Positions 1 to 64,000 of a DNA stretch of 64,000 nucleotides are shown here, one piece after another (position 1 is the first letter of the stretch; each line of letters starts with the position of its first letter). This DNA comes from Podarcis liolepis (taxonomy: Eukaryota), in NCBI GenBank assembly GCA_965112155.1, contig OZ218113.1; one strand, given 5' to 3'. Both the position numbers and the translations under genes were made by a program. The notes under the pieces are model-generated. The model was not told where the DNA came from and made no database searches. It saw nothing but the letters and a program-made list of their open reading frames with translations.

Positions 1-100
1 GCAGGCACTGGGACCGAGCAACGGGAGCGCACCCCGCCGCGGGGATTCAAATGCGATCGGCAAGTCCTAGGCGCTGAGGTTTTACCCACAGCGCCACCCA
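1..100 (-). mobile_element. Sauria SINE (lacertid type), 5' part, cut by the window edge
   Basis: Reverse complement of the head of the copy at 50343. Confidence 0.8.
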
Positions 101-286
101 CTGACAGATAGTAAGCATGAACATTATCTCTCTTCAAATGGCATTGGCCCAAAGTGCCTCCCCTCTCCCAAGACTCTGGCTATTTTCAAGCCAGAGGACT
201 TATTTCCTACACATGTGGGTCCCTACAAGCAGACGGATGCATGCATTCGCAAGCCCGCACATACGACGATGCCAACCACATCTCAC

Positions 287-386
287 CTCATAGCCAGGTA
301 CATGGGTCGGATGGCAAACAGCGGGAAGGTGTGCACTTTGATCATGATGGTCATGAAGGCCATGTACAAGAGGACCTTGATGAATC
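287..386 (-). CDS. SYVN1: SYVN1/HRD1 coding exon 7 (GFIKVLLYMAFMTIMIKVHTFPLFAIRPMYLAMR); gene continues off the window start
   Basis: cag acceptor and gtgaga donor on the minus strand; 100 nt; phase fits the previous exon; translation matches the HRD1 transmembrane region. Confidence 0.96.
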
Positions 387-689
387 CTGCAGAAGAAGAG
401 GCGGAGGAAGAAAGCGGGGGTCAAGCCAGCACGTAAACCTTCACGTTGCCAAGAGGCAAATCCTTCCCGGCAACCAAACCACAGATGCTCCATGTTCTCT
501 TCTCACCAGGGAATTGGCTCAGCTGTCACAAATCAAACCGCCCCCCCCCCCAAAAAAAATATTGCCTTGATTTCTCCATGAGGAGTTGCCACTAGGCCCA
601 GGAGAAGGCAGATCTTTAAAGCCCTACATGGCCTCGGCCCTAAAGGAGCGTCTCCACTCAGCATTGCTCAGCCAGGACACTGAGGTCCA

Positions 690-955
690 GTTCTGAGGGC
701 CTTCTGGAAGTTCCTTCACTGCGAGAAGTGAAGCTACAGGGAACAAGAAGAGGGCCTTCTTGGTAGTGGCGCCCACCCTGTGGAACACCCTCCCATGAGA
801 TGTCAAACAGATAACGAATTATATGACCTTCTGTAGACATCGGAAGGCAGGCCTGAAAGCAGTTTTTAATGTTTGATATTTGATTGTGTTTTTATATTTT
901 ACTGGAAGCCAACCAGAGTGGCTACAGCATACAAATAAGAGAATTATTACTACTA
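690..955 (+). mobile_element. L2-like LINE 3' fragment
   Basis: agggccttct...gtggaac.ccctccc...gatgtc motif and (tta/cta) tail; related pieces near 7666-7780, 25000-25570 and 47590-47730. Confidence 0.55.
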
Positions 956-1360
956 CTTTTATGGCTGGCATATGTGCAGGGAGGCTGCTTTGTGCCCACC
1001 CGGCCAAGCCCCACCAAGGATCGCCACAGGGCAGAAAAGTAACTCTAAGGCAGGAGCCCATTGTCTGCTTTCTTTGGCCAGGATGCCCGTTCTCTAGGAA
1101 GCCGCTTTATATTTGATCGTTCATTCATTCATTTATCATTTTATTTGTATGTCACCTTTCCATAGTTAAAACAGTGCTCAAGGCGGCTTACAACATGACA
1201 AGATTTACATAATCAGACCCTGGGATCATCTAGCTCAGTATTACAACAATTGGCAGAGGCTCTCCGGGGTCTCAGGCAGGGGCCATTCCCATCCCTGTCT
1301 GGGGCCTCCTACATGAAAAGCAGGTGTTCTGCCACAGACCCACAGGCCTTCCCCCATCAC

Positions 1361-1487
1361 CTGTGAAGAGCTCTGTATACAGCATGTAGACGGCCTTGTT
1401 GTCCCAAGGGTTCTCGCTCTGGAGGTCGATGGAGTGCAGGATGTATTTGATGAAGATGGTGAGCACCATCGTCATGAGGATAGCATA
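1361..1487 (-). CDS. SYVN1: SYVN1 coding exon 6 (YAILMTMVLTIFIKYILHSIDLQSENPWDNKAVYMLYTELFT)
   Basis: AG/GT bounded, 127 nt, HRD1 motif PWDNKAVYMLYTE. Confidence 0.97.
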
Positions 1488-1879
1488 CTGTGGGAAAGGA
1501 GCAGCAAGAGAGAGAGGACCAAGTCAACTGACAGAACCAGGCATTGGTTGGCAAACATCTCCCTAATCCTGCCGTCGCTTCCCAGAGAAAACCAAAGCAG
1601 CTCGTGGATCAGGAGTCCTCTTTCCTGCTCCCACCAGACATCAATGCTTCAAGGTTCAATCCGCCCTGAGGGCAACATGGGGGCAGCCATGTCAAGCCAG
1701 GCACACCATATCCAAAGCTGGCAGTGCCAAGGAACTCACATCAAGCCATTAAGTTAAACCAACAAGCAATGCAATTCCAATTTACGACACATACCTCACC
1801 CTTCCTGCAGTTCTTTGTTTCTGGCTATGGGGATTAACTGGGATGCATTCATGAAGCAACAGCCTTCCATGAGACTTCG

Positions 1880-2045
1880 GTGAAGCAATAAAATTGCTAG
1901 CACATTTGCAAACCTAAGCAGGGTCCAGTGTGGTTTCAAATTGGATGGGGGACCACGTGTTGAGTTTCCTGCATTGCAAGGGGTTGGACTAGATGGCCCT
2001 CGGGGTCCCTTCCAACTCTATAGTTCTATGATTGTATGATTCTCT
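1880..2045 (+). mobile_element. SINE with a 5S-rRNA-like head and CR1-type tail
   Basis: ctaagcagggtc...tggt...ttggatggg.gacc followed by gggtcccttccaactct...tctatgatt; second copy near 46690-46830. Confidence 0.55.
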
Positions 2046-2717
2046 CTGAAAGGATGGGCAGCGTCAGGGGTGGCAAATACCTTCCTATGCTTTCAGCATA
2101 ATAAAAGACGCTCAACACAGCAGGCAACAGCCGAAGTATCAGCATGAAGAGGATCTACAATGCATCCCCTCCAGTAGTGGCTGATGTCCCTTGGGACTGG
2201 CAGGGAGCCCAAGAGGAGCTGGAGTCAGAGTTGCTGACAGGTTGGGGCAACTCATTCTACCTTTCTCCCAATCCTCCTCATCCCCACCTGAGTTCTGCAA
2301 GGGCAACCCTGGGACTAAGGAGGAGGAATCCAACAGGCAGGGCCACACCCTGGACTGGCTGTAAGCAGGAAAGCAAGCAGGTGGGTGGTGGCTTAGGTTC
2401 GTAGGACACTGCCCTATGGGAACTAATGGACCAGCCTCCACAGATCCCCCTCAAACTCTGACAGTTCTATGTGGAACCCAGCAAAGTTCCTTGCTTTGAA
2501 TTTTAAATCCCTACTGCTTTAGAAATTACCTCCTTAAAAGCAATCTAAATCACTGTCCGTTTTCTTGTTTTTAATCTAAATTAAGTCTGTCTTTACTCCA
2601 ACTCTAAAAACACTCCTTAGCTCAGAATGTATACGGTGGCAGCTGGTGTATGGCAAGTGTGTCCCACCCATGAACATACACATCTCCATGACTGTAGATT
2701 CTTTCGTCTTCTTAAAC

Positions 2718-2858
2718 TCACAGAACTGAGTTGGAAGGGACCACGAGGGTCATCTAGTCCAACGCCCTGCAATGCAATAATCTTTTGTGCAAGGTGGGGC
2801 TCAAACCCACAACTCTGAGATTAAAAGTCTCATGCTCTACTAACTGAGCTATCCCAGC
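2718..2858 (-). mobile_element. tRNA-Lys-derived SINE with CR1 tail
   Basis: Reverse complement of the family at 36801. Confidence 0.7.
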
Positions 2859-3114
2859 TTAGTTCTTCACACTAGGCTATTGAACAAGAGCTGCTCTATT
2901 GACTTGCATTGAGAAAAGGAGTTTCTGAATTGCTGAAACCTATGGCTACATCTCCCCACCACACCCAGTGCTCTGCTTCCCAGGGTCATTCACAGCTGCT
3001 GGTCTGCTCTCCTCTTTGCAATCTGTGGTCTGTGTCATCAAAGGCTGTCAGAAACCTCTGCTAGCTACTGTGAGCAATGACTTCCACGCAAAGCGCAACG
3101 CATACTCCATTCAC

Positions 3115-3218
3115 CTCAAAGCCAAAGACCAGCTGGACGGAGGCTCCCCGTGTGAGGATGCTGTGGTAGGCATGGCTGACAAACAGGAAATCCAGAATGC
3201 CCAGGAGCAGCATCAGAG
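3115..3218 (-). CDS. SYVN1: SYVN1 coding exon 5 (LMLLGILDFLFVSHAYHSILTRGASVQLVFGFE)
   Basis: AG/GT bounded, 104 nt, phase 1 to 0. Confidence 0.97.
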
Positions 3219-5600
3219 CTAAAAAGAGGAAGAGAGAGAAAGAGTGATTTGCCATTTCTAGAAGGCTAGCCAGATTAGCCTGTTGCATCAAAAACCCCAC
3301 ACAGTCTTGTGACACCTAAAGGAAAGGACTAGCAAATGTACTACGGCATAAGCTTTCTGAAATGGTGATATTCAGAAGCCAGTAGGAGAACATTCAACCT
3401 GCTAGAACACGCTGATATTGACCTCATGGTGGCCCACCCTTGAAAACAAACTTTGAAGAGAAAATCTGGTGTCAAGCAGCTGAAATGTAGTTTACCAAAA
3501 AGTTTGGTTCATCAGATGCTGAATAGAGAAATGGTTTGCTGACCCACTGTGGGTGTTGATTTACTCAGCTGTGCTAAGCCCCTGCTCGTTTCAGCACCAA
3601 TTACTGTGCTTGCAAATGGTCACTGTCTTTTATTTTATTTTATTTTATTTTATTTTTTGGCAGGCACCTCAGCTTTAATTGAAGCACCACAGACTGTACT
3701 TCTTGTACTTTGCTGCCATTTATCTCCAACATTTACAAAAGCCTGCCAAAGGGGGATTACACTTCACAGCATCCTAAGAGAAAACCCTAAGGCATTCCCA
3801 ACAGAAGAGCAGTTACAGCAGAAGTCAGCCCAGAACTCCAGGAATCCCACCACAGCAATAACCAGCTGTGCACCAACGACTCCAGCACAGGCATGGGGAC
3901 ACGTGTGACCTTCTAGACAGTGTTGGACTACAATTTCCATCATCCCTGGTCCCTGACCATGCTGGCTGTGGCTGAAGGGAGATGGCAGGCCCTCAACATC
4001 TGGAAGGCTTCAGGTTCCCCAAGCCCTTCTCCAAGCAGCTCAAGCGTTCTTCCTTGGCTCCCTTGTTCTTCACTTATTTGCTTAAGGCATTTATATATAC
4101 CGCTTAATCATTTGCATTTCAGCTTGAGCAGGTTGAGACAATGGGAAGTCCCACAGATAGTGGCCACGTAGGGCTTTGTGTCAGAGCACCCAAGTGAGCT
4201 ATATGCAAATGCCAGTATGAAATAACATTTCCTGCAGTCCCTGCATGCAAATGTCATCTGGAGTTGTCCTCCTTACCCAACTACTTCCTTTGCAGAGCCC
4301 CCCAAAGGAAGTGCTTAAAGCTGTGCCGAATGCCAATCCGCCCTCACCCTCCACACCCCAAAGCGTCTGACGGGGAAGCTCCTTTTACTCAGGCTCCCCT
4401 TCCGCCATCCTCCCTACTAATTATTCCACCCTTGCGCAAAGCCACAAAAGCCTTACAAGCTGACCAGCTGCTGCTCTGCCAGCAGAAGTGGTGTGAAGCA
4501 TTTTCAGCAAAGCCTTCACCAGGGCTAAGTTTTAGCTGAGGCTCAGCTGTGGAAGAGGGCCCATGCCAGCAGCTCAACCCTATTCTCATCAGGCCTAAGG
4601 GTCTAACAGTTGGAAAATGCTCATTCCGCCAAACTCTTGGCAGTGCACATGAATGAGGAGTTTTCTTAGGCAAGAACTCCTGTTTCAGCTCAGCAAATCA
4701 GCTATCAAACCTCCACATCCTGCTGCCGCCTTAAGGTACTTCGCCTTAAGAATTTAGATTCTTTCTTCTTAAACATACCTATTTGACTGCCTGGACCTGT
4801 CTAATTTGCATGTTAACTGTTTTGGGTGTTTTTAGTGCAAACTGCCCTGTTTATTGAACATTTTAAAAGCATCTAAAAAGAAAACCAAATAGATGAATAA
4901 AACACCAGGGATGACTTCCCATTTCTGAATGCAAGCCCTGAACTACGCTGTCTGGTTTGTACAAATTTGCCTGTTTGGAAGTCCTGGAGATATCCGCAGC
5001 TGGTCAGCCTTAAATCCCTATGCCTGCTTCCCACCGATTCCCAGATCCAGCACAAACTTTTTGCCCTTCTCTCCCAGAGCTCGTTATGGCCTCACTCCTC
5101 GCCAGTTATTTCCCTCCTCTTCTATTCCAATATATTGCCGCCAACTTCCCCCTCCAAAGGCCTGTTGCTCCCTGAAACAACGCTGCCCTCTCTTGTTGCC
5201 CCTCCTGCCTGGCATGGCCTCCCAAAACACCTCAGGGCAATATGCTCCCCTCTTTAATGGAAGAAACCCACATCTTTTCCCAGGGCGCTTTTGGAATGCA
5301 CCCCACCCCACCCCAAAACAAATTGGAACTAAGCCAAATCACACGCAATGGAAATAATTGCCATATTCTTCCTGTGAAGTAATTGCATATTCATTCCTCT
5401 CTCTCTGCCTCAGGAAGCTGGATCGTTAACCAATCCTACACTTGCACTCAGCACAGGTGGGTGGGCAACAACCTTTGTCGTAAGCGAGAAAATGGGCTAG
5501 ATTTGGGGCAACTGCAGGTATGTCCGTCTTTCATTGAGAAAGGACTGGAAGCAGCCGGGCAGTGGAAGAGGAAAGCCTTGAAAGGAAGGCAGGTACTTAC

Positions 5601-5649
5601 AGACAATGCGAAAATGGAAGAGCCAGGAAATGTTTGGGCTCCTCTCCAT
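5601..5649 (-). CDS. SYVN1: SYVN1 coding exon 4 (MERSPNISWLFHFRIV)
   Basis: tag acceptor, gtaagt donor, 49 nt; not in the ORF track. Confidence 0.95.
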
Positions 5650-7100
5650 CTAGAGAGACAGGGGAGAAAGGAGCAAGATTAAGTGGTCTTATCACCCAAG
5701 ATAAGCAGCAACTTTTATTGACTGGCCAAACTCATGTAGGCCTCGATTTCGAACATGTGCTCTGCCGACACATCTTGGCACTCAGGTTGGAGCATGGCTG
5801 TTCTGCATTCTGGGCAAATGTCCAGAATTCACAAGGATCCCTGTAGAAAAGAAATGTCTGAAGGTGGAAGCACTTAAAGTAGAAATGGGGAACTTGTGGC
5901 CCTCCAGATCTTGTTGGGACTGCACCTGTCATCAACCGCACCTCACATAGCCAACAGTCAGGGATGTTGAGACTAACAGCATCTGGAGGGCCAAAGGTTC
6001 CCCATCCCTGACTTAAAACTAGTGTTGGAATCTTACAAATCCCCCCCTCCAATCCCTGCTCCAGACTGGCTGTTAACAAGAGATTCTAGTGCCAAGAATC
6101 CAATGCATTGGAATAACCCTGCTATTAACATAGCTTGGCCTGGGTTGGTGTGTGAGGCTGATGGGAAGAGCCACCATTTTGCCCAACTTCAGAAACCTCT
6201 GTGCAGAGTTACTTTGATAGGCGTCACACATTTGCAACATCCGCTCTTCCTTTCACCCTTACTGTGTCACATGCCATGCTAAGCCATGATTCACAAGCTT
6301 TGCCAACCTGGTGACCTCCAGAAGTTTTGGACTACAACTCCCATCAACCCAGCCGGCATACATCCAAATCACCTGGAAAGCACCAGGTGGACTTAGGCTG
6401 ACTTAGTGTGAGGCATGCACCAGCAGGAACAAGGTACAGCAAGCCTTGGGTTGACATCCTCCTCTCTTCCCTTCTCCTCCTCGGATGCAGAGATAATGCA
6501 AGCCTTTTGGCCTCCACCATTGCCTTGCATGAACTGAGAAGTGGTTCACCAACCCTCTGGTGCCATTGGAAGAAAACTAGTGGTAGGTAAGCTGAGAAGC
6601 TTCTCAGAAATCCTAGTCCAGAGGGTGGGGACAAGAGACTGGGGCCTTCTTCGCAGTAGCCCCATTTTTAAAGGAATGCTCTCCCCAAGGAGGCCCCCCT
6701 GGCACCCAATTTTGTCACTGTTTTGGCACCAGGCAAATAGGTGATCCGCCCCCACTCCTAGGCATTTTGAGCAGCTCCAATGATATGATTGTACTATTAA
6801 ATTTGTTTTGAAATAATGTTTATGTGATTTTATTATTGTATTTTTACTTTGATCGAAAAATGCTTTAAGATATACAAGCGTAATATACCTAAAACCTGAA
6901 AGCCCCAGGTGTTCCTAGGAATGCACATCAGCCTTGCTTTTGAGCCACCATACAAGAACCGCCAAACTGGGCTGCTGCTTGAACTGTTCAGGAAACCCTT
7001 TTATTTCTCCCACTGCCACCGTGCGTCTCAGTGGCAAGAACCGTTTCAGCCCACCCTACCCCTTCCTCCAGGTGGTGCACCTTGGGGCCACCATACTCAC

Positions 7101-7253
7101 AAAGTCCACACGGTCCTCAGCCAGCCAGTGGAAGCACTTGAGGAAGAGGAGGAGAGTGAAGAGGGCCACAAAACGGGGGCTGAAGTCATCCCTGAAGACT
7201 GTGAAGGCAAGGCAGGTCTCGGTCACTGCATACCATGACCGCTCAAGCAGATG
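7101..7253 (-). CDS. SYVN1: SYVN1 coding exon 3 (HLLERSWYAVTETCLAFTVFRDDFSPRFVALFTLLLFLKCFHWLAEDRVDF)
   Basis: AG/GT bounded, 153 nt, highly conserved HRD1 sequence. Confidence 0.97.
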
Positions 7254-8484
7254 CTGTGTGAGAGAGATTGATTTAAGGAGCTCTCTCTAATCCTGGGCCC
7301 ATCTGTCCCCCACAAATGCAGTCGTCTCCAGAAGAGGCACCCTCCTTGCTATGCTTCCAAAGTAAGGGTGGGAACCCTCAGGCCCAGAAACATCCCTCTG
7401 GGGCCTCTCTTCCAACTGTCCACAGATCACACCCTTCAGCAGCCTGCTCTATGCCCTCCTCAAGTGTTTTTGCCTCACTGAAAATTGCTCTTGAATTGTG
7501 ATAACATATCTTGCTAGACTGGATTCCTAGCCAACACTGCTGCCATTTGGGGGTGCATGTGTTAGAAATCCCATCACTGCTGCAACTGTGGAATTGAGAT
7601 TGTCTCTCTCTGACCATTTATTTTATCTGCTTTTACAAATTGGTTTTTATTTTAGTGTAGTAATAATAATATAATAATTTATTATTTGTACCCCGCCCAT
7701 CTGGCTGGGTTTCCCCAGCCACTCTGGGCGGCTTCCACAGAAACCAAAATACAGTAAAATCACACATTAAAAACTTCCCTGGGATTGCATGATGATGGGT
7801 GGGCTAAAAATTCCCTTATAAAAAGGGCTTTTTACCTTTGGTCCTTCCTTCTACTAGTATGTGGCCCCCAGAAGGCTGCTAATGAGGGGAGGCAGCCCTT
7901 GGGCTGCGAAAGGTTCCCCAGCTAGGCTTACTGACAGTGTTGATACCTGTGGGTCCGTAGTTAAACAACACAGGTAGAAATCTAGCCAGCTGGCAGGGAA
8001 GCCAGGGGCCTGGGCACAGATGTGAAATTCTCCAGTTCCATGTGAACAAAATTGTGTTTCTAGGCCTTCCGGCTACCAAAATGTACAAAGGCTCAGGAAT
8101 TAAAGATCTATCATTCAGAACGTTTGATTGCAATGTAACTGAACATCTCGTCTCTCTCCTCATTGTACTCAAAAATCCTCTCTGCTGTGCCACTACAGCC
8201 AAAACTTAAAGAACTCAGGACACATTAGCTGTTAAAGAAATGCAAGTTATTTACAACTTAACTCTAGGAAATGATGCCAAAATCCTTCCCCGCAAGCTTG
8301 CAGCACCCTTTAGAGATGATTGATACAGATCCCCCATTGTAAGCCAAACCTATTTTCTCCTCTGTGATCACAGGATGATGCCGATTGAGCAAAGGGGTCT
8401 GCGGAGTTTCTGGCTCTTAGTTTAAGCATTTCATGTGTGCCTTCCCACAAGGCCCACAACAACCATGCACCCAACAAGGCTCAC

Positions 8485-8577
8485 CTCCATTTCCGCTGCT
8501 CGGAGCTGTCCAAAAAACACTTTGCCCATGAATTTGCCTAACAGGAACACCAGGACGAAAGCTTGAATGTACAGCAC
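8485..8577 (-). CDS. SYVN1: SYVN1 coding exon 2 (VLYIQAFVLVFLLGKFMGKVFFGQLRAAEME)
   Basis: AG/GT bounded, 93 nt. Confidence 0.97.
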
Positions 8578-10862
8578 CTGACATAGCAAGGAGGAGAGAA
8601 AAAATGGCAGAGTGGGAAATCATTTTTAGGAACATCCCTGTGCAGGCCAGACAAAACTTAAAGGTGTCATTCATTGCTGCCCACAATCCTCCCCTCAGAA
8701 GCTAACAGGATAGACTGTGTTGCTGAGCTCTGTGGTGGGGGAATATCTTTTGATTTCTTTCTGGTTCCTCAGCATCTCCTCCTAATCTCCCAAACCAAAT
8801 TATTCTTTTATGCATGTATGTAACAGGAAACCCCAATGAAGAAACCTACAAGGGCAGATGGAAGCATTCCAGGCTCCTGGTTGGCAAAGGACACATGAAT
8901 TTGATCTGGGGCACAAGCCCGGGATTCAAAACTGCTTAATTTTACTATGTGATGCAGAAATATTTTGTGAGCTCTATATTTCAGATGCCCTACGCCTGGA
9001 TCTCAGAAAACCTCTATTATATGCAGATTGTTTGGGTTCTTCTATTCCTTACACATGTAGGTCTAAATAAGGCTTTACATTGAAGGCTTCCCTTGAAATG
9101 CAGACGGCAGCTTTGATGAGACCATTTTTGAGGGGACCCTGGCAGGAGAAGAAGAACACCTGGAATCAACGTGTCACTTTGGTGCAAACTTAACAGTAAA
9201 AGGGTTTGAACTGCCATTGTTACTTTCACACCACAGTTCCATTGCCACAAGCTTAGTCTGCAGATTTTACTCTGCCAAACTCCACCGAGGGCTGGGATGG
9301 GGCCAACAGTGCAGTAATTGCATTTAGAAAACTTTGTTGTGAACTCAGTCACCACAGAATACCACCACAGAAAGAGAAAGCAGCCTTCTCATTCCCAGTT
9401 CCTGTACTGGGTGTTGCTTTAGCCTGGGTCATATAACCTGAGTCAGTCTTGGCCAGGGGGGCAGAACCTCTAGCCCGGGGTCCCATTTTCCCTGCCAGGC
9501 CTCTCCATTTGGTTCCCTGGGCCATTCGCCCAAACCACACTCATCTGCTCCATACCCAGTGTCATATGTGACATCGGAAAGCAGGAACAAACTCCCAACA
9601 TGTCAGCTGATGAGCAAGGAGTTCAATCCTGCTCAGTATCTCTCCAATCCCAACCCCCCAAACACACCTGTGAGCAAACTTTTGACAGGTGGGTGGGAGC
9701 AACCACCTGACTATATTATGACATCAAATGACTGACAGGTGGGTGGGACAAAGCTGGGTCACAGGGGGCAGGGCAGAGGGTAAGAAAGATCTGGTCTACT
9801 GAACCAAATGGGTTCCCTGCACCTGACCTAAGCAGCCAAGGTAGACAGTCCTGGACAGCAGGAGTTCCAGAGTCTCAGGCAGAAGGCTACAGAGCCCTGA
9901 AGTTGAGGAAGGAACTCTTGTGAGGTCATCTGGATCAACACTTTGCTTGATGCCAGAAGTTCAAAAACCTACTACATCCTCAATTGTCCTAAGTGCCATC
10001 TAGCCTCTGCTTGAATACGTCCAGCAAAGGAGAAGCCCTTGACGTAACTTATTTATTCAGAGAATCTGCTTCTTGCTCTTCTGCCGAAGAGATTCCAAGA
10101 GCTGCTTGCATACAATCAAATCAAGACAGTCCCTACCCACAAGCTTACAATCTAAATAAAAATAAAAACTGCACACAATGGAAAAGGGACAAACTGCATA
10201 TCAAACTGCTCTCCTCACCACAAAGTTTCTCCTAATGTTCAACCGTAATCTACCCCTTTATAGCTTAAGCCCCTTTGAGCTAGTCCTGCATTTATTGAGC
10301 AGCAGAGAACAAGGCAGCATTCACATGGCGCAATAACCTTGGGCTGTTGTGCACTGCCTCAACTGCTGGCACAAAGAAAGAAAAACAAACAGAGGCCACT
10401 CCTAAGCTTGGCTTCCCGTGCCACGCAAACTCAGGACTGTTGCTTGTGGCTCCTTAAAGATCCAGGATTGCTAGCTAGACTTGAACTATGGTTCATGTTA
10501 TTTAGGTATTTTTGAAATTATTTTCTGGGTTCTGGTGCACTGCACAGAGGGAGCAAGTTCACATATTATATGAACCAAAGTTTGGTTTCAGAAAGCCACG
10601 ATGATCAGGGTTTGAAGAGATGCTGGCTAAGCATCCTTGAATGCACTGATTATTCCTCCCACTGTACAAACTTCAAAGATTAAACTCAGCAATGGTATCT
10701 GGAGTGTGCTTTTATGTCTTCTCTGCCTTTTCTCCAGTTCATTCCACTTTTGCTCAAAGGACCTTTCATTTTTTAAAATGGAGACCCTTTAAAGCCACAG
10801 CCATGTGATCAAACCTGATATTATGCCCACCTCCCTGCAGCAATTGGGGTAGGCAGACTCAC

Positions 10863-10994
10863 CGCCATGCTGGGACTGGACTTCGTCAGGTACACCACCG
10901 TCGGGTAGAACTGGTGCTTAAGATAATAGGCGTGCGCCACCACTGCAGAGGTCAAGGCCAGGCTGGCAGCCATCATGATGGCTGTTCGGAACAT
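10863..10994 (-). CDS. SYVN1: SYVN1 first coding exon (MFRTAIMMAASLALTSAVVAHAYYLKHQFYPTVVYLTKSSPSMA); E3 ubiquitin ligase synoviolin/HRD1
   Basis: ATG at 10994; acceptor just upstream (exon starts at 11018); gtgagt donor; N-terminus matches vertebrate HRD1. Confidence 0.98.
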
Positions 10995-11291
10995 CTCCCC
11001 AGCCCAGCGCCCAGCAGCCTGTGTAAGAGGAGGAAAAAAGTGGTTGAAGGCAAAAGACTGGGCCATTGCTTGCCTCGGCTTGTGAATAAGGCAAAACAGG
11101 ACAAGCCACCCAATTTGCATAGTAACGGCCTTGCGCATCCATGTTGCTATTTTCAGAAGCCTTATGAGAAATGCTGTTACTGTGCCCAAACCCTCTGCTG
11201 ACACGTACTACACTATGGCATTGCAAGTAGCCAATCACCTAGGGCTTGCAAGAGCTGCCTCATGACAACTGGACAGAAACACTTTTTTATA

Positions 11292-11519
11292 CAGCCACAC
11301 CTCGGGTTCCAGCCACTTCAGGTTGCATTTTTTCGGGTTGTGGACCGCCAAAACCTAGAAGTACCGGAACGGGCTACTTCCAGGTTTGGGCAGTTGCGGT
11401 ACGCCGAATCACAACCCGTGCGTGCACAGACGCGGGTTGCAAACGCTAAGGGTTGCAAACGCTGCAGGTTGCAAACATGCATCCCGCACAGATCACGTTC
11501 GCAACCCGAGCGTCCACCG
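11292..11519. mobile_element. Tc1/mariner (Tigger-like) MITE
   Basis: TA on both sides; imperfect TIR cagccacacctcgggtt / aacccgagcgtccaccg; internal ggttgc subrepeats. Confidence 0.65.
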
Positions 11520-14500
11520 TATATGAAAGAGTCACCAATTAGCAACATGGGCATGGGGTTGGCTAGCTGGCTTATAAAATGCTTTCCATACTTGGAACAC
11601 ATGCGGATGAATGTGCAAGGCTGGAATTAAACTCTCAACTTTGACAGAAGGAAAACCCCACCCTGAAGGTAGCAGGGTTAAGCAAAGGGACGCAAGTTGT
11701 GGATTTTGCTTCTATTACTGATTCAAACCTACTGATACGCAGAGCACAGGAACATCTATCTCCTCTCCCCAAAACCAAGTCCTGCAACCCACTGTCTATG
11801 ACTATGTGCTTCTATGACTTTAGCAAACACTACCCAGATGCTTCCTATCTTGGAAGCTATGAGGGTTGGAAACCTGGTTTTGCTACAGAAAAATAACAAT
11901 AGATCAGGAATGAGGAAACCCAACAAGCATGGGCCAATGGTCAGAGGCAGTGGGAGCTGCAGTCCAACACCACCTGGAGGACAAGCAGGAGAATCCCTGC
12001 TTTACATGCTGAATTCTGTGTCACATTATAGTCTCCACTTGTGTGAGGCCTGCATTGAGTTATGCTAACCAGGAAATGTGGCAGTTGTGAAGTGGGGCTG
12101 AAACAAATTTTGCAGGATCAAAACTGACATGGCATACACTTTAATGTAGCAGCTTAGTTATAAGGGCTTTGGTGTACCTGCAGAGAAGATTATTTGCTGA
12201 TTAAACGGTTACTTGCCAAAGAGTCCAACTGATACTTCCAGCAGTAGAGCCTGGAATATAACCGGGCAACCAAACTTGATCCAGAAATATTTACAGCAAG
12301 CCACGAAGGCAGACACCATGGAATTTCACTTTGGAAGTCTGCAAGTTATTTTTAATGTGTATAAACCAGGCTGCCCACTGAAGGAAAAGCAGAGGTTTGA
12401 TCCAACGTGGTTTTGTGCTCAAAGCTGAAAATGCAGAGCACAACCCGCCAGGACTTTACCTACTCACTGCACAAGAGTCCAGCAGTTCATTTGAATTGCA
12501 CAGGGCTCCTGTGAAACAAACTCCCTTCCCTCAAAAGATCAGACTATTTAAATTAAGGAAAGTGATAAGAGGATGCACTGGAAAGTGTAGGATTAACACT
12601 TGTCATCTAATTTCTCTGTAAACAAATCAGGTTGAATGCTCACTATAAAGGTTGTCTGGCGGTTACACATCTCTAACTGTGGCTGTCCTGATAGCTCCAA
12701 GCACCAAAAGCTGCTGGAGTTAAAATCAAAAATATGGGAAAGAATAACCCTAAAGGAGCAGATTGGTTTAGCGCATTCTAGAACATGAGCCTTTTGGAAA
12801 CAACACTTTTTCCGTATCAGAATGTACTGCTTTCTTAGATTTTCAGCACACGCACACCCCACTCCCCAATCTCACAGCAACCCCAAAGGTCAAGCTAAGA
12901 TGTGGTTGCTGACTCAGTGAGCTGAGTGAGCTGCATGGCTGTGTGAGAATTTGAACCCCTGTCTCCCTGCTCCAGCTATTACACCACTCTGGCTATCTTC
13001 TGCCATAAATCTAGAGAACTCCCCCTCACACCCTTTCACAAACTAATGAAAACCTGTTGTGTTCTTCATTCTTTCCCCTGTCATCTGGCCTGACCAGTTG
13101 GAAAACATTCGGCTGAAGAGAGGGAAGGCAAGAGCTATCAGTATATAGAGTCTTATTAGGATAGTCTGTCATTATCTTAGGAGATACCAATACCTCCCTC
13201 TCATTTCACACACCTGGTAACTGTGTTGAAGACAAAGTTTTGTCACCCTCCAACAGACTGGGGAGTAGCAATGGGATAATTTGCCCTATGGGTCATTGCA
13301 AGAGGCAAAGGTAGCTGAGCTACGGTAACCTGTGTTTACATCACAGAAGCAAGGGGAAGCTTAAAGGTTGGCACCTTCAGATGCAGAGGCAAAAGAGGAT
13401 ACTGTGCTGCAATTTGAAATGAAGATCAAGTCTGGAAGCAGAATTCATAATCTATGTAAGATAGTTCTTGGAAGAAGGAAACTCAACCCATACATATCAA
13501 CCCCCACCCACTTCAGATTAGTTATATATTTAAAGCAGGGCTGGAGGAACCTGTGGCCCTCCAGGTGCTAGACTCATACCCAATTTAACAGATATCAGTA
13601 ACTGATTGGTGACTCCTTCTGTGAAGTTGTGCTTTTTCAAAGGGAACTGTCACAGAAAGTTCAATGTATGCAAGTAGACACAAACAAACAATAAGCTCAG
13701 ACAGTGATCTTTGCTGAGAGAATAGGATGTTCGATAGGAGTACACAGGCATGTATCAAGAACATGAGGGGCCCTATTGCATCCAGTCAAGGGTTCACCTG
13801 GTGCAATGCCCTGGTTTCAAGGTGGTTTCGCCAGATGCCTCCAGCCAACAAGCAGGGCATGAAGGCAACAGGCCTCCCATGTCTGTCCCCAGCATACAGA
13901 ACTCAAAGGTATCCTCATTCACTCAGGTAACATCAAGTCATCAAAGTCATGGACAGACACTGCCTGCTCCCTTTCAAGAATTTGCCTAATCACTTTAAAA
14001 AGACAACACTGCCTATTGTGGCAACAAGTACCACAAACTGATTATATGTGCAGAGTATGAGGTCTTAACTTTCCACCTGGTCTGGATCTTTTGTCAATCC
14101 ACTTTGCTGTATAATCCTCAACAAATTCTAACATAATGAGAGGGACAAAAATGTCTACCCATTTTCTCCACACCTTTCATGATTTTTTGTCTACTCAGAA
14201 ATAAACTCCATCAAGTTTAGTGGGGCTTATTCACAAATAGGATTCCTGCATAGGATTGCAGCCAAAAGCATGAATTAGGAAGACCTTAGCATAAATCTCA
14301 CTCCTGTCACAGAACACCTAGACCAAGATTATTGTCTCAGCTGATCACCCTGTTCCAGAGTGCAGGTTGTGTGTGTGTTTATTTTAAAAAACTGAATTAC
14401 CATACAGAGTTCTTGTAAGGAGTACAGAAAGATAATATACATGAAATGTTTTGAGCACCCTTAAACACTATATAATGATCACCCCAATATGTACTCATCC

Positions 14501-16175
14501 TGCTGAATCAGACCAGCACTCAGATCACTGCCATACAGGAAGCTATTCTATTTTGGAATCCTAACACTGAAATCCTCCTTTGATCAATTTTCCTTTTCCA
14601 GCTGTGCTGTGAGGGAGATAAGCTGCAGAGAGGAACTGCCACACTGGACATTCGAGTTTCAAAGAACGTTAGCAAACTGGAACACTCATTTCCGGGTTTG
14701 AGGTGTTTGGAAGCCAAAACATTCGAGTCGCAAGGCATTCAACAATCAAGGTACAACTATACTTTATCAGCTGAGAGACCAAGCTACAAATCAAAATGTT
14801 CTCAGTTCAAATTTCACATCTGCCATGAGCTCCTCATTGGTTCTTGCAAAAACACTTTATCTCAGCCACAATGTGTACCCATACTAATACTGGCTTACTT
14901 TATAAAGTTGGTGTAAAGCTTACAGCTAGAAAATCCTATATAAATATTAAGTATTACCACATGCTGTATATCACCCTGAGTGTATAAAAAAAGTTTAAAT
15001 CAAAACACTATTTTCGGTTTATACCTGCATTTATATACACACAAGGTTTTAAACATTACATAAGTAAATGACAGCAAGGTAAAGTAACACCAATTACTTC
15101 TGAAGCAAACTAAGCTGGTGTGAGCCAGATTAGAGTTTTTGCAGAAACCAAAGGGAAGTTGTCAGCATGCTCAGAAAAACTCCAAGATTTTATTCTGTAT
15201 TTCAGCAAAACAAAAAACTTCATTGGAAAGAAACCAAAACAGCTAAATGTCTGTTTGGGTAGGAGGCAGTATCTTGGAAGAGGGCACACCCAGTGGGGAG
15301 GGTGGCAGAAAGAATAAACCACAGAACTTTGTTGTTTTACAATGGAAACCTGTAAGAAACAGTAGCAGGCAAATTCAATCCACCATGTCTTACTTCTCCC
15401 CAACACGTGGCAGTACACGTGTACAATACATACTTGGCTATGTAGTTAACAAGCCACATCCACAATAAGTTTAAACTGTCTACTATGTGTGTTCCTTAAC
15501 TTGCCCACCTCCTTGAAGCATCCAGGAAGCTGCCTGTTTATCAGGCCCTTCTGTCTATCTAGCTCAGTAATGTCTGGATTTTGCAGCAGCTTTCCAAGGT
15601 TTCAGGCAGAGGAGTGAATCATGGGGCCTTCCACATGCTGGAAACAGTGTTTGAAACTCATGTTTGTTCTTGGTGAATTTTGTGACAGGGAATTTCATTA
15701 GCGCAAGCAATTTCCGAGCTCTGGGTGCAGTACTGCGCCCATGATTTCAGATTAAAACTGCAGAGTGGAAGGAAAGGAGGAACTTTTTCTGCCTCCCACT
15801 TTGTGCTATTCTCTGAAGACTGGAGAAGAGACTCTCTTAAGAATATTAGGGGTGGGTGGGCAGGGGAAGGACCAGAGCACGTGAAAAATGAACATAATAT
15901 TTTAGGTGCAGTTCGCTCATTTCCAGCTTTGTATTTTTGCGATAAAAAAAGAGTTCACCTAGACATTCGGTTGTTGCACCCATAACCTAGGTTTAAGGTG
16001 CCATTCAGCTCCTAGCTTTCATATCTCAGTTTCTAACACTGGCTGCGAATACGCTTAGCAGCAGAGACTGGGGAAGAGGGGGCTGTGGCCTTTCAGACCC
16101 TGCTGGGCTGCAACCCCCAACAGCCCCAGCTAGCAGGACCAATGGCCAGAGATGGTGGCAGCTGCAGGAGTCCAG

Positions 16176-16183
16176 CCACGTCA
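16176..16183 (-). promoter_or_regulatory. UPRE (TGACGTGG), XBP1/ATF6-type site in SYVN1 intron 1
   Basis: ccacgtca on the + strand is the exact UPRE consensus, about 230 bp from the exon 1 donor. Confidence 0.55.
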
Positions 16184-16407
16184 GCAGGGTCAGATCTCCC
16201 CGTTCCTGGTTTAGGCTGCTGAACTGCAACCCTTCCACGTAGCTTCACCTGGAGGCTGGTGCCAGGGCTGGAGGGGAGGGGGAAGGCCTCGCCTGCGTCC
16301 GAGAACCATGACAGCTGCCTCCCAGCCCTGCCTGGGCCTAGGCCCACCTCCCTCCACTCTCTATTGACAGCCACCCGCGACCTTCTCCCGCTACCCTAAC
16401 GACTCAC

Positions 16408-16520
16408 CTAATCCCGGCAGCCCCGGAAGCCTCTGCGCCCACCTCAACCAGCACCAACTCCTCTCTTCTCTGCCTAACCGGAAGCCCCGACGCTCAGCTG
16501 ATACCTCACTTCCGCTCGGG
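16408..16520 (-). other. SYVN1: Probable non-coding exon 1 of SYVN1 (5' end approximate)
   Basis: tag|gtgagtc donor at 16407 in a CpG-enriched patch with ETS-type CCGGAAG/CGGAAGTG motifs at 16423, 16477 and 16507. Confidence 0.7.
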
Positions 16521-16773
16521 ACCTACCAAACGCTTTCCTCAGCCATCTACTTTCTCCCCGGCCCCGCTCTGTTTCACAGCCTCCCGACCGGAGAGTCCTA
16601 GATTTATTCTCGTCGTGTGATTAAAACTTGTATTTCGAGAGAGGTTCATATCGAAGAGGGTAGTCCTTTAATTCCTCGCAGTCTCCCCCCCCTCCTTCCA
16701 GTCTTCACATGGTACAATCCAAACAGATCCGCTCGGTGTTGTCCTCCAGCGCCGGACAGGCGAAAGAGAGTCC

Positions 16774-16792
16774 CGTGGCTCCCGGTGATTGG
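16774..16792 (-). promoter_or_regulatory. ERSE-I (CCAAT-N9-CCACG) in the SYVN1 promoter
   Basis: cgtgg-ctcccggtg-attgg gives the exact 9-nt spacing; HRD1 is a known unfolded-protein-response target. Confidence 0.85.
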
Positions 16793-17440
16793 TCCAAAGT
16801 CTGGAGTCTCCTCCAATCAAATAAATGTTCCCAGAGGGCCAATTGGGATGGAACAGCCGTTGCCAAGCGGGAAGGCGGTCTAAGAAAAAGTGGGGGGGGG
16901 GGGAGTAGTTAGAACTTAAGTCATGGGTTCAAATTATACCTTAGCCACGTCGCTTTAATTCTTCTGCCTCAGGCTGTTCCTACATAAGATTGTGTGAACA
17001 TTAGAGATAATGAATGATTTTGAGGGGGTTGGTAATCAAGTTAAATCTCCGCCACAAATGTAACACCTGGATTTCATTGATTTTGATCCTCCATTTTTAG
17101 GAGGTTGCAACTAGTGATTTCATTACACATATATCCCTCCTCTTCCAAAGAGCTCAAGGCAATATATATGTCATACTTCCACCCTGTTTGACCCTCACAA
17201 CAGTCCTGTGAGGTAGGTTAGGCTGAGAGTGGCTGCTTCCAGACCAGCAGTTATCTGATATGCACAGGAGACTATGTCCAATATCTGATATGTTCAAGGC
17301 TGTACAATTTTGCCAGCTAGTGGTTGCTATCCTGCGCTTTCCAGTGCAATTGTCTGTCACTTTTTAATCGGGCTACTTTTTGTGATTAGTACAATGATCC
17401 CATCAATCAATGTTATAACATGATTATGCAGAATAATCTA

Positions 17441-17688
17441 AATAAAAAAATTCCTTCCAGTAGCACCTTAAAGACCAACTAAGTTAGTTCTTGGTATGAG
17501 AACTCATACCAAGAACTAACTTAGTTGGTCTTTAAGGTGCTAAAAACTCATACCAAGAACTAACTTAGTTGGTCTTTAAGGTGCTAAAAACTCATACCAA
17601 GAACTAACTTAGTTGGTCTTTAAGGTGCTACTGGAAGGAATTTTTTTATTTTGACTATGGCAGACCAACACGGCTACCTATCTGTAAC
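17441..17688 (-). mobile_element. Penelope-like fold-back (pLTR) element with an internal 44-bp triplication; ribozyme core absent
   Basis: 12-bp TSD cagaataatcta (17429-17440 / 17689-17700); inverted arms; same sequence family as 18534-18729. Confidence 0.75.
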
Positions 17689-18533
17689 CAGAATAATCTA
17701 GTGAGTTAGGCCATTGTCCCATCTGGCACAGTACTGTTTACACTGACAGGCAGTGGCTCCCCATAGTTTGAGGCAGGGATCTCTCCAAGACCTACCTGTA
17801 ATTGAAAATAGCCTGCCTCAACCCTTTGTGTATTTCAGAAGGTGGTCTGTCTGTGAATATTGTTGCAAACCTCTGAGCAGTGCGAGATTCTGGGGGTTCC
17901 TGGCGCTTACCCAAAGGGAATGAGGTTTGCTGTGAGGAGAATGTGGGTATGCCTGGGATAGCTCAGTTGCTGGTGGTCCCTTCTGATCTCTGAAATTCTA
18001 TGACATGCAAGGAGGGCAGCTGATCTCTGCTTGGTCTACTTTACACATTTTTTCAGAGAAGAAAATTGAGGGGGCCCTTGAGCCAGTCACGGTCTTCCTA
18101 CCTACGGTATCTCCACAGGGTTGCTTTATAAAATGGGCGGAGGGGGCTTGAGTCAGCCACGCTCTGCCCAGCCTACCCCACAGTTTTGTTGTGTTGGCAC
18201 AACATTGGAAACCATGGCTGGATCTCTAGACCCAGATGAAGAAGCGTTTCAGGAAAAAGGCGTTGTAAACTTTACACGAGAAAACCGCATTGGCAAAAAC
18301 GGAACTCCACAGCGCCATCTTGGTGTCGCCGTGTGTTACAATGCACAAACATATATAAAATGCTCTTTCTTTACCAATCTACAGCTGAGTAGGCAACACG
18401 TCAAAGAAGCGATTCAGTTAAACGCGTTGCAGGGGCATCCCGTTGGCTAAAGACGGGACTCCACATCGCCATCTGGTGTCACAGTGTTATAACGCAGATA
18501 AAACGCTTTATCTTTACCAATGTAGCTGAGTTA

Positions 18534-18729
18534 CAGATAGGTAGCCGGGTTGGTCTGCCATAGTCAAAATAAAAGAATTCCTTCCAGTAGCACCTTAAAG
18601 ACCAACTAAGTTAGTTCTTGGTATGAGCTTTTTGGTATCTGAAGAAGTGTGCATGCACACGAAAGCTCATACCAAGGACTAACTTAGTTGGTCTTTAAGG
18701 TGCTACTGGAAGGATTTTTTTTATTTTGT
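18534..18729 (+). mobile_element. Penelope-like fold-back (pLTR) element carrying a hammerhead ribozyme
   Basis: 16-bp TSD caatgtagctgagtta (18518-18533 / 18730-18745); inverted arms of about 55 bp; gtagccg-gttggtctg...gcaccttaaagaccaac motif typical of reptile Penelope ends. Confidence 0.8.
18632..18675 (+). ncRNA. Minimal type-I hammerhead ribozyme motif
   Basis: Stem I ttggtat/ataccaa; core CTGAAGA plus one extra A; stem II gtgtgcatgcacac; GAAA; palindromic AGCT stem III; CUC cleavage triplet. Confidence 0.8.
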
Positions 18730-18989
18730 CAATGTAGCTGAGTTAGTGCATGTTTACTGCACTGAGCAATATAAATGTGTGTGTGTTTTGATTAACAAAA
18801 TTAAAATAAACAAATATACCTTTTTAAAAAAACATTTGAACACACACTACAAAATGCACATTTTCCAAAAAAAAATAAAGGTATATATGTTTATTTTAAT
18901 TTTGTTATTTAAAAAACCAACCCCATTATTAGCCGCAACCCCCACTGATTGCTAGGAAGGGTTCGCCGCCACCTGTGCTACTAGAAAAG

Positions 18990-19480
18990 CCCCCAAATTA
19001 ACCCCCGTTACGCAGCGCAGTCCTGCAGGGCGATGTAGAAGCATGCGGCAGCCGTTTGATCTCAGCGGAGCCTAATGCCCAGGCAAGCGGGCGCAAGAGC
19101 GCAGCCTTATTTATGCCCGTTTACTCAGAAGTAAACCCTGCCGCGTTCCATCCGCCTCGCAAAACACACACACACACCCCGCCGCCGCCAATAAGCGCGC
19201 CCCCGCGCGCGCACAGAACCCTCGCAAAGTGATTTACTGCCCGTCAAGGAGGCTCGAACCTTTGACGGACAGCTTCGCGAAAGGGCACGCGGGGACTGGA
19301 TGTTCAATAGCCTTTGTTCCTCCCTCCCTCCGTCCCGCGAGCGGCGATTGGGTTAGCAGGATACCCGGCGGAGCCTATAAAAAAAGCCGCGCGCGGGCGG
19401 TGGGGTGAGGTGAAACGGCGTTTAGCGTGGTGCTCCGCCCACCTGTGGCTTTTTGCGAGCTGGGTGGTTTGCTCTGTTCA
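18990..19480 (+). promoter_or_regulatory. CpG-rich promoter with CCAAT boxes and TATA box (TATAAAA 19376-19382), probably of the Speedy gene
   Basis: CpG cluster; ccaat near 19188; attgg near 19347; cctataaaaaaag oriented toward the Speedy exons. Confidence 0.65.
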
Positions 19481-22268
19481 GGTGCAAGGGTGGGGGAAGG
19501 GAGGCGAGGCAGAGAAAAAGGCGGGAAAATGTGTTTTGAGGGAAGGGGCCTTTTGGAGAGAAGGGGGGGGTGTCTCCACTTTCTTTTTCTTGGGTGTGTT
19601 TCCCTCAAAGTCAACTCGCCCTTGAGTTCCCCAGAAGAGAAGCTGATCGTTCCTTCTCTTTTTGGCATTTTAGTTCCCCCAGAGGGCACAGGCCGCATAC
19701 CCCCTCAAGCGAGCTTCCTTACAGGGTTGTTTGTAAAATAAGCCGCGAAATTAAACCATGGAAGCTCATGTTGGTTTAATTAGAGTGGGAAGGAAATCCA
19801 CTACAAAGGCCATATATGTCTGGTTTTGGTTTGTTTTCAATTGGGGGCAAACTTAAAAGGTCCACAAACTGAGACCAAAAGCCTTAATTTCTTGGCATTT
19901 TGTCTTTGGGCAGGAGGTTGAGCTAAAGGAAGGATTTGGGTGGGGAGAGGAAAATGGAGGTAGTGAAGGAGCTGCTCCCCCTCATCCCAATCTGCCGTTC
20001 AAAATGTGTAATATAATTGTGTGTAGCAGGATGATGTATTCCCATAGGAAGCCGTGTTAGTCTCTTGCTGCAAAAACAGTAGATAGGCTTGTGGTATCTT
20101 GGAAGGCCTAACCATTTTTAATGGTTTGCGGACTAGAGTCTGCTTGAATTTTTTAACATTTGAAAATGCTAGATACTGTATGTGTTTGTGTACAGTGTGT
20201 GTATTGCTCTGAACTATTTACTATTCCTTTGATTCCCCCGGTTTTTAATCACAATATATTTATATTTTAATGAGTTCAGCAAAATCCTTGCTTCCCTGCT
20301 AATAGACTTTGCCACCCATTTAATTTTGGGTGGTGCACCTTTTTAAATTTTAAGCCCATTACTTAAATTTGTGGCTGATTCAGAGTTTACAAGAATGAAG
20401 TGCTTCTTCACTGTGTTTCAAATCAGTAGGTTACATGTACCAATACTTGACCCATCAGAAATTGGGGCTCTTTCTTCAGCACCAATGTATGCTACCTGTT
20501 TTTTATCGATAGGTCTTGTTTGCTCCTCTTAAAGTACTTGGGAAACTCCAATCACCTGTGTGACAGACTTCAGTGAAAGAACATAACAATGGTAATCTGG
20601 AAGGATTTTGATTTTTGTTTTGCAATATTGCCTTTCTTTTTCTTTCTCTCCACTTACCCCATCTTCAAATAGAAAGAAAATGTGGTGAAAGTGGTTGAAA
20701 TCTGGGTTTCCCCGCCAATAATAGTCCCAATGGAGTTCAATAATTTGTTGGTCACACATTTTTAAGAAGCGGTGCTATTTTTTTCTCTCCCTGCTATTTG
20801 CAATATGGCTTGTTTATCACTCCCACAAAGTGGGGGGTAATCAGTAGATAAGAAGTAATTCTAGCAGGATAGCCATGCCAGTGTTACAGCTAAAGAAAGC
20901 CTTCAAGCCCCTTAAAAACATAATAAACAGTGTGTGTCATGCAGGAAGTCTGGTAACATGGATGCTGCAGCACCTACAGATGTTACTAAAAGGTTTGGTG
21001 CAGTCAGAGATTAGATCCTGAGCTTCTTCTCTTCCTAATTACTTGTAAATCTGGAGTGCCCTTCCATAAACATTTGGTGGTAGTAGCAACAGGAGTACCT
21101 CTGAGTATGTATGAAATACACTTTAGGCAACTAGGTAACTGTGGTTATCCTCCGGATCTAGAACCTGTGCACTAAGTTGGACACAGTGGCTTCTATGTAT
21201 GCCTGTGGCCCAGCAGTACTACTGCTGCCAACTTCTAAATATTGCCTTGTCCAGTGCAGTGAGGTATGTTAGGTCATGGCTAGGTACATCATTGGATTTT
21301 GCTTCCTCCATTTTGACGGAGCTGAACCAGATAGGGTTGATTTACTAATCACTACTCCCAATATCGAAGTGGTGCTGAGTCCTTGAGTCCCTGTATTCAT
21401 AATAAATTCCAGAATTGAGTGCATATGTTGGCCCACTAGCTGGGGCTCAGGTTAAACCTCTGGGAATGTGGGTGATATAAGCAGGAGCGTTACTTTAGAC
21501 AGAATAGAGTGTGGCTGGCAGCAGTTGCTTCTGCCCTGTGCTGCAGACCATGGCTGAGCAGAAAGCACATGGCTTCTTCCAAAGAACCCTGGAACTGTAG
21601 TTTACCCCTTACAGAGCTACAACTCCTAGTGCCCATGTCACATGTGTGGTCTAAACTCCAGGAGTGATAAAAACAGGGCTCAAAGCTTGCACTGGAAAAA
21701 GTTGCACAGGGTACTTCTAATGTATGAAATACTGTAAATTGTTTTGGGATGCAATTTTGGGAAATGATTTACTGTACATTGAAATAAATAAAAAACCCCA
21801 GCCTTTTCTGTGATACAACCTGCTAGTATCTCGGGGAATTAGCAACTGTGTTTTAATGACTTAAGTCTTCCTAGTTCTTGCTTGTATGTGTATTCTCAGC
21901 CCAAAGCATTGGGGAGACAGCCAAAATGGGAACACATGTCTTCTTCAGCCTCTGGTTTTTCCAGTTCTCTTGAACTATTTGCAAGCTTTTAACAGGAATT
22001 TACGACTTGTATAACATTTATACAGAAGAGGGTGTGTGCCATCCCATCTGGGAAGATTTTCAGTCCTCGTACCTATTATAAGAATTCTAAGGTCTCAAAT
22101 ATAGAATAAATGTTCATAAATCTACAAGGCAAACACATACATAAGTATAAATAGTACAGGAGAGCAATCCTGAAGCCATCCTCTCCCAAACTGACCTTAC
22201 ATATATCCCCTGCAGTACGGAAGGCAAGTGGGGGAAAGCCTTCCCATTATCTTTTTGCTTACAAATCC

Positions 22269-22712
22269 TGTCTTAAGGACGTATTTATGTATGAATAGGG
22301 TGAGCCTGTGACCTGGATTCAGGAACTAAAGTATTTACCATCACAAAAGAATGGCCAGGCTGCCCAGGTAATGCAATCAGTGACCATTATCAGATATCTT
22401 GGCAGACAGCCTCCTTCTGTGATGTATGTATGATGTTTTGTGGGGTTGGTCTTGGGCTACAGGGTGGGCAATTTCAAAAGTCTATATAAGGGCTTGCACA
22501 CCATTGTTCTGGGTTCTCCTTCCTGCATATGGTGAGTGGGGACCCTGTTGCAACGGTTTTTTTCTTTGCTATAAAGATCAGGCTTTGCTTCTCAATATAC
22601 CCTGGTTGGCCTCTGTTATTTTCTCCTACCGAGAGGGAACCCACTTAAGGACTCTATACGGGTTCCAGAATACCCCATAAGGGAAAGGAAGCAGGGTTTT
22701 TTTTCTTTTAAC
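22269..22712 (+). mobile_element. Solo-LTR-like element in the Speedy 5' intron
   Basis: TG...CA termini (tgtc...ttaaca), about 440 bp, internal TATATAA at 22483 and ATAAA near 22571; TSD not clean. Confidence 0.45.
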
Positions 22713-22853
22713 ATGTCCTATAATGCAAAATTGTCCCAGATTCTTTGTGGAGGGAAGATAGCATTTTATGTTCATTGGTAACTTGGAATCTAAACTATTT
22801 CCTCCACAGAAAGGTTCTTTTTGAGCCTCTGTTGTTCCAACTTGAGACGAAAA

Positions 22854-23073
22854 ATGCGGGACAACCAGAGCACTTGTGTCCCTCCTGAGGTCACCACAGG
22901 GGTGAAGCCAGGGAGCACAAGACGGCGACAGCGTGTCACACATGGTGTTGGGGTACTCAGCGGTGATGCACAGGGGCCTGAGAGAGAGAATACCACAGCA
23001 GCCTTGAAAACTTCACAGCAACCACCTTTGCTTCTACACAGAGAAGAACAAGAGGCCTTCTTCAATCTCCTGG
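22854..23073 (+). CDS. SPDYC: Speedy/RINGO CDK activator, first coding exon (MRDNQSTCVPPE...EQEAFFNLL)
   Basis: Acceptor cctccacag at 22809, aaaATG start, G|gtgag donor; resembles the Xenopus RINGO N-terminus (QERQAFYRLL). Confidence 0.85.
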
Positions 23074-24171
23074 GTGAGATACCTGACCCCACAGTCCTGT
23101 CCAGAGATTGGTACCATGCAGACTTTCTCATCCCTAGCAGCTCTGCCAAATTTTAAATGGGTATAGTAAAAATGTTGCCCAGTTCTTAGTCAATAGCCTG
23201 ATTTGCAGATAATGCTAAGTCATTACTTGTTTAGGCAAAATGGTGTGCGTTTGACTGTCTCAACAGGCTAACCATGGACTCTTCCAGGTGAGCTGCTGCT
23301 TGGACATGCATACCAATTTATTTGCACAAAGCTTTTACAATGAGGTTAAATTCTTTCTACTCTTTACTGAACATTCATCCTGATTTGCTTGTGTTTATAC
23401 ATCTTGTTAATCATTTGCTTGCCTCAATACATTTCTCTCTCACTTTCCTAACTGCAGCAAAAATAATTCTTTTTTTAAAATGGATTTGTTGTACTAGGGT
23501 GATGGAGTTCTTTAGTCCACTTTAATTGTGTAAACCTAACATTTCTGGGCATTCCCTTGAAAATCCCTTACACAAAATACTGGTAGTCTGGAGGCACCCC
23601 ATAGTTTGTCTTCTGGTGTTACACTGTGCTGAGAAATCCTGGTTGTTTTAACTTTGGTTTGGTGTTATGTCTGAAATCAGATGTTATGGCTCAGCCACCC
23701 CACCCCAAGCTACAAAGATGAAAGGCCAGGGCAGATGGAAAACAAAAAAAGCATTAGAGAATCAGTTTGCAGCGTGCTTGTCTGTGCAAGACAGCTCACG
23801 GTTTGTTCAACAAACCATAGCTTTCTGTTAATGTGCAAATGCAGCCAGTAGGGAAAATACCATCAGCTTTCCCCCAAAACTTTCCCACGACTCCTACAAA
23901 TTGTACTGTTCATGAGCTTCATTAGATACTTCTCGCCCTTTGGTGCAGTTCTCAGCAAGATGAAAACTGTCTACTTTTAGTCTATAATGTAGTTAAGCTT
24001 GGAAAGTTGATTGCTCAGAATGGCTGCTTGACTGAATGTAACAATAAACAGTGCTTCTCAGGTACCATAAATATACATTGAAGCTGCATGAGGCAGTTGG
24101 TTATAAAAGCTTTAGATAGCCCACAAATAATGATATGGATTAAAACATGTTTTGCTTTCTTTTCTCATCAG

Positions 24172-24230
24172 AGGATAGTTTAATACAAGAATTCCTTTCA
24201 ATGGATACATGCTACAGGATCTCAGATAAG
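24172..24230 (+). CDS. SPDYC: Speedy coding exon 2 (EDSLIQEFLSMDTCYRISDK)
   Basis: AG/GT bounded, 59 nt, start of the Speedy/RINGO box. Confidence 0.93.
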
Positions 24231-26068
24231 GTAGGTGTCTCTCCCCCCCCCCCCCCCCAGTCCTACACTTTCAGTATTACAGCATGGCATTCCAATTTTT
24301 AATTATATGAATGCCAAAGCAAAGAGGGAAATTTCACGACAACGTTTCTGGTTTGCTTCTTTCAGTGAGAGTGCTGGAGGGGAGGAATCAATGCAGTTAC
24401 TAGAAGAACACTGTTAATAGCATTTTTGTAGTAATTGCTTTATTTACATATATTCAAGCAGGAGTGTAGTGGAAGTAAATGAGCGGCCATACAGCAGGCA
24501 GCAGATCTACTCGCCTCTGAAACAAATATTCAAGCAATCCGCTCCACATGGCTTGCATCCCAGTTTCCACCAAAAGCAACTCTCATATCTCATACTTTTA
24601 AACATGCATATTAAGCCACTGGGAACAGTGATTTAGGGGGCAAAGCATCATCTGTATGCTGGTGCCCAGCTCTGTCTGTCTTTGTGCTGTCTGAATTTGG
24701 AGAAGCTGTACAGGTACTTAATCAGTGTCTTGAGACAGTGACAGGCTGGATGAAGACCAATAAACTGAAGCTGAATTCCCAAAATTTTTGAGGTGATTGG
24801 TGCTTCCCAGGTCCAGAAAATAGGTGAGCAGGCTACTCTGAACGGGCTTGCAATTCCCCCAGATACATTGGGTGCATAGTCTGCAGGTACTCCTTGACGC
24901 TACAATTTCTAGAGACTCAAGTGGCTTTGGTGGTGGGTTGCTACAGCTGTTCCTGGATAGAGAGAACCTAGCCACAGGTGTCCATGCCCCAATAACCTCC
25001 CATTTAGTTCTGTACATGGGGATGCCTGTAAAAACAATTTAGAGATTGCACCTAGTGAGAATTACAGACCCCAAGGTATTGACTAGTGCAGCTGTGCAAT
25101 ACTGGTCCTTAAAAATCTGCACTGGCTGTCCATTGACTACTGAACAAAGATTTAAATGGCTTTGGGCCCAGCTGTTTGAAGGAGCACACCTGCTTACTAT
25201 TTAAGGCCCACCACAGATTTTATTGTGCTTGTACCATTGCCAAACATAATTTGGGGTTTCAGAATAGAGCCTTCGTTAGGGTAGTGCTATGGGTGCAGAA
25301 CAGCCTCCCCCAACCCCAAAGTCATGCAGGAATCGTCACTATTTAGTTTTTGCTGCCAGCAGAAGACCCTTCTTTTCCGTATGACTTACACATTAGTAGT
25401 AGTAGTAACCATTTTAATGGTGTGACAGATGGAACAATTTACATGTTTAATTGTAGACTGTAATGGTAGTTTTTTAATCTGATTAGTTTATCTGTGTTTT
25501 AGTATGTAATCTGCCCTGATATTGTTTTGATGCTAAAGGGTGGGATATAGGAATTCAATAAATAAATATAATCCATTTTCAAAACTGCCTGCTTCACTAT
25601 CTGTAGCCTCCCCGCCCCCCCGCCCCCCAAAAAACCTGGTGCCTCCAGGTGTTTTCAACTGCAATTCCTATTGGCACCAACCAATCATGGCAGGCTGGGG
25701 CTGATGGAAGTTGTGGTCAAGAGCATCTAGTGGATACCAGGTTGTGGGAGGCTGTATAAAGAACTGCTTTTCAATTCAGGAGTTAAATTTCATTCAGACA
25801 GTATCACAGTGATAGGCCCATTTGCAATCAAGATTGGTAAAGGGAAAAAACAAGAAACACAAACCTCTGACTGAACTCTGGATAAAACCTTCCTGTGTAG
25901 TAATCAACCAGCAAAGCAGGGCATAATGTTGATTCTTTGCTTCTTGTTGGAAGAATGTCTTGTAGCTGACTTTTCTACCCTCTTAATGCTTTTGCCTTCC
26001 TTTCACATCTCTTAAATTATTATTGTGCTCTGCTATAGACTTTATTAAAGCTAAGCTGTCTTATTCAG

Positions 26069-26154
26069 TATCTTATAGCTATGACTATGATGTACTTTAA
26101 ACGTGCTGGCCTGCATACGGAGGAATACACACGGACTAATCTCTTCATAGCTCT
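26069..26154 (+). CDS. SPDYC: Speedy coding exon 3 (YLIAMTMMYFKRAGLHTEEYTRTNLFIAL)
   Basis: AG/GT bounded, 86 nt, Speedy box motif YFKRAGL. Confidence 0.93.
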
Positions 26155-27010
26155 GTAAGTTTATTTTGGTGCTCTTCTATTGATTTGGTCGTGTGGGGAG
26201 GTGACCTGTAATATTGATAAGACTAGGAGTTTAGTCCATGTCACCAAATACTAGCTATTCATCATATTTATTAGTGCAGCAGAACACCTCTTACAAAGTG
26301 GGGTGAAAGGTTACTATATTAGTTCACTGTAAGTTAACAACATGTGAAACTAATTGTGTTTCTCCCAGTCACAATTTAGTTACAGGTGCAGAGGACCCCT
26401 GTTTCTAACTGGAAACTGTAACAATGGGGAGAAGGGAGCTAAACTTTCCTTCTCACCCAAATTCCATCAGTACAATTGCAGCAAAAATCACCTGTCCCCA
26501 AAGTGCAAATAGGTTTAGAGAAAACTCCTGTTGTAAGCAAGTAGACCTTTTGTTTTTCCTAAAGGTGATGATGGCAGGTGATCTTTTTTCTTTCTTTTTT
26601 CTTTGCAAATGAGGTTGTTGAAGAACATGATCAAGGGCAGCCCAATTAGTGTCATGTGCATCTAGGCCCCAAGACTGCAATCTTAACCTGTTATACAGGT
26701 GCTAATTGTTGAGGGGCAACTTCAAGGTTCCTCCTACTCTCTTTTCTTGGGCTTTTTTGTGAGTTGAACCAGACAACACTTCAAATAGAGGGCTGTTATT
26801 TGTAGAACACGTGGCCACTCTTGATGGTGGAGAGGAACGATATGGGCTATGGTGAGCAACTTTTGACCCCTTAGTTTTTGAAACTTTATTATAAGCTGGA
26901 ACATAACTTCTCTGGTGAACTCCTTCTGCTGCTTGAAGACCATCCATTGCTTTATGAAGGAATTCTGGGGGCCTTCCACTGTCCTCCACACCACTTTGTC
27001 CTGATTACAG

Positions 27011-27182
27011 GTACCTAGCAAATGACATGGAAGAAGACACAGAGGACTACAAATATGAGATCTTCCCTTGGGCACTTGGTGAAAACTGGAGGAAGCTTTT
27101 CCCACAGTTCCTGAAAATGCGGGATGGCTTTTGGGCCAAAATGAAGTACAGAGCATTTGTTAGCAGACGCTGCTGTGACGAG
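27011..27182 (+). CDS. SPDYC: Speedy coding exon 4 ([23 protein letters not shown]...VSRRCCDE)
   Basis: AG/GT bounded, 172 nt, signature YLANDMEED. Confidence 0.96.
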
Positions 27183-28008
27183 GTTAGCTGCAGATCACTT
27201 GACTTGCCGTGTTCTTGGTGTTGGTGTGTTAAGATGAATGAAGTTGGGTGCACTAGTGGTGGCAGGGAGAGCAGAATAATCCTCTCATCCTGCTGGGGGA
27301 TCTACTGGAATTTGTTTCCTTGGGATGGGGGGTAGAAACAATATGGCTGAAGGAAATTCAAAAGTCACAAGGTTCCGTCCTTGGCATCTCAGGTACGATT
27401 GGGAAAGTCTCTTGTATTTTTATTTAATTTAGCAAACTTCTGTACCGCCTTTCAAGAACAAAATTCTCCCCAAGGCAGTTCCCATGAAATACAACAACAA
27501 GATCTTAAAACAACTCAGTAAAAGAATCCCATATAATTAAAAGTAACAATCAAACATCAAAATTGCAGCATAATGTATTTACCATGACCGGGTGACACAG
27601 GCTGTTTATACACACTACCTTTAAAGCACATTCAAAGAATGAACTTTCTCCTCACATAATTTTGGGCACTCTAGTTTGCTGAGAATTGTAGCTCCGTGGG
27701 GGTAAACTACAATGCCCAGACTTTTTTTTAAAAAGTGCTTTAAAGTTGTAATGGGTATGCAGCTACAATCAGATCCCTAGCTGCAATTCGGCTCTACAGT
27801 CAAGACAAAAAAAAAAAATGTTAATAAAGTCTGTATAAAACTATCCAGGCATAAGCCATGCCTAACATTGTATGGAACATTATTCCACAATTGCTGGATG
27901 ACCACCAAAAAAGCAGCAGGCTAATGTCCTTTTCTGGTGATCATGTTAATAGGTCTTCAGAAATGAAGGTATGGGCAGTGGCGTGTGCATGTAGACAATA
28001 CTTCTAAT

Positions 28009-28144
28009 CAGTGTTATATTTTTAGAAAAAAGTGGTGCCAGAACGCACCATGAACACCTCCCTCTTTCTCTTAGAATGGCAATGGTACCCACCTGAGGTG
28101 CCGGAACTGAGTTCTGGCGAGTTTCCCCTGGAAAAAAAGCCCTG
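28009..28144. mobile_element. hAT-like MITE
   Basis: cagtg...aaaaaaagccctg ends; imperfect 8-bp TSD cttctaat / cttgtaag. Confidence 0.45.
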
Positions 28145-28379
28145 CTTGTAAGAATAAAACCCTGGAGAACTGTTAACAATCAGCGATGACCTCAGGTTTG
28201 AGGACTGAATTTGACCCTCCAGGCCACATCCTCTCACTGGCCATACTGAGTTAAATGGACCAGAGATTTGCCTCTATGCTATATGGCAGGTTACATGGCA
28301 CAAAATGTTTGGTTCTCTTTCCCCAAAGTTTTCCGAACATAGTTTTCTTTTGGGATGATTTAGGCTTCCTTTTTTCTAG

Positions 28380-28665
28380 ATAATGTTAAAGGAGCCCACA
28401 CACTGGGTCTGGTCCCGTGAACGAGCCATTCACCACAGTGGGGCGCTGAGGAGTTACCTGAAAAATGAAGAAGACTTATTCCCTAGAGGCCCTGGCATTA
28501 CGCCCCCAGTCTGCCTTCTCTGTGTGTTTGATCTGGAAAAAGAAGATGCTGGAATAATGACACCTCTTGCTAGCAGTATTCCTGCCAGTGACTTGCTGCC
28601 CTCCACAGCACCGAAGCAGAGTTTGAGTGGCTTCCCTTTGCTGATGACTGACTACAGCATGCAGA
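28380..28665 (+). CDS. SPDYC: Speedy coding exon 5 ([27 protein letters not shown]...DYSMQ)
   Basis: tag acceptor, a|gtaagt donor, 286 nt; conserved HW.W.R.R..HHSGA and FPRGPG motifs. Confidence 0.92.
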
Positions 28666-29761
28666 GTAAGTACTAACGGTGCCCAACTTTCAGCTTTTTG
28701 GAGTCTCTTAATATACGGCATTCATTCCTGCTTGGGAAAGTGTTGGCAAATTGTTCCCCTCTCCCCTTGTGGTTGTGGGGTGCAGGCTGAGATTTGAATC
28801 TGAAAAAGCAAATATTAAATTCATAGAAAGCCATGAGTCTGATAAGATTACAGAAAGATGGTGCAACTTCCTATGTTTACAATGTGGGTTTGATACCTTC
28901 CAACTGTCCCAGTCCCAGAGGACATGCATAGTAGAGCCTTAAAGCAGCCTTCACCAACACCCAGCAGTTGTAATCCAAAACACCCATGCTGGGGGAAGGC
29001 TGCTTTAAGACACGTTTACCACTGAAAATGTACTGGAACGGCTTTTGAGCTGCAGATGCTCCTGAGCTGGTTTTTCTCATCGGGTGCTAAAGAAAGTTTA
29101 ACCACACTCCTGTTTTCCCAGACATCTGGGTGCAGGTGTGGCAAAATTCTCCCAACATGTGGTGAGCTGATCACTAGTACCTTCAGTTAAGAGTGAATGC
29201 ATACCCCACTGAGGCAAGTTACTGCTTGGTAAATGAGCACCCCTGTTGTGTCCTGTTGGCAAATCTCTCTCCCCTGCCTCCTCCTATTAAAGAATGAGTG
29301 TGTTAAACAGTGAAAATATGCACACTTACAGACTTGGTAGATTATTATTATTGTCTACTTCCGTTCAGGCCCAACTACCAACTGGGAGTAAGGAAAGAAT
29401 GTTTCTCTTAGGGGTTATCTTGCAACATTCTCACACAGAAGTAATCTGGAATTGCTGATATGCTCAGCACTCTGCTTGGTGTACATGCACTCTGTATGGC
29501 ACCAGAATTTAGTGTGGATTGGTTGACGTAGTGTTGTTGGAAAGATGGCTATCCCTTCAAATGGGGATTTAATAACTTTGTGAACCCTTTTAAAGCACTT
29601 GATTTATAGCTTGCCTTATTCTATGGGCTCTGCAGTCTGCCCCTACTCCTGACAGAAGGCTTCTGTCCTTAAGGGATTCATAACTTTCTAATCAATATTT
29701 CTAAAATATAACTGCTAAACTCCCAAAGGCATAGTTTCAGTCTGAATCTTTTTTTGGGCAG

Positions 29762-29835
29762 GCCTACAGGAACCTGTGATGGAGGCAGAAGGAACACCCA
29801 AAGACTGCCAATATCTGATAGCGTCCGAAGGCTGA
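29762..29835 (+). CDS. SPDYC: Speedy last coding exon (SLQEPVMEAEGTPKDCQYLIASEG*); total CDS 897 nt, 298 aa
   Basis: Phase-1 acceptor fits; LQEP motif as in the Xenopus RINGO C-terminus; ATTAAA at 29967. Confidence 0.75.
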
Positions 29836-29995
29836 AGACAACCCTCTGCAATATTTTTCTCCTTGGAGTGGCATTATTTGGATGTTCTTATTCTACATCT
29901 GCGGTGATCTATTTATTAAGCACTTTATCTTCACGTTCATAAATACACAGCAATGCCTGCTTGTGTATTAAAAAAAGCTATTCAGTATAACTTGT

Positions 29996-29996
29996 G

Positions 29997-30049
<53 letters not shown>

Positions 30050-30570
30050 TTAGATTTATATACCACCCTTCATCTGAAGACCACAGGGCAGTTTACAATA
30101 CAAAATAAGGACACCAAATTCATAACATAATAAAAACCAGTAAAGCCCCTTCCCAAAAACACATTTAAAAGGCCATAAATTGTTTAATCAGCCAAACATC
30201 TGGTTATTGAGGAACATTTTCACCTGGCACCTAAAAATATGTCATGAAGTGTCAGGTGAGCTTCCCTGGGGAGAGGACACAAGAAGAATCTCAGATGATG
30301 ATCGCATTGTCCAGGTCAGTTCATGTGAGGAGATGTGGTCCTTGAGGTTTTGGGGTCGTGAGCCATTTAAGGCTTTATATGTCAAAACCAGCACTGTGGA
30401 TTGGGCCCAGAGTACTTGGGCCAGGACTGGTGTTACGAGCTCAGACCATCTTGCCCTGGTAAGCAACCTTGCCACTGAATTCTGCACTAGCGGAAGTTTC
30501 TAAATTGCGTTCAAAGGCAGCCCCACGTATAATGCATTCCAGTAGTTTTAACCTAGAGGTTACCACCGCC
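29996..30570 (-). mobile_element. L2 LINE 3' fragment with a (TTA)n microsatellite tail at 29996-30047
   Basis: Minus strand encodes QNSVARLLT...ITPVL...LTYKALNG, an L2 ORF2 C-terminus-like sequence. Confidence 0.75.
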
Positions 30571-30904
30571 AGCTGAGCAGACTCTTCATAAAGATGTCTG
30601 GGAGAAAAGGCCGCAATTTAATTTCTGGAACATTTAATGGCAAGTTTACCAATTGTGAGCCATTAGAAATGACTTTTTGAAGGTTTACACCCTTGCCTTT
30701 TGCTAGCAAGGAATGGAGTGGTCAAGGGTGACCTACTTTGTTTATTCTTCTCTTTGTACCCCTGCCCCCTTTCCTGGCTTGACTTATTAAGGTACCAGTT
30801 CTGCTGAAATATTTTTTATTATACATATTTGGTTCCCACCCATTTTTTTAAAAAAGGTACTGTGTAATTTAGATAGATAGCATGCTACCCTAATATATTG
30901 AGTG

Positions 30905-31501
30905 GTGTGAGATTGCAGGGGGTTCCAGACACCTTACACAGGGTTTGGTTTCCTTGGAACAGGCTTCCTCAAACTCCCTCCAGATGTTTTGGGACTACAG
31001 TTCCCATCATCCCTGACCACTGGTCCTGCTAGCTAGGGATCATGGGAGTTGTAGGCCAAAAACATCTGGAGGGTCGAGTGAAGAAGCCTGCCTTGGCATG
31101 AGGAACAGCAGAGACTCTGGTGGTTTTATGATATGATTTATTTACACCTATATACAACCTGAGCCTTCAACACCCCCAGAAGGTCTGCTCCCATAGCCAC
31201 AGCCTTGGATCCTAGCAGAAGCCAGGCATTCACCCTCACAGGCTTTCTGCCTGCCACTAGCTGCTAGTTTGCACACACAACTCTGGCCTTTTCCCTTCTA
31301 ACCACCAGCCAGTTGAGGGAGGGGGAGCACCTATTTGCTCTCTGGCACAGAGCCACTTCCTTTGTTACCTTAGGGACCCATACTTAGGCCATTGCCTCAC
31401 CAACAAGCTGCCCTGACTATTCCAGCAATTGAATCTTTGCCAGATCCAGGAATTGGAAAGGAACTCATGGAATACAGCCTAACCACCCCCAACTCACAAC
31501 A
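30905..31501 (-). mobile_element. Solo-LTR-like element interrupted by a hAT MITE
   Basis: Minus strand begins tgttgtgag and contains gtaaataaa; boundaries uncertain. Confidence 0.35.
30960..31090. mobile_element. Palindromic hAT MITE, about 135 bp
   Basis: caggctt...aagcctg TIR; TSD ccttggaa / ccttggca. Confidence 0.8.
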
Positions 31502-32249
31502 CATTCTACTCTTAGGCTGGTCTGTACCTTTGAAAAAGAGCAGCCCATTAACCTTCCCTAGTTGATAAGATCTAATACTGAACCATTTTTACAGTCCATT
31601 GCCCTCACTTGTCTAGTACGAACTGTATCCCCCCTGTTGTGCTGTGTTCGCCTTTTAAACTTCTGCCAACCTTAGAAAACCTGACTTAAAATAAAAGATC
31701 CAGTAATAACCCAAACACCACAATTTTTGATCATAATTGCCACAGATTTCTGACTTTAAGAGATGGAGTGAGCCTTTCTCTAGCTATCTACATACACATC
31801 AGCACATGCTCTGCTATTAGGAACAGCCTTCTGTCCATCTGTGTCTGCCCATCTAGTTCAGTGTTGTCTACACTGACTGGCAGTGGCTCCAGAGCCCTCC
31901 CGCAGGTGTGGGGAACCGTTGCCCCCCCCAGATGTTGCTGAGCTGCAACTCCCACCATCCCTTGCCATTGGCCAAGCCCGTTGGCTTTCTCGGTTTTTTG
32001 GTCCTGAGACATCTTGAGGACCAAAGGGTCGCCACACCTGTCGTAACGGGAGATGCTGCAGGGAGTGCACCTGGGACCTTTTGCACGGAACGCACGCGAT
32101 CTCCCACTGGTCCGAAACGCCTTCCCCCCAATGGCCAGTGCCTTTCAGCACCCTGTCCGCCTGGTTGTTCCTCCAGGTGTTCTGGAACTACGCTCCCTAG
32201 TCAAACGGGCTATGCTAGCTGGGGGCTGATGGGAGATGGATTCCCCAAA

Positions 32250-33250
32250 CACCCGGGAGGGCCACCTGGTGGGGTACCCTGAATCTCAGCTGCAGAGAGG
32301 AGACGCTCCGGAGTCACCCTAAGAGGGGCGATGCGTGAGCGCGTCTCTGTGCGCTCCCTTCGGCCCCGCCGTTGCAATGCAGAGAAGGATGCAGCGAGCG
32401 AGCCGAGAAAGCTGCCGCCGCCCTGTTTTGCTGGAAGCCAAGCGGCTGTAAGAGAGAATAGGAGCAGGCCGGCCCGCTCAAAACTTCCTTCCCAAGCTGG
32501 CATGGCCCCTCTTTCCCCGAATCGGGCCTCCTCCTTCCCCCCATCTCTCCTGCCCGCCTCCAGGCTTCCCTTTGCTGGCGTGTGTGTTTGTGCGTCTTGC
32601 TTCACGCTCCTGGCCCTGGGCAAACGCCCATTTTTATGGAAGGAGGAGTTTGGCAGGGAGGAGTCGCTGCTCTGCGAATTGGCAGCGATAGCGGGACTCT
32701 GGGCGGGTTGCAGAGGGCGGGGAGGGGGGGTGAAGCTACGCTCGCCTGCCTGCCTGCCTGCCTGGGCTTCCCCCTCCCACCCCCCGGTTCCTGTCTGCGC
32801 TTCTTCGGCTTGCAAAAGGTTGCCTTGACGCGGAGCCAGGCCGAGGCAACGATCTAGGCACAGGTAAAATGAAATGAACAGCTTTGGGGAGCTGCAGTGG
32901 GCTTGGGAGGGGGCTATTTTAAGTGCGGGCGCTGGAGGTTTGGAAGCAGCTGAGAGCGCGGGTCGGGTGGGGGCGAAGGGGAAGGAGTTGCATTTCTGCT
33001 ATTATTTAATAAAGCGCCTCCGCCTCTTGCACAACTCCAGCCCTCCTGCGGGACGGAGTTTCCGCCGCCCTGCGGATCAGGTCCTTTTCTGTACCGCTTC
33101 CAATTGACTCGAATTGTTGCAGTGAGGGGTGATAAGGAATACAGAGCCCTAGTTTCGATCCCCCGAAAGGAGGGAGGTGCGTAAGTTTAGCAACCTCTTT
33201 TCGCCGCCACCCCAAAAAAGGGCTTAATCGCGGCCAAGATTCTCTGCCAA
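32250..33250 (+). promoter_or_regulatory. CAPN1 CpG-island promoter and probable non-coding exon 1 (donor cag|gtaaaa after 32863)
   Basis: CpG-rich, GC boxes (gggcggg near 32701 and 32715), splice donor; the first coding exon of CAPN1 has an acceptor, so an upstream exon is required. Confidence 0.65.
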
Positions 33251-34519
33251 GGAAACTCTTTTCGGCGAGATCCAGTGTGACGTTAAGAGTGGGGAATACG
33301 TCACCTCTGACCATGTGCAGAGAGATTTCTTTTCCTCATCTCTTAGGAAAGAGAGCCAGACCCTGCAACACATGCAGAATTCCAAAGGAGAAATCAGATT
33401 CTTAAAAATTATAGACATTTCCAACGTGGGTAGAAAATATATATGCAGCTTAACTTAACACATTCAGAAGGGTGGCAGGACTAGTCTGTCTCTGCAGGAA
33501 CAAGAGTTTTGCAGGCACAAATCTCTTGGTTGTGGCTGAGCTAGGAAATGCTAACCTTGAAAAGGGGGTTAATGGCTATGTTCCAAGCTCCTTTGTCTAA
33601 AATGTTTTGGAAATAATTACTGCTATTAAAACCAATAAAACCTGGTGCTGCCTTCAAAAACGGTCTTCCACTGCTGTATGTGCTCTTAAGTTACAAAGCT
33701 GAGCTTGGTTCTGCATGCAGGGGGGGGGGGCCCAGGCTCCCCAGAAAGGGAGCTGCTGCCAGTCAGTGCGGACAGGATGGATCTAGATAGATAACTGGCC
33801 TGACTCAGTACGAAGCTAGTTTCCTTTTTTGCTTACGTCCAACTCGGTTAGGAAGGTCTGTATTAATTCCCATTGTAGATGGAGCTGAGAGCAGTACAGC
33901 AAAGAACAGATAAAGAGATATTACATTTGGGGCGGGGAGGGGGGTACTTGAAGAAGGTGACACTCTCATAGCCTAGCAACAATTGGAGAAGCACTGCAGT
34001 CAGGAGTGTGGCGAAATTAAGTACTTTCCACACAACATGGATTACCTTGGAGAATTTACCGGCAGAAGGATGTAACAGTGGCTGCCAGTTGTTTAAAAAA
34101 GGTATTACGTAATTCCAGTGGAACTCCCAGTTCCAGAGGCAGTGTTTCTGAACACCAGTCGCTGGGGAGAGTTGCTGTAGCGATCAGGTCTTGCTTTCAG
34201 GCTTTCCTTGGGCATCTAACTTCCTGCATTGCAGGCAGTTGGACTAGATGAGCTTTGGGTCCCTTCCAACTCTACAATTCTGTTCTATGATCTGGTTGGC
34301 TCCTCTAAGAACAAGATGCTGGACCCTGAAGGGCCATTGGACTCATCTGGCAGCCAGGCTTTTCTGGTGTTCTTAGCTGGTGGGTGTTGCCATCATGCTT
34401 GGCTTGTGGGCTTCTGAGAACCCTCTGGCCACTGTTGGGAACAGGATCTTGGCTTGGGTGGATCTTTGGTGGGGCTCTTCTGCCAATGGAAGAGAGGATT
34501 AACAGGGAGTATGGGTTCC

Positions 34520-34790
34520 TCACTAGTGTTCGAAATTAGCCAGGTGCCAGGCGCATTTTGCACCTGGCTTTCAACCACTTGCGACCAAGAGAGGATGCTG
34601 GACACCAGGAGGGTATCTGACATCTCCACCAACTGGGGATCAATGAATCTGGATTGCTTTCACACACTAATACCCTGTTCTGAAGTATTTGATCAGTTAC
34701 ATTTTGTCTCCGCAATTGGAATTAATTTCAGGAACCCAAATGCTTTTTCTGTGCAGCCGGAGCAGGAGCAGAAGCCATTAAGAAACAAAG
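34520..34790 (+). repeat. Unclassified interspersed repeat; inverted copy near 52430-52700
   Basis: gtgttcgaaattag.caggtgccaggcgcattttgca...accacttgcgaccaag shared in opposite orientation. Confidence 0.7.
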
Positions 34791-34822
34791 GTCAATAGAT
34801 GGGCCAACACACTGACTCAGTA

Positions 34823-35054
34823 CAGTGGTACCTCGGGTTACATACGCTTCAGGTTACAGACTCCACTAACCCAGAAATAGTACCTCGGGTTAAGAACTTT
34901 GCTTCAGGATGAGAACAGAAATCATGCTCCGGCGGCGCAGCAGCAGCAGCGGGAGGCCCCATTAGCTAAAGTGGTGCTTCAGGTTAAGAACAGTTTCAGG
35001 TTAAGAACGGACCTCCGGAATGAATTAAGTACTTAACCCGAGGTTAAGTACCTG
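34823..35054. mobile_element. Tc1/mariner Tigger-like MITE (cagtggtacctc family)
   Basis: TA-flanked; four copies in the window. Confidence 0.8.
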
Positions 35055-35535
35055 TATAAGGAAGCTTCCCTGCCTTCTTCACCAGCAGCCTTCCAGGGAA
35101 AGAACTTTCAATTTAAGATCTCCTTTTTAACCCTCACCAGGCAGCAACCCTATAGATAAGCCTGTGATTAGTATTGGGTCTGTTTGTTTGTTTGTTTGTT
35201 TGTTTGTTTTGCTGGCCTGGTTTCCATGCTAGCTGTGTAGGAAGGGAAGTGCCTTGACTTTTACAGCCAGCAGGGAAAGCATTCCCAAGTAAGCTGTTGA
35301 AGGAGGGATGGTTGGCTCCCACCAGCCAGGCCAAAGGCAAGAGAGCCCCTTTCTCTGCAGCACAATATAGAAACACGGTGGGTTGGCTTCACTTTCTTGT
35401 TGTTACTTTTGGAAGGGGCCGTAGTTAAGTGGAAGAGCACCTGCTTTGCATGCAGAAGGTGCCAGGTTCGATCCTCAGCAGCGGCATCTCTCCTGCCTGC
35501 AGCCCCAGAGATCTGCTGCCAATCAATGTGTAGAC

Positions 35536-36261
35536 CAGGAGTCAGCAAACTTTTTCAGCCGGGGGCAGTCCACTGCCTCTCAGACCTTGTGGGGGGCCAG
35601 ACTATATTTGGGGTGGGGGGGGATGAACGAATTCCTATGCACACCAGGAAGGTCTCACAAATAACCCACCAATGCATTTTAAAAGGACACATTCCATTAG
35701 GCCAGACAGTATTGTAGATGATAAAAATTAAAATTAATTTTTTTTCTAACATCCACTGATGATAGCCATTGTTTGGATGGGGAGGCCCTCGCCTGGGTTT
35801 GGTTCTGTGTTGCGGCCTGCTAGGCCTCCTGCTGCCAGCACCTCTTCCGCACTTCGGGGGTGGGATGGGGGCCCTCCCGCCGGTAGCGGAAGCCCGATCG
35901 CTGCCGCGCCAGCAGCGGAGTAAGCTCTGGACTGAGGGAAGGCTCCGGAGGCTTTCCACCGGTAGCGGAGGCCCAATGATTGGGCAGCCGCTGGTCATGC
36001 GCAGCCGCCACCTGCCCATTGGCCAGGGCCTCAAACAGCTTTGCAGGCGATTGGCCGTGACTGGTGCCCGCCTTTGCTCGCAGGAGGGAGGGAGGAGGCA
36101 CCGCCGCAATGTGTGAGAGGGAGATGGGGGAGAAATGGCGGCGCAGGGGGGGAAATGGCGGCCGAAAAAACAAACAAACAAAAACCTACGCCGTTTGCGG
36201 GCTGGATCTTGAGGGCAACTGGGCCGGATCCAGCCCACAGCCCGTAGTTTGCCGACCCCTA
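35536..36261. mobile_element. Non-autonomous hAT (Charlie-like) element inserted into a tRNA-derived squamate SINE
   Basis: TIR caggagtcagcaaac / gtttgccgaccccta; perfect 8-bp TSD gtgtagac; the SINE resumes on both sides (about 35413-35535 and 36270-36360). Confidence 0.85.
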
Positions 36262-36800
36262 GTGTAGACAGTATTGAGCGGTTGTTGTTTAGTTGTTTAG
36301 ACTCTTCGTGAGCTATTGAGCTAGACAGACCCAATGGATCTCACTTGGCATAAGGCAGTGTTTGAATGCTGCAAAGCATGATACTCTGGGTCGTGGGTTC
36401 GAGCACCACATTGGGCAAAAGATTCCTGCATTGCAGGGGGTTGGACTAGATGACCCTCGTGGTCCCATTTAACTCTAAAATTCTACAACTCTATGATAAT
36501 AAGAGGAAATGCAGTAGATTGTTGTAGCAGGTGGGAAAAGTAGACCGGGATCTTGCACCTTGCGTAGTGGTGTAGAAGATGGAACTTCTGCTGACAGAGC
36601 CTTTTTTAGGACATAGTGGAATGTGCAGTTGATATGGGCAGGCCGAATGAGGATTTCAACCCTGATCTTCTTTCTCCTGGTCACATGAGGTTTTGACCAC
36701 TGGCTTTCTTCACTCCATCTTACTAGCAAGTCTTAGTGGCCCTCTTGTAGCCAGGAGACTCAGCCATGGAACTTACAAAGCAGGCAAATGGGAAGGAAGG

Positions 36801-36948
36801 GCCATAGGTGGCTCAGTTGGTGGGGCATGAGACTCTTAATCTCCAGGTCGTGGGTTTGAGCCCCACCTTGGGCAAAAGATTCCTGCATTGCAGGGGGTTG
36901 GGCTGGATGACCCCGGGGTCCCTTCCAACTCTACAATTCTGTGATTCT
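36801..36948 (+). mobile_element. tRNA-Lys-derived SINE with CR1 tail (another copy near 36370-36500)
   Basis: gctcagttgg A-box, gagactcttaatctc anticodon arm, gggtttgagccc B-box, ccttccaactct...tgattct tail. Confidence 0.75.
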
Positions 36949-37658
36949 AAGAACTCAGTGGCAAAGCATCCAGGAGGCCCCTTGTTCAGTCCCCAGGCAT
37001 GACTAGTGGTGCCCTCTGTCTGAAACCCTGGAGAGCTGCTGCTGCTGCCAGTCTGTGTAGACAACACTCGACTAGATGCACCAAGGCAACTTTCTGAATA
37101 TGAAAGAATGACTCTTCTGTGTCCTCATAAAGGCAGTATTTTGCCTCCAGCATAGCAAAACTAGAAAGAGCATGAAATTTCCCCGCTTGTAGCAGGAGAG
37201 TCTCCCCCTTCGTTTGAGTCTCATTCTGTTGTCAGGTTTTTGATGGTGAGAGAGAGAAAGTGAGAACTGTATCAACTCTCAAAGAAGGAGGAAACTTAGT
37301 AGGCTCTAAACAACTGAGTTATATTATCAAGCTCCTTTCCTCTGTCGCTTACCACCACAGAGTACATTGAACTTGTTCCCCTGCGAAAAAGCAACAGAAT
37401 GCGTGTTGTGGTCATTTTATTATGTCACTGTTTGAAAAAAAAACATGTTTGCCTCTTTTCCTGAGTATCCACAGCGGTTTTTCTTTCTGCTCACAGACTG
37501 GCGACGGTGGGGGGAATTAGCAAGGACTTGGGTAGACGCAGAAACTTTTTGTAGACTTACTCGCAACGCTTACTCTTCTTGAACTCTTGACATTTCTTGC
37601 AATGACTTACAAAAAGCGAAGAATCTTTGTTTCTGTTCAGCTTTGGTACAGCTTTGTT

Positions 37659-37662
<4 letters not shown>

Positions 37663-37706
<44 letters not shown>
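37663..37706. repeat. (TC)n microsatellite
   Basis: Read directly from the sequence. Confidence 0.95.
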
Positions 37707-37712
<6 letters not shown>

Positions 37713-38226
37713 CCTCACCCCACTTTGATGATTCTTAATTTCGTTCAGATAGTTTCATACTATAGAGCTCTACCTCCAGGTGTCAGAAGCACTGTGCCTC
37801 TGAAGAACAGCTGGTGGGCACTGCAGGTGAGGGAGCTGCAGTTGTGTAGAGGTTCTGTTTGCAGGATTTCTGTGGGCACCTGGGCCTTAGGCTTGACCCG
37901 ACGGAGCTCTTTTGATGTTCACCCACACAGCTGAAGGCCCACCTGAACAGCGGCCTTGTCAAGTGTCTGAAGCAAGCAGTCAAAACAAGATTGATCTCCT
38001 GGTGGACCACCACGAAGGCCTGCGCTTAGGCTGATGCCTTGCAAGTTGGGCAGGCCTCTGCTGTGCTGTGGTTAAGAGTTGTTTGGAAACCAGGAAGAGA
38101 AGTTTGCATTAATTATAGTTAAGCATTATATCCGCATCAAGGAAACAGTAGCGTGGTGTTCTGCTTTTCTCAGACCTCGCCAGGAATACGATGCGCTGTT
38201 CTGGGCACGGCAGTTTAAGGAGGGTA

Positions 38227-38443
38227 CAGTGGTACCTCGGGTTAAGAACTTAATTCAGTCTGGAGGTCCGTTCTTAACCTGAAACTGTTCTTAACCTAAG
38301 GTAGCTTTAGCTAATGGGGCCTCTCGCTGCTGCCACGCCACTGCCGCATGATTTCTGTTCGTATCCTGAAGCAAAGTTCTTAACCCGAGATACTATTTCT
38401 GGGAGTCTGTAACCTGAAGCATCTGTAACCCGAGGTACCACTG
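38227..38443. mobile_element. Tc1/mariner Tigger-like MITE (cagtggtacctc family)
   Basis: TIR cagtggtacctcgggtta / taacccgaggtaccactg; TA TSD. Confidence 0.85.
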
Positions 38444-38810
38444 TATTGTCAAACTGGAATGTGTCCAGACTGTCACTGACCTTCCATATGTCTTTGATCA
38501 CAACTCTCATCAGACCCAATTAGCGTGGCTATAGTCCCATCCGCTCTGGCATCATGCAGGTGTGCTGTCTGGGGCTGGTGAGAGCTGTAATCCCAAACAT
38601 TGGCTTGGCAAAGGCTGGTCCGGAAGAAGGTGGGAAAGATGGTGTGAGGAGGCCAGAGATCAGGTCTGGCATTGAAGGGTTGACAGAGTTGGGTATGCTT
38701 TGGCCTGGAGAAGGCACCCTGTAGAGGCAGCACATCACCTTCGCCTGTTGCCCTGGCTCAACAAATCCACTTCAGAAACAAAACCGGGACTTTCTGAACT
38801 TAGAAAAGTT

Positions 38811-38965
38811 CAGTGCTTTTTTCCCCCCTGGGGGGACACAGAGGTATGCATACCCCTAAACATTTTGTGAATCTAAGTTTGGCCTCATTGAGGGGCAGTA
38901 TTTCAAAACGAGTAGGAAAATGAGAGTACCCCTAAACATATTTTTTTAAAAGAAAAGAAGCACTG
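38811..38965. mobile_element. hAT MITE
   Basis: cagtgctt / aagcactg TIR; perfect TSD gaaaagtt. Confidence 0.8.
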
Positions 38966-40125
38966 GAAAAGTTTATGAGGAACTGAATGGGAAAATGTGG
39001 GATTTGTTGGTACCTGTCTTTTCGAGAGACAATAGAGTGCACCTCCAGGGGTGAAGTTAAACCACTGCGTTAGCAGCAATGAAGCAGCCTTCCTTGGCCA
39101 CTTGCAACACATCCTGTAGAATTCTATCTGATCTGCACAATCTGAATGAATTTATGAATTTCAGGAATTCATAGTCTTTCAGTTTTTGGTGTCTGCTGGA
39201 AAAATGGGCAGTGACAGAGCAGCTGGATCTCTCTAGGCTAAGAGAATATTCTGTCATCCGTTGTGTCAGAGTGAGGGTGTCAGAGTCCCTTGTTGCCACC
39301 AATCCTTTGCCCGAGGGGGAAAACGACGCAAAGGGCCTTCAGAGGTGAGCAACCTTCTTGAGTCACTGAAACACAGCCTCAGGCTAACCTTGGATGTCAT
39401 CAAGGCACAATAAACCCAGTGAACCACTGTTATATCTACCCCAGGCCAGGCTTAAGAAGGAGGTTTCCACTTTAGTAGGGGGGAAATTAACAAGCTTTTT
39501 TCTTCCCGGTAATCTGTTGGTGGTAATGTATATAAAGCCATGCATAATCTTATTTGTGGGGAAATGGAGAGGATCTCTTTCCATATGTCTCTAGGCTTAA
39601 AGCAAATGAGGGCAGGTTTGCGTTTTGTCTTGATGGTGGTTAGAAACAAGGCCTTGATATGAGTAGTTGAACAGTGGTGCTACAGATGTAGTGCTTTACA
39701 GTCCTTTAGTGATATCTGTTTATAATATAAAAATATAAAAATACATACCATTAAAAAGCACACACACCTCTCCCATTGGTGGCAATATGAGCTCCCCCCA
39801 GAAGCTGCAGGGAGGGTGGGGTGTAATATTGTCAGTGTCACAACTCAGGAAGCGCGAAGCCCGCAGTCCTCTTGCTGTGCTGTGATTTAATTTACTCATT
39901 TTATTTCATTTAACACTATGTACATACTGCTTGGTTGTAAGTAAAACCTCTAAGTACTTTGCAAACAGAAAGAAAAACATCGGAATCGTCAATAAAAGAA
40001 AAAGTTAAGAACAGATTTTTAAAAAAAGTTAAAAAAATGTAATTAATATCAACAGTTCAGTTAAGAGCAGCTTAAACCACATGCTGGCTTCTATGCATCG
40101 GGGTAGGTTTCTCTGAACAAAAGTA

Positions 40126-40725
40126 CCGTATTTTTCGCCCTATAGGACGCACTTTTTCCCCTCCAAAAATGAAGGGGAAATCTGGGTGCGTCCTATGGGG
40201 CGAATGCAGGCTTTCGCTGAAGCCTAGAGAGCGAGAGGGGTCGGTGCACACCGACCCCTCTCGCTCTCCAGGCTTCAGGAAGCTCTGCGCAACCCTCGGG
40301 AGACCGGCTCCGAGGGTTGCGCAGAGCTGCCTGCAGTCCCCGGCTCAGCGCAGCTCTGCGTGGCCACCGGGAGCAGGGAGCGAAGTCCCACCCCGCTCCG
40401 GATGGCGGCGCAGAGCTGCCTGCAGTCCTGGGATCAGTGCAGCTCTGCGCGGCCACCGGGAGCGGGGCGCTAAGTCCCGCCCCGCTCCGGATGGCGGCGC
40501 AGAGCTGCCTGCAGTCCCGGGATCAGCGCACTTCTCCCCATCGCCAGCCCCACAAGCTCGGGGGACAGCGGGGAGGCAGAGCGTGCCTTCCCACTGTTCC
40601 CCGACCTGGTTCTTCCAGCCCCGCACCTGGGGGGGAAATAAAATTTTGTTTCTTTATTTCCCCCCCCCAAAAAAAAACTAGGTGCGTCCTATGGGCCGGA
40701 GCGTCCTATGGGGCGCAAAATACGG
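40126..40725. mobile_element. Tc1/mariner-type MITE (CCGTA TIR) with GC-rich hairpins and an 89-bp internal tandem repeat
   Basis: ta|ccgtattttt.cgccc.ataggacgc ... gcgtcctatggggcgcaaaatacgg|ta. Confidence 0.85.
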
Positions 40726-42722
40726 TATTTTACCAGGTGCCCAAAAGATTGCAGCGAAGGCACCTTGCTTGATTGCTGATAGGGAATTCCAAAGAAAGAG
40801 TGCTGCCATGCTAAAAGATCAATTTCTTCCAAGTGTAAAAGCAAAACTACTATATCTGGTTTTGCCCTAAGAAGCAAAAAGTGGTTGCCTCTATATCTTC
40901 TGTGCATGCAGAGTTTCTGCAGGGTTTCAAGAAGGAAGTCTCTCCCAGCCCCACTTGGAGATGGCAGAGATAGAGACTGGGATCTTTCACATACAAGGCA
41001 GGCGCTCTACAGCCCTCGCCCTCCCTAGACGTGTGACATACTCATGGTTGGTCCCCAGTCTGGGATGGTTGCCAGTTCACAGCCAGCCTTCACTTTCCAA
41101 ATTATTAATTTCACTTGCAAATTGGCACTATTTACTCAGCTGTGGGTTGTTGTTTTTTTGGATCTGCTCCCTGGCTCGAGGTGTCTGTGGGACTTCATGT
41201 TCCCGGTTTTGGCACTTATCCCTTGACTTGCAAGACAGGAGGATCCCAGAGCAGGATGTGCTCTGTTTTCGGAGACTACAAAGCCCATCATCCCTTACTA
41301 GCAGGACCAGTGGTCAGGGATGATGGGAATTGTAGTCCAAAAGCAGCTGGAGACCTAGGTTTGAGAAACCCTGCTTTGCAACATGGATGTAGGACCCATG
41401 GCCCTCCAGTTGTTGCTAGACTACAACTCCCATCATCCCTGACCAACAGCCATGGTTGGCTGGGGCTGATGGGACCTGAGAGTCCAATAGTGTCTTGGAG
41501 GACACCAGATCCCCCAGCCCTTGTTGCAGCTGCCCCTTCTCATTCTTTTGTACTTGAGATCCTTCTAAGTCTGGAGTCCTGTATGCCTTTGTTTGGAAGC
41601 AAGTCCCATTGAACCAAAGACTTTCTTCTGAGTAAACAGGCATATAAGTTTTAACATTTTACCCCCTGAGAACCTAGGGGCGGATTTACTAAAGTTCCCT
41701 TCAGGGATAGGTGCTGCCCATGCAATTATTTAGAGGAGGGGTGATATATCTTTGACTCTCGAGGTGTTGCTGAACAATAACTTCCATCTGCCCCAGCAAG
41801 CATGACCGACATCTCCAGCAACACCCAATTTATTAATTAAATAGGTCTGTTGTTCTGTTCTGTGTCTGACCTGAGATCCGTTGCTATACAGCTTCAAATC
41901 CTCAGATCGGCACTTTTGATAAACAGATAACATGCCCCCCCCCCCCCGGAGAAGGGGAGATGCCAAACTGGGGAGCTGGTGTGTTTTTTCTGGAGCAACC
42001 AGCGGTTTTACAATATTGACAAAATCAGCGATGGCTGTTCCCCATTGCGGACTGGCGAGGTGAAATGCAAGGAGCCCAGTAGAAGCCAGAGCCTATGGAC
42101 AAACCTTTGAACTATACAGAGCTCTTTGTCTGCCAAACCAAAGGATTATATCTGGTGCTAATCTTACTCAGATTAATTGAAATGAATGGCTCTACATTAG
42201 TCATTTCCGTTATTTTCAGTGGGTCTACTTTGAGCAGGACTAGCACTGAATGCAACTGGAAGCATATCCACTGCCCATCACAACTTCAGTAGTTGTGATC
42301 TTTGAAGCCAAAGTCTTCAAACACTGCCCCAGGGTTTTCTACTGTTTTTGGTGGGGGGGAGGAAAAACAAAAGCTCTCAAATTCTGAGCAAACGGGTCTT
42401 GTTGATTCTTGTGTTTTGCTCACCTTTTCTCCCCCTGATAATACCTTTCGCAAGTCTAAACACATTAATTTCTTGCTCGGGTGTGGCTTTTGAGCACAGT
42501 GCGCCAGGCGCAAAAGTACGTACAAAGGAGAGGGTTGCGGCAAGGGTGACTCACTTGGAGCCGGGTTATCTCTGTGCCTGGCTTTACCTGAAAGACCTGT
42601 CATGATATTAATGCAAATAGAAGGGGGAAGGTATTAACGGCTGACAGGTTTATAAGATTCCCTTTCTCTGCAATCTCTTCCACCTAACCCATTGTTGCCT
42701 TGGTCCTCTGGCTTGAAAAATA

Positions 42723-43066
42723 CAGTGGTGCCCCGCAAGACGAATGCCTCGCAAGACGGAAAACTCGCTAGACGAAAGAGTTTTCCGTTTTGGAGGTGCT
42801 TCGCAAAACGAATTTCCTATGGGCTTGCTTCGCAAGACGACAATGTCTTGTGAGTTCCTGCTGGTTTTTTTCCCCTCCCCCCCTTTTTCTAAGCCGCTAA
42901 GCCGCTTATCAGCTGATCCGATCAGCAGATAAGCCGCTAAAAGCCGCTAATAGCGCTAATAGCGCTAATCCGCTAATCCGTCAATGGGCTTGCTTCGCAA
43001 GACGAAAAAACCGCTAGACGAAGAGAATCACAGAACGGATTCTTTTCGTCGTGCGAGGCACCACTG
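42723..43066. mobile_element. Tc1/mariner MITE (cagtggtgcccc family), short 344-bp form
   Basis: TA TSD; TIR cagtggtgcc / ggcaccactg; gcaagacgaa subrepeats; same ends as 60296-62537. Confidence 0.85.
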
Positions 43067-43298
43067 TAATGGCAGCCCTATTAGTATTTTGCGGGTACTG
43101 CCCTTTGGGACTGGGGTGGGTGGGCAGGAGGAGGGGAGCCCCACAGGAGGAGGAGCCAGAGGCAGAGCCAAAGCCAACAAGAGGCAGCGGCAATTAATTC
43201 TAGTTTTGTCTCCATTTTCCTCCCTGTCTGCAAAACGGAGACAGAAGAGAAGAAAGGTGACAGGCCTGCCTATAAGTATGAAGGCCAGGCTTGTGAGG

Positions 43299-43434
43299 CA
43301 GGCTTCCTCAACCTTGGCCCTTCAGATGTTTTTGGCCTACAACTCCCATGATCCCTAGCTAGCAGGACCAGTGGTCAGGGATGGTGGGAATTGTAGACTC
43401 AAAACATCTGGAGGGCCGAGGTTGAGGAAGCCTG
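43299..43434. mobile_element. Palindromic hAT MITE, same family; truncated copy near 63750-63860
   Basis: Long TIR caggcttcctcaacc / ggttgaggaagcctg. Confidence 0.8.
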
Positions 43435-44217
43435 TTGAGGTAAGGTGAAGGTCTAGAGTAACTATAATATGCAGCATAAATTGAAATTTTGAGGGAACCA
43501 TGGAGGGAAGGGAAGTCATAGGTGGAATGGTTGCTAAATTTGAAATGTTGTCGGATTGTTTATTTGTTGAAAACTTATAGAAAGAAAATTATAAAGAATA
43601 GAAAGGGGGCGGAGACCATCTCTCTGTTCTGGGATTCCTTTCTCAAGAGTGGACAGCCTCATGGCTCCTGGAAGCTCATGAGATGTGACCCTTGCTGTTT
43701 ATTCCAAGCCTCTGGTATTCGGCAGTGCACTTGCCTCTGAACTTGGAGGCTCCATTTGTCCAGTCTTCTTCTAAAGCCAAGTAAGTTGGTGGCCCCATTG
43801 CCTCCTGTGGAAGTGAGTTCCATAGTTTCAGCTATGTGCTGTGTGAAGAAGGACTTTCCTTTTGTCTGTCCTCCTGAACCGGCTTCCATGGATGTCCTGG
43901 AGTTTCAGCATTATGAGAAACCTTTTCTCTGTCCACTTTCTGCACGCCTCGGGTCATAAACGTGGCTGGAGGGTATGGTGCTCCCAGGCTCACCTTGCCA
44001 AGGGTGGGGTGGGTGGATGTCTTTATGTGCATGCCAAATGTCTCATCTAATTGACTCGTGTTGGGTTAATCTTCTGCACATGCACAAACTCTGTAAACCT
44101 CCCCAGACCTAGCGAAAGCCAGCCCTCCACAGTTTTACCCAACTCACACACACCCTGCATTCAAGATTGCAACAAATAAAATATTTTTAAAATCCCATAT
44201 CTATGAATTAGGAATTA

Positions 44218-44432
44218 CAGTCGTACTTCGGCTCCCAAACACTTTGGGAGTTGAACGTTCCAGCTCCCAGAAGATTGAAAACCGGAAGTGAGTGTTCCTG
44301 TTTTCGAACGTTCGTTTGGAAGCCGAACATCCAACAGGGCTTCTGATGAGAAGCCGTGCTTTGGAAGTCGAACGTTTTGGAAATCAAATGGACTTCCGGA
44401 ATGGATTCTGTTCGACTTCTGAAGTACAACTG
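44218..44432. mobile_element. Tc1/mariner MITE
   Basis: ta|cagtcgtacttc ... gaagtacaactg|ta. Confidence 0.75.
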
Positions 44433-44725
44433 TACCAGCAAAGCAGAGGAAGAAGGATATTTTGCTAGACTCCAGAGTAGGGATTGGGGGGGGGGGGGGA
44501 TTGGATCTTGTTTCCATTTTAAGAAGAAACAACCTAATTCACACTTGTTGAACCAATGCATGAACCCAGAGATTGTTATCCTTCAAAATGTGCATTTCTC
44601 TGAAATTTGCAGTGCAGTTCTCCCACCAACCAGTGTTTACAAAAATGCGCTTATTAGAGGAAAGTATGCATAATGCATATATTAGTGAAACTGAGAAAAT
44701 TGCTAGCAAAAAAAAAAAAAAAAAG

Positions 44726-44800
44726 TGGGTTGTATCCCACAAAGAATAGATACAGTGAAATAAAATTTCACTGTATCTACTCTTTGCTGGATACAACCCA
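44726..44800. repeat. 35-bp inverted repeat with a 5-nt loop, flanked by A and T runs
   Basis: tgggttgtatcc...cagtgaaa taaaa tttcactg...ggatacaaccca; 3 mismatches. Confidence 0.9.
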
Positions 44801-46689
44801 TTTTTTTTCAGTCAGTCTAGATACAGCCATCAGTTTATTAGGAGAAATTGGCACTGGAACCCTGACAAATTTCCATAAGAATTTTAAAAAGCACAACCAA
44901 ATTGCTAGAGAAATATGGAGAATTTGAGATTTGAAAAATGAGAAACAAGAAATGAGAGATTCATTTATCCCTAGTCCGAAGAGACGATTTTGCTGGCTTA
45001 AAGTACTAGTAAGTCAGTGAAGAAAATGGATTTATTTGGAGGGGCCTTTCCTGAGGAACCGCATTTACCAAATATCTGTTCTTTTTGCAATAGATCTATC
45101 ATCACATTTGCTTTAAACTTTGTTTTCATCCCTCACCCTACACACCTTTTCCTGCAAATGTGTGCTAAACCTTCCCCAAAGCTGGGCTGAACTCCAGAAC
45201 CTGTCTTCCAGGCACAGCCGAAAATATTTACATTCCTGAGGTAGAAATTCCTAAATGACATCTGCCCTCTACAGCATTGTTGTTGTTGTTTTATTTTTTT
45301 AAAAAATAGCAGCAGCAGTAATAATAATAATAGAATAATAGTTTGGGATACTTCATCCTTGTCTGCCTGTCTGTCTGTCTACTTACTGTATTAACAGTAA
45401 GGACTAAATACGTTTTTTAAAGGCCTAAGTTTGTCACGTCCACTAATTTCAATGGATCTCCTTTGAGTGGAATTAACTTTGAATACGATCCGAGGCTTCC
45501 AGGTCTGAGAGTCCCCATTCCAGGCAAGGATATGTACATAAACCCTGACATTCCTCTCTACAAATGAACAGCCAGCAGAACTGGCGCAAGGGAAGGTGAT
45601 CTGTCTTGCTATTCAGCAGATGTAGCTGTGCAGAGAGAAAGAGACACACACAGAAAGAGAGGCTCTGATACAGTTGCTGATACCATTTTGGGCTTCTGAC
45701 TGCTTGGAGCTGGAATGCCATGGGTAGGACAGATGGCATTTTGCAAGCGTTGGCAGTCTGTAGGGGTGAGTGGATCCCTCAGTTTCGGTTTCTCATTTTT
45801 TACAGCCTTACAGTTCTCCACATTTCTATATCGGTTTGCAATTATTATTCGAAAGACCCTCATGGAAATTCATCAGCATTTTAAAGCACTCTTCCCTAAC
45901 ACACACCTTTTTTTTTTGCAGAGGAGTTTTTTCAAATATTAATGCGTTCTTTATGTTATCTTTGTTGATATGTGCATTTCAATACACAAAATGCATGTTA
46001 GTAACACACTTTTGCGTTGCAAAATTCAGATAAATGCAAAATTCACAGGACAGCTTGAGTTTGTTTTTTTGAAACCTGTGAATTGAGTCACTTGGCCTTG
46101 AAATGCAACCTGGACCAATTTTCTCCTCTTTCCTTATCTGCACCCCATGTTTGTTTATATTTTTTTAAAAGCACACCTCTATGTCTACCTAACCCAAATT
46201 CTGCTCCTAGAGAAGCTGGATGCCACAACCCGCATAGATTATGCAAATGCAACAGATCAGTATAATTGCAGTTCCTTTGCATGATTTCAAAGCCTCCTTC
46301 CCTAACCCCTGGCTTCCGAGATGACACGAGGCTTTGCCAGCATGCCTCTTTCAAGGAAAGTGTGCAGCATTTGGGACTTCTTAGCATAGAGAAGAGGCAA
46401 GCGACCATTTACTGTATGTATTTTTCCTGATTCGAACTATAAAATGGTGATTTTCTTGAGTAAAAATGAGAGTACCTCTAAACAATTTTTTTTTAGAAAA
46501 AAAGCACTGGGTAGGGGATTTTGTCTCTCGCTCACTTATAATGCTAGAACTCATGGGTGAATCTGAGCATTGAAAGAATCAGAACAGGCAAAAAAAAAGG
46601 GGGGGAGACAGTTCAACACAGTTGAAATTTGCTCCCCCAGGAGGCAGCGATGGCCACCAACTTGGATGGCTTTAAAAGAGGATTGGTGG

Positions 46690-46830
46690 TGCAGCAATAG
46701 ATTGGCTTGCACATTTGCAAAGCTAAGCAGGGTCTGGTATGGTTTCAAATTGGATGGGAGACCATGTGTTGAGATGCCTACATTGCAGGGTTTGGACTTA
46801 GATGGCCCTTAGGGTCCCTTCCAACTTCAA
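46690..46830 (+). mobile_element. SINE with a 5S-rRNA-like head and CR1-type tail, second copy
   Basis: aagctaagcagggtctggtatggtttcaaattggatgggagacc resembles the 5S internal promoter. Confidence 0.55.
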
Positions 46831-48981
46831 ATCATGAAAGATAAGGCTATCAGTGTCTATTATCCCTGTTAGTGATGCCCTGCTTCCATAGCTGGAGGCA
46901 GTATGCTTCTGAAAGCTAGTTGCTGGAAACTGCGAAGAGTGTTCTTCTGCTTGGGGCGTCATGCTTGGGGGCTTCCTGCAGGCATCTCTTGGGCCGCTGT
47001 GACAGCAGGATGCAGGATTAGCTTGGCTTGGGCCTGATCCAGCAAAGCTCTTATGTTCAAGCTTGTCTTCACAGCCATAAGAGCTAGGAAGCTGAAACTT
47101 GCTTTTCTTTAAAAGCAAGCAAGATGGGAGTCTTGGGGAAATTGGTCTCCAGACTGCTGCCTTCTGCATTACCCCTGCCTCTTGCATTCCTTCTGCAACC
47201 GCTGTGCGCCAGACGAGTGCAACTTGGGAGTAAGGCCTGTGACTCAGCGGCAAAGCTTGTAACTTTTTGCATAAAAAGGCTCCATCTGCAGGCAAGGGCG
47301 TCCGACTGGCAACAGCCCTCCAAGGTTCGGACAAGGGTCTTCCCAGCTATGCTAGGGATTTGACCTGTGCTCCTTCTACCACTAAGCTACAACCCTTCCT
47401 CTAAAAAAGGAAGTCCGGTGACATCCACACCTGATACACCTGAAGCACTCTTATACCAGGTGAGCAGTCATGGACACACCTAGAAATAGTAGTTGGAAGT
47501 TTGAGCCCTGTGAACAAACTACAGTTCCCAGAACTCTTTGGGGAAGACGCTGATGATGTGGATGAGAGAATAATAATAATAATAACCTGCCCTGTGGAAT
47601 AATAATAATAATAATAACCTGCCCTGTGGAACGCCCTCCTATCAGATGTCAAGGAGATAAACAACTATCTAACTTTTAGAAGACATCTGAAGGCAGCCCT
47701 GTTCAGGGAAGTTTTTAATGTTTGATGTTTTGGTCAGGGTATTATTATCATTATTATCATCATTATTATGTCATGATGCTTAAAGTAGCATAAGAGTGCA
47801 TTAAATGTGTGGTGTGAGATTCTAACCCTCATGGTTTTCTTGGGACATAGGAAGCTGCCTTAGATAAGATCAGACTATTTGTCTACCTAACCCAACATTG
47901 TCTGCACTAACTGGCAGGAGCTCTTCAGGGTCTTCGGGGGTTTGGTTTGCTCAGCTGAGCAGAAAATGGTCTTCCTCAACACCTGCTCCCTGATCCTTTT
48001 TTAAACTGGAGATGCCAAGAATTGAACTCGGGACCTTCTGCAGGCAAAGCAGGTGCTTTGCCACTGAGTTGCAGTCCTTCTGTGGGGCTTGAAGAAGTAA
48101 AAAGAACAAATTTTAGCCGATTTTGGACCATTTTCTTCAAAGGGAAAGATATTTTCGCAGGCAGCGCTACAATCCAAAGGATTCCGGAAGGATGTCCCCT
48201 TCCATCCAAATAACATAATCATATTGTGCAGTGTCTTGTTTTCTTAATTTGGCTTTTAATGTACTTTGTGTGTATATAAAGTAATTAACAAATATGGTAA
48301 ATAGTGATAATGATACTAAAGCTTCCCTTTTCTAGGGTTGCCGTATTTCAAAAAGTAAAAACCAGGGCACCCCCCCAAAATTGTCACGCTTTCTAAAGGA
48401 AAACCCGAAAGTTGTTGCGCTTTCTTTTTTACATAAACACCAAAACACACACACTATTTCTCGTTTACTTGCTGAAGATCCAGGACAAACCACTGCCTTC
48501 CAGAAATCCCCACCCCACCCCCGGACGTCACTTCCACCTTTGAAATCCCGGTAATGTCTGGAAAATCCCGGATGTATGACATTCCTACCCTTTCCCTTCT
48601 CAGTAATTGTGAGGACTAGAGACTTAGCATTCTTAAAGAGCCAGGATGGGCAGGAGGAAATCTGAAAGGTTGGGGGGCTATACTGATGGTACTCCCTTTT
48701 TGTTTTGCCTGGCCTGTTCCATTGGCAATTTTCCATACTGCTCTGAGAAATATCCACGTTTCTGTCTAGGAACCTAGGAATATGCTTTACACTGATTCAG
48801 ACCTTTGGTCTATCTAGCTTGGCACTGTCTGAACGAAATGGCAGCGACTGTCCAGAGTTTCTGGAGATGCTGAGGATTGAGCCTTCTACATGCCAATCAG
48901 ATGCTCTACCACTGAACCAAAGCTCTGTGTGTTTAATGCCATCTTTATCTGTTTCAGGAGGGCTTCACCCAATTGCCCGAG

Positions 48982-49248
48982 ATGTCGGAAGAGGTCATTG
49001 TGCCTATCTATTGCACGGGGGTCTCCGCTCAGGTCCAGAAGCAGCGGGCCAAAGACCTGGGCTTGGGTAAAAACGAGAATGCAATCAAGTACCTGAACCA
49101 GGATTACGAGAGGCTTCGCAACGAGTGCTTGCAGAGTGGAGCCCTTTTCAGGGATGACACCTTCCCCGCCACAGCCTCTTCCCTGGGTTTCAAGGAGCTT
49201 GGGCCGAATTCCTCCAAGACGTATGGAGTCAAGTGGAAACGGCCTACG
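48982..49248 (+). CDS. CAPN1: Calpain-1 catalytic subunit, first coding exon ([22 protein letters not shown]...WKRPT)
   Basis: Acceptor at 48957, gagATG start, gtgaga donor; 267 nt; mu-calpain-type N-terminus; synteny with SYVN1 and SPDYC. Confidence 0.97.
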
Positions 49249-49331
49249 GTGAGACTCAAGAAATGGCGCAGGTTGCAACCCAGAATATCTTTGACCTTGA
49301 GTTATGTCTTGCTATTGGCATCAGTTTAGCC

Positions 49332-49467
49332 CAGGCATAGGCAAACTCAGCCCTCCAGATGTTGTGAGACTACAATTCCCATAATCCCTGACCACTGGTC
49401 CTGTAAGCTAGGGATCATGGGAGTTGTAGTCCCAAAACATCTGGAGGGCCGAGTTTGCCTATGCCTG
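49332..49467. mobile_element. Palindromic hAT MITE
   Basis: TIR caggcataggcaaactc / gagtttgcctatgcctg; TSD gtttagcc / gcttagcc. Confidence 0.85.
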
Positions 49468-50342
49468 GCTTAGCCCATCTAGAAAATGGGCGTAGTAGTT
49501 CTGTGTAGGTAAGCATCAGTTATTTGGGAACACAGGAAAGCCGCAGAGTTGTGTTACCGGTCTGAAAATTCAGCTTCCCAGTAACCTCCTTTTTACACTC
49601 AAGTTTCTAGCCCTTATGGGTTAGGGAGATTACACGTTAGAGTGTGTGGATTCAATAGTGGAGCAGCTGGCTGGCTGGCTCTTCTGCAGAGCTGCTGCCT
49701 TTACTCCAGGTAAAGCAAGGAAAGACTCCCACCTGAACATCTGGAGAGCTACTGCCGGTCAGTGCAGACAACACTGAGCTTGATTAGGCTGACTCAGTAC
49801 CTGTGTTCGCATAGTAATGTCTGCTGATCTCCCCGAAGCCAAATAGGACTCCCAGTAGTCAAGGCTTCATGCCAGAATGAATTAAGCAAAGTGGTAAAAG
49901 CAAAACAGTGGAATTAATTATGGAGAACGTAAGAGAATATGCATATAGGTTTAACCTGCATTTTTAAGGCAGGCTACAGAGCTGAGCTTTCCTCGGGGAA
50001 AAGAGTTTCACTTTTTACTTAATGTGCGGAGTACACACGGCCCTGATGATCAAAAGCCCTCCCTGCCTGATAGTTGTCTAAAAGGTAAACAAGATAAAGG
50101 GCTGGTGCAACTTTGGTATTAGGCAGCCAGCCGGCTGGCCCCTCACCCTGCAGATCCTTTTCCCCTTTCCCAGGTAGAGGCAAATCATAATGCAATGCTT
50201 CTGAATACCAGTTGCTGGAAACTGCAGGAGAATAAGGTGCTCTTTGAGCTCAGGTCCCGCTTGCGGGTTTCCCAGAGGCATCTGGGTGGCCACTGCGAGA
50301 ACAAGATGCTGGACTAAATTTGGGGCCCCCTTTTGGCTTGAT

Positions 50343-50675
50343 GGGACGCAGGTGGCACTGTGGCCTAGGACTTGCCGATCAGAAGGTCGGCGGTTCGAAT
50401 CCCTGCGACGGGGTGAGCTCTCGTTGCTCGGTCCCTGCTCCTGCCAACCTAGCAGTTTGAAAGCACGTCAAAGTGCAAGTAGATAAATAGGTACCACTCT
50501 GGCGGGAAGGTAAATGGCGTTTCCGTGCGCTGCTCTGGTTCGCCAGAAGCAGCTTAGTCAAGCTGGCCACATGACCCGGAAGCTGTACACCAATACAGCG
50601 GCCAATAAAGCGAGATGAGCGCCGCAACCCCAGAGTCGGGCACGACTGGACCTAATGGTCAGGGGCCCCTTTACC
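50343..50675 (+). mobile_element. Near full-length Sauria SINE (Podarcis-type)
   Basis: gggacgc start, B-box ggttcgaatcc, ends in ccctttacctt; TSD tttggcttgat / tttggcctgat. Confidence 0.85.
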
Positions 50676-50775
50676 TTTGGCCTGATACAGCAGGCTCTTC
50701 CTCTTAGGCATTTAAGAGCAACAGCAACAGCAGCAACAACAACAAACCAGCCCGCCTCCCTCTTGTGTATTTCAG

Positions 50776-50845
50776 GAACTGTGCCGCAACCCTCTCTTCA
50801 TTGTGGATGGGGCGACCCGCACAGACGTCTGCCAAGGAGCTCTGG
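50776..50845 (+). CDS. CAPN1: CAPN1 exon ([24 protein letters not shown])
   Basis: AG/GT bounded, 70 nt. Confidence 0.96.
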
Positions 50846-52262
50846 GTAAGGAGGGTTCACCTGAGGCTGCGAGGTTGTCTGCCAGAGATGGGCGCTAAGC
50901 ACCCCAAAAAGCAGGGAGAGGTTGGGGGTCACTGCAGTCAGGTCGCCTCTCTCACGCACCCTTGGTTCTTTCCCACCTCCTCCCCTCTTTCTTGTAGAGG
51001 AGATCCTAGGAAGAGCTTGGCTGCTGGATCAGGCCAAAGGGTGCCCTTCCAGTTTTTGCAGCCAGGTGTCCATGGGAAGCCCTTAGCCATGTCTGTTGAT
51101 TTCAGTGGGTGTATTCTAGGGTGGGAGTTAGTTGGACACCACCCATGGGCGTAGCCGGGGGAGCAGGTGGGGCAGCTGCCCCCACCCATAAGCAAGTAAA
51201 TAAATAAAATAAAAATAAAATAAAATAAAATAAATAAATACGCTTAACTAAAAGTAGAAATTTATAGAAAGATTATGACAGATTTTTATGACCACTTGGG
51301 ATCAAAAGAAAGTAATTTAAAATGACGGTTTTTGACATTTCATTCCAAATCTGCTAGACAGAGTCAGACAGAGGATGATGACAGGTGTGTGTCCTCCCCC
51401 CCCCCCCAGAAATCTTGACTACGCCCAATATACCACCCATCTCAAATAAAAAAAAGTTGCTCAAATTTATATGTTGGAAATGGGGGGACGGACAGCCAGC
51501 TTTTCTGTTTTCTTCAGGTAGACAAAACCTACTGATAACTTGGAAGGCAAAGATTTTGATGCAATTTCTGGTTGTTGATTTCCTGCTGGCCCTTTGTTTA
51601 TTTTTCTGTGTTTTATCGGCATGGCTTGTTTTCTGTTATGACGAGAAGTACAATTTTGAAAGGACGCTGGAGCCTTTCCGGGTGTGCCCTGATTGTGCAA
51701 CAGCAGCCGCAGAGCCCCCTGAGCATATGACGTGACTCCCTCACTCTCTCTGGCCTTCGTACCATTCCTGCCTGGCTGTTTTCTTTTTGACTTGGCTGTT
51801 TTGAAACTGTCAGGTCACGGTCATCGAGGGAAACTTCCCGACAGCTGCAGGAAACACACCCTCCTCAGTGTTTCTTCTCCTCCCTCCCTCCCTCTCTCTC
51901 TCACACCACACACCATTTATCTGATCAGAGCCCTGCAGGCAGGCGTGGTCTCTTCTGCGCGGCCTGCACCCCTCCCCGGGGCAGAGCGCCAGCTTCAGGG
52001 CTCAAAGACAGCAGACTGGTGTCTGCGCTTACTCCAAAACAAGTTTGCATTTCAGAGTAACAACTCTGCAGTCGCCAAAGCGGAATGTTTTGTTGCCATT
52101 TTCGGGCAAGACAGCTCTAAAGTCTTATTTTCAAATGATGGGCTGACTGTGATGGATTCCTAGTTAAACGTCTAGTTCAGATGACAACCTTGAGCCTAGG
52201 TTAAGAGCTCTGAGAACTTAAAGAAGAAATGTCCTTTGATCCAGGGAGAGTCCACATATATA

Positions 52263-52425
52263 CCGTATCCTTCCATGTATAACACGCCACCGTGTATAAC
52301 ACCCCCCCTATTTTGGGGGACCCAAAATTAAGAAAATGGGGGGAGATTGCCCCCGTGTATAAGACTACCCCCCCTTAACATTATTTTTAGTAAAAAAACC
52401 TAGCCTTATACACAGAAAAGTACAG
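52263..52425. mobile_element. Tc1/mariner-type MITE (CCGTA family)
   Basis: ta|ccgtatccttccatgtataa ... ttatacacagaaaagtacag|ta. Confidence 0.65.
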
Positions 52426-53410
52426 TATATTGGCCAATTCCAACCTCTTTTTCTTAATGACGACTGCTCCTGCTCTGGCTGCACAGACAAAGCAACTTGG
52501 TTCCTGAAATCCATTCCGATTATGCCGATTAAATATAGCTGATAGAATTCTACAGGATGAGGTTTTTGTGTGTGAAAGCCGTCCAGATCCAGTGATCCCA
52601 AGACATCAGGTGCCATCTTGACGCCCAGGCATCCACTTGGTCGCAAGTGGTTGGAAGCTAGTTGCAAAATGCGCCTGGCACCTGACTAATTTCGAACACT
52701 GGAGAAAGCACCCCACCCACCCAGAGATCAGGAACCGGGCAGGCAGCTGGTAGTCCACTTGGGCTAAGGCGGTGTTTCTCAAACTAGTTTCAGGTGGCCC
52801 TAGCTGTGCCATAGCACCCGAAGCTCCTGGTCCGCTGAGTGAAGATGGCTGGCAGACCGGAAAGTTCCGGGGAGGGTGAGGGAAGGGAGGCCTCCCTCCC
52901 CTGAGGGGAAAGGGCCAGAGGAGGTGCTGAGGGGAATTAGGAGGTGAAATAATGAAAGGTGAATATTTGTTCAAATAAATAGAATGGGAAAAGAAAGGAA
53001 GGGAATAAGACAGGAGAACTGTTACAGGTCCGGAGAGGAGGGATGAAAGGAACTGGCGCAGTTTTGAGGAGGGTGCGGGGGGGGGGGGATGCATGTATTG
53101 GTCGTGAAAGGAGAATACAAAAGAAAAAGCTCTCTCCACTTGGAGCTTCTGGGGCAGCAGATTCTCCCTGAAATGAGGGGGCTCTCAGGATGCCTCCAAA
53201 ACAAAATCTCCTTGCAACTTTCAGCATCCTTTATGAAACTACATTTCCCAGGATGCTTTGGGGGAAGCCACATCTGCTCAGAGTGGCATGATGCATAGTG
53301 CAGATGGGGCCTTAGTCATGTCCACCTAATGCTAACAGGCGTACTCTGAGTATCCCTAAGGTTGGATGCAACAGCCTCGCCAAATAATTACACACAAACA
53401 CACACACACA

Positions 53411-53908
<498 letters not shown>

Positions 53909-54395
53909 TAGACTAGGCCTGCCTGCGAAGCAACAGAGAAATTCTTTGTGTCCTCCAGATCTCTCTGGTGTTTATTTTAGCATTCTTCCCTGATTTGCTA
54001 GCAGAAAGCTTATACCGAGGTTAGATCGTATCCAGTCTTTCTGAGCATTCATTCTGATTTATTTATTTTGCAAGTTGTTTATACGACAATAGGCATTTGT
54101 GCTCCGATCACTCTGATTTTCCTTGTGGGGTGTTTACACCTTTCCAGTTAATCACTCGTTCATCCCACTCTTTTCTGTGCATTTTCCTGTCACTTTCCAT
54201 AGTGCAAAATGGTGTGTGTGTGTGTAAAATTGATTTAACAAAAAAAAAATTAAAAAAAATGCAAGCATAACAAAAAGGGGGAAGGGAAGCCCACTGAATC
54301 AAAAATGTAAACCATAGCCTGGAAGGACAAAGATAAAGTATAGCTCCAAAGGGATAATAAGGTATTAACTCATACAGAAATTCCCTTTCCAAATG

Positions 54396-54637
54396 CAGTG
54401 GTACCTAGGGTTAAGTATTTAATTCGTTCCGGAGGTCCGTTCTTAACCTGAAACTGTTCTTAACCTGAAGCACCACTTTAGCTAATGGGGCCTCCTGCTG
54501 CCACTGCGCCGCTGGAGCACGATTTCTGTTCTCATCCTGAAGCAAAGTTCTTAACCTGAAGCACTATTTCTGGGTTAGCGGAGTGTGTAACCTGAAGCGT
54601 ATGTAACCTGAAGCATATGTAACCCGAGGTACCACTG
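54396..54637. mobile_element. Tc1/mariner Tigger-like MITE (cagtggtacctc family), inverted relative to 53411
   Basis: TIRs cagtggtacct / aggtaccactg. Confidence 0.8.
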
Positions 54638-55823
54638 TAATAATAATCCCTGGCTTTCTGCTAACTGAGGGAGCCTGGCGATCAGTTTAAAAATGGACTT
54701 TTTATTCTAGGAGAGTGAGAATAAAAAGTCTGTTTTTACAGTTATCTGCAGGCTCCCTCACTTAGCCCAAAGCCAGCTCCTTAAACGCACAAACGCCATT
54801 CAAGGCAATCTGCCCAGCTCCACCCCATCCAACGCCTGGCTTGGTCTGTTGCCAGCTGAGGTGTCTTTGCTGCTTATTTTAAGTCTTCCACACCTGAGGA
54901 CTCCACCCTGATGTGGAATCCGACCTCGCAGGTGATGATTCGCCTTGGTATTTCAAGGTTCTTTGTTTGTGGGGGGTGGCAAGGGTGTGGTGCATAGCGG
55001 GGAAGAAAGCTGCCCGGTGCCTCCCATTCAGAGCACAGCCTGGTGTTTGCTCAGCCTGCGGATCTGTGCCTGCAGGTAGACAGCTGCAGCTTTCCTGATG
55101 AATCGCACTTGCAGAATCTCTCCCCCTTCCTGCCCTTTAGTGGAACTGGGTTTGTTAGGCCGCAGAAAGAAAGCTGGACTAGGTAGGCCTGCAAGGAATG
55201 ATGTAATTTGAGCAAGGTGTCAGGCTCAGAGCTCGTGCAGAACGCTGGATCTTGACCTTGGAACATGTGGACTAATGATGGCTTTCTCTGAGCATGTGCA
55301 GAGCACAACCGCTAAGAAAAAAAAACCCCCAGATCTGTCAGTTTCAGTTTCTTGTTTTTCCAGTTTTAAATTCAGTTCTCCTGTCTGTAGCCTGGATTTT
55401 TTTTTTTTAAAGTATTGTGAAAATTCATCAGCATTTCAATGTAAATTTCTTCTGAAATACACATTTTTGTATGCCATTTTGACTGTTTTGCAAGCAATTC
55501 CCCCCTTATAGAATACTTGTTTTTTTGTATGCTGTTTTCACTAGAGTATGTGTTTTTCTAAACACTCTCCCCCTAACATATGTATTTTTGTAAATGAGTT
55601 GTTCAGTTGCAGAACTACCGTTGTAAAATTCAGAGAAACGTAAATCTCATTGTGTTTGGGCTCACATAATGGTTTGATGAGAAGTACAGATTAAGTACGT
55701 TCTCATCTAAAACGCAAACAGCATCCATCTTCTCTCCTCCCTGCCTCCATTCTTACCCACCGCTGAGTCATCAAGGGCACATGCAGCAGGGACCAGGTTC
55801 AATTCCTGGCATCTCCAGATTGA

Positions 55824-56000
<177 letters not shown>

Positions 56001-56334
56001 TAAGCATCTAAATCTCTTGGTTTGGGGTTGACGGGGGGAGGGAGGCTAAAGATTTGGTACAAAAGACTTGTGTTTGTCCCACCGCTGCCAAGGGCAAACA
56101 CTGTGACCTGGGGGTGAATCAGCCTCAGTTTTCCCAGTTGTGAAATGGGAACAAACAGGATACCCCCCTCCTTATTTTAGATTTCTTACTAACCCTTTAC
56201 CAGAAAGTTCCAGGTCAGGTTACAACAGTGAAACAGACAACTATAAAAGAACTAAATCATTTGAACTGTAAAAGAAGAAAAGTGCTAGAACAGTTTAGAA
56301 CAGTTCCACATATATAACAATTAAAACAGGTCCA

Positions 56335-58366
56335 AGTGCAAACTAAAGGGTGGCAAATTTTACCACATGTGGTGGACATGCGAAAAGATGAAAAAGTTTT
56401 GGGATTTGATATATAATGAGTTGAAAAAAACTTTTCAAATACACATTCCCAAAGAAACCAGAGGCTTTTTTATTGGAGATGACGTGAGAAAAGAAGATCG
56501 TAAACTATTTCAGTATGCCACGACTGCCGCTAGGATTCTCAGGAGTGGAAATCCCAGGAGATCCCAATTTTATTGGAGTGGTAGACCAGTGTTTCCCAAC
56601 CTTTTTTGGGCAAAGGCACACTTGTTTCATGAAAAAAATCTCGAGGCACACCACCATTACAGCCCCGTGACGTCAGCGCGCAGCGTCACGCCGGGAGGGA
56701 CATGAATTGCTAGCAAATTACATAATCACCTCCTTGAGGGCTGGCTCATCTTCTCCGAAGGCAGAACCCCATTAATTAACAGCACAGACTCACACCATAG
56801 CCAAGACGAGGAGGGAAAACCTCAGTCATGCACAGTCATGCACATGTGGGGGCTAAATGAGGACGAAGACCGGGCAGAGAGCAGGGTTCAAATCACCCCA
56901 CCTGGCCAGGACAATCCCTGGGTGCTCCCTTGGGCCACTCGCCTGACCCACCTCGCAGGGCTGTTGTTGCGAGGATAACACGGGGAGAACCACGCGCGCC
57001 CCCAGGAGCTCCTTGGAGGAGAAAGTGGGCGATGAATGCAATGCACGAAATATATGAGAGGCGACCAGGTTTTGCAGGTGAGGGGCCCCCGCCAGCCTCC
57101 GCTTCCAACACCCGGCGCAACAACGCCGAAGTTTCCCCCCGGGCTCGGCTCGGGGAGCAGCGCTGCTCCCCCCCAGCTCCCCTTCGCCCTCCCGGCTCTC
57201 TCTGCCGCCCACTGGGGACCCCCCTCACCTGCCAAGTCCGGAGCGCCGGTGGAAGTTGCATGCATGCATGCAGGGCGCCGCGTTGCCATTGCATTGCACT
57301 GCACTCCATGCAACGCCTGCACGCATGCATTGCCTTGCACGCCCGCCAAGGGGTCTCCCCGCGGTCCGATGCGTCCCCTCCGGCGCGGATGCAGCATTGC
57401 AAAAATAAAACCCCCCGACGCAGCCCTACCTGGGGGGCAGCCTCCGCCGCCGCCGCTCCGCCTCCGCGGGGATCCCCGGGCTCCATCCTGCTGCCCGATC
57501 TCCGCGGGGGCGCAGGCAGGCTGCGCGGGGTCTGCACGGAAGAGCCCCTGCCCGCCCGGCCGCCGCCGCTGCTCTCATTCCATGGCCGGGAGAAGAGCGC
57601 TTCAAACAAAACGCCCGGCCCGTCAGGCCACGCTGGGAAACGTAGTTTGCGCACCCCGCGCGGGCGCGGAGCCCAAGGGCGAGGGGACTACGGATCCCGG
57701 CAGCCCCCGCGCCGGGGACGGAGGGGGAGAGACTGGGTGCAGGGATGGAGGGACGGGTGGGCGAGCGAGTGAGTGAGTGGCAGCCGCCAAGCCTTGGCCG
57801 AGAGCCAGGAAGGGCCTCCCCGGAGGAGGAGGAGGAGGAGGGAGGCGCAGAGCGGGAGGGAGGGAGGGAACCCCAGGGGTCATCTAGTGACGGCGCCCCA
57901 ATCGAAAATTTGACTTTAAAAAAAAAATCTTTCAAATTTTTTAATTTTTCCCGCGGCACACCAGGCAACATCTCGCGGCACACTAGTGTGCCGCGGAACA
58001 GTGGTTGGGAAACACTGTGGTAGACAAAATTATTTGAGTATGCAGAATTGGCAAAAATGACCTATAAAATTCGAGACCGTAAAATGACAAAGCTTGAAGA
58101 GGAATGGAGTAAATTTGTTAGGTACATACGAATTAATTGCAGAAGTTTAAAAACTGTAGCAGGATTAATATAAATCCTGTGATGTGAATAGAGGGTAAAT
58201 AATAATCTGTAAGAGAAGATGTAAATTCGGAAAACCGAAGCAGGGTAGGAGGGAAGTCCGGGCGCAAAATTGCGCAGGGTAAATAAGATGACACAAAATG
58301 TTGAATGTAAAAGTTTTAAGTTTTATTTATGTTTGTGAAAATCATTAAAAAGCATTTGAGGCGGGG
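56335..58366 (+). mobile_element. 5'-truncated L1 LINE (ORF2 C-terminal zinc knuckle and 3' UTR) split by a hAT insertion
   Basis: 12-bp TSD aaaacaggtcca (56323-56334 / 58367-58378) at a TT|AAAA site; C..GKFYHMWWTCEKMKKFWDLIYNELKK, then EYAELAKMT...EEEWSKF after the hAT. Confidence 0.85.
56587..58017. mobile_element. Non-autonomous hAT (Charlie-like) element, 1431 bp, with a CpG-island-like interior
   Basis: Perfect TIR cagtgtttcccaacc / ggttgggaaacactg; perfect 8-bp TSD tggtagac. Confidence 0.92.
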
Positions 58367-58685
58367 AAAACAGGTCCACGTATAAGTTGGCCTTACCCAG
58401 CTTAGGTTCAGAGATTCGGGTGGCTCAGTGGTAGATCGGGTACCTTGCTTTCAGATGGTCCTGGGTTTAGTCTGAGTGGGGTGGACTAGATGAGTCCTGG
58501 GGGTCCTTTGCAGCTCTGTGATCCTATGATTCCCAGCAACTCCAGGTAGGGTTGGGAGAGACTCACTGCCTGGGACCCTGGAGAGCTACTGCCAGTCAGT
58601 GCAGACAATACTGAGCTAGATTGATGCAGCAATGTTCTGATTCACTACGAAGCGCCTCCTTGATGCCCTGCTGCTTCCACCGTAG

Positions 58686-58854
58686 GGTGAACGGCTGCTA
58701 CGAGGCTCTTTCGGGAGGGAGCACCTCAGAAGGGTTCGAAGACTTCACGGGAGGCGTCACTGAGTGGTACGACCTACATAAGCCGCCCAGCGACCTCTTC
58801 CAGATCATCTTAAAGGCCCTGGAGAGGGGGTCTCTCATGGGTTGCTCCATTGAT
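58686..58854 (+). CDS. CAPN1: CAPN1 exon ([23 protein letters not shown]...GSLMGCSID)
   Basis: AG/GT bounded, 169 nt. Confidence 0.97.
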
Positions 58855-59406
58855 GTGAGTACCTTGGGGCTGCATCCACCACTATAGTCCACTAGTGCAA
58901 GGGCTGTTGCACTAGTGGGCAGGTGAGCTTTCCTGTTGTGCAACAGAAGACTCCAATGCAACAGCCGTGCTAGCGGAAACTCGCCATGCAACAGATTGCA
59001 CAATTACTAGCAGCCTGCTTCTGCATTTTGTTTACACAGCAGTTTACCGGTGGCATGAAACATTTTGCCAGAGGAACAGGTATACTGCTAAGTGGCTGGT
59101 GAACTACAATCACAATTTTTTTGTGATGTATACAAGTTTTATTTGGGGGGGGGAGTTGGTTCTGGGTTTTTTTCTACATGGATGCTATTTTTCTCTATAT
59201 ATACCTTATCTTACTCTGTGCACTTGCAATTAAGTACTTTTTATCTTTCAACAAAGGATATATATATTTATATAATCTTCCATAATATCCGATACAGTGC
59301 TGTGTGTTGGCTGCTCCATCCCCTTCCAGCAAAGTCTTACGTCCTTGGAGGCCCTTTGAAGGTTGTCACTTAGATTCTTACTCTTCTTCGACCCCCGTTT
59401 TTTCAG

Positions 59407-59490
59407 ATCACAAGTGCTTTTGACATGGAGGCTGTCACTTTTAAGAAGCTGGTGAAAGGCCACGCCTATTCCGTCACTGGAGCTGAGCAG
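59407..59490 (+). CDS. CAPN1: CAPN1 exon with the catalytic His ([28 protein letters not shown])
   Basis: AG/GT bounded, 84 nt; GHAYS motif. Confidence 0.97.
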
Positions 59491-60447
59491 GTGATTGTTG
59501 CGTTTCTACTATTTGGCGCTTGTTTGTTTTCCTTTTTATTTACAGTATTTATGTCCAGACCCCTTTTAGCAAAACAACAACAACAACAACAAAAACTCTC
59601 AGGGCACCTTAAACCAATCAATTCTAAGGTGGTCCCTGCCCTCAGCCTCACAATCTTAAGAAGTCAAGAGAGAAGGCCTAAAGCGAGGGCAGGGACCCTT
59701 CTTCATTCTGAGGGCCGCATTGCCTTCTTGGCAACTTTCTGAGGGCCACATGCCTGAGGCAAAAGTGGGTGGAGCAACAATGGCAGATTTTACCTTTGTA
59801 CAGGTAGGCTGGTTTCTACACAGGCCCTAACACACCCCCTTTGACCCTCTTGCAGGGAAGCAAGAGGCATTCTCAGAGTCCAAGGGCCTGTACCCACCTG
59901 GGTGTGAAACAAGGCCAGATAGAGAGGCCCTAGGCCTGAAATTCCCCATTTCTGACATAAAGAGGAACTCTATTCCTGCAGAGGGGAAACAGATAAAAGA
60001 ACAGAGGATCATCTATGTAGGAAAGTTTAATAACAGAGAGGTTGCCAGAAAAGAATCCTCCCAACAACAAGAAAAAGTCAATCAATCAATCAATCAATCA
60101 ATCAGATCTTTATTACAGTCATAGACCAGCATAAGTAAGGTGGGGAACAATTATTTAAAATCTGTAAAATGTTTTGGAAAGCTAAAATTATTAAAACAGA
60201 AGGTATATGTAAAAGATACAAGAATCTAAAAGAGGCTAAAAGAAGGGTTAGGACTGGAGCATTAAACAAATGTGGAAGAGCATAAAAGGTTAGTACAGTA
60301 GTGCCCCGCAAGACGAACGCCTCGCAAGACAAAAAACTCGCTAGACGAAAGGTTTTTTCGTCCGCGATTTGCCTCGCAAGACGAATTCCCCTATGGGCTT
60401 GCTTCGCAAAACGAAGCTTGCCCCGGGGACAGCGGGTCTTCTCTTTT

Positions 60448-61590
60448 GAAGCAAGGGGCTGCGGGGAGATAGCGATCTCCCTGCAGCCCCTTGCTGCAAA
60501 AGACGTCCGGGGGAAGCGGGGAAGCGAAGCGCTTCGCTTCCCCGCTTCCCCCGGACCTCTTCTGAAGCAAGGGGATGGGGGGAGATAGCGATCTCCCTGC
60601 AGCCCCTTGCTGCAAAAGACGTCGGGGGAAGCGGGGAAACGAAGCGCTTCGCTTCCCCGCTTCCCCCGGACCTCTTCTGAAGCAAGGGGCTGGGGGGAGA
60701 TAGCGATCTCCCTGCAGCCCCTTGCTGCAAAAGACGTTGGGGGAAGCGGGGAAGCGAAGCGCTTCGCTTCCCCGCTTCCCCCGGACCTCTTCTGAAGCAA
60801 GGGGATGGGGGGAGATAGCGATCTCCCTGCAGCCCCTTGCTGCAAAAGACGTGCGGGGGAAGCGGGGAAGCGAAGCGCTTCGCTTCCCCGCTTCCCCCGG
60901 ACCTCTTCTGTAGCAAGGGGATGGGGGGAGATAGCGATCTCCCTGCAGCCCCTTGCTGCAAAAGACGTCCGGGGGAAGCGGGGAAGCGAAGCGCTTCGCT
61001 TCCCCGCTTCCCCCGGACCTCTTCTGAAGCAAGGGGATGGGGGGAGATAGCGATCTCCCTGCAGCCCCTTGCTGCAAAAGACGTCCGGGGGAAGCGGGGA
61101 AGCGAAGCGCTTCGCTTCCCCGCTTCCCCCGGACCTCTTCTGAAGCAAGGGGATGGGGGGAGATAGCGATCTCCCTGCAGCCCCTTGCTGCAAAAGACGT
61201 CGGGGGAAGCGAAGCGCTTCGCTTCCCCGCTTCCCCCGGACCTCTTCTGAAGCAAGGGGATGGGGGGAGATAGCGATCTCCCTGCAGCCCCTTGCTGCAA
61301 AAGACGTCGGGGGAAGCGAAGCGCTTCGCTTCCCCGCTTCCCCCGGACCTCTTCTGAAGCAAGGGGATGGGGGGAGATAGCGATCTCCCTGCAGCCCCTT
61401 GCTGCAAAAGACGTCGGGGGAAGCGGGGAAGCGAAGCGCTTCGCTTCCCGCTTCCCCCGGACCTCTTCTGAAGCAAGGGGCTGGGGGGAGATAGCGATCT
61501 CCCCCCAGCCCCTTGCTTCAGAAGAGGTCCGGGGGAAGCGGGAAGCGAAGCGCTTCGCTTCCCCGCTTCCCCCTGACGTCTTTTGCAGCT
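60448..61590. repeat. Minisatellite: 10 units of 107-116 bp, each made of two hairpins
   Basis: Unit starts at 60448, 60564, 60679, 60794, 60910, 61026, 61142, 61249, 61356 and 61470. Confidence 0.95.
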
Positions 61591-61674
61591 GTTCCGAAGT
61601 GGGGCGGGGGGGCGGGGTCACCTGCCCCAGCCGCCCCACTTCGGAAAGCTGTTCCAGGAACAGCTCCATAGGAA

Positions 61675-62110
61675 CCTCCATAGGCGCCCGTCACCTCTCC
61701 AGGCAGGAGAGCGCGCGCGGGGCTAAACCAGCCCCCCGCGACCCTCTCCCAGCTGGAGAAGTGACGCGCGCCTATGGCAGGAGCCTCCATAGGCGCCCGT
61801 CACCTCTCCAGCCGGGAGAGCGCGCGCGGGGCTAAACCAGCCCCCCGCGACCCTCTCCCAGCTGGAGAAGTGACGCGCGCCTATGGCAGGAGCCTCCATA
61901 GGCGCCCGTCACCTCTCCAGCCAGGAGAGCGCGCGCGGGGCTAAACCAGCCCCCCGCGACCCTCTCCCAGCTGGAGTTGTGACGCGCGCATATGGCAGGA
62001 ACCTCCATAGGCGCCCGTCACCTCTCCAGCCGGGAGAGCGCGCGCGGGGCTAAAGAAACCATAGCCCCGCGACCCTCTCCCAGCTGGAGAAGTGACGCGT
62101 GACTATGGCA
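61675..62110. repeat. Minisatellite: 4 units of 109 bp, each an imperfect long hairpin
   Basis: taggcgcccgtcac at 61681, 61790, 61899 and 62008. Confidence 0.95.
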
Positions 62111-63010
62111 GCAGCCTCTGAAGGATGCACCGAAGCCTGGCGTGGGGGGGGGGCGGAGAGACCTTCTCCCCGCGCCAGCCTTCGGATGGCTGTCCTGAAG
62201 ACTTGGGGTGGGAGAAGGGTTTTCCTTCCCACCGCCAACATTCAGAATGCTGTTCTGAATGTTGGCGGTGGGGAGGAAAAACCCTCCTCCCACGCAAGCC
62301 CCGGGAACAGAGGGAAAGCGCTGCGCGCCTTCCCCTCTGTTCCCGTACCTGTGCTGAAGGCTTGCGGTGGGGAGAAAAGCCCTTCTCCGCACCGCCAGCC
62401 TGGCAAGCGGTTTCCCTAGGAACGCATTAATTGATTTTCAATGCATTCCTATGGGAAACCGTGCTTCGCAAGACGAAAAATTCGCTAGACGACAAAAATT
62501 GCGGAACGAATTAATTTCGTCTTGCGGGGCACCACTGTATATAAAAGGCTATGGCTATCCATTTACAGAGCGCTCTGCTATGGGTGTTCATTAAATCTAG
62601 TTTGTGGCACAGGTCATCATCCGACGAATTTTGGACGCTGCTATGCAGAACCTGGCAACGTCGTATGTTGTAGCAGGGTTGGTATCTTGAAAGCAGCAGG
62701 GAGGTATAGAATTTTTCTGGGCGCCCTGGGTACTTATGGAGTAGTGGGGAGATGAGGCTAATATGAATGTCTGTATAATATAGGCACTGGAGAAGCACAT
62801 GCTCTATTGTTTCTATATGTCCAGAGTCACAGGGGCATTGTCATTTTCCCACAGAAGCCATCTGGAACTTATTGCCACTGGGAAGCTATTCGGACTGTTT
62901 GAAAACAGGGCAGGGTCAATAATGTGGTCAAGTCAAGTGCAGCCTTGTTCTTTCCTTCCTCTGTGACAATCTCTTAACGGCCATCTCTCATTATCTCTCT
63001 GCTCCCACAG

Positions 63011-63096
63011 ATCAACTACCGAGGGCAGAGAGTTAACCTGATACGGATGCGAAACCCGTGGGGGGAGGTGGAGTGGACTGGAGCTTGGAGTGACAA
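63011..63096 (+). CDS. CAPN1: CAPN1 exon with the catalytic Asn ([28 protein letters not shown]); gene continues beyond the window
   Basis: AG/GT bounded, 86 nt; RNPWG motif. Confidence 0.97.
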
Positions 63097-64000
63097 GTAA
63101 GAAGGAAACCAGAAAGGGCTGGTGAAAGGGGGAGAAAGTCACCAGGGCGGCCATAACAAGTTCCCTCCTTCTGTCGACGAGCTTCCTTTGTTTTCATGGG
63201 CATGAGAATATCTGGGTTCCACTTCCCCTCCTCCTGGGCCATAGAGCTGTGGGGACAGAAGGCCTGTCTTCTCTATATACCGTTTTAATCCCACTGCAAA
63301 GAGCTCAGAGTGGCACGCACGATCTTCCCGGCGTCACATCAGGACAACTCTGCAAAGTAAGGTTAGGTTGAGAGACAGGAACCAGCCCAGGGTCATCTAG
63401 TAAGCTTTGTAGCTGGAGCAGGATTTGAATCCAGGACTCTCCAGTCCAGCATTCTAACCATCACAGACAGAAATGAAAGAGGCACAAGGTTTAGGCGCTT
63501 GAAAAAGAAGAGCCCCTGTGCCCGAAAGTTGGTGTGTGCAGGAAGCGAGTTTGCCAAGCAAAGTGGCAAAGAGAACCAGAGTGTGTGTTGTGTTTGGAAT
63601 CCAGAGTGAATATTTTGGTGACAAATCTATGAGAGTTACTAGGGCTACAGCAGGTGTGAAGAAAATTTGCCCTCCAGATGTTGCTGAACTGCCATCATCC
63701 TTGGCTGTTGGCCGTTCCTGCTAGGGTTGATCAGAGCAATGTCTGGAGAAGGCTTCCTCAACCTCGGCCCTCCAGATGTTTTTGGCCTACAACTCCCATG
63801 ATCCCTAGCTAGCAGGAGCAGTGGTCAGGGATGATGGGACTTGTAGTCTCAAAACATTTGTTTGATTGCCCCCCATTCATTTCAATTCACTGGGTTTCCT
63901 CCCACTGAATTCAGTAGGAGATCCAGCTTCTCTTCTACAGCCTGTAACTCTTGTGTTTTTCATCCACAAGGCAAGGTGAACATTTTAGACGATCTGTTAC

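What the first reader, a model, noticed from the sequence alone, without database searches (positions are those of the whole stretch)
60448..61590. Zig-zag palindromic array inside a MITE
Seen: full-length units contain a loop-less perfect 52-bp palindrome (gtccgggggaagcggggaagcgaagc|gcttcgcttccccgcttcccccggac) plus a second hairpin centred on gagat-agcg-atctc. The two linkers are diverged inverses of each other (gctgcaaaagacgtcc vs gcttcagaagaggtcc). The array is therefore a half-unit of about 58 bp alternating forward and reverse about 20 times, and the last unit flips register. Units are near-identical and keep their CpGs. Established analogue: the Xstir tandem-and-inverted repeats derived from a MITE in Xenopus. 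Inference: it grew by hairpin-primed strand switching (rolling-hairpin-like) rather than simple slippage, and it is a likely cruciform, length-variable site in a CAPN1 intron.
Basis: partly seen in the sequence, partly recalled or inferred. Interest (0 to 1): 0.7.

Follow-up and report, generated by a model that had tools for sequence, protein, structure and literature searches.

The report
Hairpin arrays reshuffled in Tigger transposons
This is a ten-unit hairpin repeat inside a young non-coding DNA transposon in a calpain-1 intron; copies elsewhere in the genome carry different unit numbers, flips and swapped interior pieces, and the repeat likely grew by ordinary head-to-tail duplication, with fold-back copying likely only creating and flipping units.

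Summary
The array is real: 10 units of about 116 bp (60441-61589) inside a TA-flanked, 2,242-bp non-autonomous pogo/Tigger-like element (60296-62537) in a CAPN1 intron. The proposed rolling-hairpin growth is not supported. Forward and reverse halves stay two distinct types in strict phase (199 of 210 junctions in 38 copies), which is what head-to-tail duplication of a 116-bp unit gives. Fold-back copying is real but rarer: 11 of 210 junctions, 17 of 147 inverted loops, and a perfect 158-bp terminal palindrome that older copies share, so it was inherited. Copies vary (36 lengths among 38). Two of three sister copies equal this array minus whole units. An intact autonomous partner (566-aa transposase, 18 of 20 copies fetched) carries a hairpin-free 145-bp array that varies as much (4-22 units) and is never inverted, so hairpins are not needed for length change. 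The element is a mosaic of three lineages, and one hairpin module is shared with a family with other termini. Whether transposition-induced gap repair or ordinary minisatellite instability drives the changes is unresolved. Verdict: new variant of a known kind (miDNA4-like), moderate interest.

The parts
60294..60295 (.). Left TA target-site duplication
   Evidence: diverged copies of the host repeat run from 60295 straight into the 62540 sequence with one TA (27 reads of X24)
60296..62537 (+). Whole non-autonomous pogo/Tigger-like element, 2,242 bp
   Evidence: same ends on 37 other fetched copies
60296..60317 (+). Left TIR (22 bp), followed by degenerate 16-bp subterminal repeats
60296..60415 (+). 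Left end of autonomous-element type
   Evidence: 118/120 to autonomous copies, 109/120 to subfamily A, 101-102/120 to subfamily B
60441..61589 (.). Zig-zag array: about 10 units of 116 bp (107-116), each two overlapping hairpins (a, b) that share an arm; subfamily-A type
60505..60556 (.). Perfect 52-bp loop-less palindrome (also 60967-61018 and 61083-61134)
61167..61380 (+). Two adjacent identical 107-bp units with the same 9-bp deletion, on forward halves only
   Evidence: the same unit is in sister L032
61416..61573 (.). Perfect 158-bp palindrome (77-bp arms, 4-nt loop): the register flip, a fold-back product inherited from an older copy
61586..61651 (.). Single hairpin module that is tandemly amplified in other copies (L034, L047, L057)
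61670..62118 (+). Second quasi-palindromic array, 4.1 x 109 bp; subfamily-B type
   Evidence: (z -13.7)
62119..62465 (+). Right interior of single hairpins, subfamily-B type
   Evidence: 62040-62420 is 376-379/381 to B and absent from A and autonomous copies
62466..62537 (+). Right end of autonomous-element type, with right TIR 62516-62537
   Evidence: 72/72 to autonomous, 62-65 to A, 65-66 to B
62538..62539 (.). Right TA target-site duplication
59407..59490 (+). Approximate upstream calpain-1 exon (His-motif reading frame)
   Evidence: the exon at 58687-58854 best matches calpain-1
63011..63097 (+). Downstream calpain-1 exon

Best explanation
This is a young non-autonomous Tigger-like DNA transposon whose interior holds ten head-to-tail copies of a 116-bp double-hairpin unit; the unit was likely born by fold-back copying, likely multiplied by head-to-tail duplication, and likely flipped once by template switching in an older copy. 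Steps. (1) Shown: TA-flanked TIR element with ends nearly identical to an intact transposase-coding partner; mobilisation by that transposase is inferred. (2) Inferred, with intermediates seen: two overlapping hairpins share one arm, so their outer arms are direct near-repeats about 113-116 bp apart; a slip between them made the first tandem unit with a hybrid linker. (3) Shown by phase: later units were added and lost in whole-unit direct steps; the mechanism (strand slippage or unequal exchange) is inferred. (4) Shown as products: occasional switches at hairpin centres invert loops or blocks or copy one arm onto the other. (5) Shown as a mosaic: ends, left interior and right interior come from three lineages; template switching between copies is inferred. 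My preferred trigger for steps 3-5 is repair synthesis after transposase excision (about 50%); ordinary replication or meiotic minisatellite instability is nearly as likely. No host function is indicated.
For: Phase: X and Y halves differ at 6 sites and alternate at 199 of 210 junctions in 38 elements; 11 are homotypic. Direct-step products: identical adjacent 107-bp units; a 2-unit higher-order repeat in L038; the L031 array equals the window array minus one 906-bp deletion and L032 minus two deletions (685, 114 bp), both with 0 substitutions. Hairpin-free control: the 145-bp array of the autonomous partner folds no better than shuffles (z -0.5), has 4-22 units, all in one orientation in 20 of 20 copies; 16 of 16 pairs with no substitution in 2,300 bp differ in unit number. 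Birth of the unit: in single-unit L066 the two outer arms are direct near-repeats 113 bp apart; the predicted hybrid junction occurs in 7 of 38 elements. Fold-back: 158-bp perfect palindrome, 17 of 147 'a' loops inverted, both orientations of the 109-bp unit motifs in 14 of 15 B copies. Mosaic: segment identities; L170 joins 90-, 109- and 114-bp modules in another order. Partner: CENP-B_N, HTH_Tnp_Tc5 and DDE_1 domains; 566-aa ORF in 18 of 20 copies, 9 of them identical proteins.
Against: The private-variant test was thin and mixed: 5 variants shared only among same-orientation halves, 3 across both orientations, so fold-back contributes in some copies (L043, L045). The 39 loci fetched were best hits to this unit among 568 candidates (40 scored), which favours arrays like this one. 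L039 needs 2 substitutions, 1 insertion and several gaps relative to the window array, so it is not a pure deletion product. The neighbouring pair L170 (different flanks, 6 substitutions and 1 indel in 1,772 bp) kept all three arrays unchanged, so neither transposition nor time always changes them. Nothing here observes transposition or repair directly.
Confidence: 0.75

Rival explanations
1. Ordinary minisatellite (VNTR) instability after insertion accounts for all length change; transposition only disperses the arrays.
For: Whole-unit direct gains and losses and higher-order repeats are what VNTRs show. By recalled rates, a minisatellite can change many times before one substitution hits 2,300 bp, so 16 of 16 differing identical pairs does not need transposition. 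L170 shows a copy pair with unchanged arrays.
Against: It does not by itself explain the three-lineage mosaic with switches in the subterminal repeats at both ends. In 31 subfamily-A copies, equal unit number is no commoner among close pairs (2 of 18 at 0-1 substitutions) than among distant ones (20 of 230 at 5 or more). Arrays of L170 stayed fixed through 6 substitutions while W and L031 differ by 8 units at 2 substitutions in 1,094 bp, which looks episodic, although the L170 arrays are short and conversion between neighbours could hide change.
Confidence: 0.4
2. One reading: the array grew by hairpin-primed strand switching at each turn (rolling-hairpin-like).
For: Strong predicted hairpins, a perfect 158-bp palindrome, 11 mirror junctions and 17 inverted loops, inverted blocks in L043.
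Against: 199 of 210 junctions keep X/Y phase; the 9-bp deletion recurs on forward halves only; a hairpin-free array varies as much; the flip is inherited.
Confidence: 0.07
3. The window's subfamily is an ancestral long element from which subfamilies A and B arose by deletion; no recombination between copies is needed.
For: Two sister arrays are exact deletion derivatives of the window array, so deletion is common.
Against: The interior is 97-99% identical to A on the left and to B on the right, while its left end is only 109/120 to A and 101-102/120 to B but 118/120 to the autonomous element. The exact left 46-mer occurs only 4 times in the genome and those four differ by 2-5 substitutions in about 1,094 bp, so this lineage is small and young.
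Confidence: 0.08
4. The array is an assembly artefact.
For: No reads of the same species were laid across it.
Against: The same units, ends and junctions occur at 37 other loci on many contigs; unit variants are shared with sisters letter for letter.
Confidence: 0.03

Closest known systems
miDNA4-Xt (Xenopus tropicalis Tc1/mariner MITE with an internal satellite; Scalvenzi and Pollet 2014, seen only through passages of PMC12628747, PMC9659126, PMC12054243)
   Same: Non-autonomous TIR element of the Tc1/mariner-pogo group with an internal repeat present as one unit or as an array of variable number; short direct repeats proposed as seeds of deletion and expansion.
   Different: miDNA4 is 300-600 bp and AT-rich with one repeat motif. 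Here the interior is GC-rich (64%), made of several hairpin modules that each can amplify, invert and move between lineages; lengths run 0.7-2.3 kb; an intact autonomous partner is present and has its own array.
Xstir/Xmix (Xenopus; Hikosaka and Kawahara 2004, seen only through passages of PMC12628747 and PMC9659126)
   Same: Tandem repeats derived from the interior of a MITE, found riding inside it.
   Different: The model reported there uses a stem-loop between two nearby elements with loop excision. Here the unit arises within one element from overlapping hairpins. Xstir also exists as free arrays; every fetched array with resolvable ends here lay inside TIRs (37 of 39 loci; 2 unresolved).
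Tigger family of pogo transposons (PMC7386202, PMC9219625, passages)
   Same: TA target duplication, short TIR, CENP-B_N plus HTH_Tnp_Tc5 plus DDE_1, spacing within DD29-36D, 566 aa (squamate range given as 532-618 aa).
   Different: That survey found at most 8 intact copies in a vertebrate and has no occurrence of 'tandem' in its main text; here 18 of 20 fetched copies are intact, 9 encode one identical protein, and a 145-bp array makes them 3.5-6.1 kb long.
Quasi-palindrome template switching (PMC8604942, abstract)
   Same: Arm homogenisation and spacer inversion between imperfect inverted repeats match the 158-bp palindrome and the inverted 4-nt loops.
   Different: Described for isolated short inverted repeats; here it acts inside dispersed tandem arrays and inverts multi-unit blocks.
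FEDoR of Rana temporaria (PMC12054243, passages); array instability inside P elements and during SDSA in yeast (recalled: Paques and Wegnez 1993; Paques, Leung and Haber 1998; not retrieved)
   Same: Long non-autonomous DNA elements that carry tandem arrays; recalled experiments in which break repair changed unit numbers of an internal array.
   Different: FEDoR has doubled inverted repeats and no known partner; the P-element and yeast cases were engineered arrays without hairpin modules.

Membership tests
pogo/Tigger non-autonomous element | TA target-site duplication | tested here: met
   TA on both sides in 37 of 38 elements; single TA in empty paralogous host-repeat copies
pogo/Tigger non-autonomous element | Short TIRs shared with a transposase-coding element | tested here: met
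   22-bp TIR; ends 118/120 and 72/72 identical to autonomous copies
pogo/Tigger non-autonomous element | Partner transposase with CENP-B_N, HTH_Tnp_Tc5, DDE_1 and DD29-36D | tested here: met
   Pfam hits; Asp190, Asp307, Asp344 give DD36D (positions; choice of catalytic residues from recalled pogo motifs)
Tigger (as against pogoR or other pogo families) | Placement in the Tigger clade of a transposase tree | not tested
   No reference transposases were fetched; pogoR shares the domain set (PMC7386202), so 'Tigger-like' is the claim
pogo/Tigger non-autonomous element | Mobilised in trans by the partner | not testable with these tools
   Needs a transposition assay
MITE (strict sense) | No coding remnant, TIR plus TSD, high copy number | tested here: met
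   Interior has no match to the autonomous element; 4,550 exact matches to a right-end 25-mer genome-wide, all subfamilies and autonomous copies together
MITE (strict sense) | Small and uniform in size | tested here: not met
   709-2,261 bp, 36 distinct lengths among 38
Rolling-hairpin concatemer | Adjacent halves are mirror copies of each other | tested here: not met
   11 of 210 junctions homotypic
Quasi-palindrome template switching | Perfected arms and inverted spacers | tested here: met
   158-bp perfect palindrome; 17 of 147 loops inverted
Xstir/Xmix | Sequence homology or shared termini with Xmix | not tested
VNTR locus | Allelic length variation at this site | not testable with these tools
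   Listed runs were contigs or short reads holding at most 0.73 of the flank's words; none could size the array
Cruciform-forming site | Extrusion in supercoiled DNA or in vivo | not testable with these tools
   Only single-strand folding predicted

The most novel reading that the evidence does not exclude
An apparently still active vertebrate Tigger-like system acts as an interior-shuffling engine: repair of transposase-made gaps resizes internal arrays, flips them at hairpins and swaps GC-rich hairpin modules between subfamilies and even between families with different termini, so that nearly every copy is structurally unique. With an intact transposase at hand, how non-autonomous elements acquire and remodel their interiors would become directly testable in cells.
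Probability: 0.3. Interest if true: 0.7.

Novelty: new variant of a known kind. Interest (0 to 1): 0.42.

Why it matters
The locus itself is probably neutral intronic sequence. The family also offers many young dispersed minisatellites and long palindromes (possible fragile or polymorphic sites) and a candidate active vertebrate Tigger transposase, which a published survey (PMC9219625) describes as rare. If changes are coupled to transposition, it would give a testable route by which DNA transposons build and spread satellite-like arrays and exchange interior modules.

Tried and rejected
Rolling-hairpin growth: rejected on junction phase. Flip as a local event: rejected. G-quadruplex: no canonical motif on either strand with loops up to 12 nt. 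Private-variant parity test: only 8 informative variants, 5 against 3, inconclusive. Haplotig test of allelic variation: the flank of L052 on small contig C105 has no near-identical full-length second copy. Orthologous empty site or polymorphism: both flanks lie in older repeats, no listed piece bridged the site as a unique sequence; only paralogous empty sites were seen. Rows dropped: L064 (no right end found) and L067 (mis-paired with a neighbouring short element) from 39 fetched; L085 (mis-paired) from 16 B-type loci; L168 (no right end found) from the 20 autonomous copies in the distance table; W, three sisters, L040, L061 and L065 from the distance test. First unit-labelling of autonomous arrays lost units and was redone. 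Literature: searches returned 0 papers; searches listed none that, by title or start of abstract, describes this family; the library lacks most subscription journals and Repbase/Dfam were not available, so the family may already be catalogued. Four look-ups for the recalled Paques papers failed. PMC2872659 (part 1 of 4 read) was not relevant. No supplements were read; the species table of PMC9219625 may list this transposase. Earlier scan notes: nothing by sequence or words; one unrelated note by place.

Full report
Observation. Cutting it at the ten 'a' and ten 'b' hairpin centres gives 19 complete halves of 49-58 nt that alternate in orientation. Forward halves (type X) and reverse halves (type Y) differ at six fixed sites. 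The 52-bp perfect palindrome holds at 3 of 10 'b' centres. The last unit has Y on both sides of its 'a' centre, which makes a perfect 158-bp palindrome at 61416-61573. CpG o/e is 0.74 against 0.38 for the window. Two units fold at z -21.9 against 60 shuffles.

The carrier. The array sits in a 2,242-bp element, 60296-62537, with 22-bp TIRs and TA on both sides, between exons whose best solved-structure matches are calpain-1. It landed in an older repeat: 27 reads of run X24, from diverged copies of that repeat, go from 60295 directly into sequence like 62540 onward, with a single TA. The element also holds a 4.1 x 109-bp hairpin array and several single hairpins. The genome is a 1.57-Gb vertebrate assembly; that it is a lizard is my inference from recalled repeat types and comes from no call.

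The family. A search with one unit gave 568 candidates, 40 scored. I fetched the 39 other scored loci; 37 gave a resolvable element with the same kind of ends. With the window's copy, these 38 run from 709 to 2,261 bp, 36 distinct lengths, TA-TA in 37, with 1 to 21 half-units. A right-end 25-mer has 4,550 exact matches genome-wide and the X linker 248. Other copies amplify other hairpin modules: about 64 bp in L034, L047 and L057, 60 and 90 bp in L171. Exactly four copies share the window's left 46-mer: W, L031, L032 and L039, with 10, 2, 3 and 6 units and 2-5 substitutions in about 1,094 bp outside the array.

How it grew. Strand switching at each hairpin would make neighbouring halves mirror images. 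Instead 199 of 210 internal junctions join an X to a Y; 8 are Y|Y and 3 are X|X. In the window array, same-orientation halves average 95.6% identity and opposite ones 83.5%, and a 9-bp deletion recurs on two successive forward halves only. The L031 array is the window array minus one 906-bp deletion, and L032 minus two deletions, both without a substitution; L039 fits less cleanly (2 substitutions, 1 insertion, 6 gaps). So part of this array was already in the subfamily's founder, and change runs in whole-unit direct steps. This sample favours arrays like the query, and the private-variant test was inconclusive (5 against 3).

A built-in control. DDE_1 hits lie 2-5 kb downstream of many of the 121 near-matches to the left end. 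I fetched 20 such places, chosen for having both, which favours intact copies. Eighteen have a 566-aa ORF and 19 have both ends with TA on each side; domains are CENP-B_N, HTH_Tnp_Tc5 and DDE_1; 9 of 18 proteins are identical. These elements carry a 145-bp array with no hairpin potential (z -0.5). It has 4-22 units, all in one orientation in 20 of 20 copies. Six copies with no substitution in 2,300 bp have six different unit numbers (4.5 to 20.6), and 16 of 16 zero-distance pairs among 171 differ. Hairpins are therefore not needed for length change; inversions were seen only in the hairpin arrays.

What fold-back did. Seventeen of 147 'a' loops are inverted, L043 has an inverted block, and 14 of 15 subfamily-B copies show the 109-bp unit motifs in both orientations. 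Arm homogenisation and spacer inversion are the described products of template switching between imperfect inverted repeats (PMC8604942, abstract). The window's 158-bp palindrome is inherited: L057 matches 157 of 158 and L047 156. The unit's birth is also explained by hairpins: in single-unit L066 the outer arms of the two overlapping hairpins are direct near-repeats 113 bp apart, and the hybrid junction expected from a slip between them occurs in 7 of 38 elements. This step is inferred.

Mosaic. The first 120 bp match the autonomous element (118/120; A 109; B 101-102), the 116-bp region matches subfamily A (126-139/141, and up to 185/188 over the last unit), 62040-62420 matches subfamily B (376-379/381), and the last 72 bp match the autonomous element (72/72; A 62-65; B 65-66). 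Both end switches fall in the shared subterminal repeats. L170 strings the 90-, 109- and 114-bp modules in another order, and its 90-bp module is 81% identical over 209 bp to the interior of an element with different termini at 40134-40730 of this window.

Trigger. Repair synthesis after excision would explain resizing, flips and swaps in one process; break-repair-induced array change in P elements and yeast is recalled, not read. Ordinary minisatellite instability explains resizing equally well. The data cut both ways: unit number is uncorrelated with end divergence in 31 A copies, the neighbouring pair L171 differs in two arrays, but the pair L170 is unchanged after 6 substitutions. I put the two-step model (fold-back birth, direct growth) at 0.75 and leave the trigger near even.

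Comparison and verdict. TIR elements with internal arrays of variable length are known: miDNA4, Xstir, FEDoR (passages of PMC12628747, PMC9659126, PMC12054243); seeding of minisatellites by short flanking direct repeats is reviewed in PMC6947457 (passages). The partner fits the published description of Tigger (PMC7386202, PMC9219625, passages), though no tree was built. My ten searches found no description of this family, but the library is partial and repeat databases were not available. What is distinctive is the set of interchangeable GC-rich hairpin modules, the clean separation of resizing from inversion, and a probably active partner. New variant of a known kind; interest 0.42.

Noticed in passing
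L150-L169 (for example G000:C1:3472821-3477281): Autonomous Tigger-like element, 3.5-6.1 kb, 566-aa ORF in 18 of 20 fetched copies, 9 identical proteins; one ORF-start variant alone has 34 exact copies. Candidate for a currently active vertebrate pogo transposase, with a 145-bp VNTR in its 5' region that shows 2- and 3-unit higher-order repeats.
   Followed up: partly
window 40134-40730: TA-flanked element with other termini (CCGTA type) and a GC-rich hairpin interior with a 2.4 x 89-bp repeat; that module is 81% identical over 209 bp to a module in Tigger-ended L170.
   Followed up: partly
window 42723-43067: Short (about 345 bp) member of the same TIR family whose interior is a run of 8-9-bp repeats instead of hairpins.
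   Followed up: no
window 61670-62118 and L070-L084: The 109-bp array is a second zig-zag system; B copies show block and loop inversions in 14 of 15.
   Followed up: partly
L170:2737-7341 and L171:2199-8309: Two pairs of near-identical copies in inverted orientation 1-2 kb apart with different flanks, likely local hops; arrays unchanged in one pair and changed in the other.
   Followed up: partly
window 17461-17630: An 82-bp near-perfect palindrome followed by 3 exact copies of 44 bp; resembles the end of a Penelope-like element (recalled, untested).
   Followed up: no
window 60078-60295 and 62540-62840: Host repeat interrupted by the element, with a (TCAA)7 run at one end; multi-copy in the related runs laid; possibly a retroelement 3' end.
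   Followed up: partly
window 57050-57880: CpG-island-like stretch inside the calpain locus with CA/TG-rich 17-18-bp repeats; could be a promoter of an internal or opposite-strand transcript.
   Followed up: no
L044 left junction: This copy is inserted directly at the terminus of another TIR element (flank ends in a similar TIR and TA).
   Followed up: no
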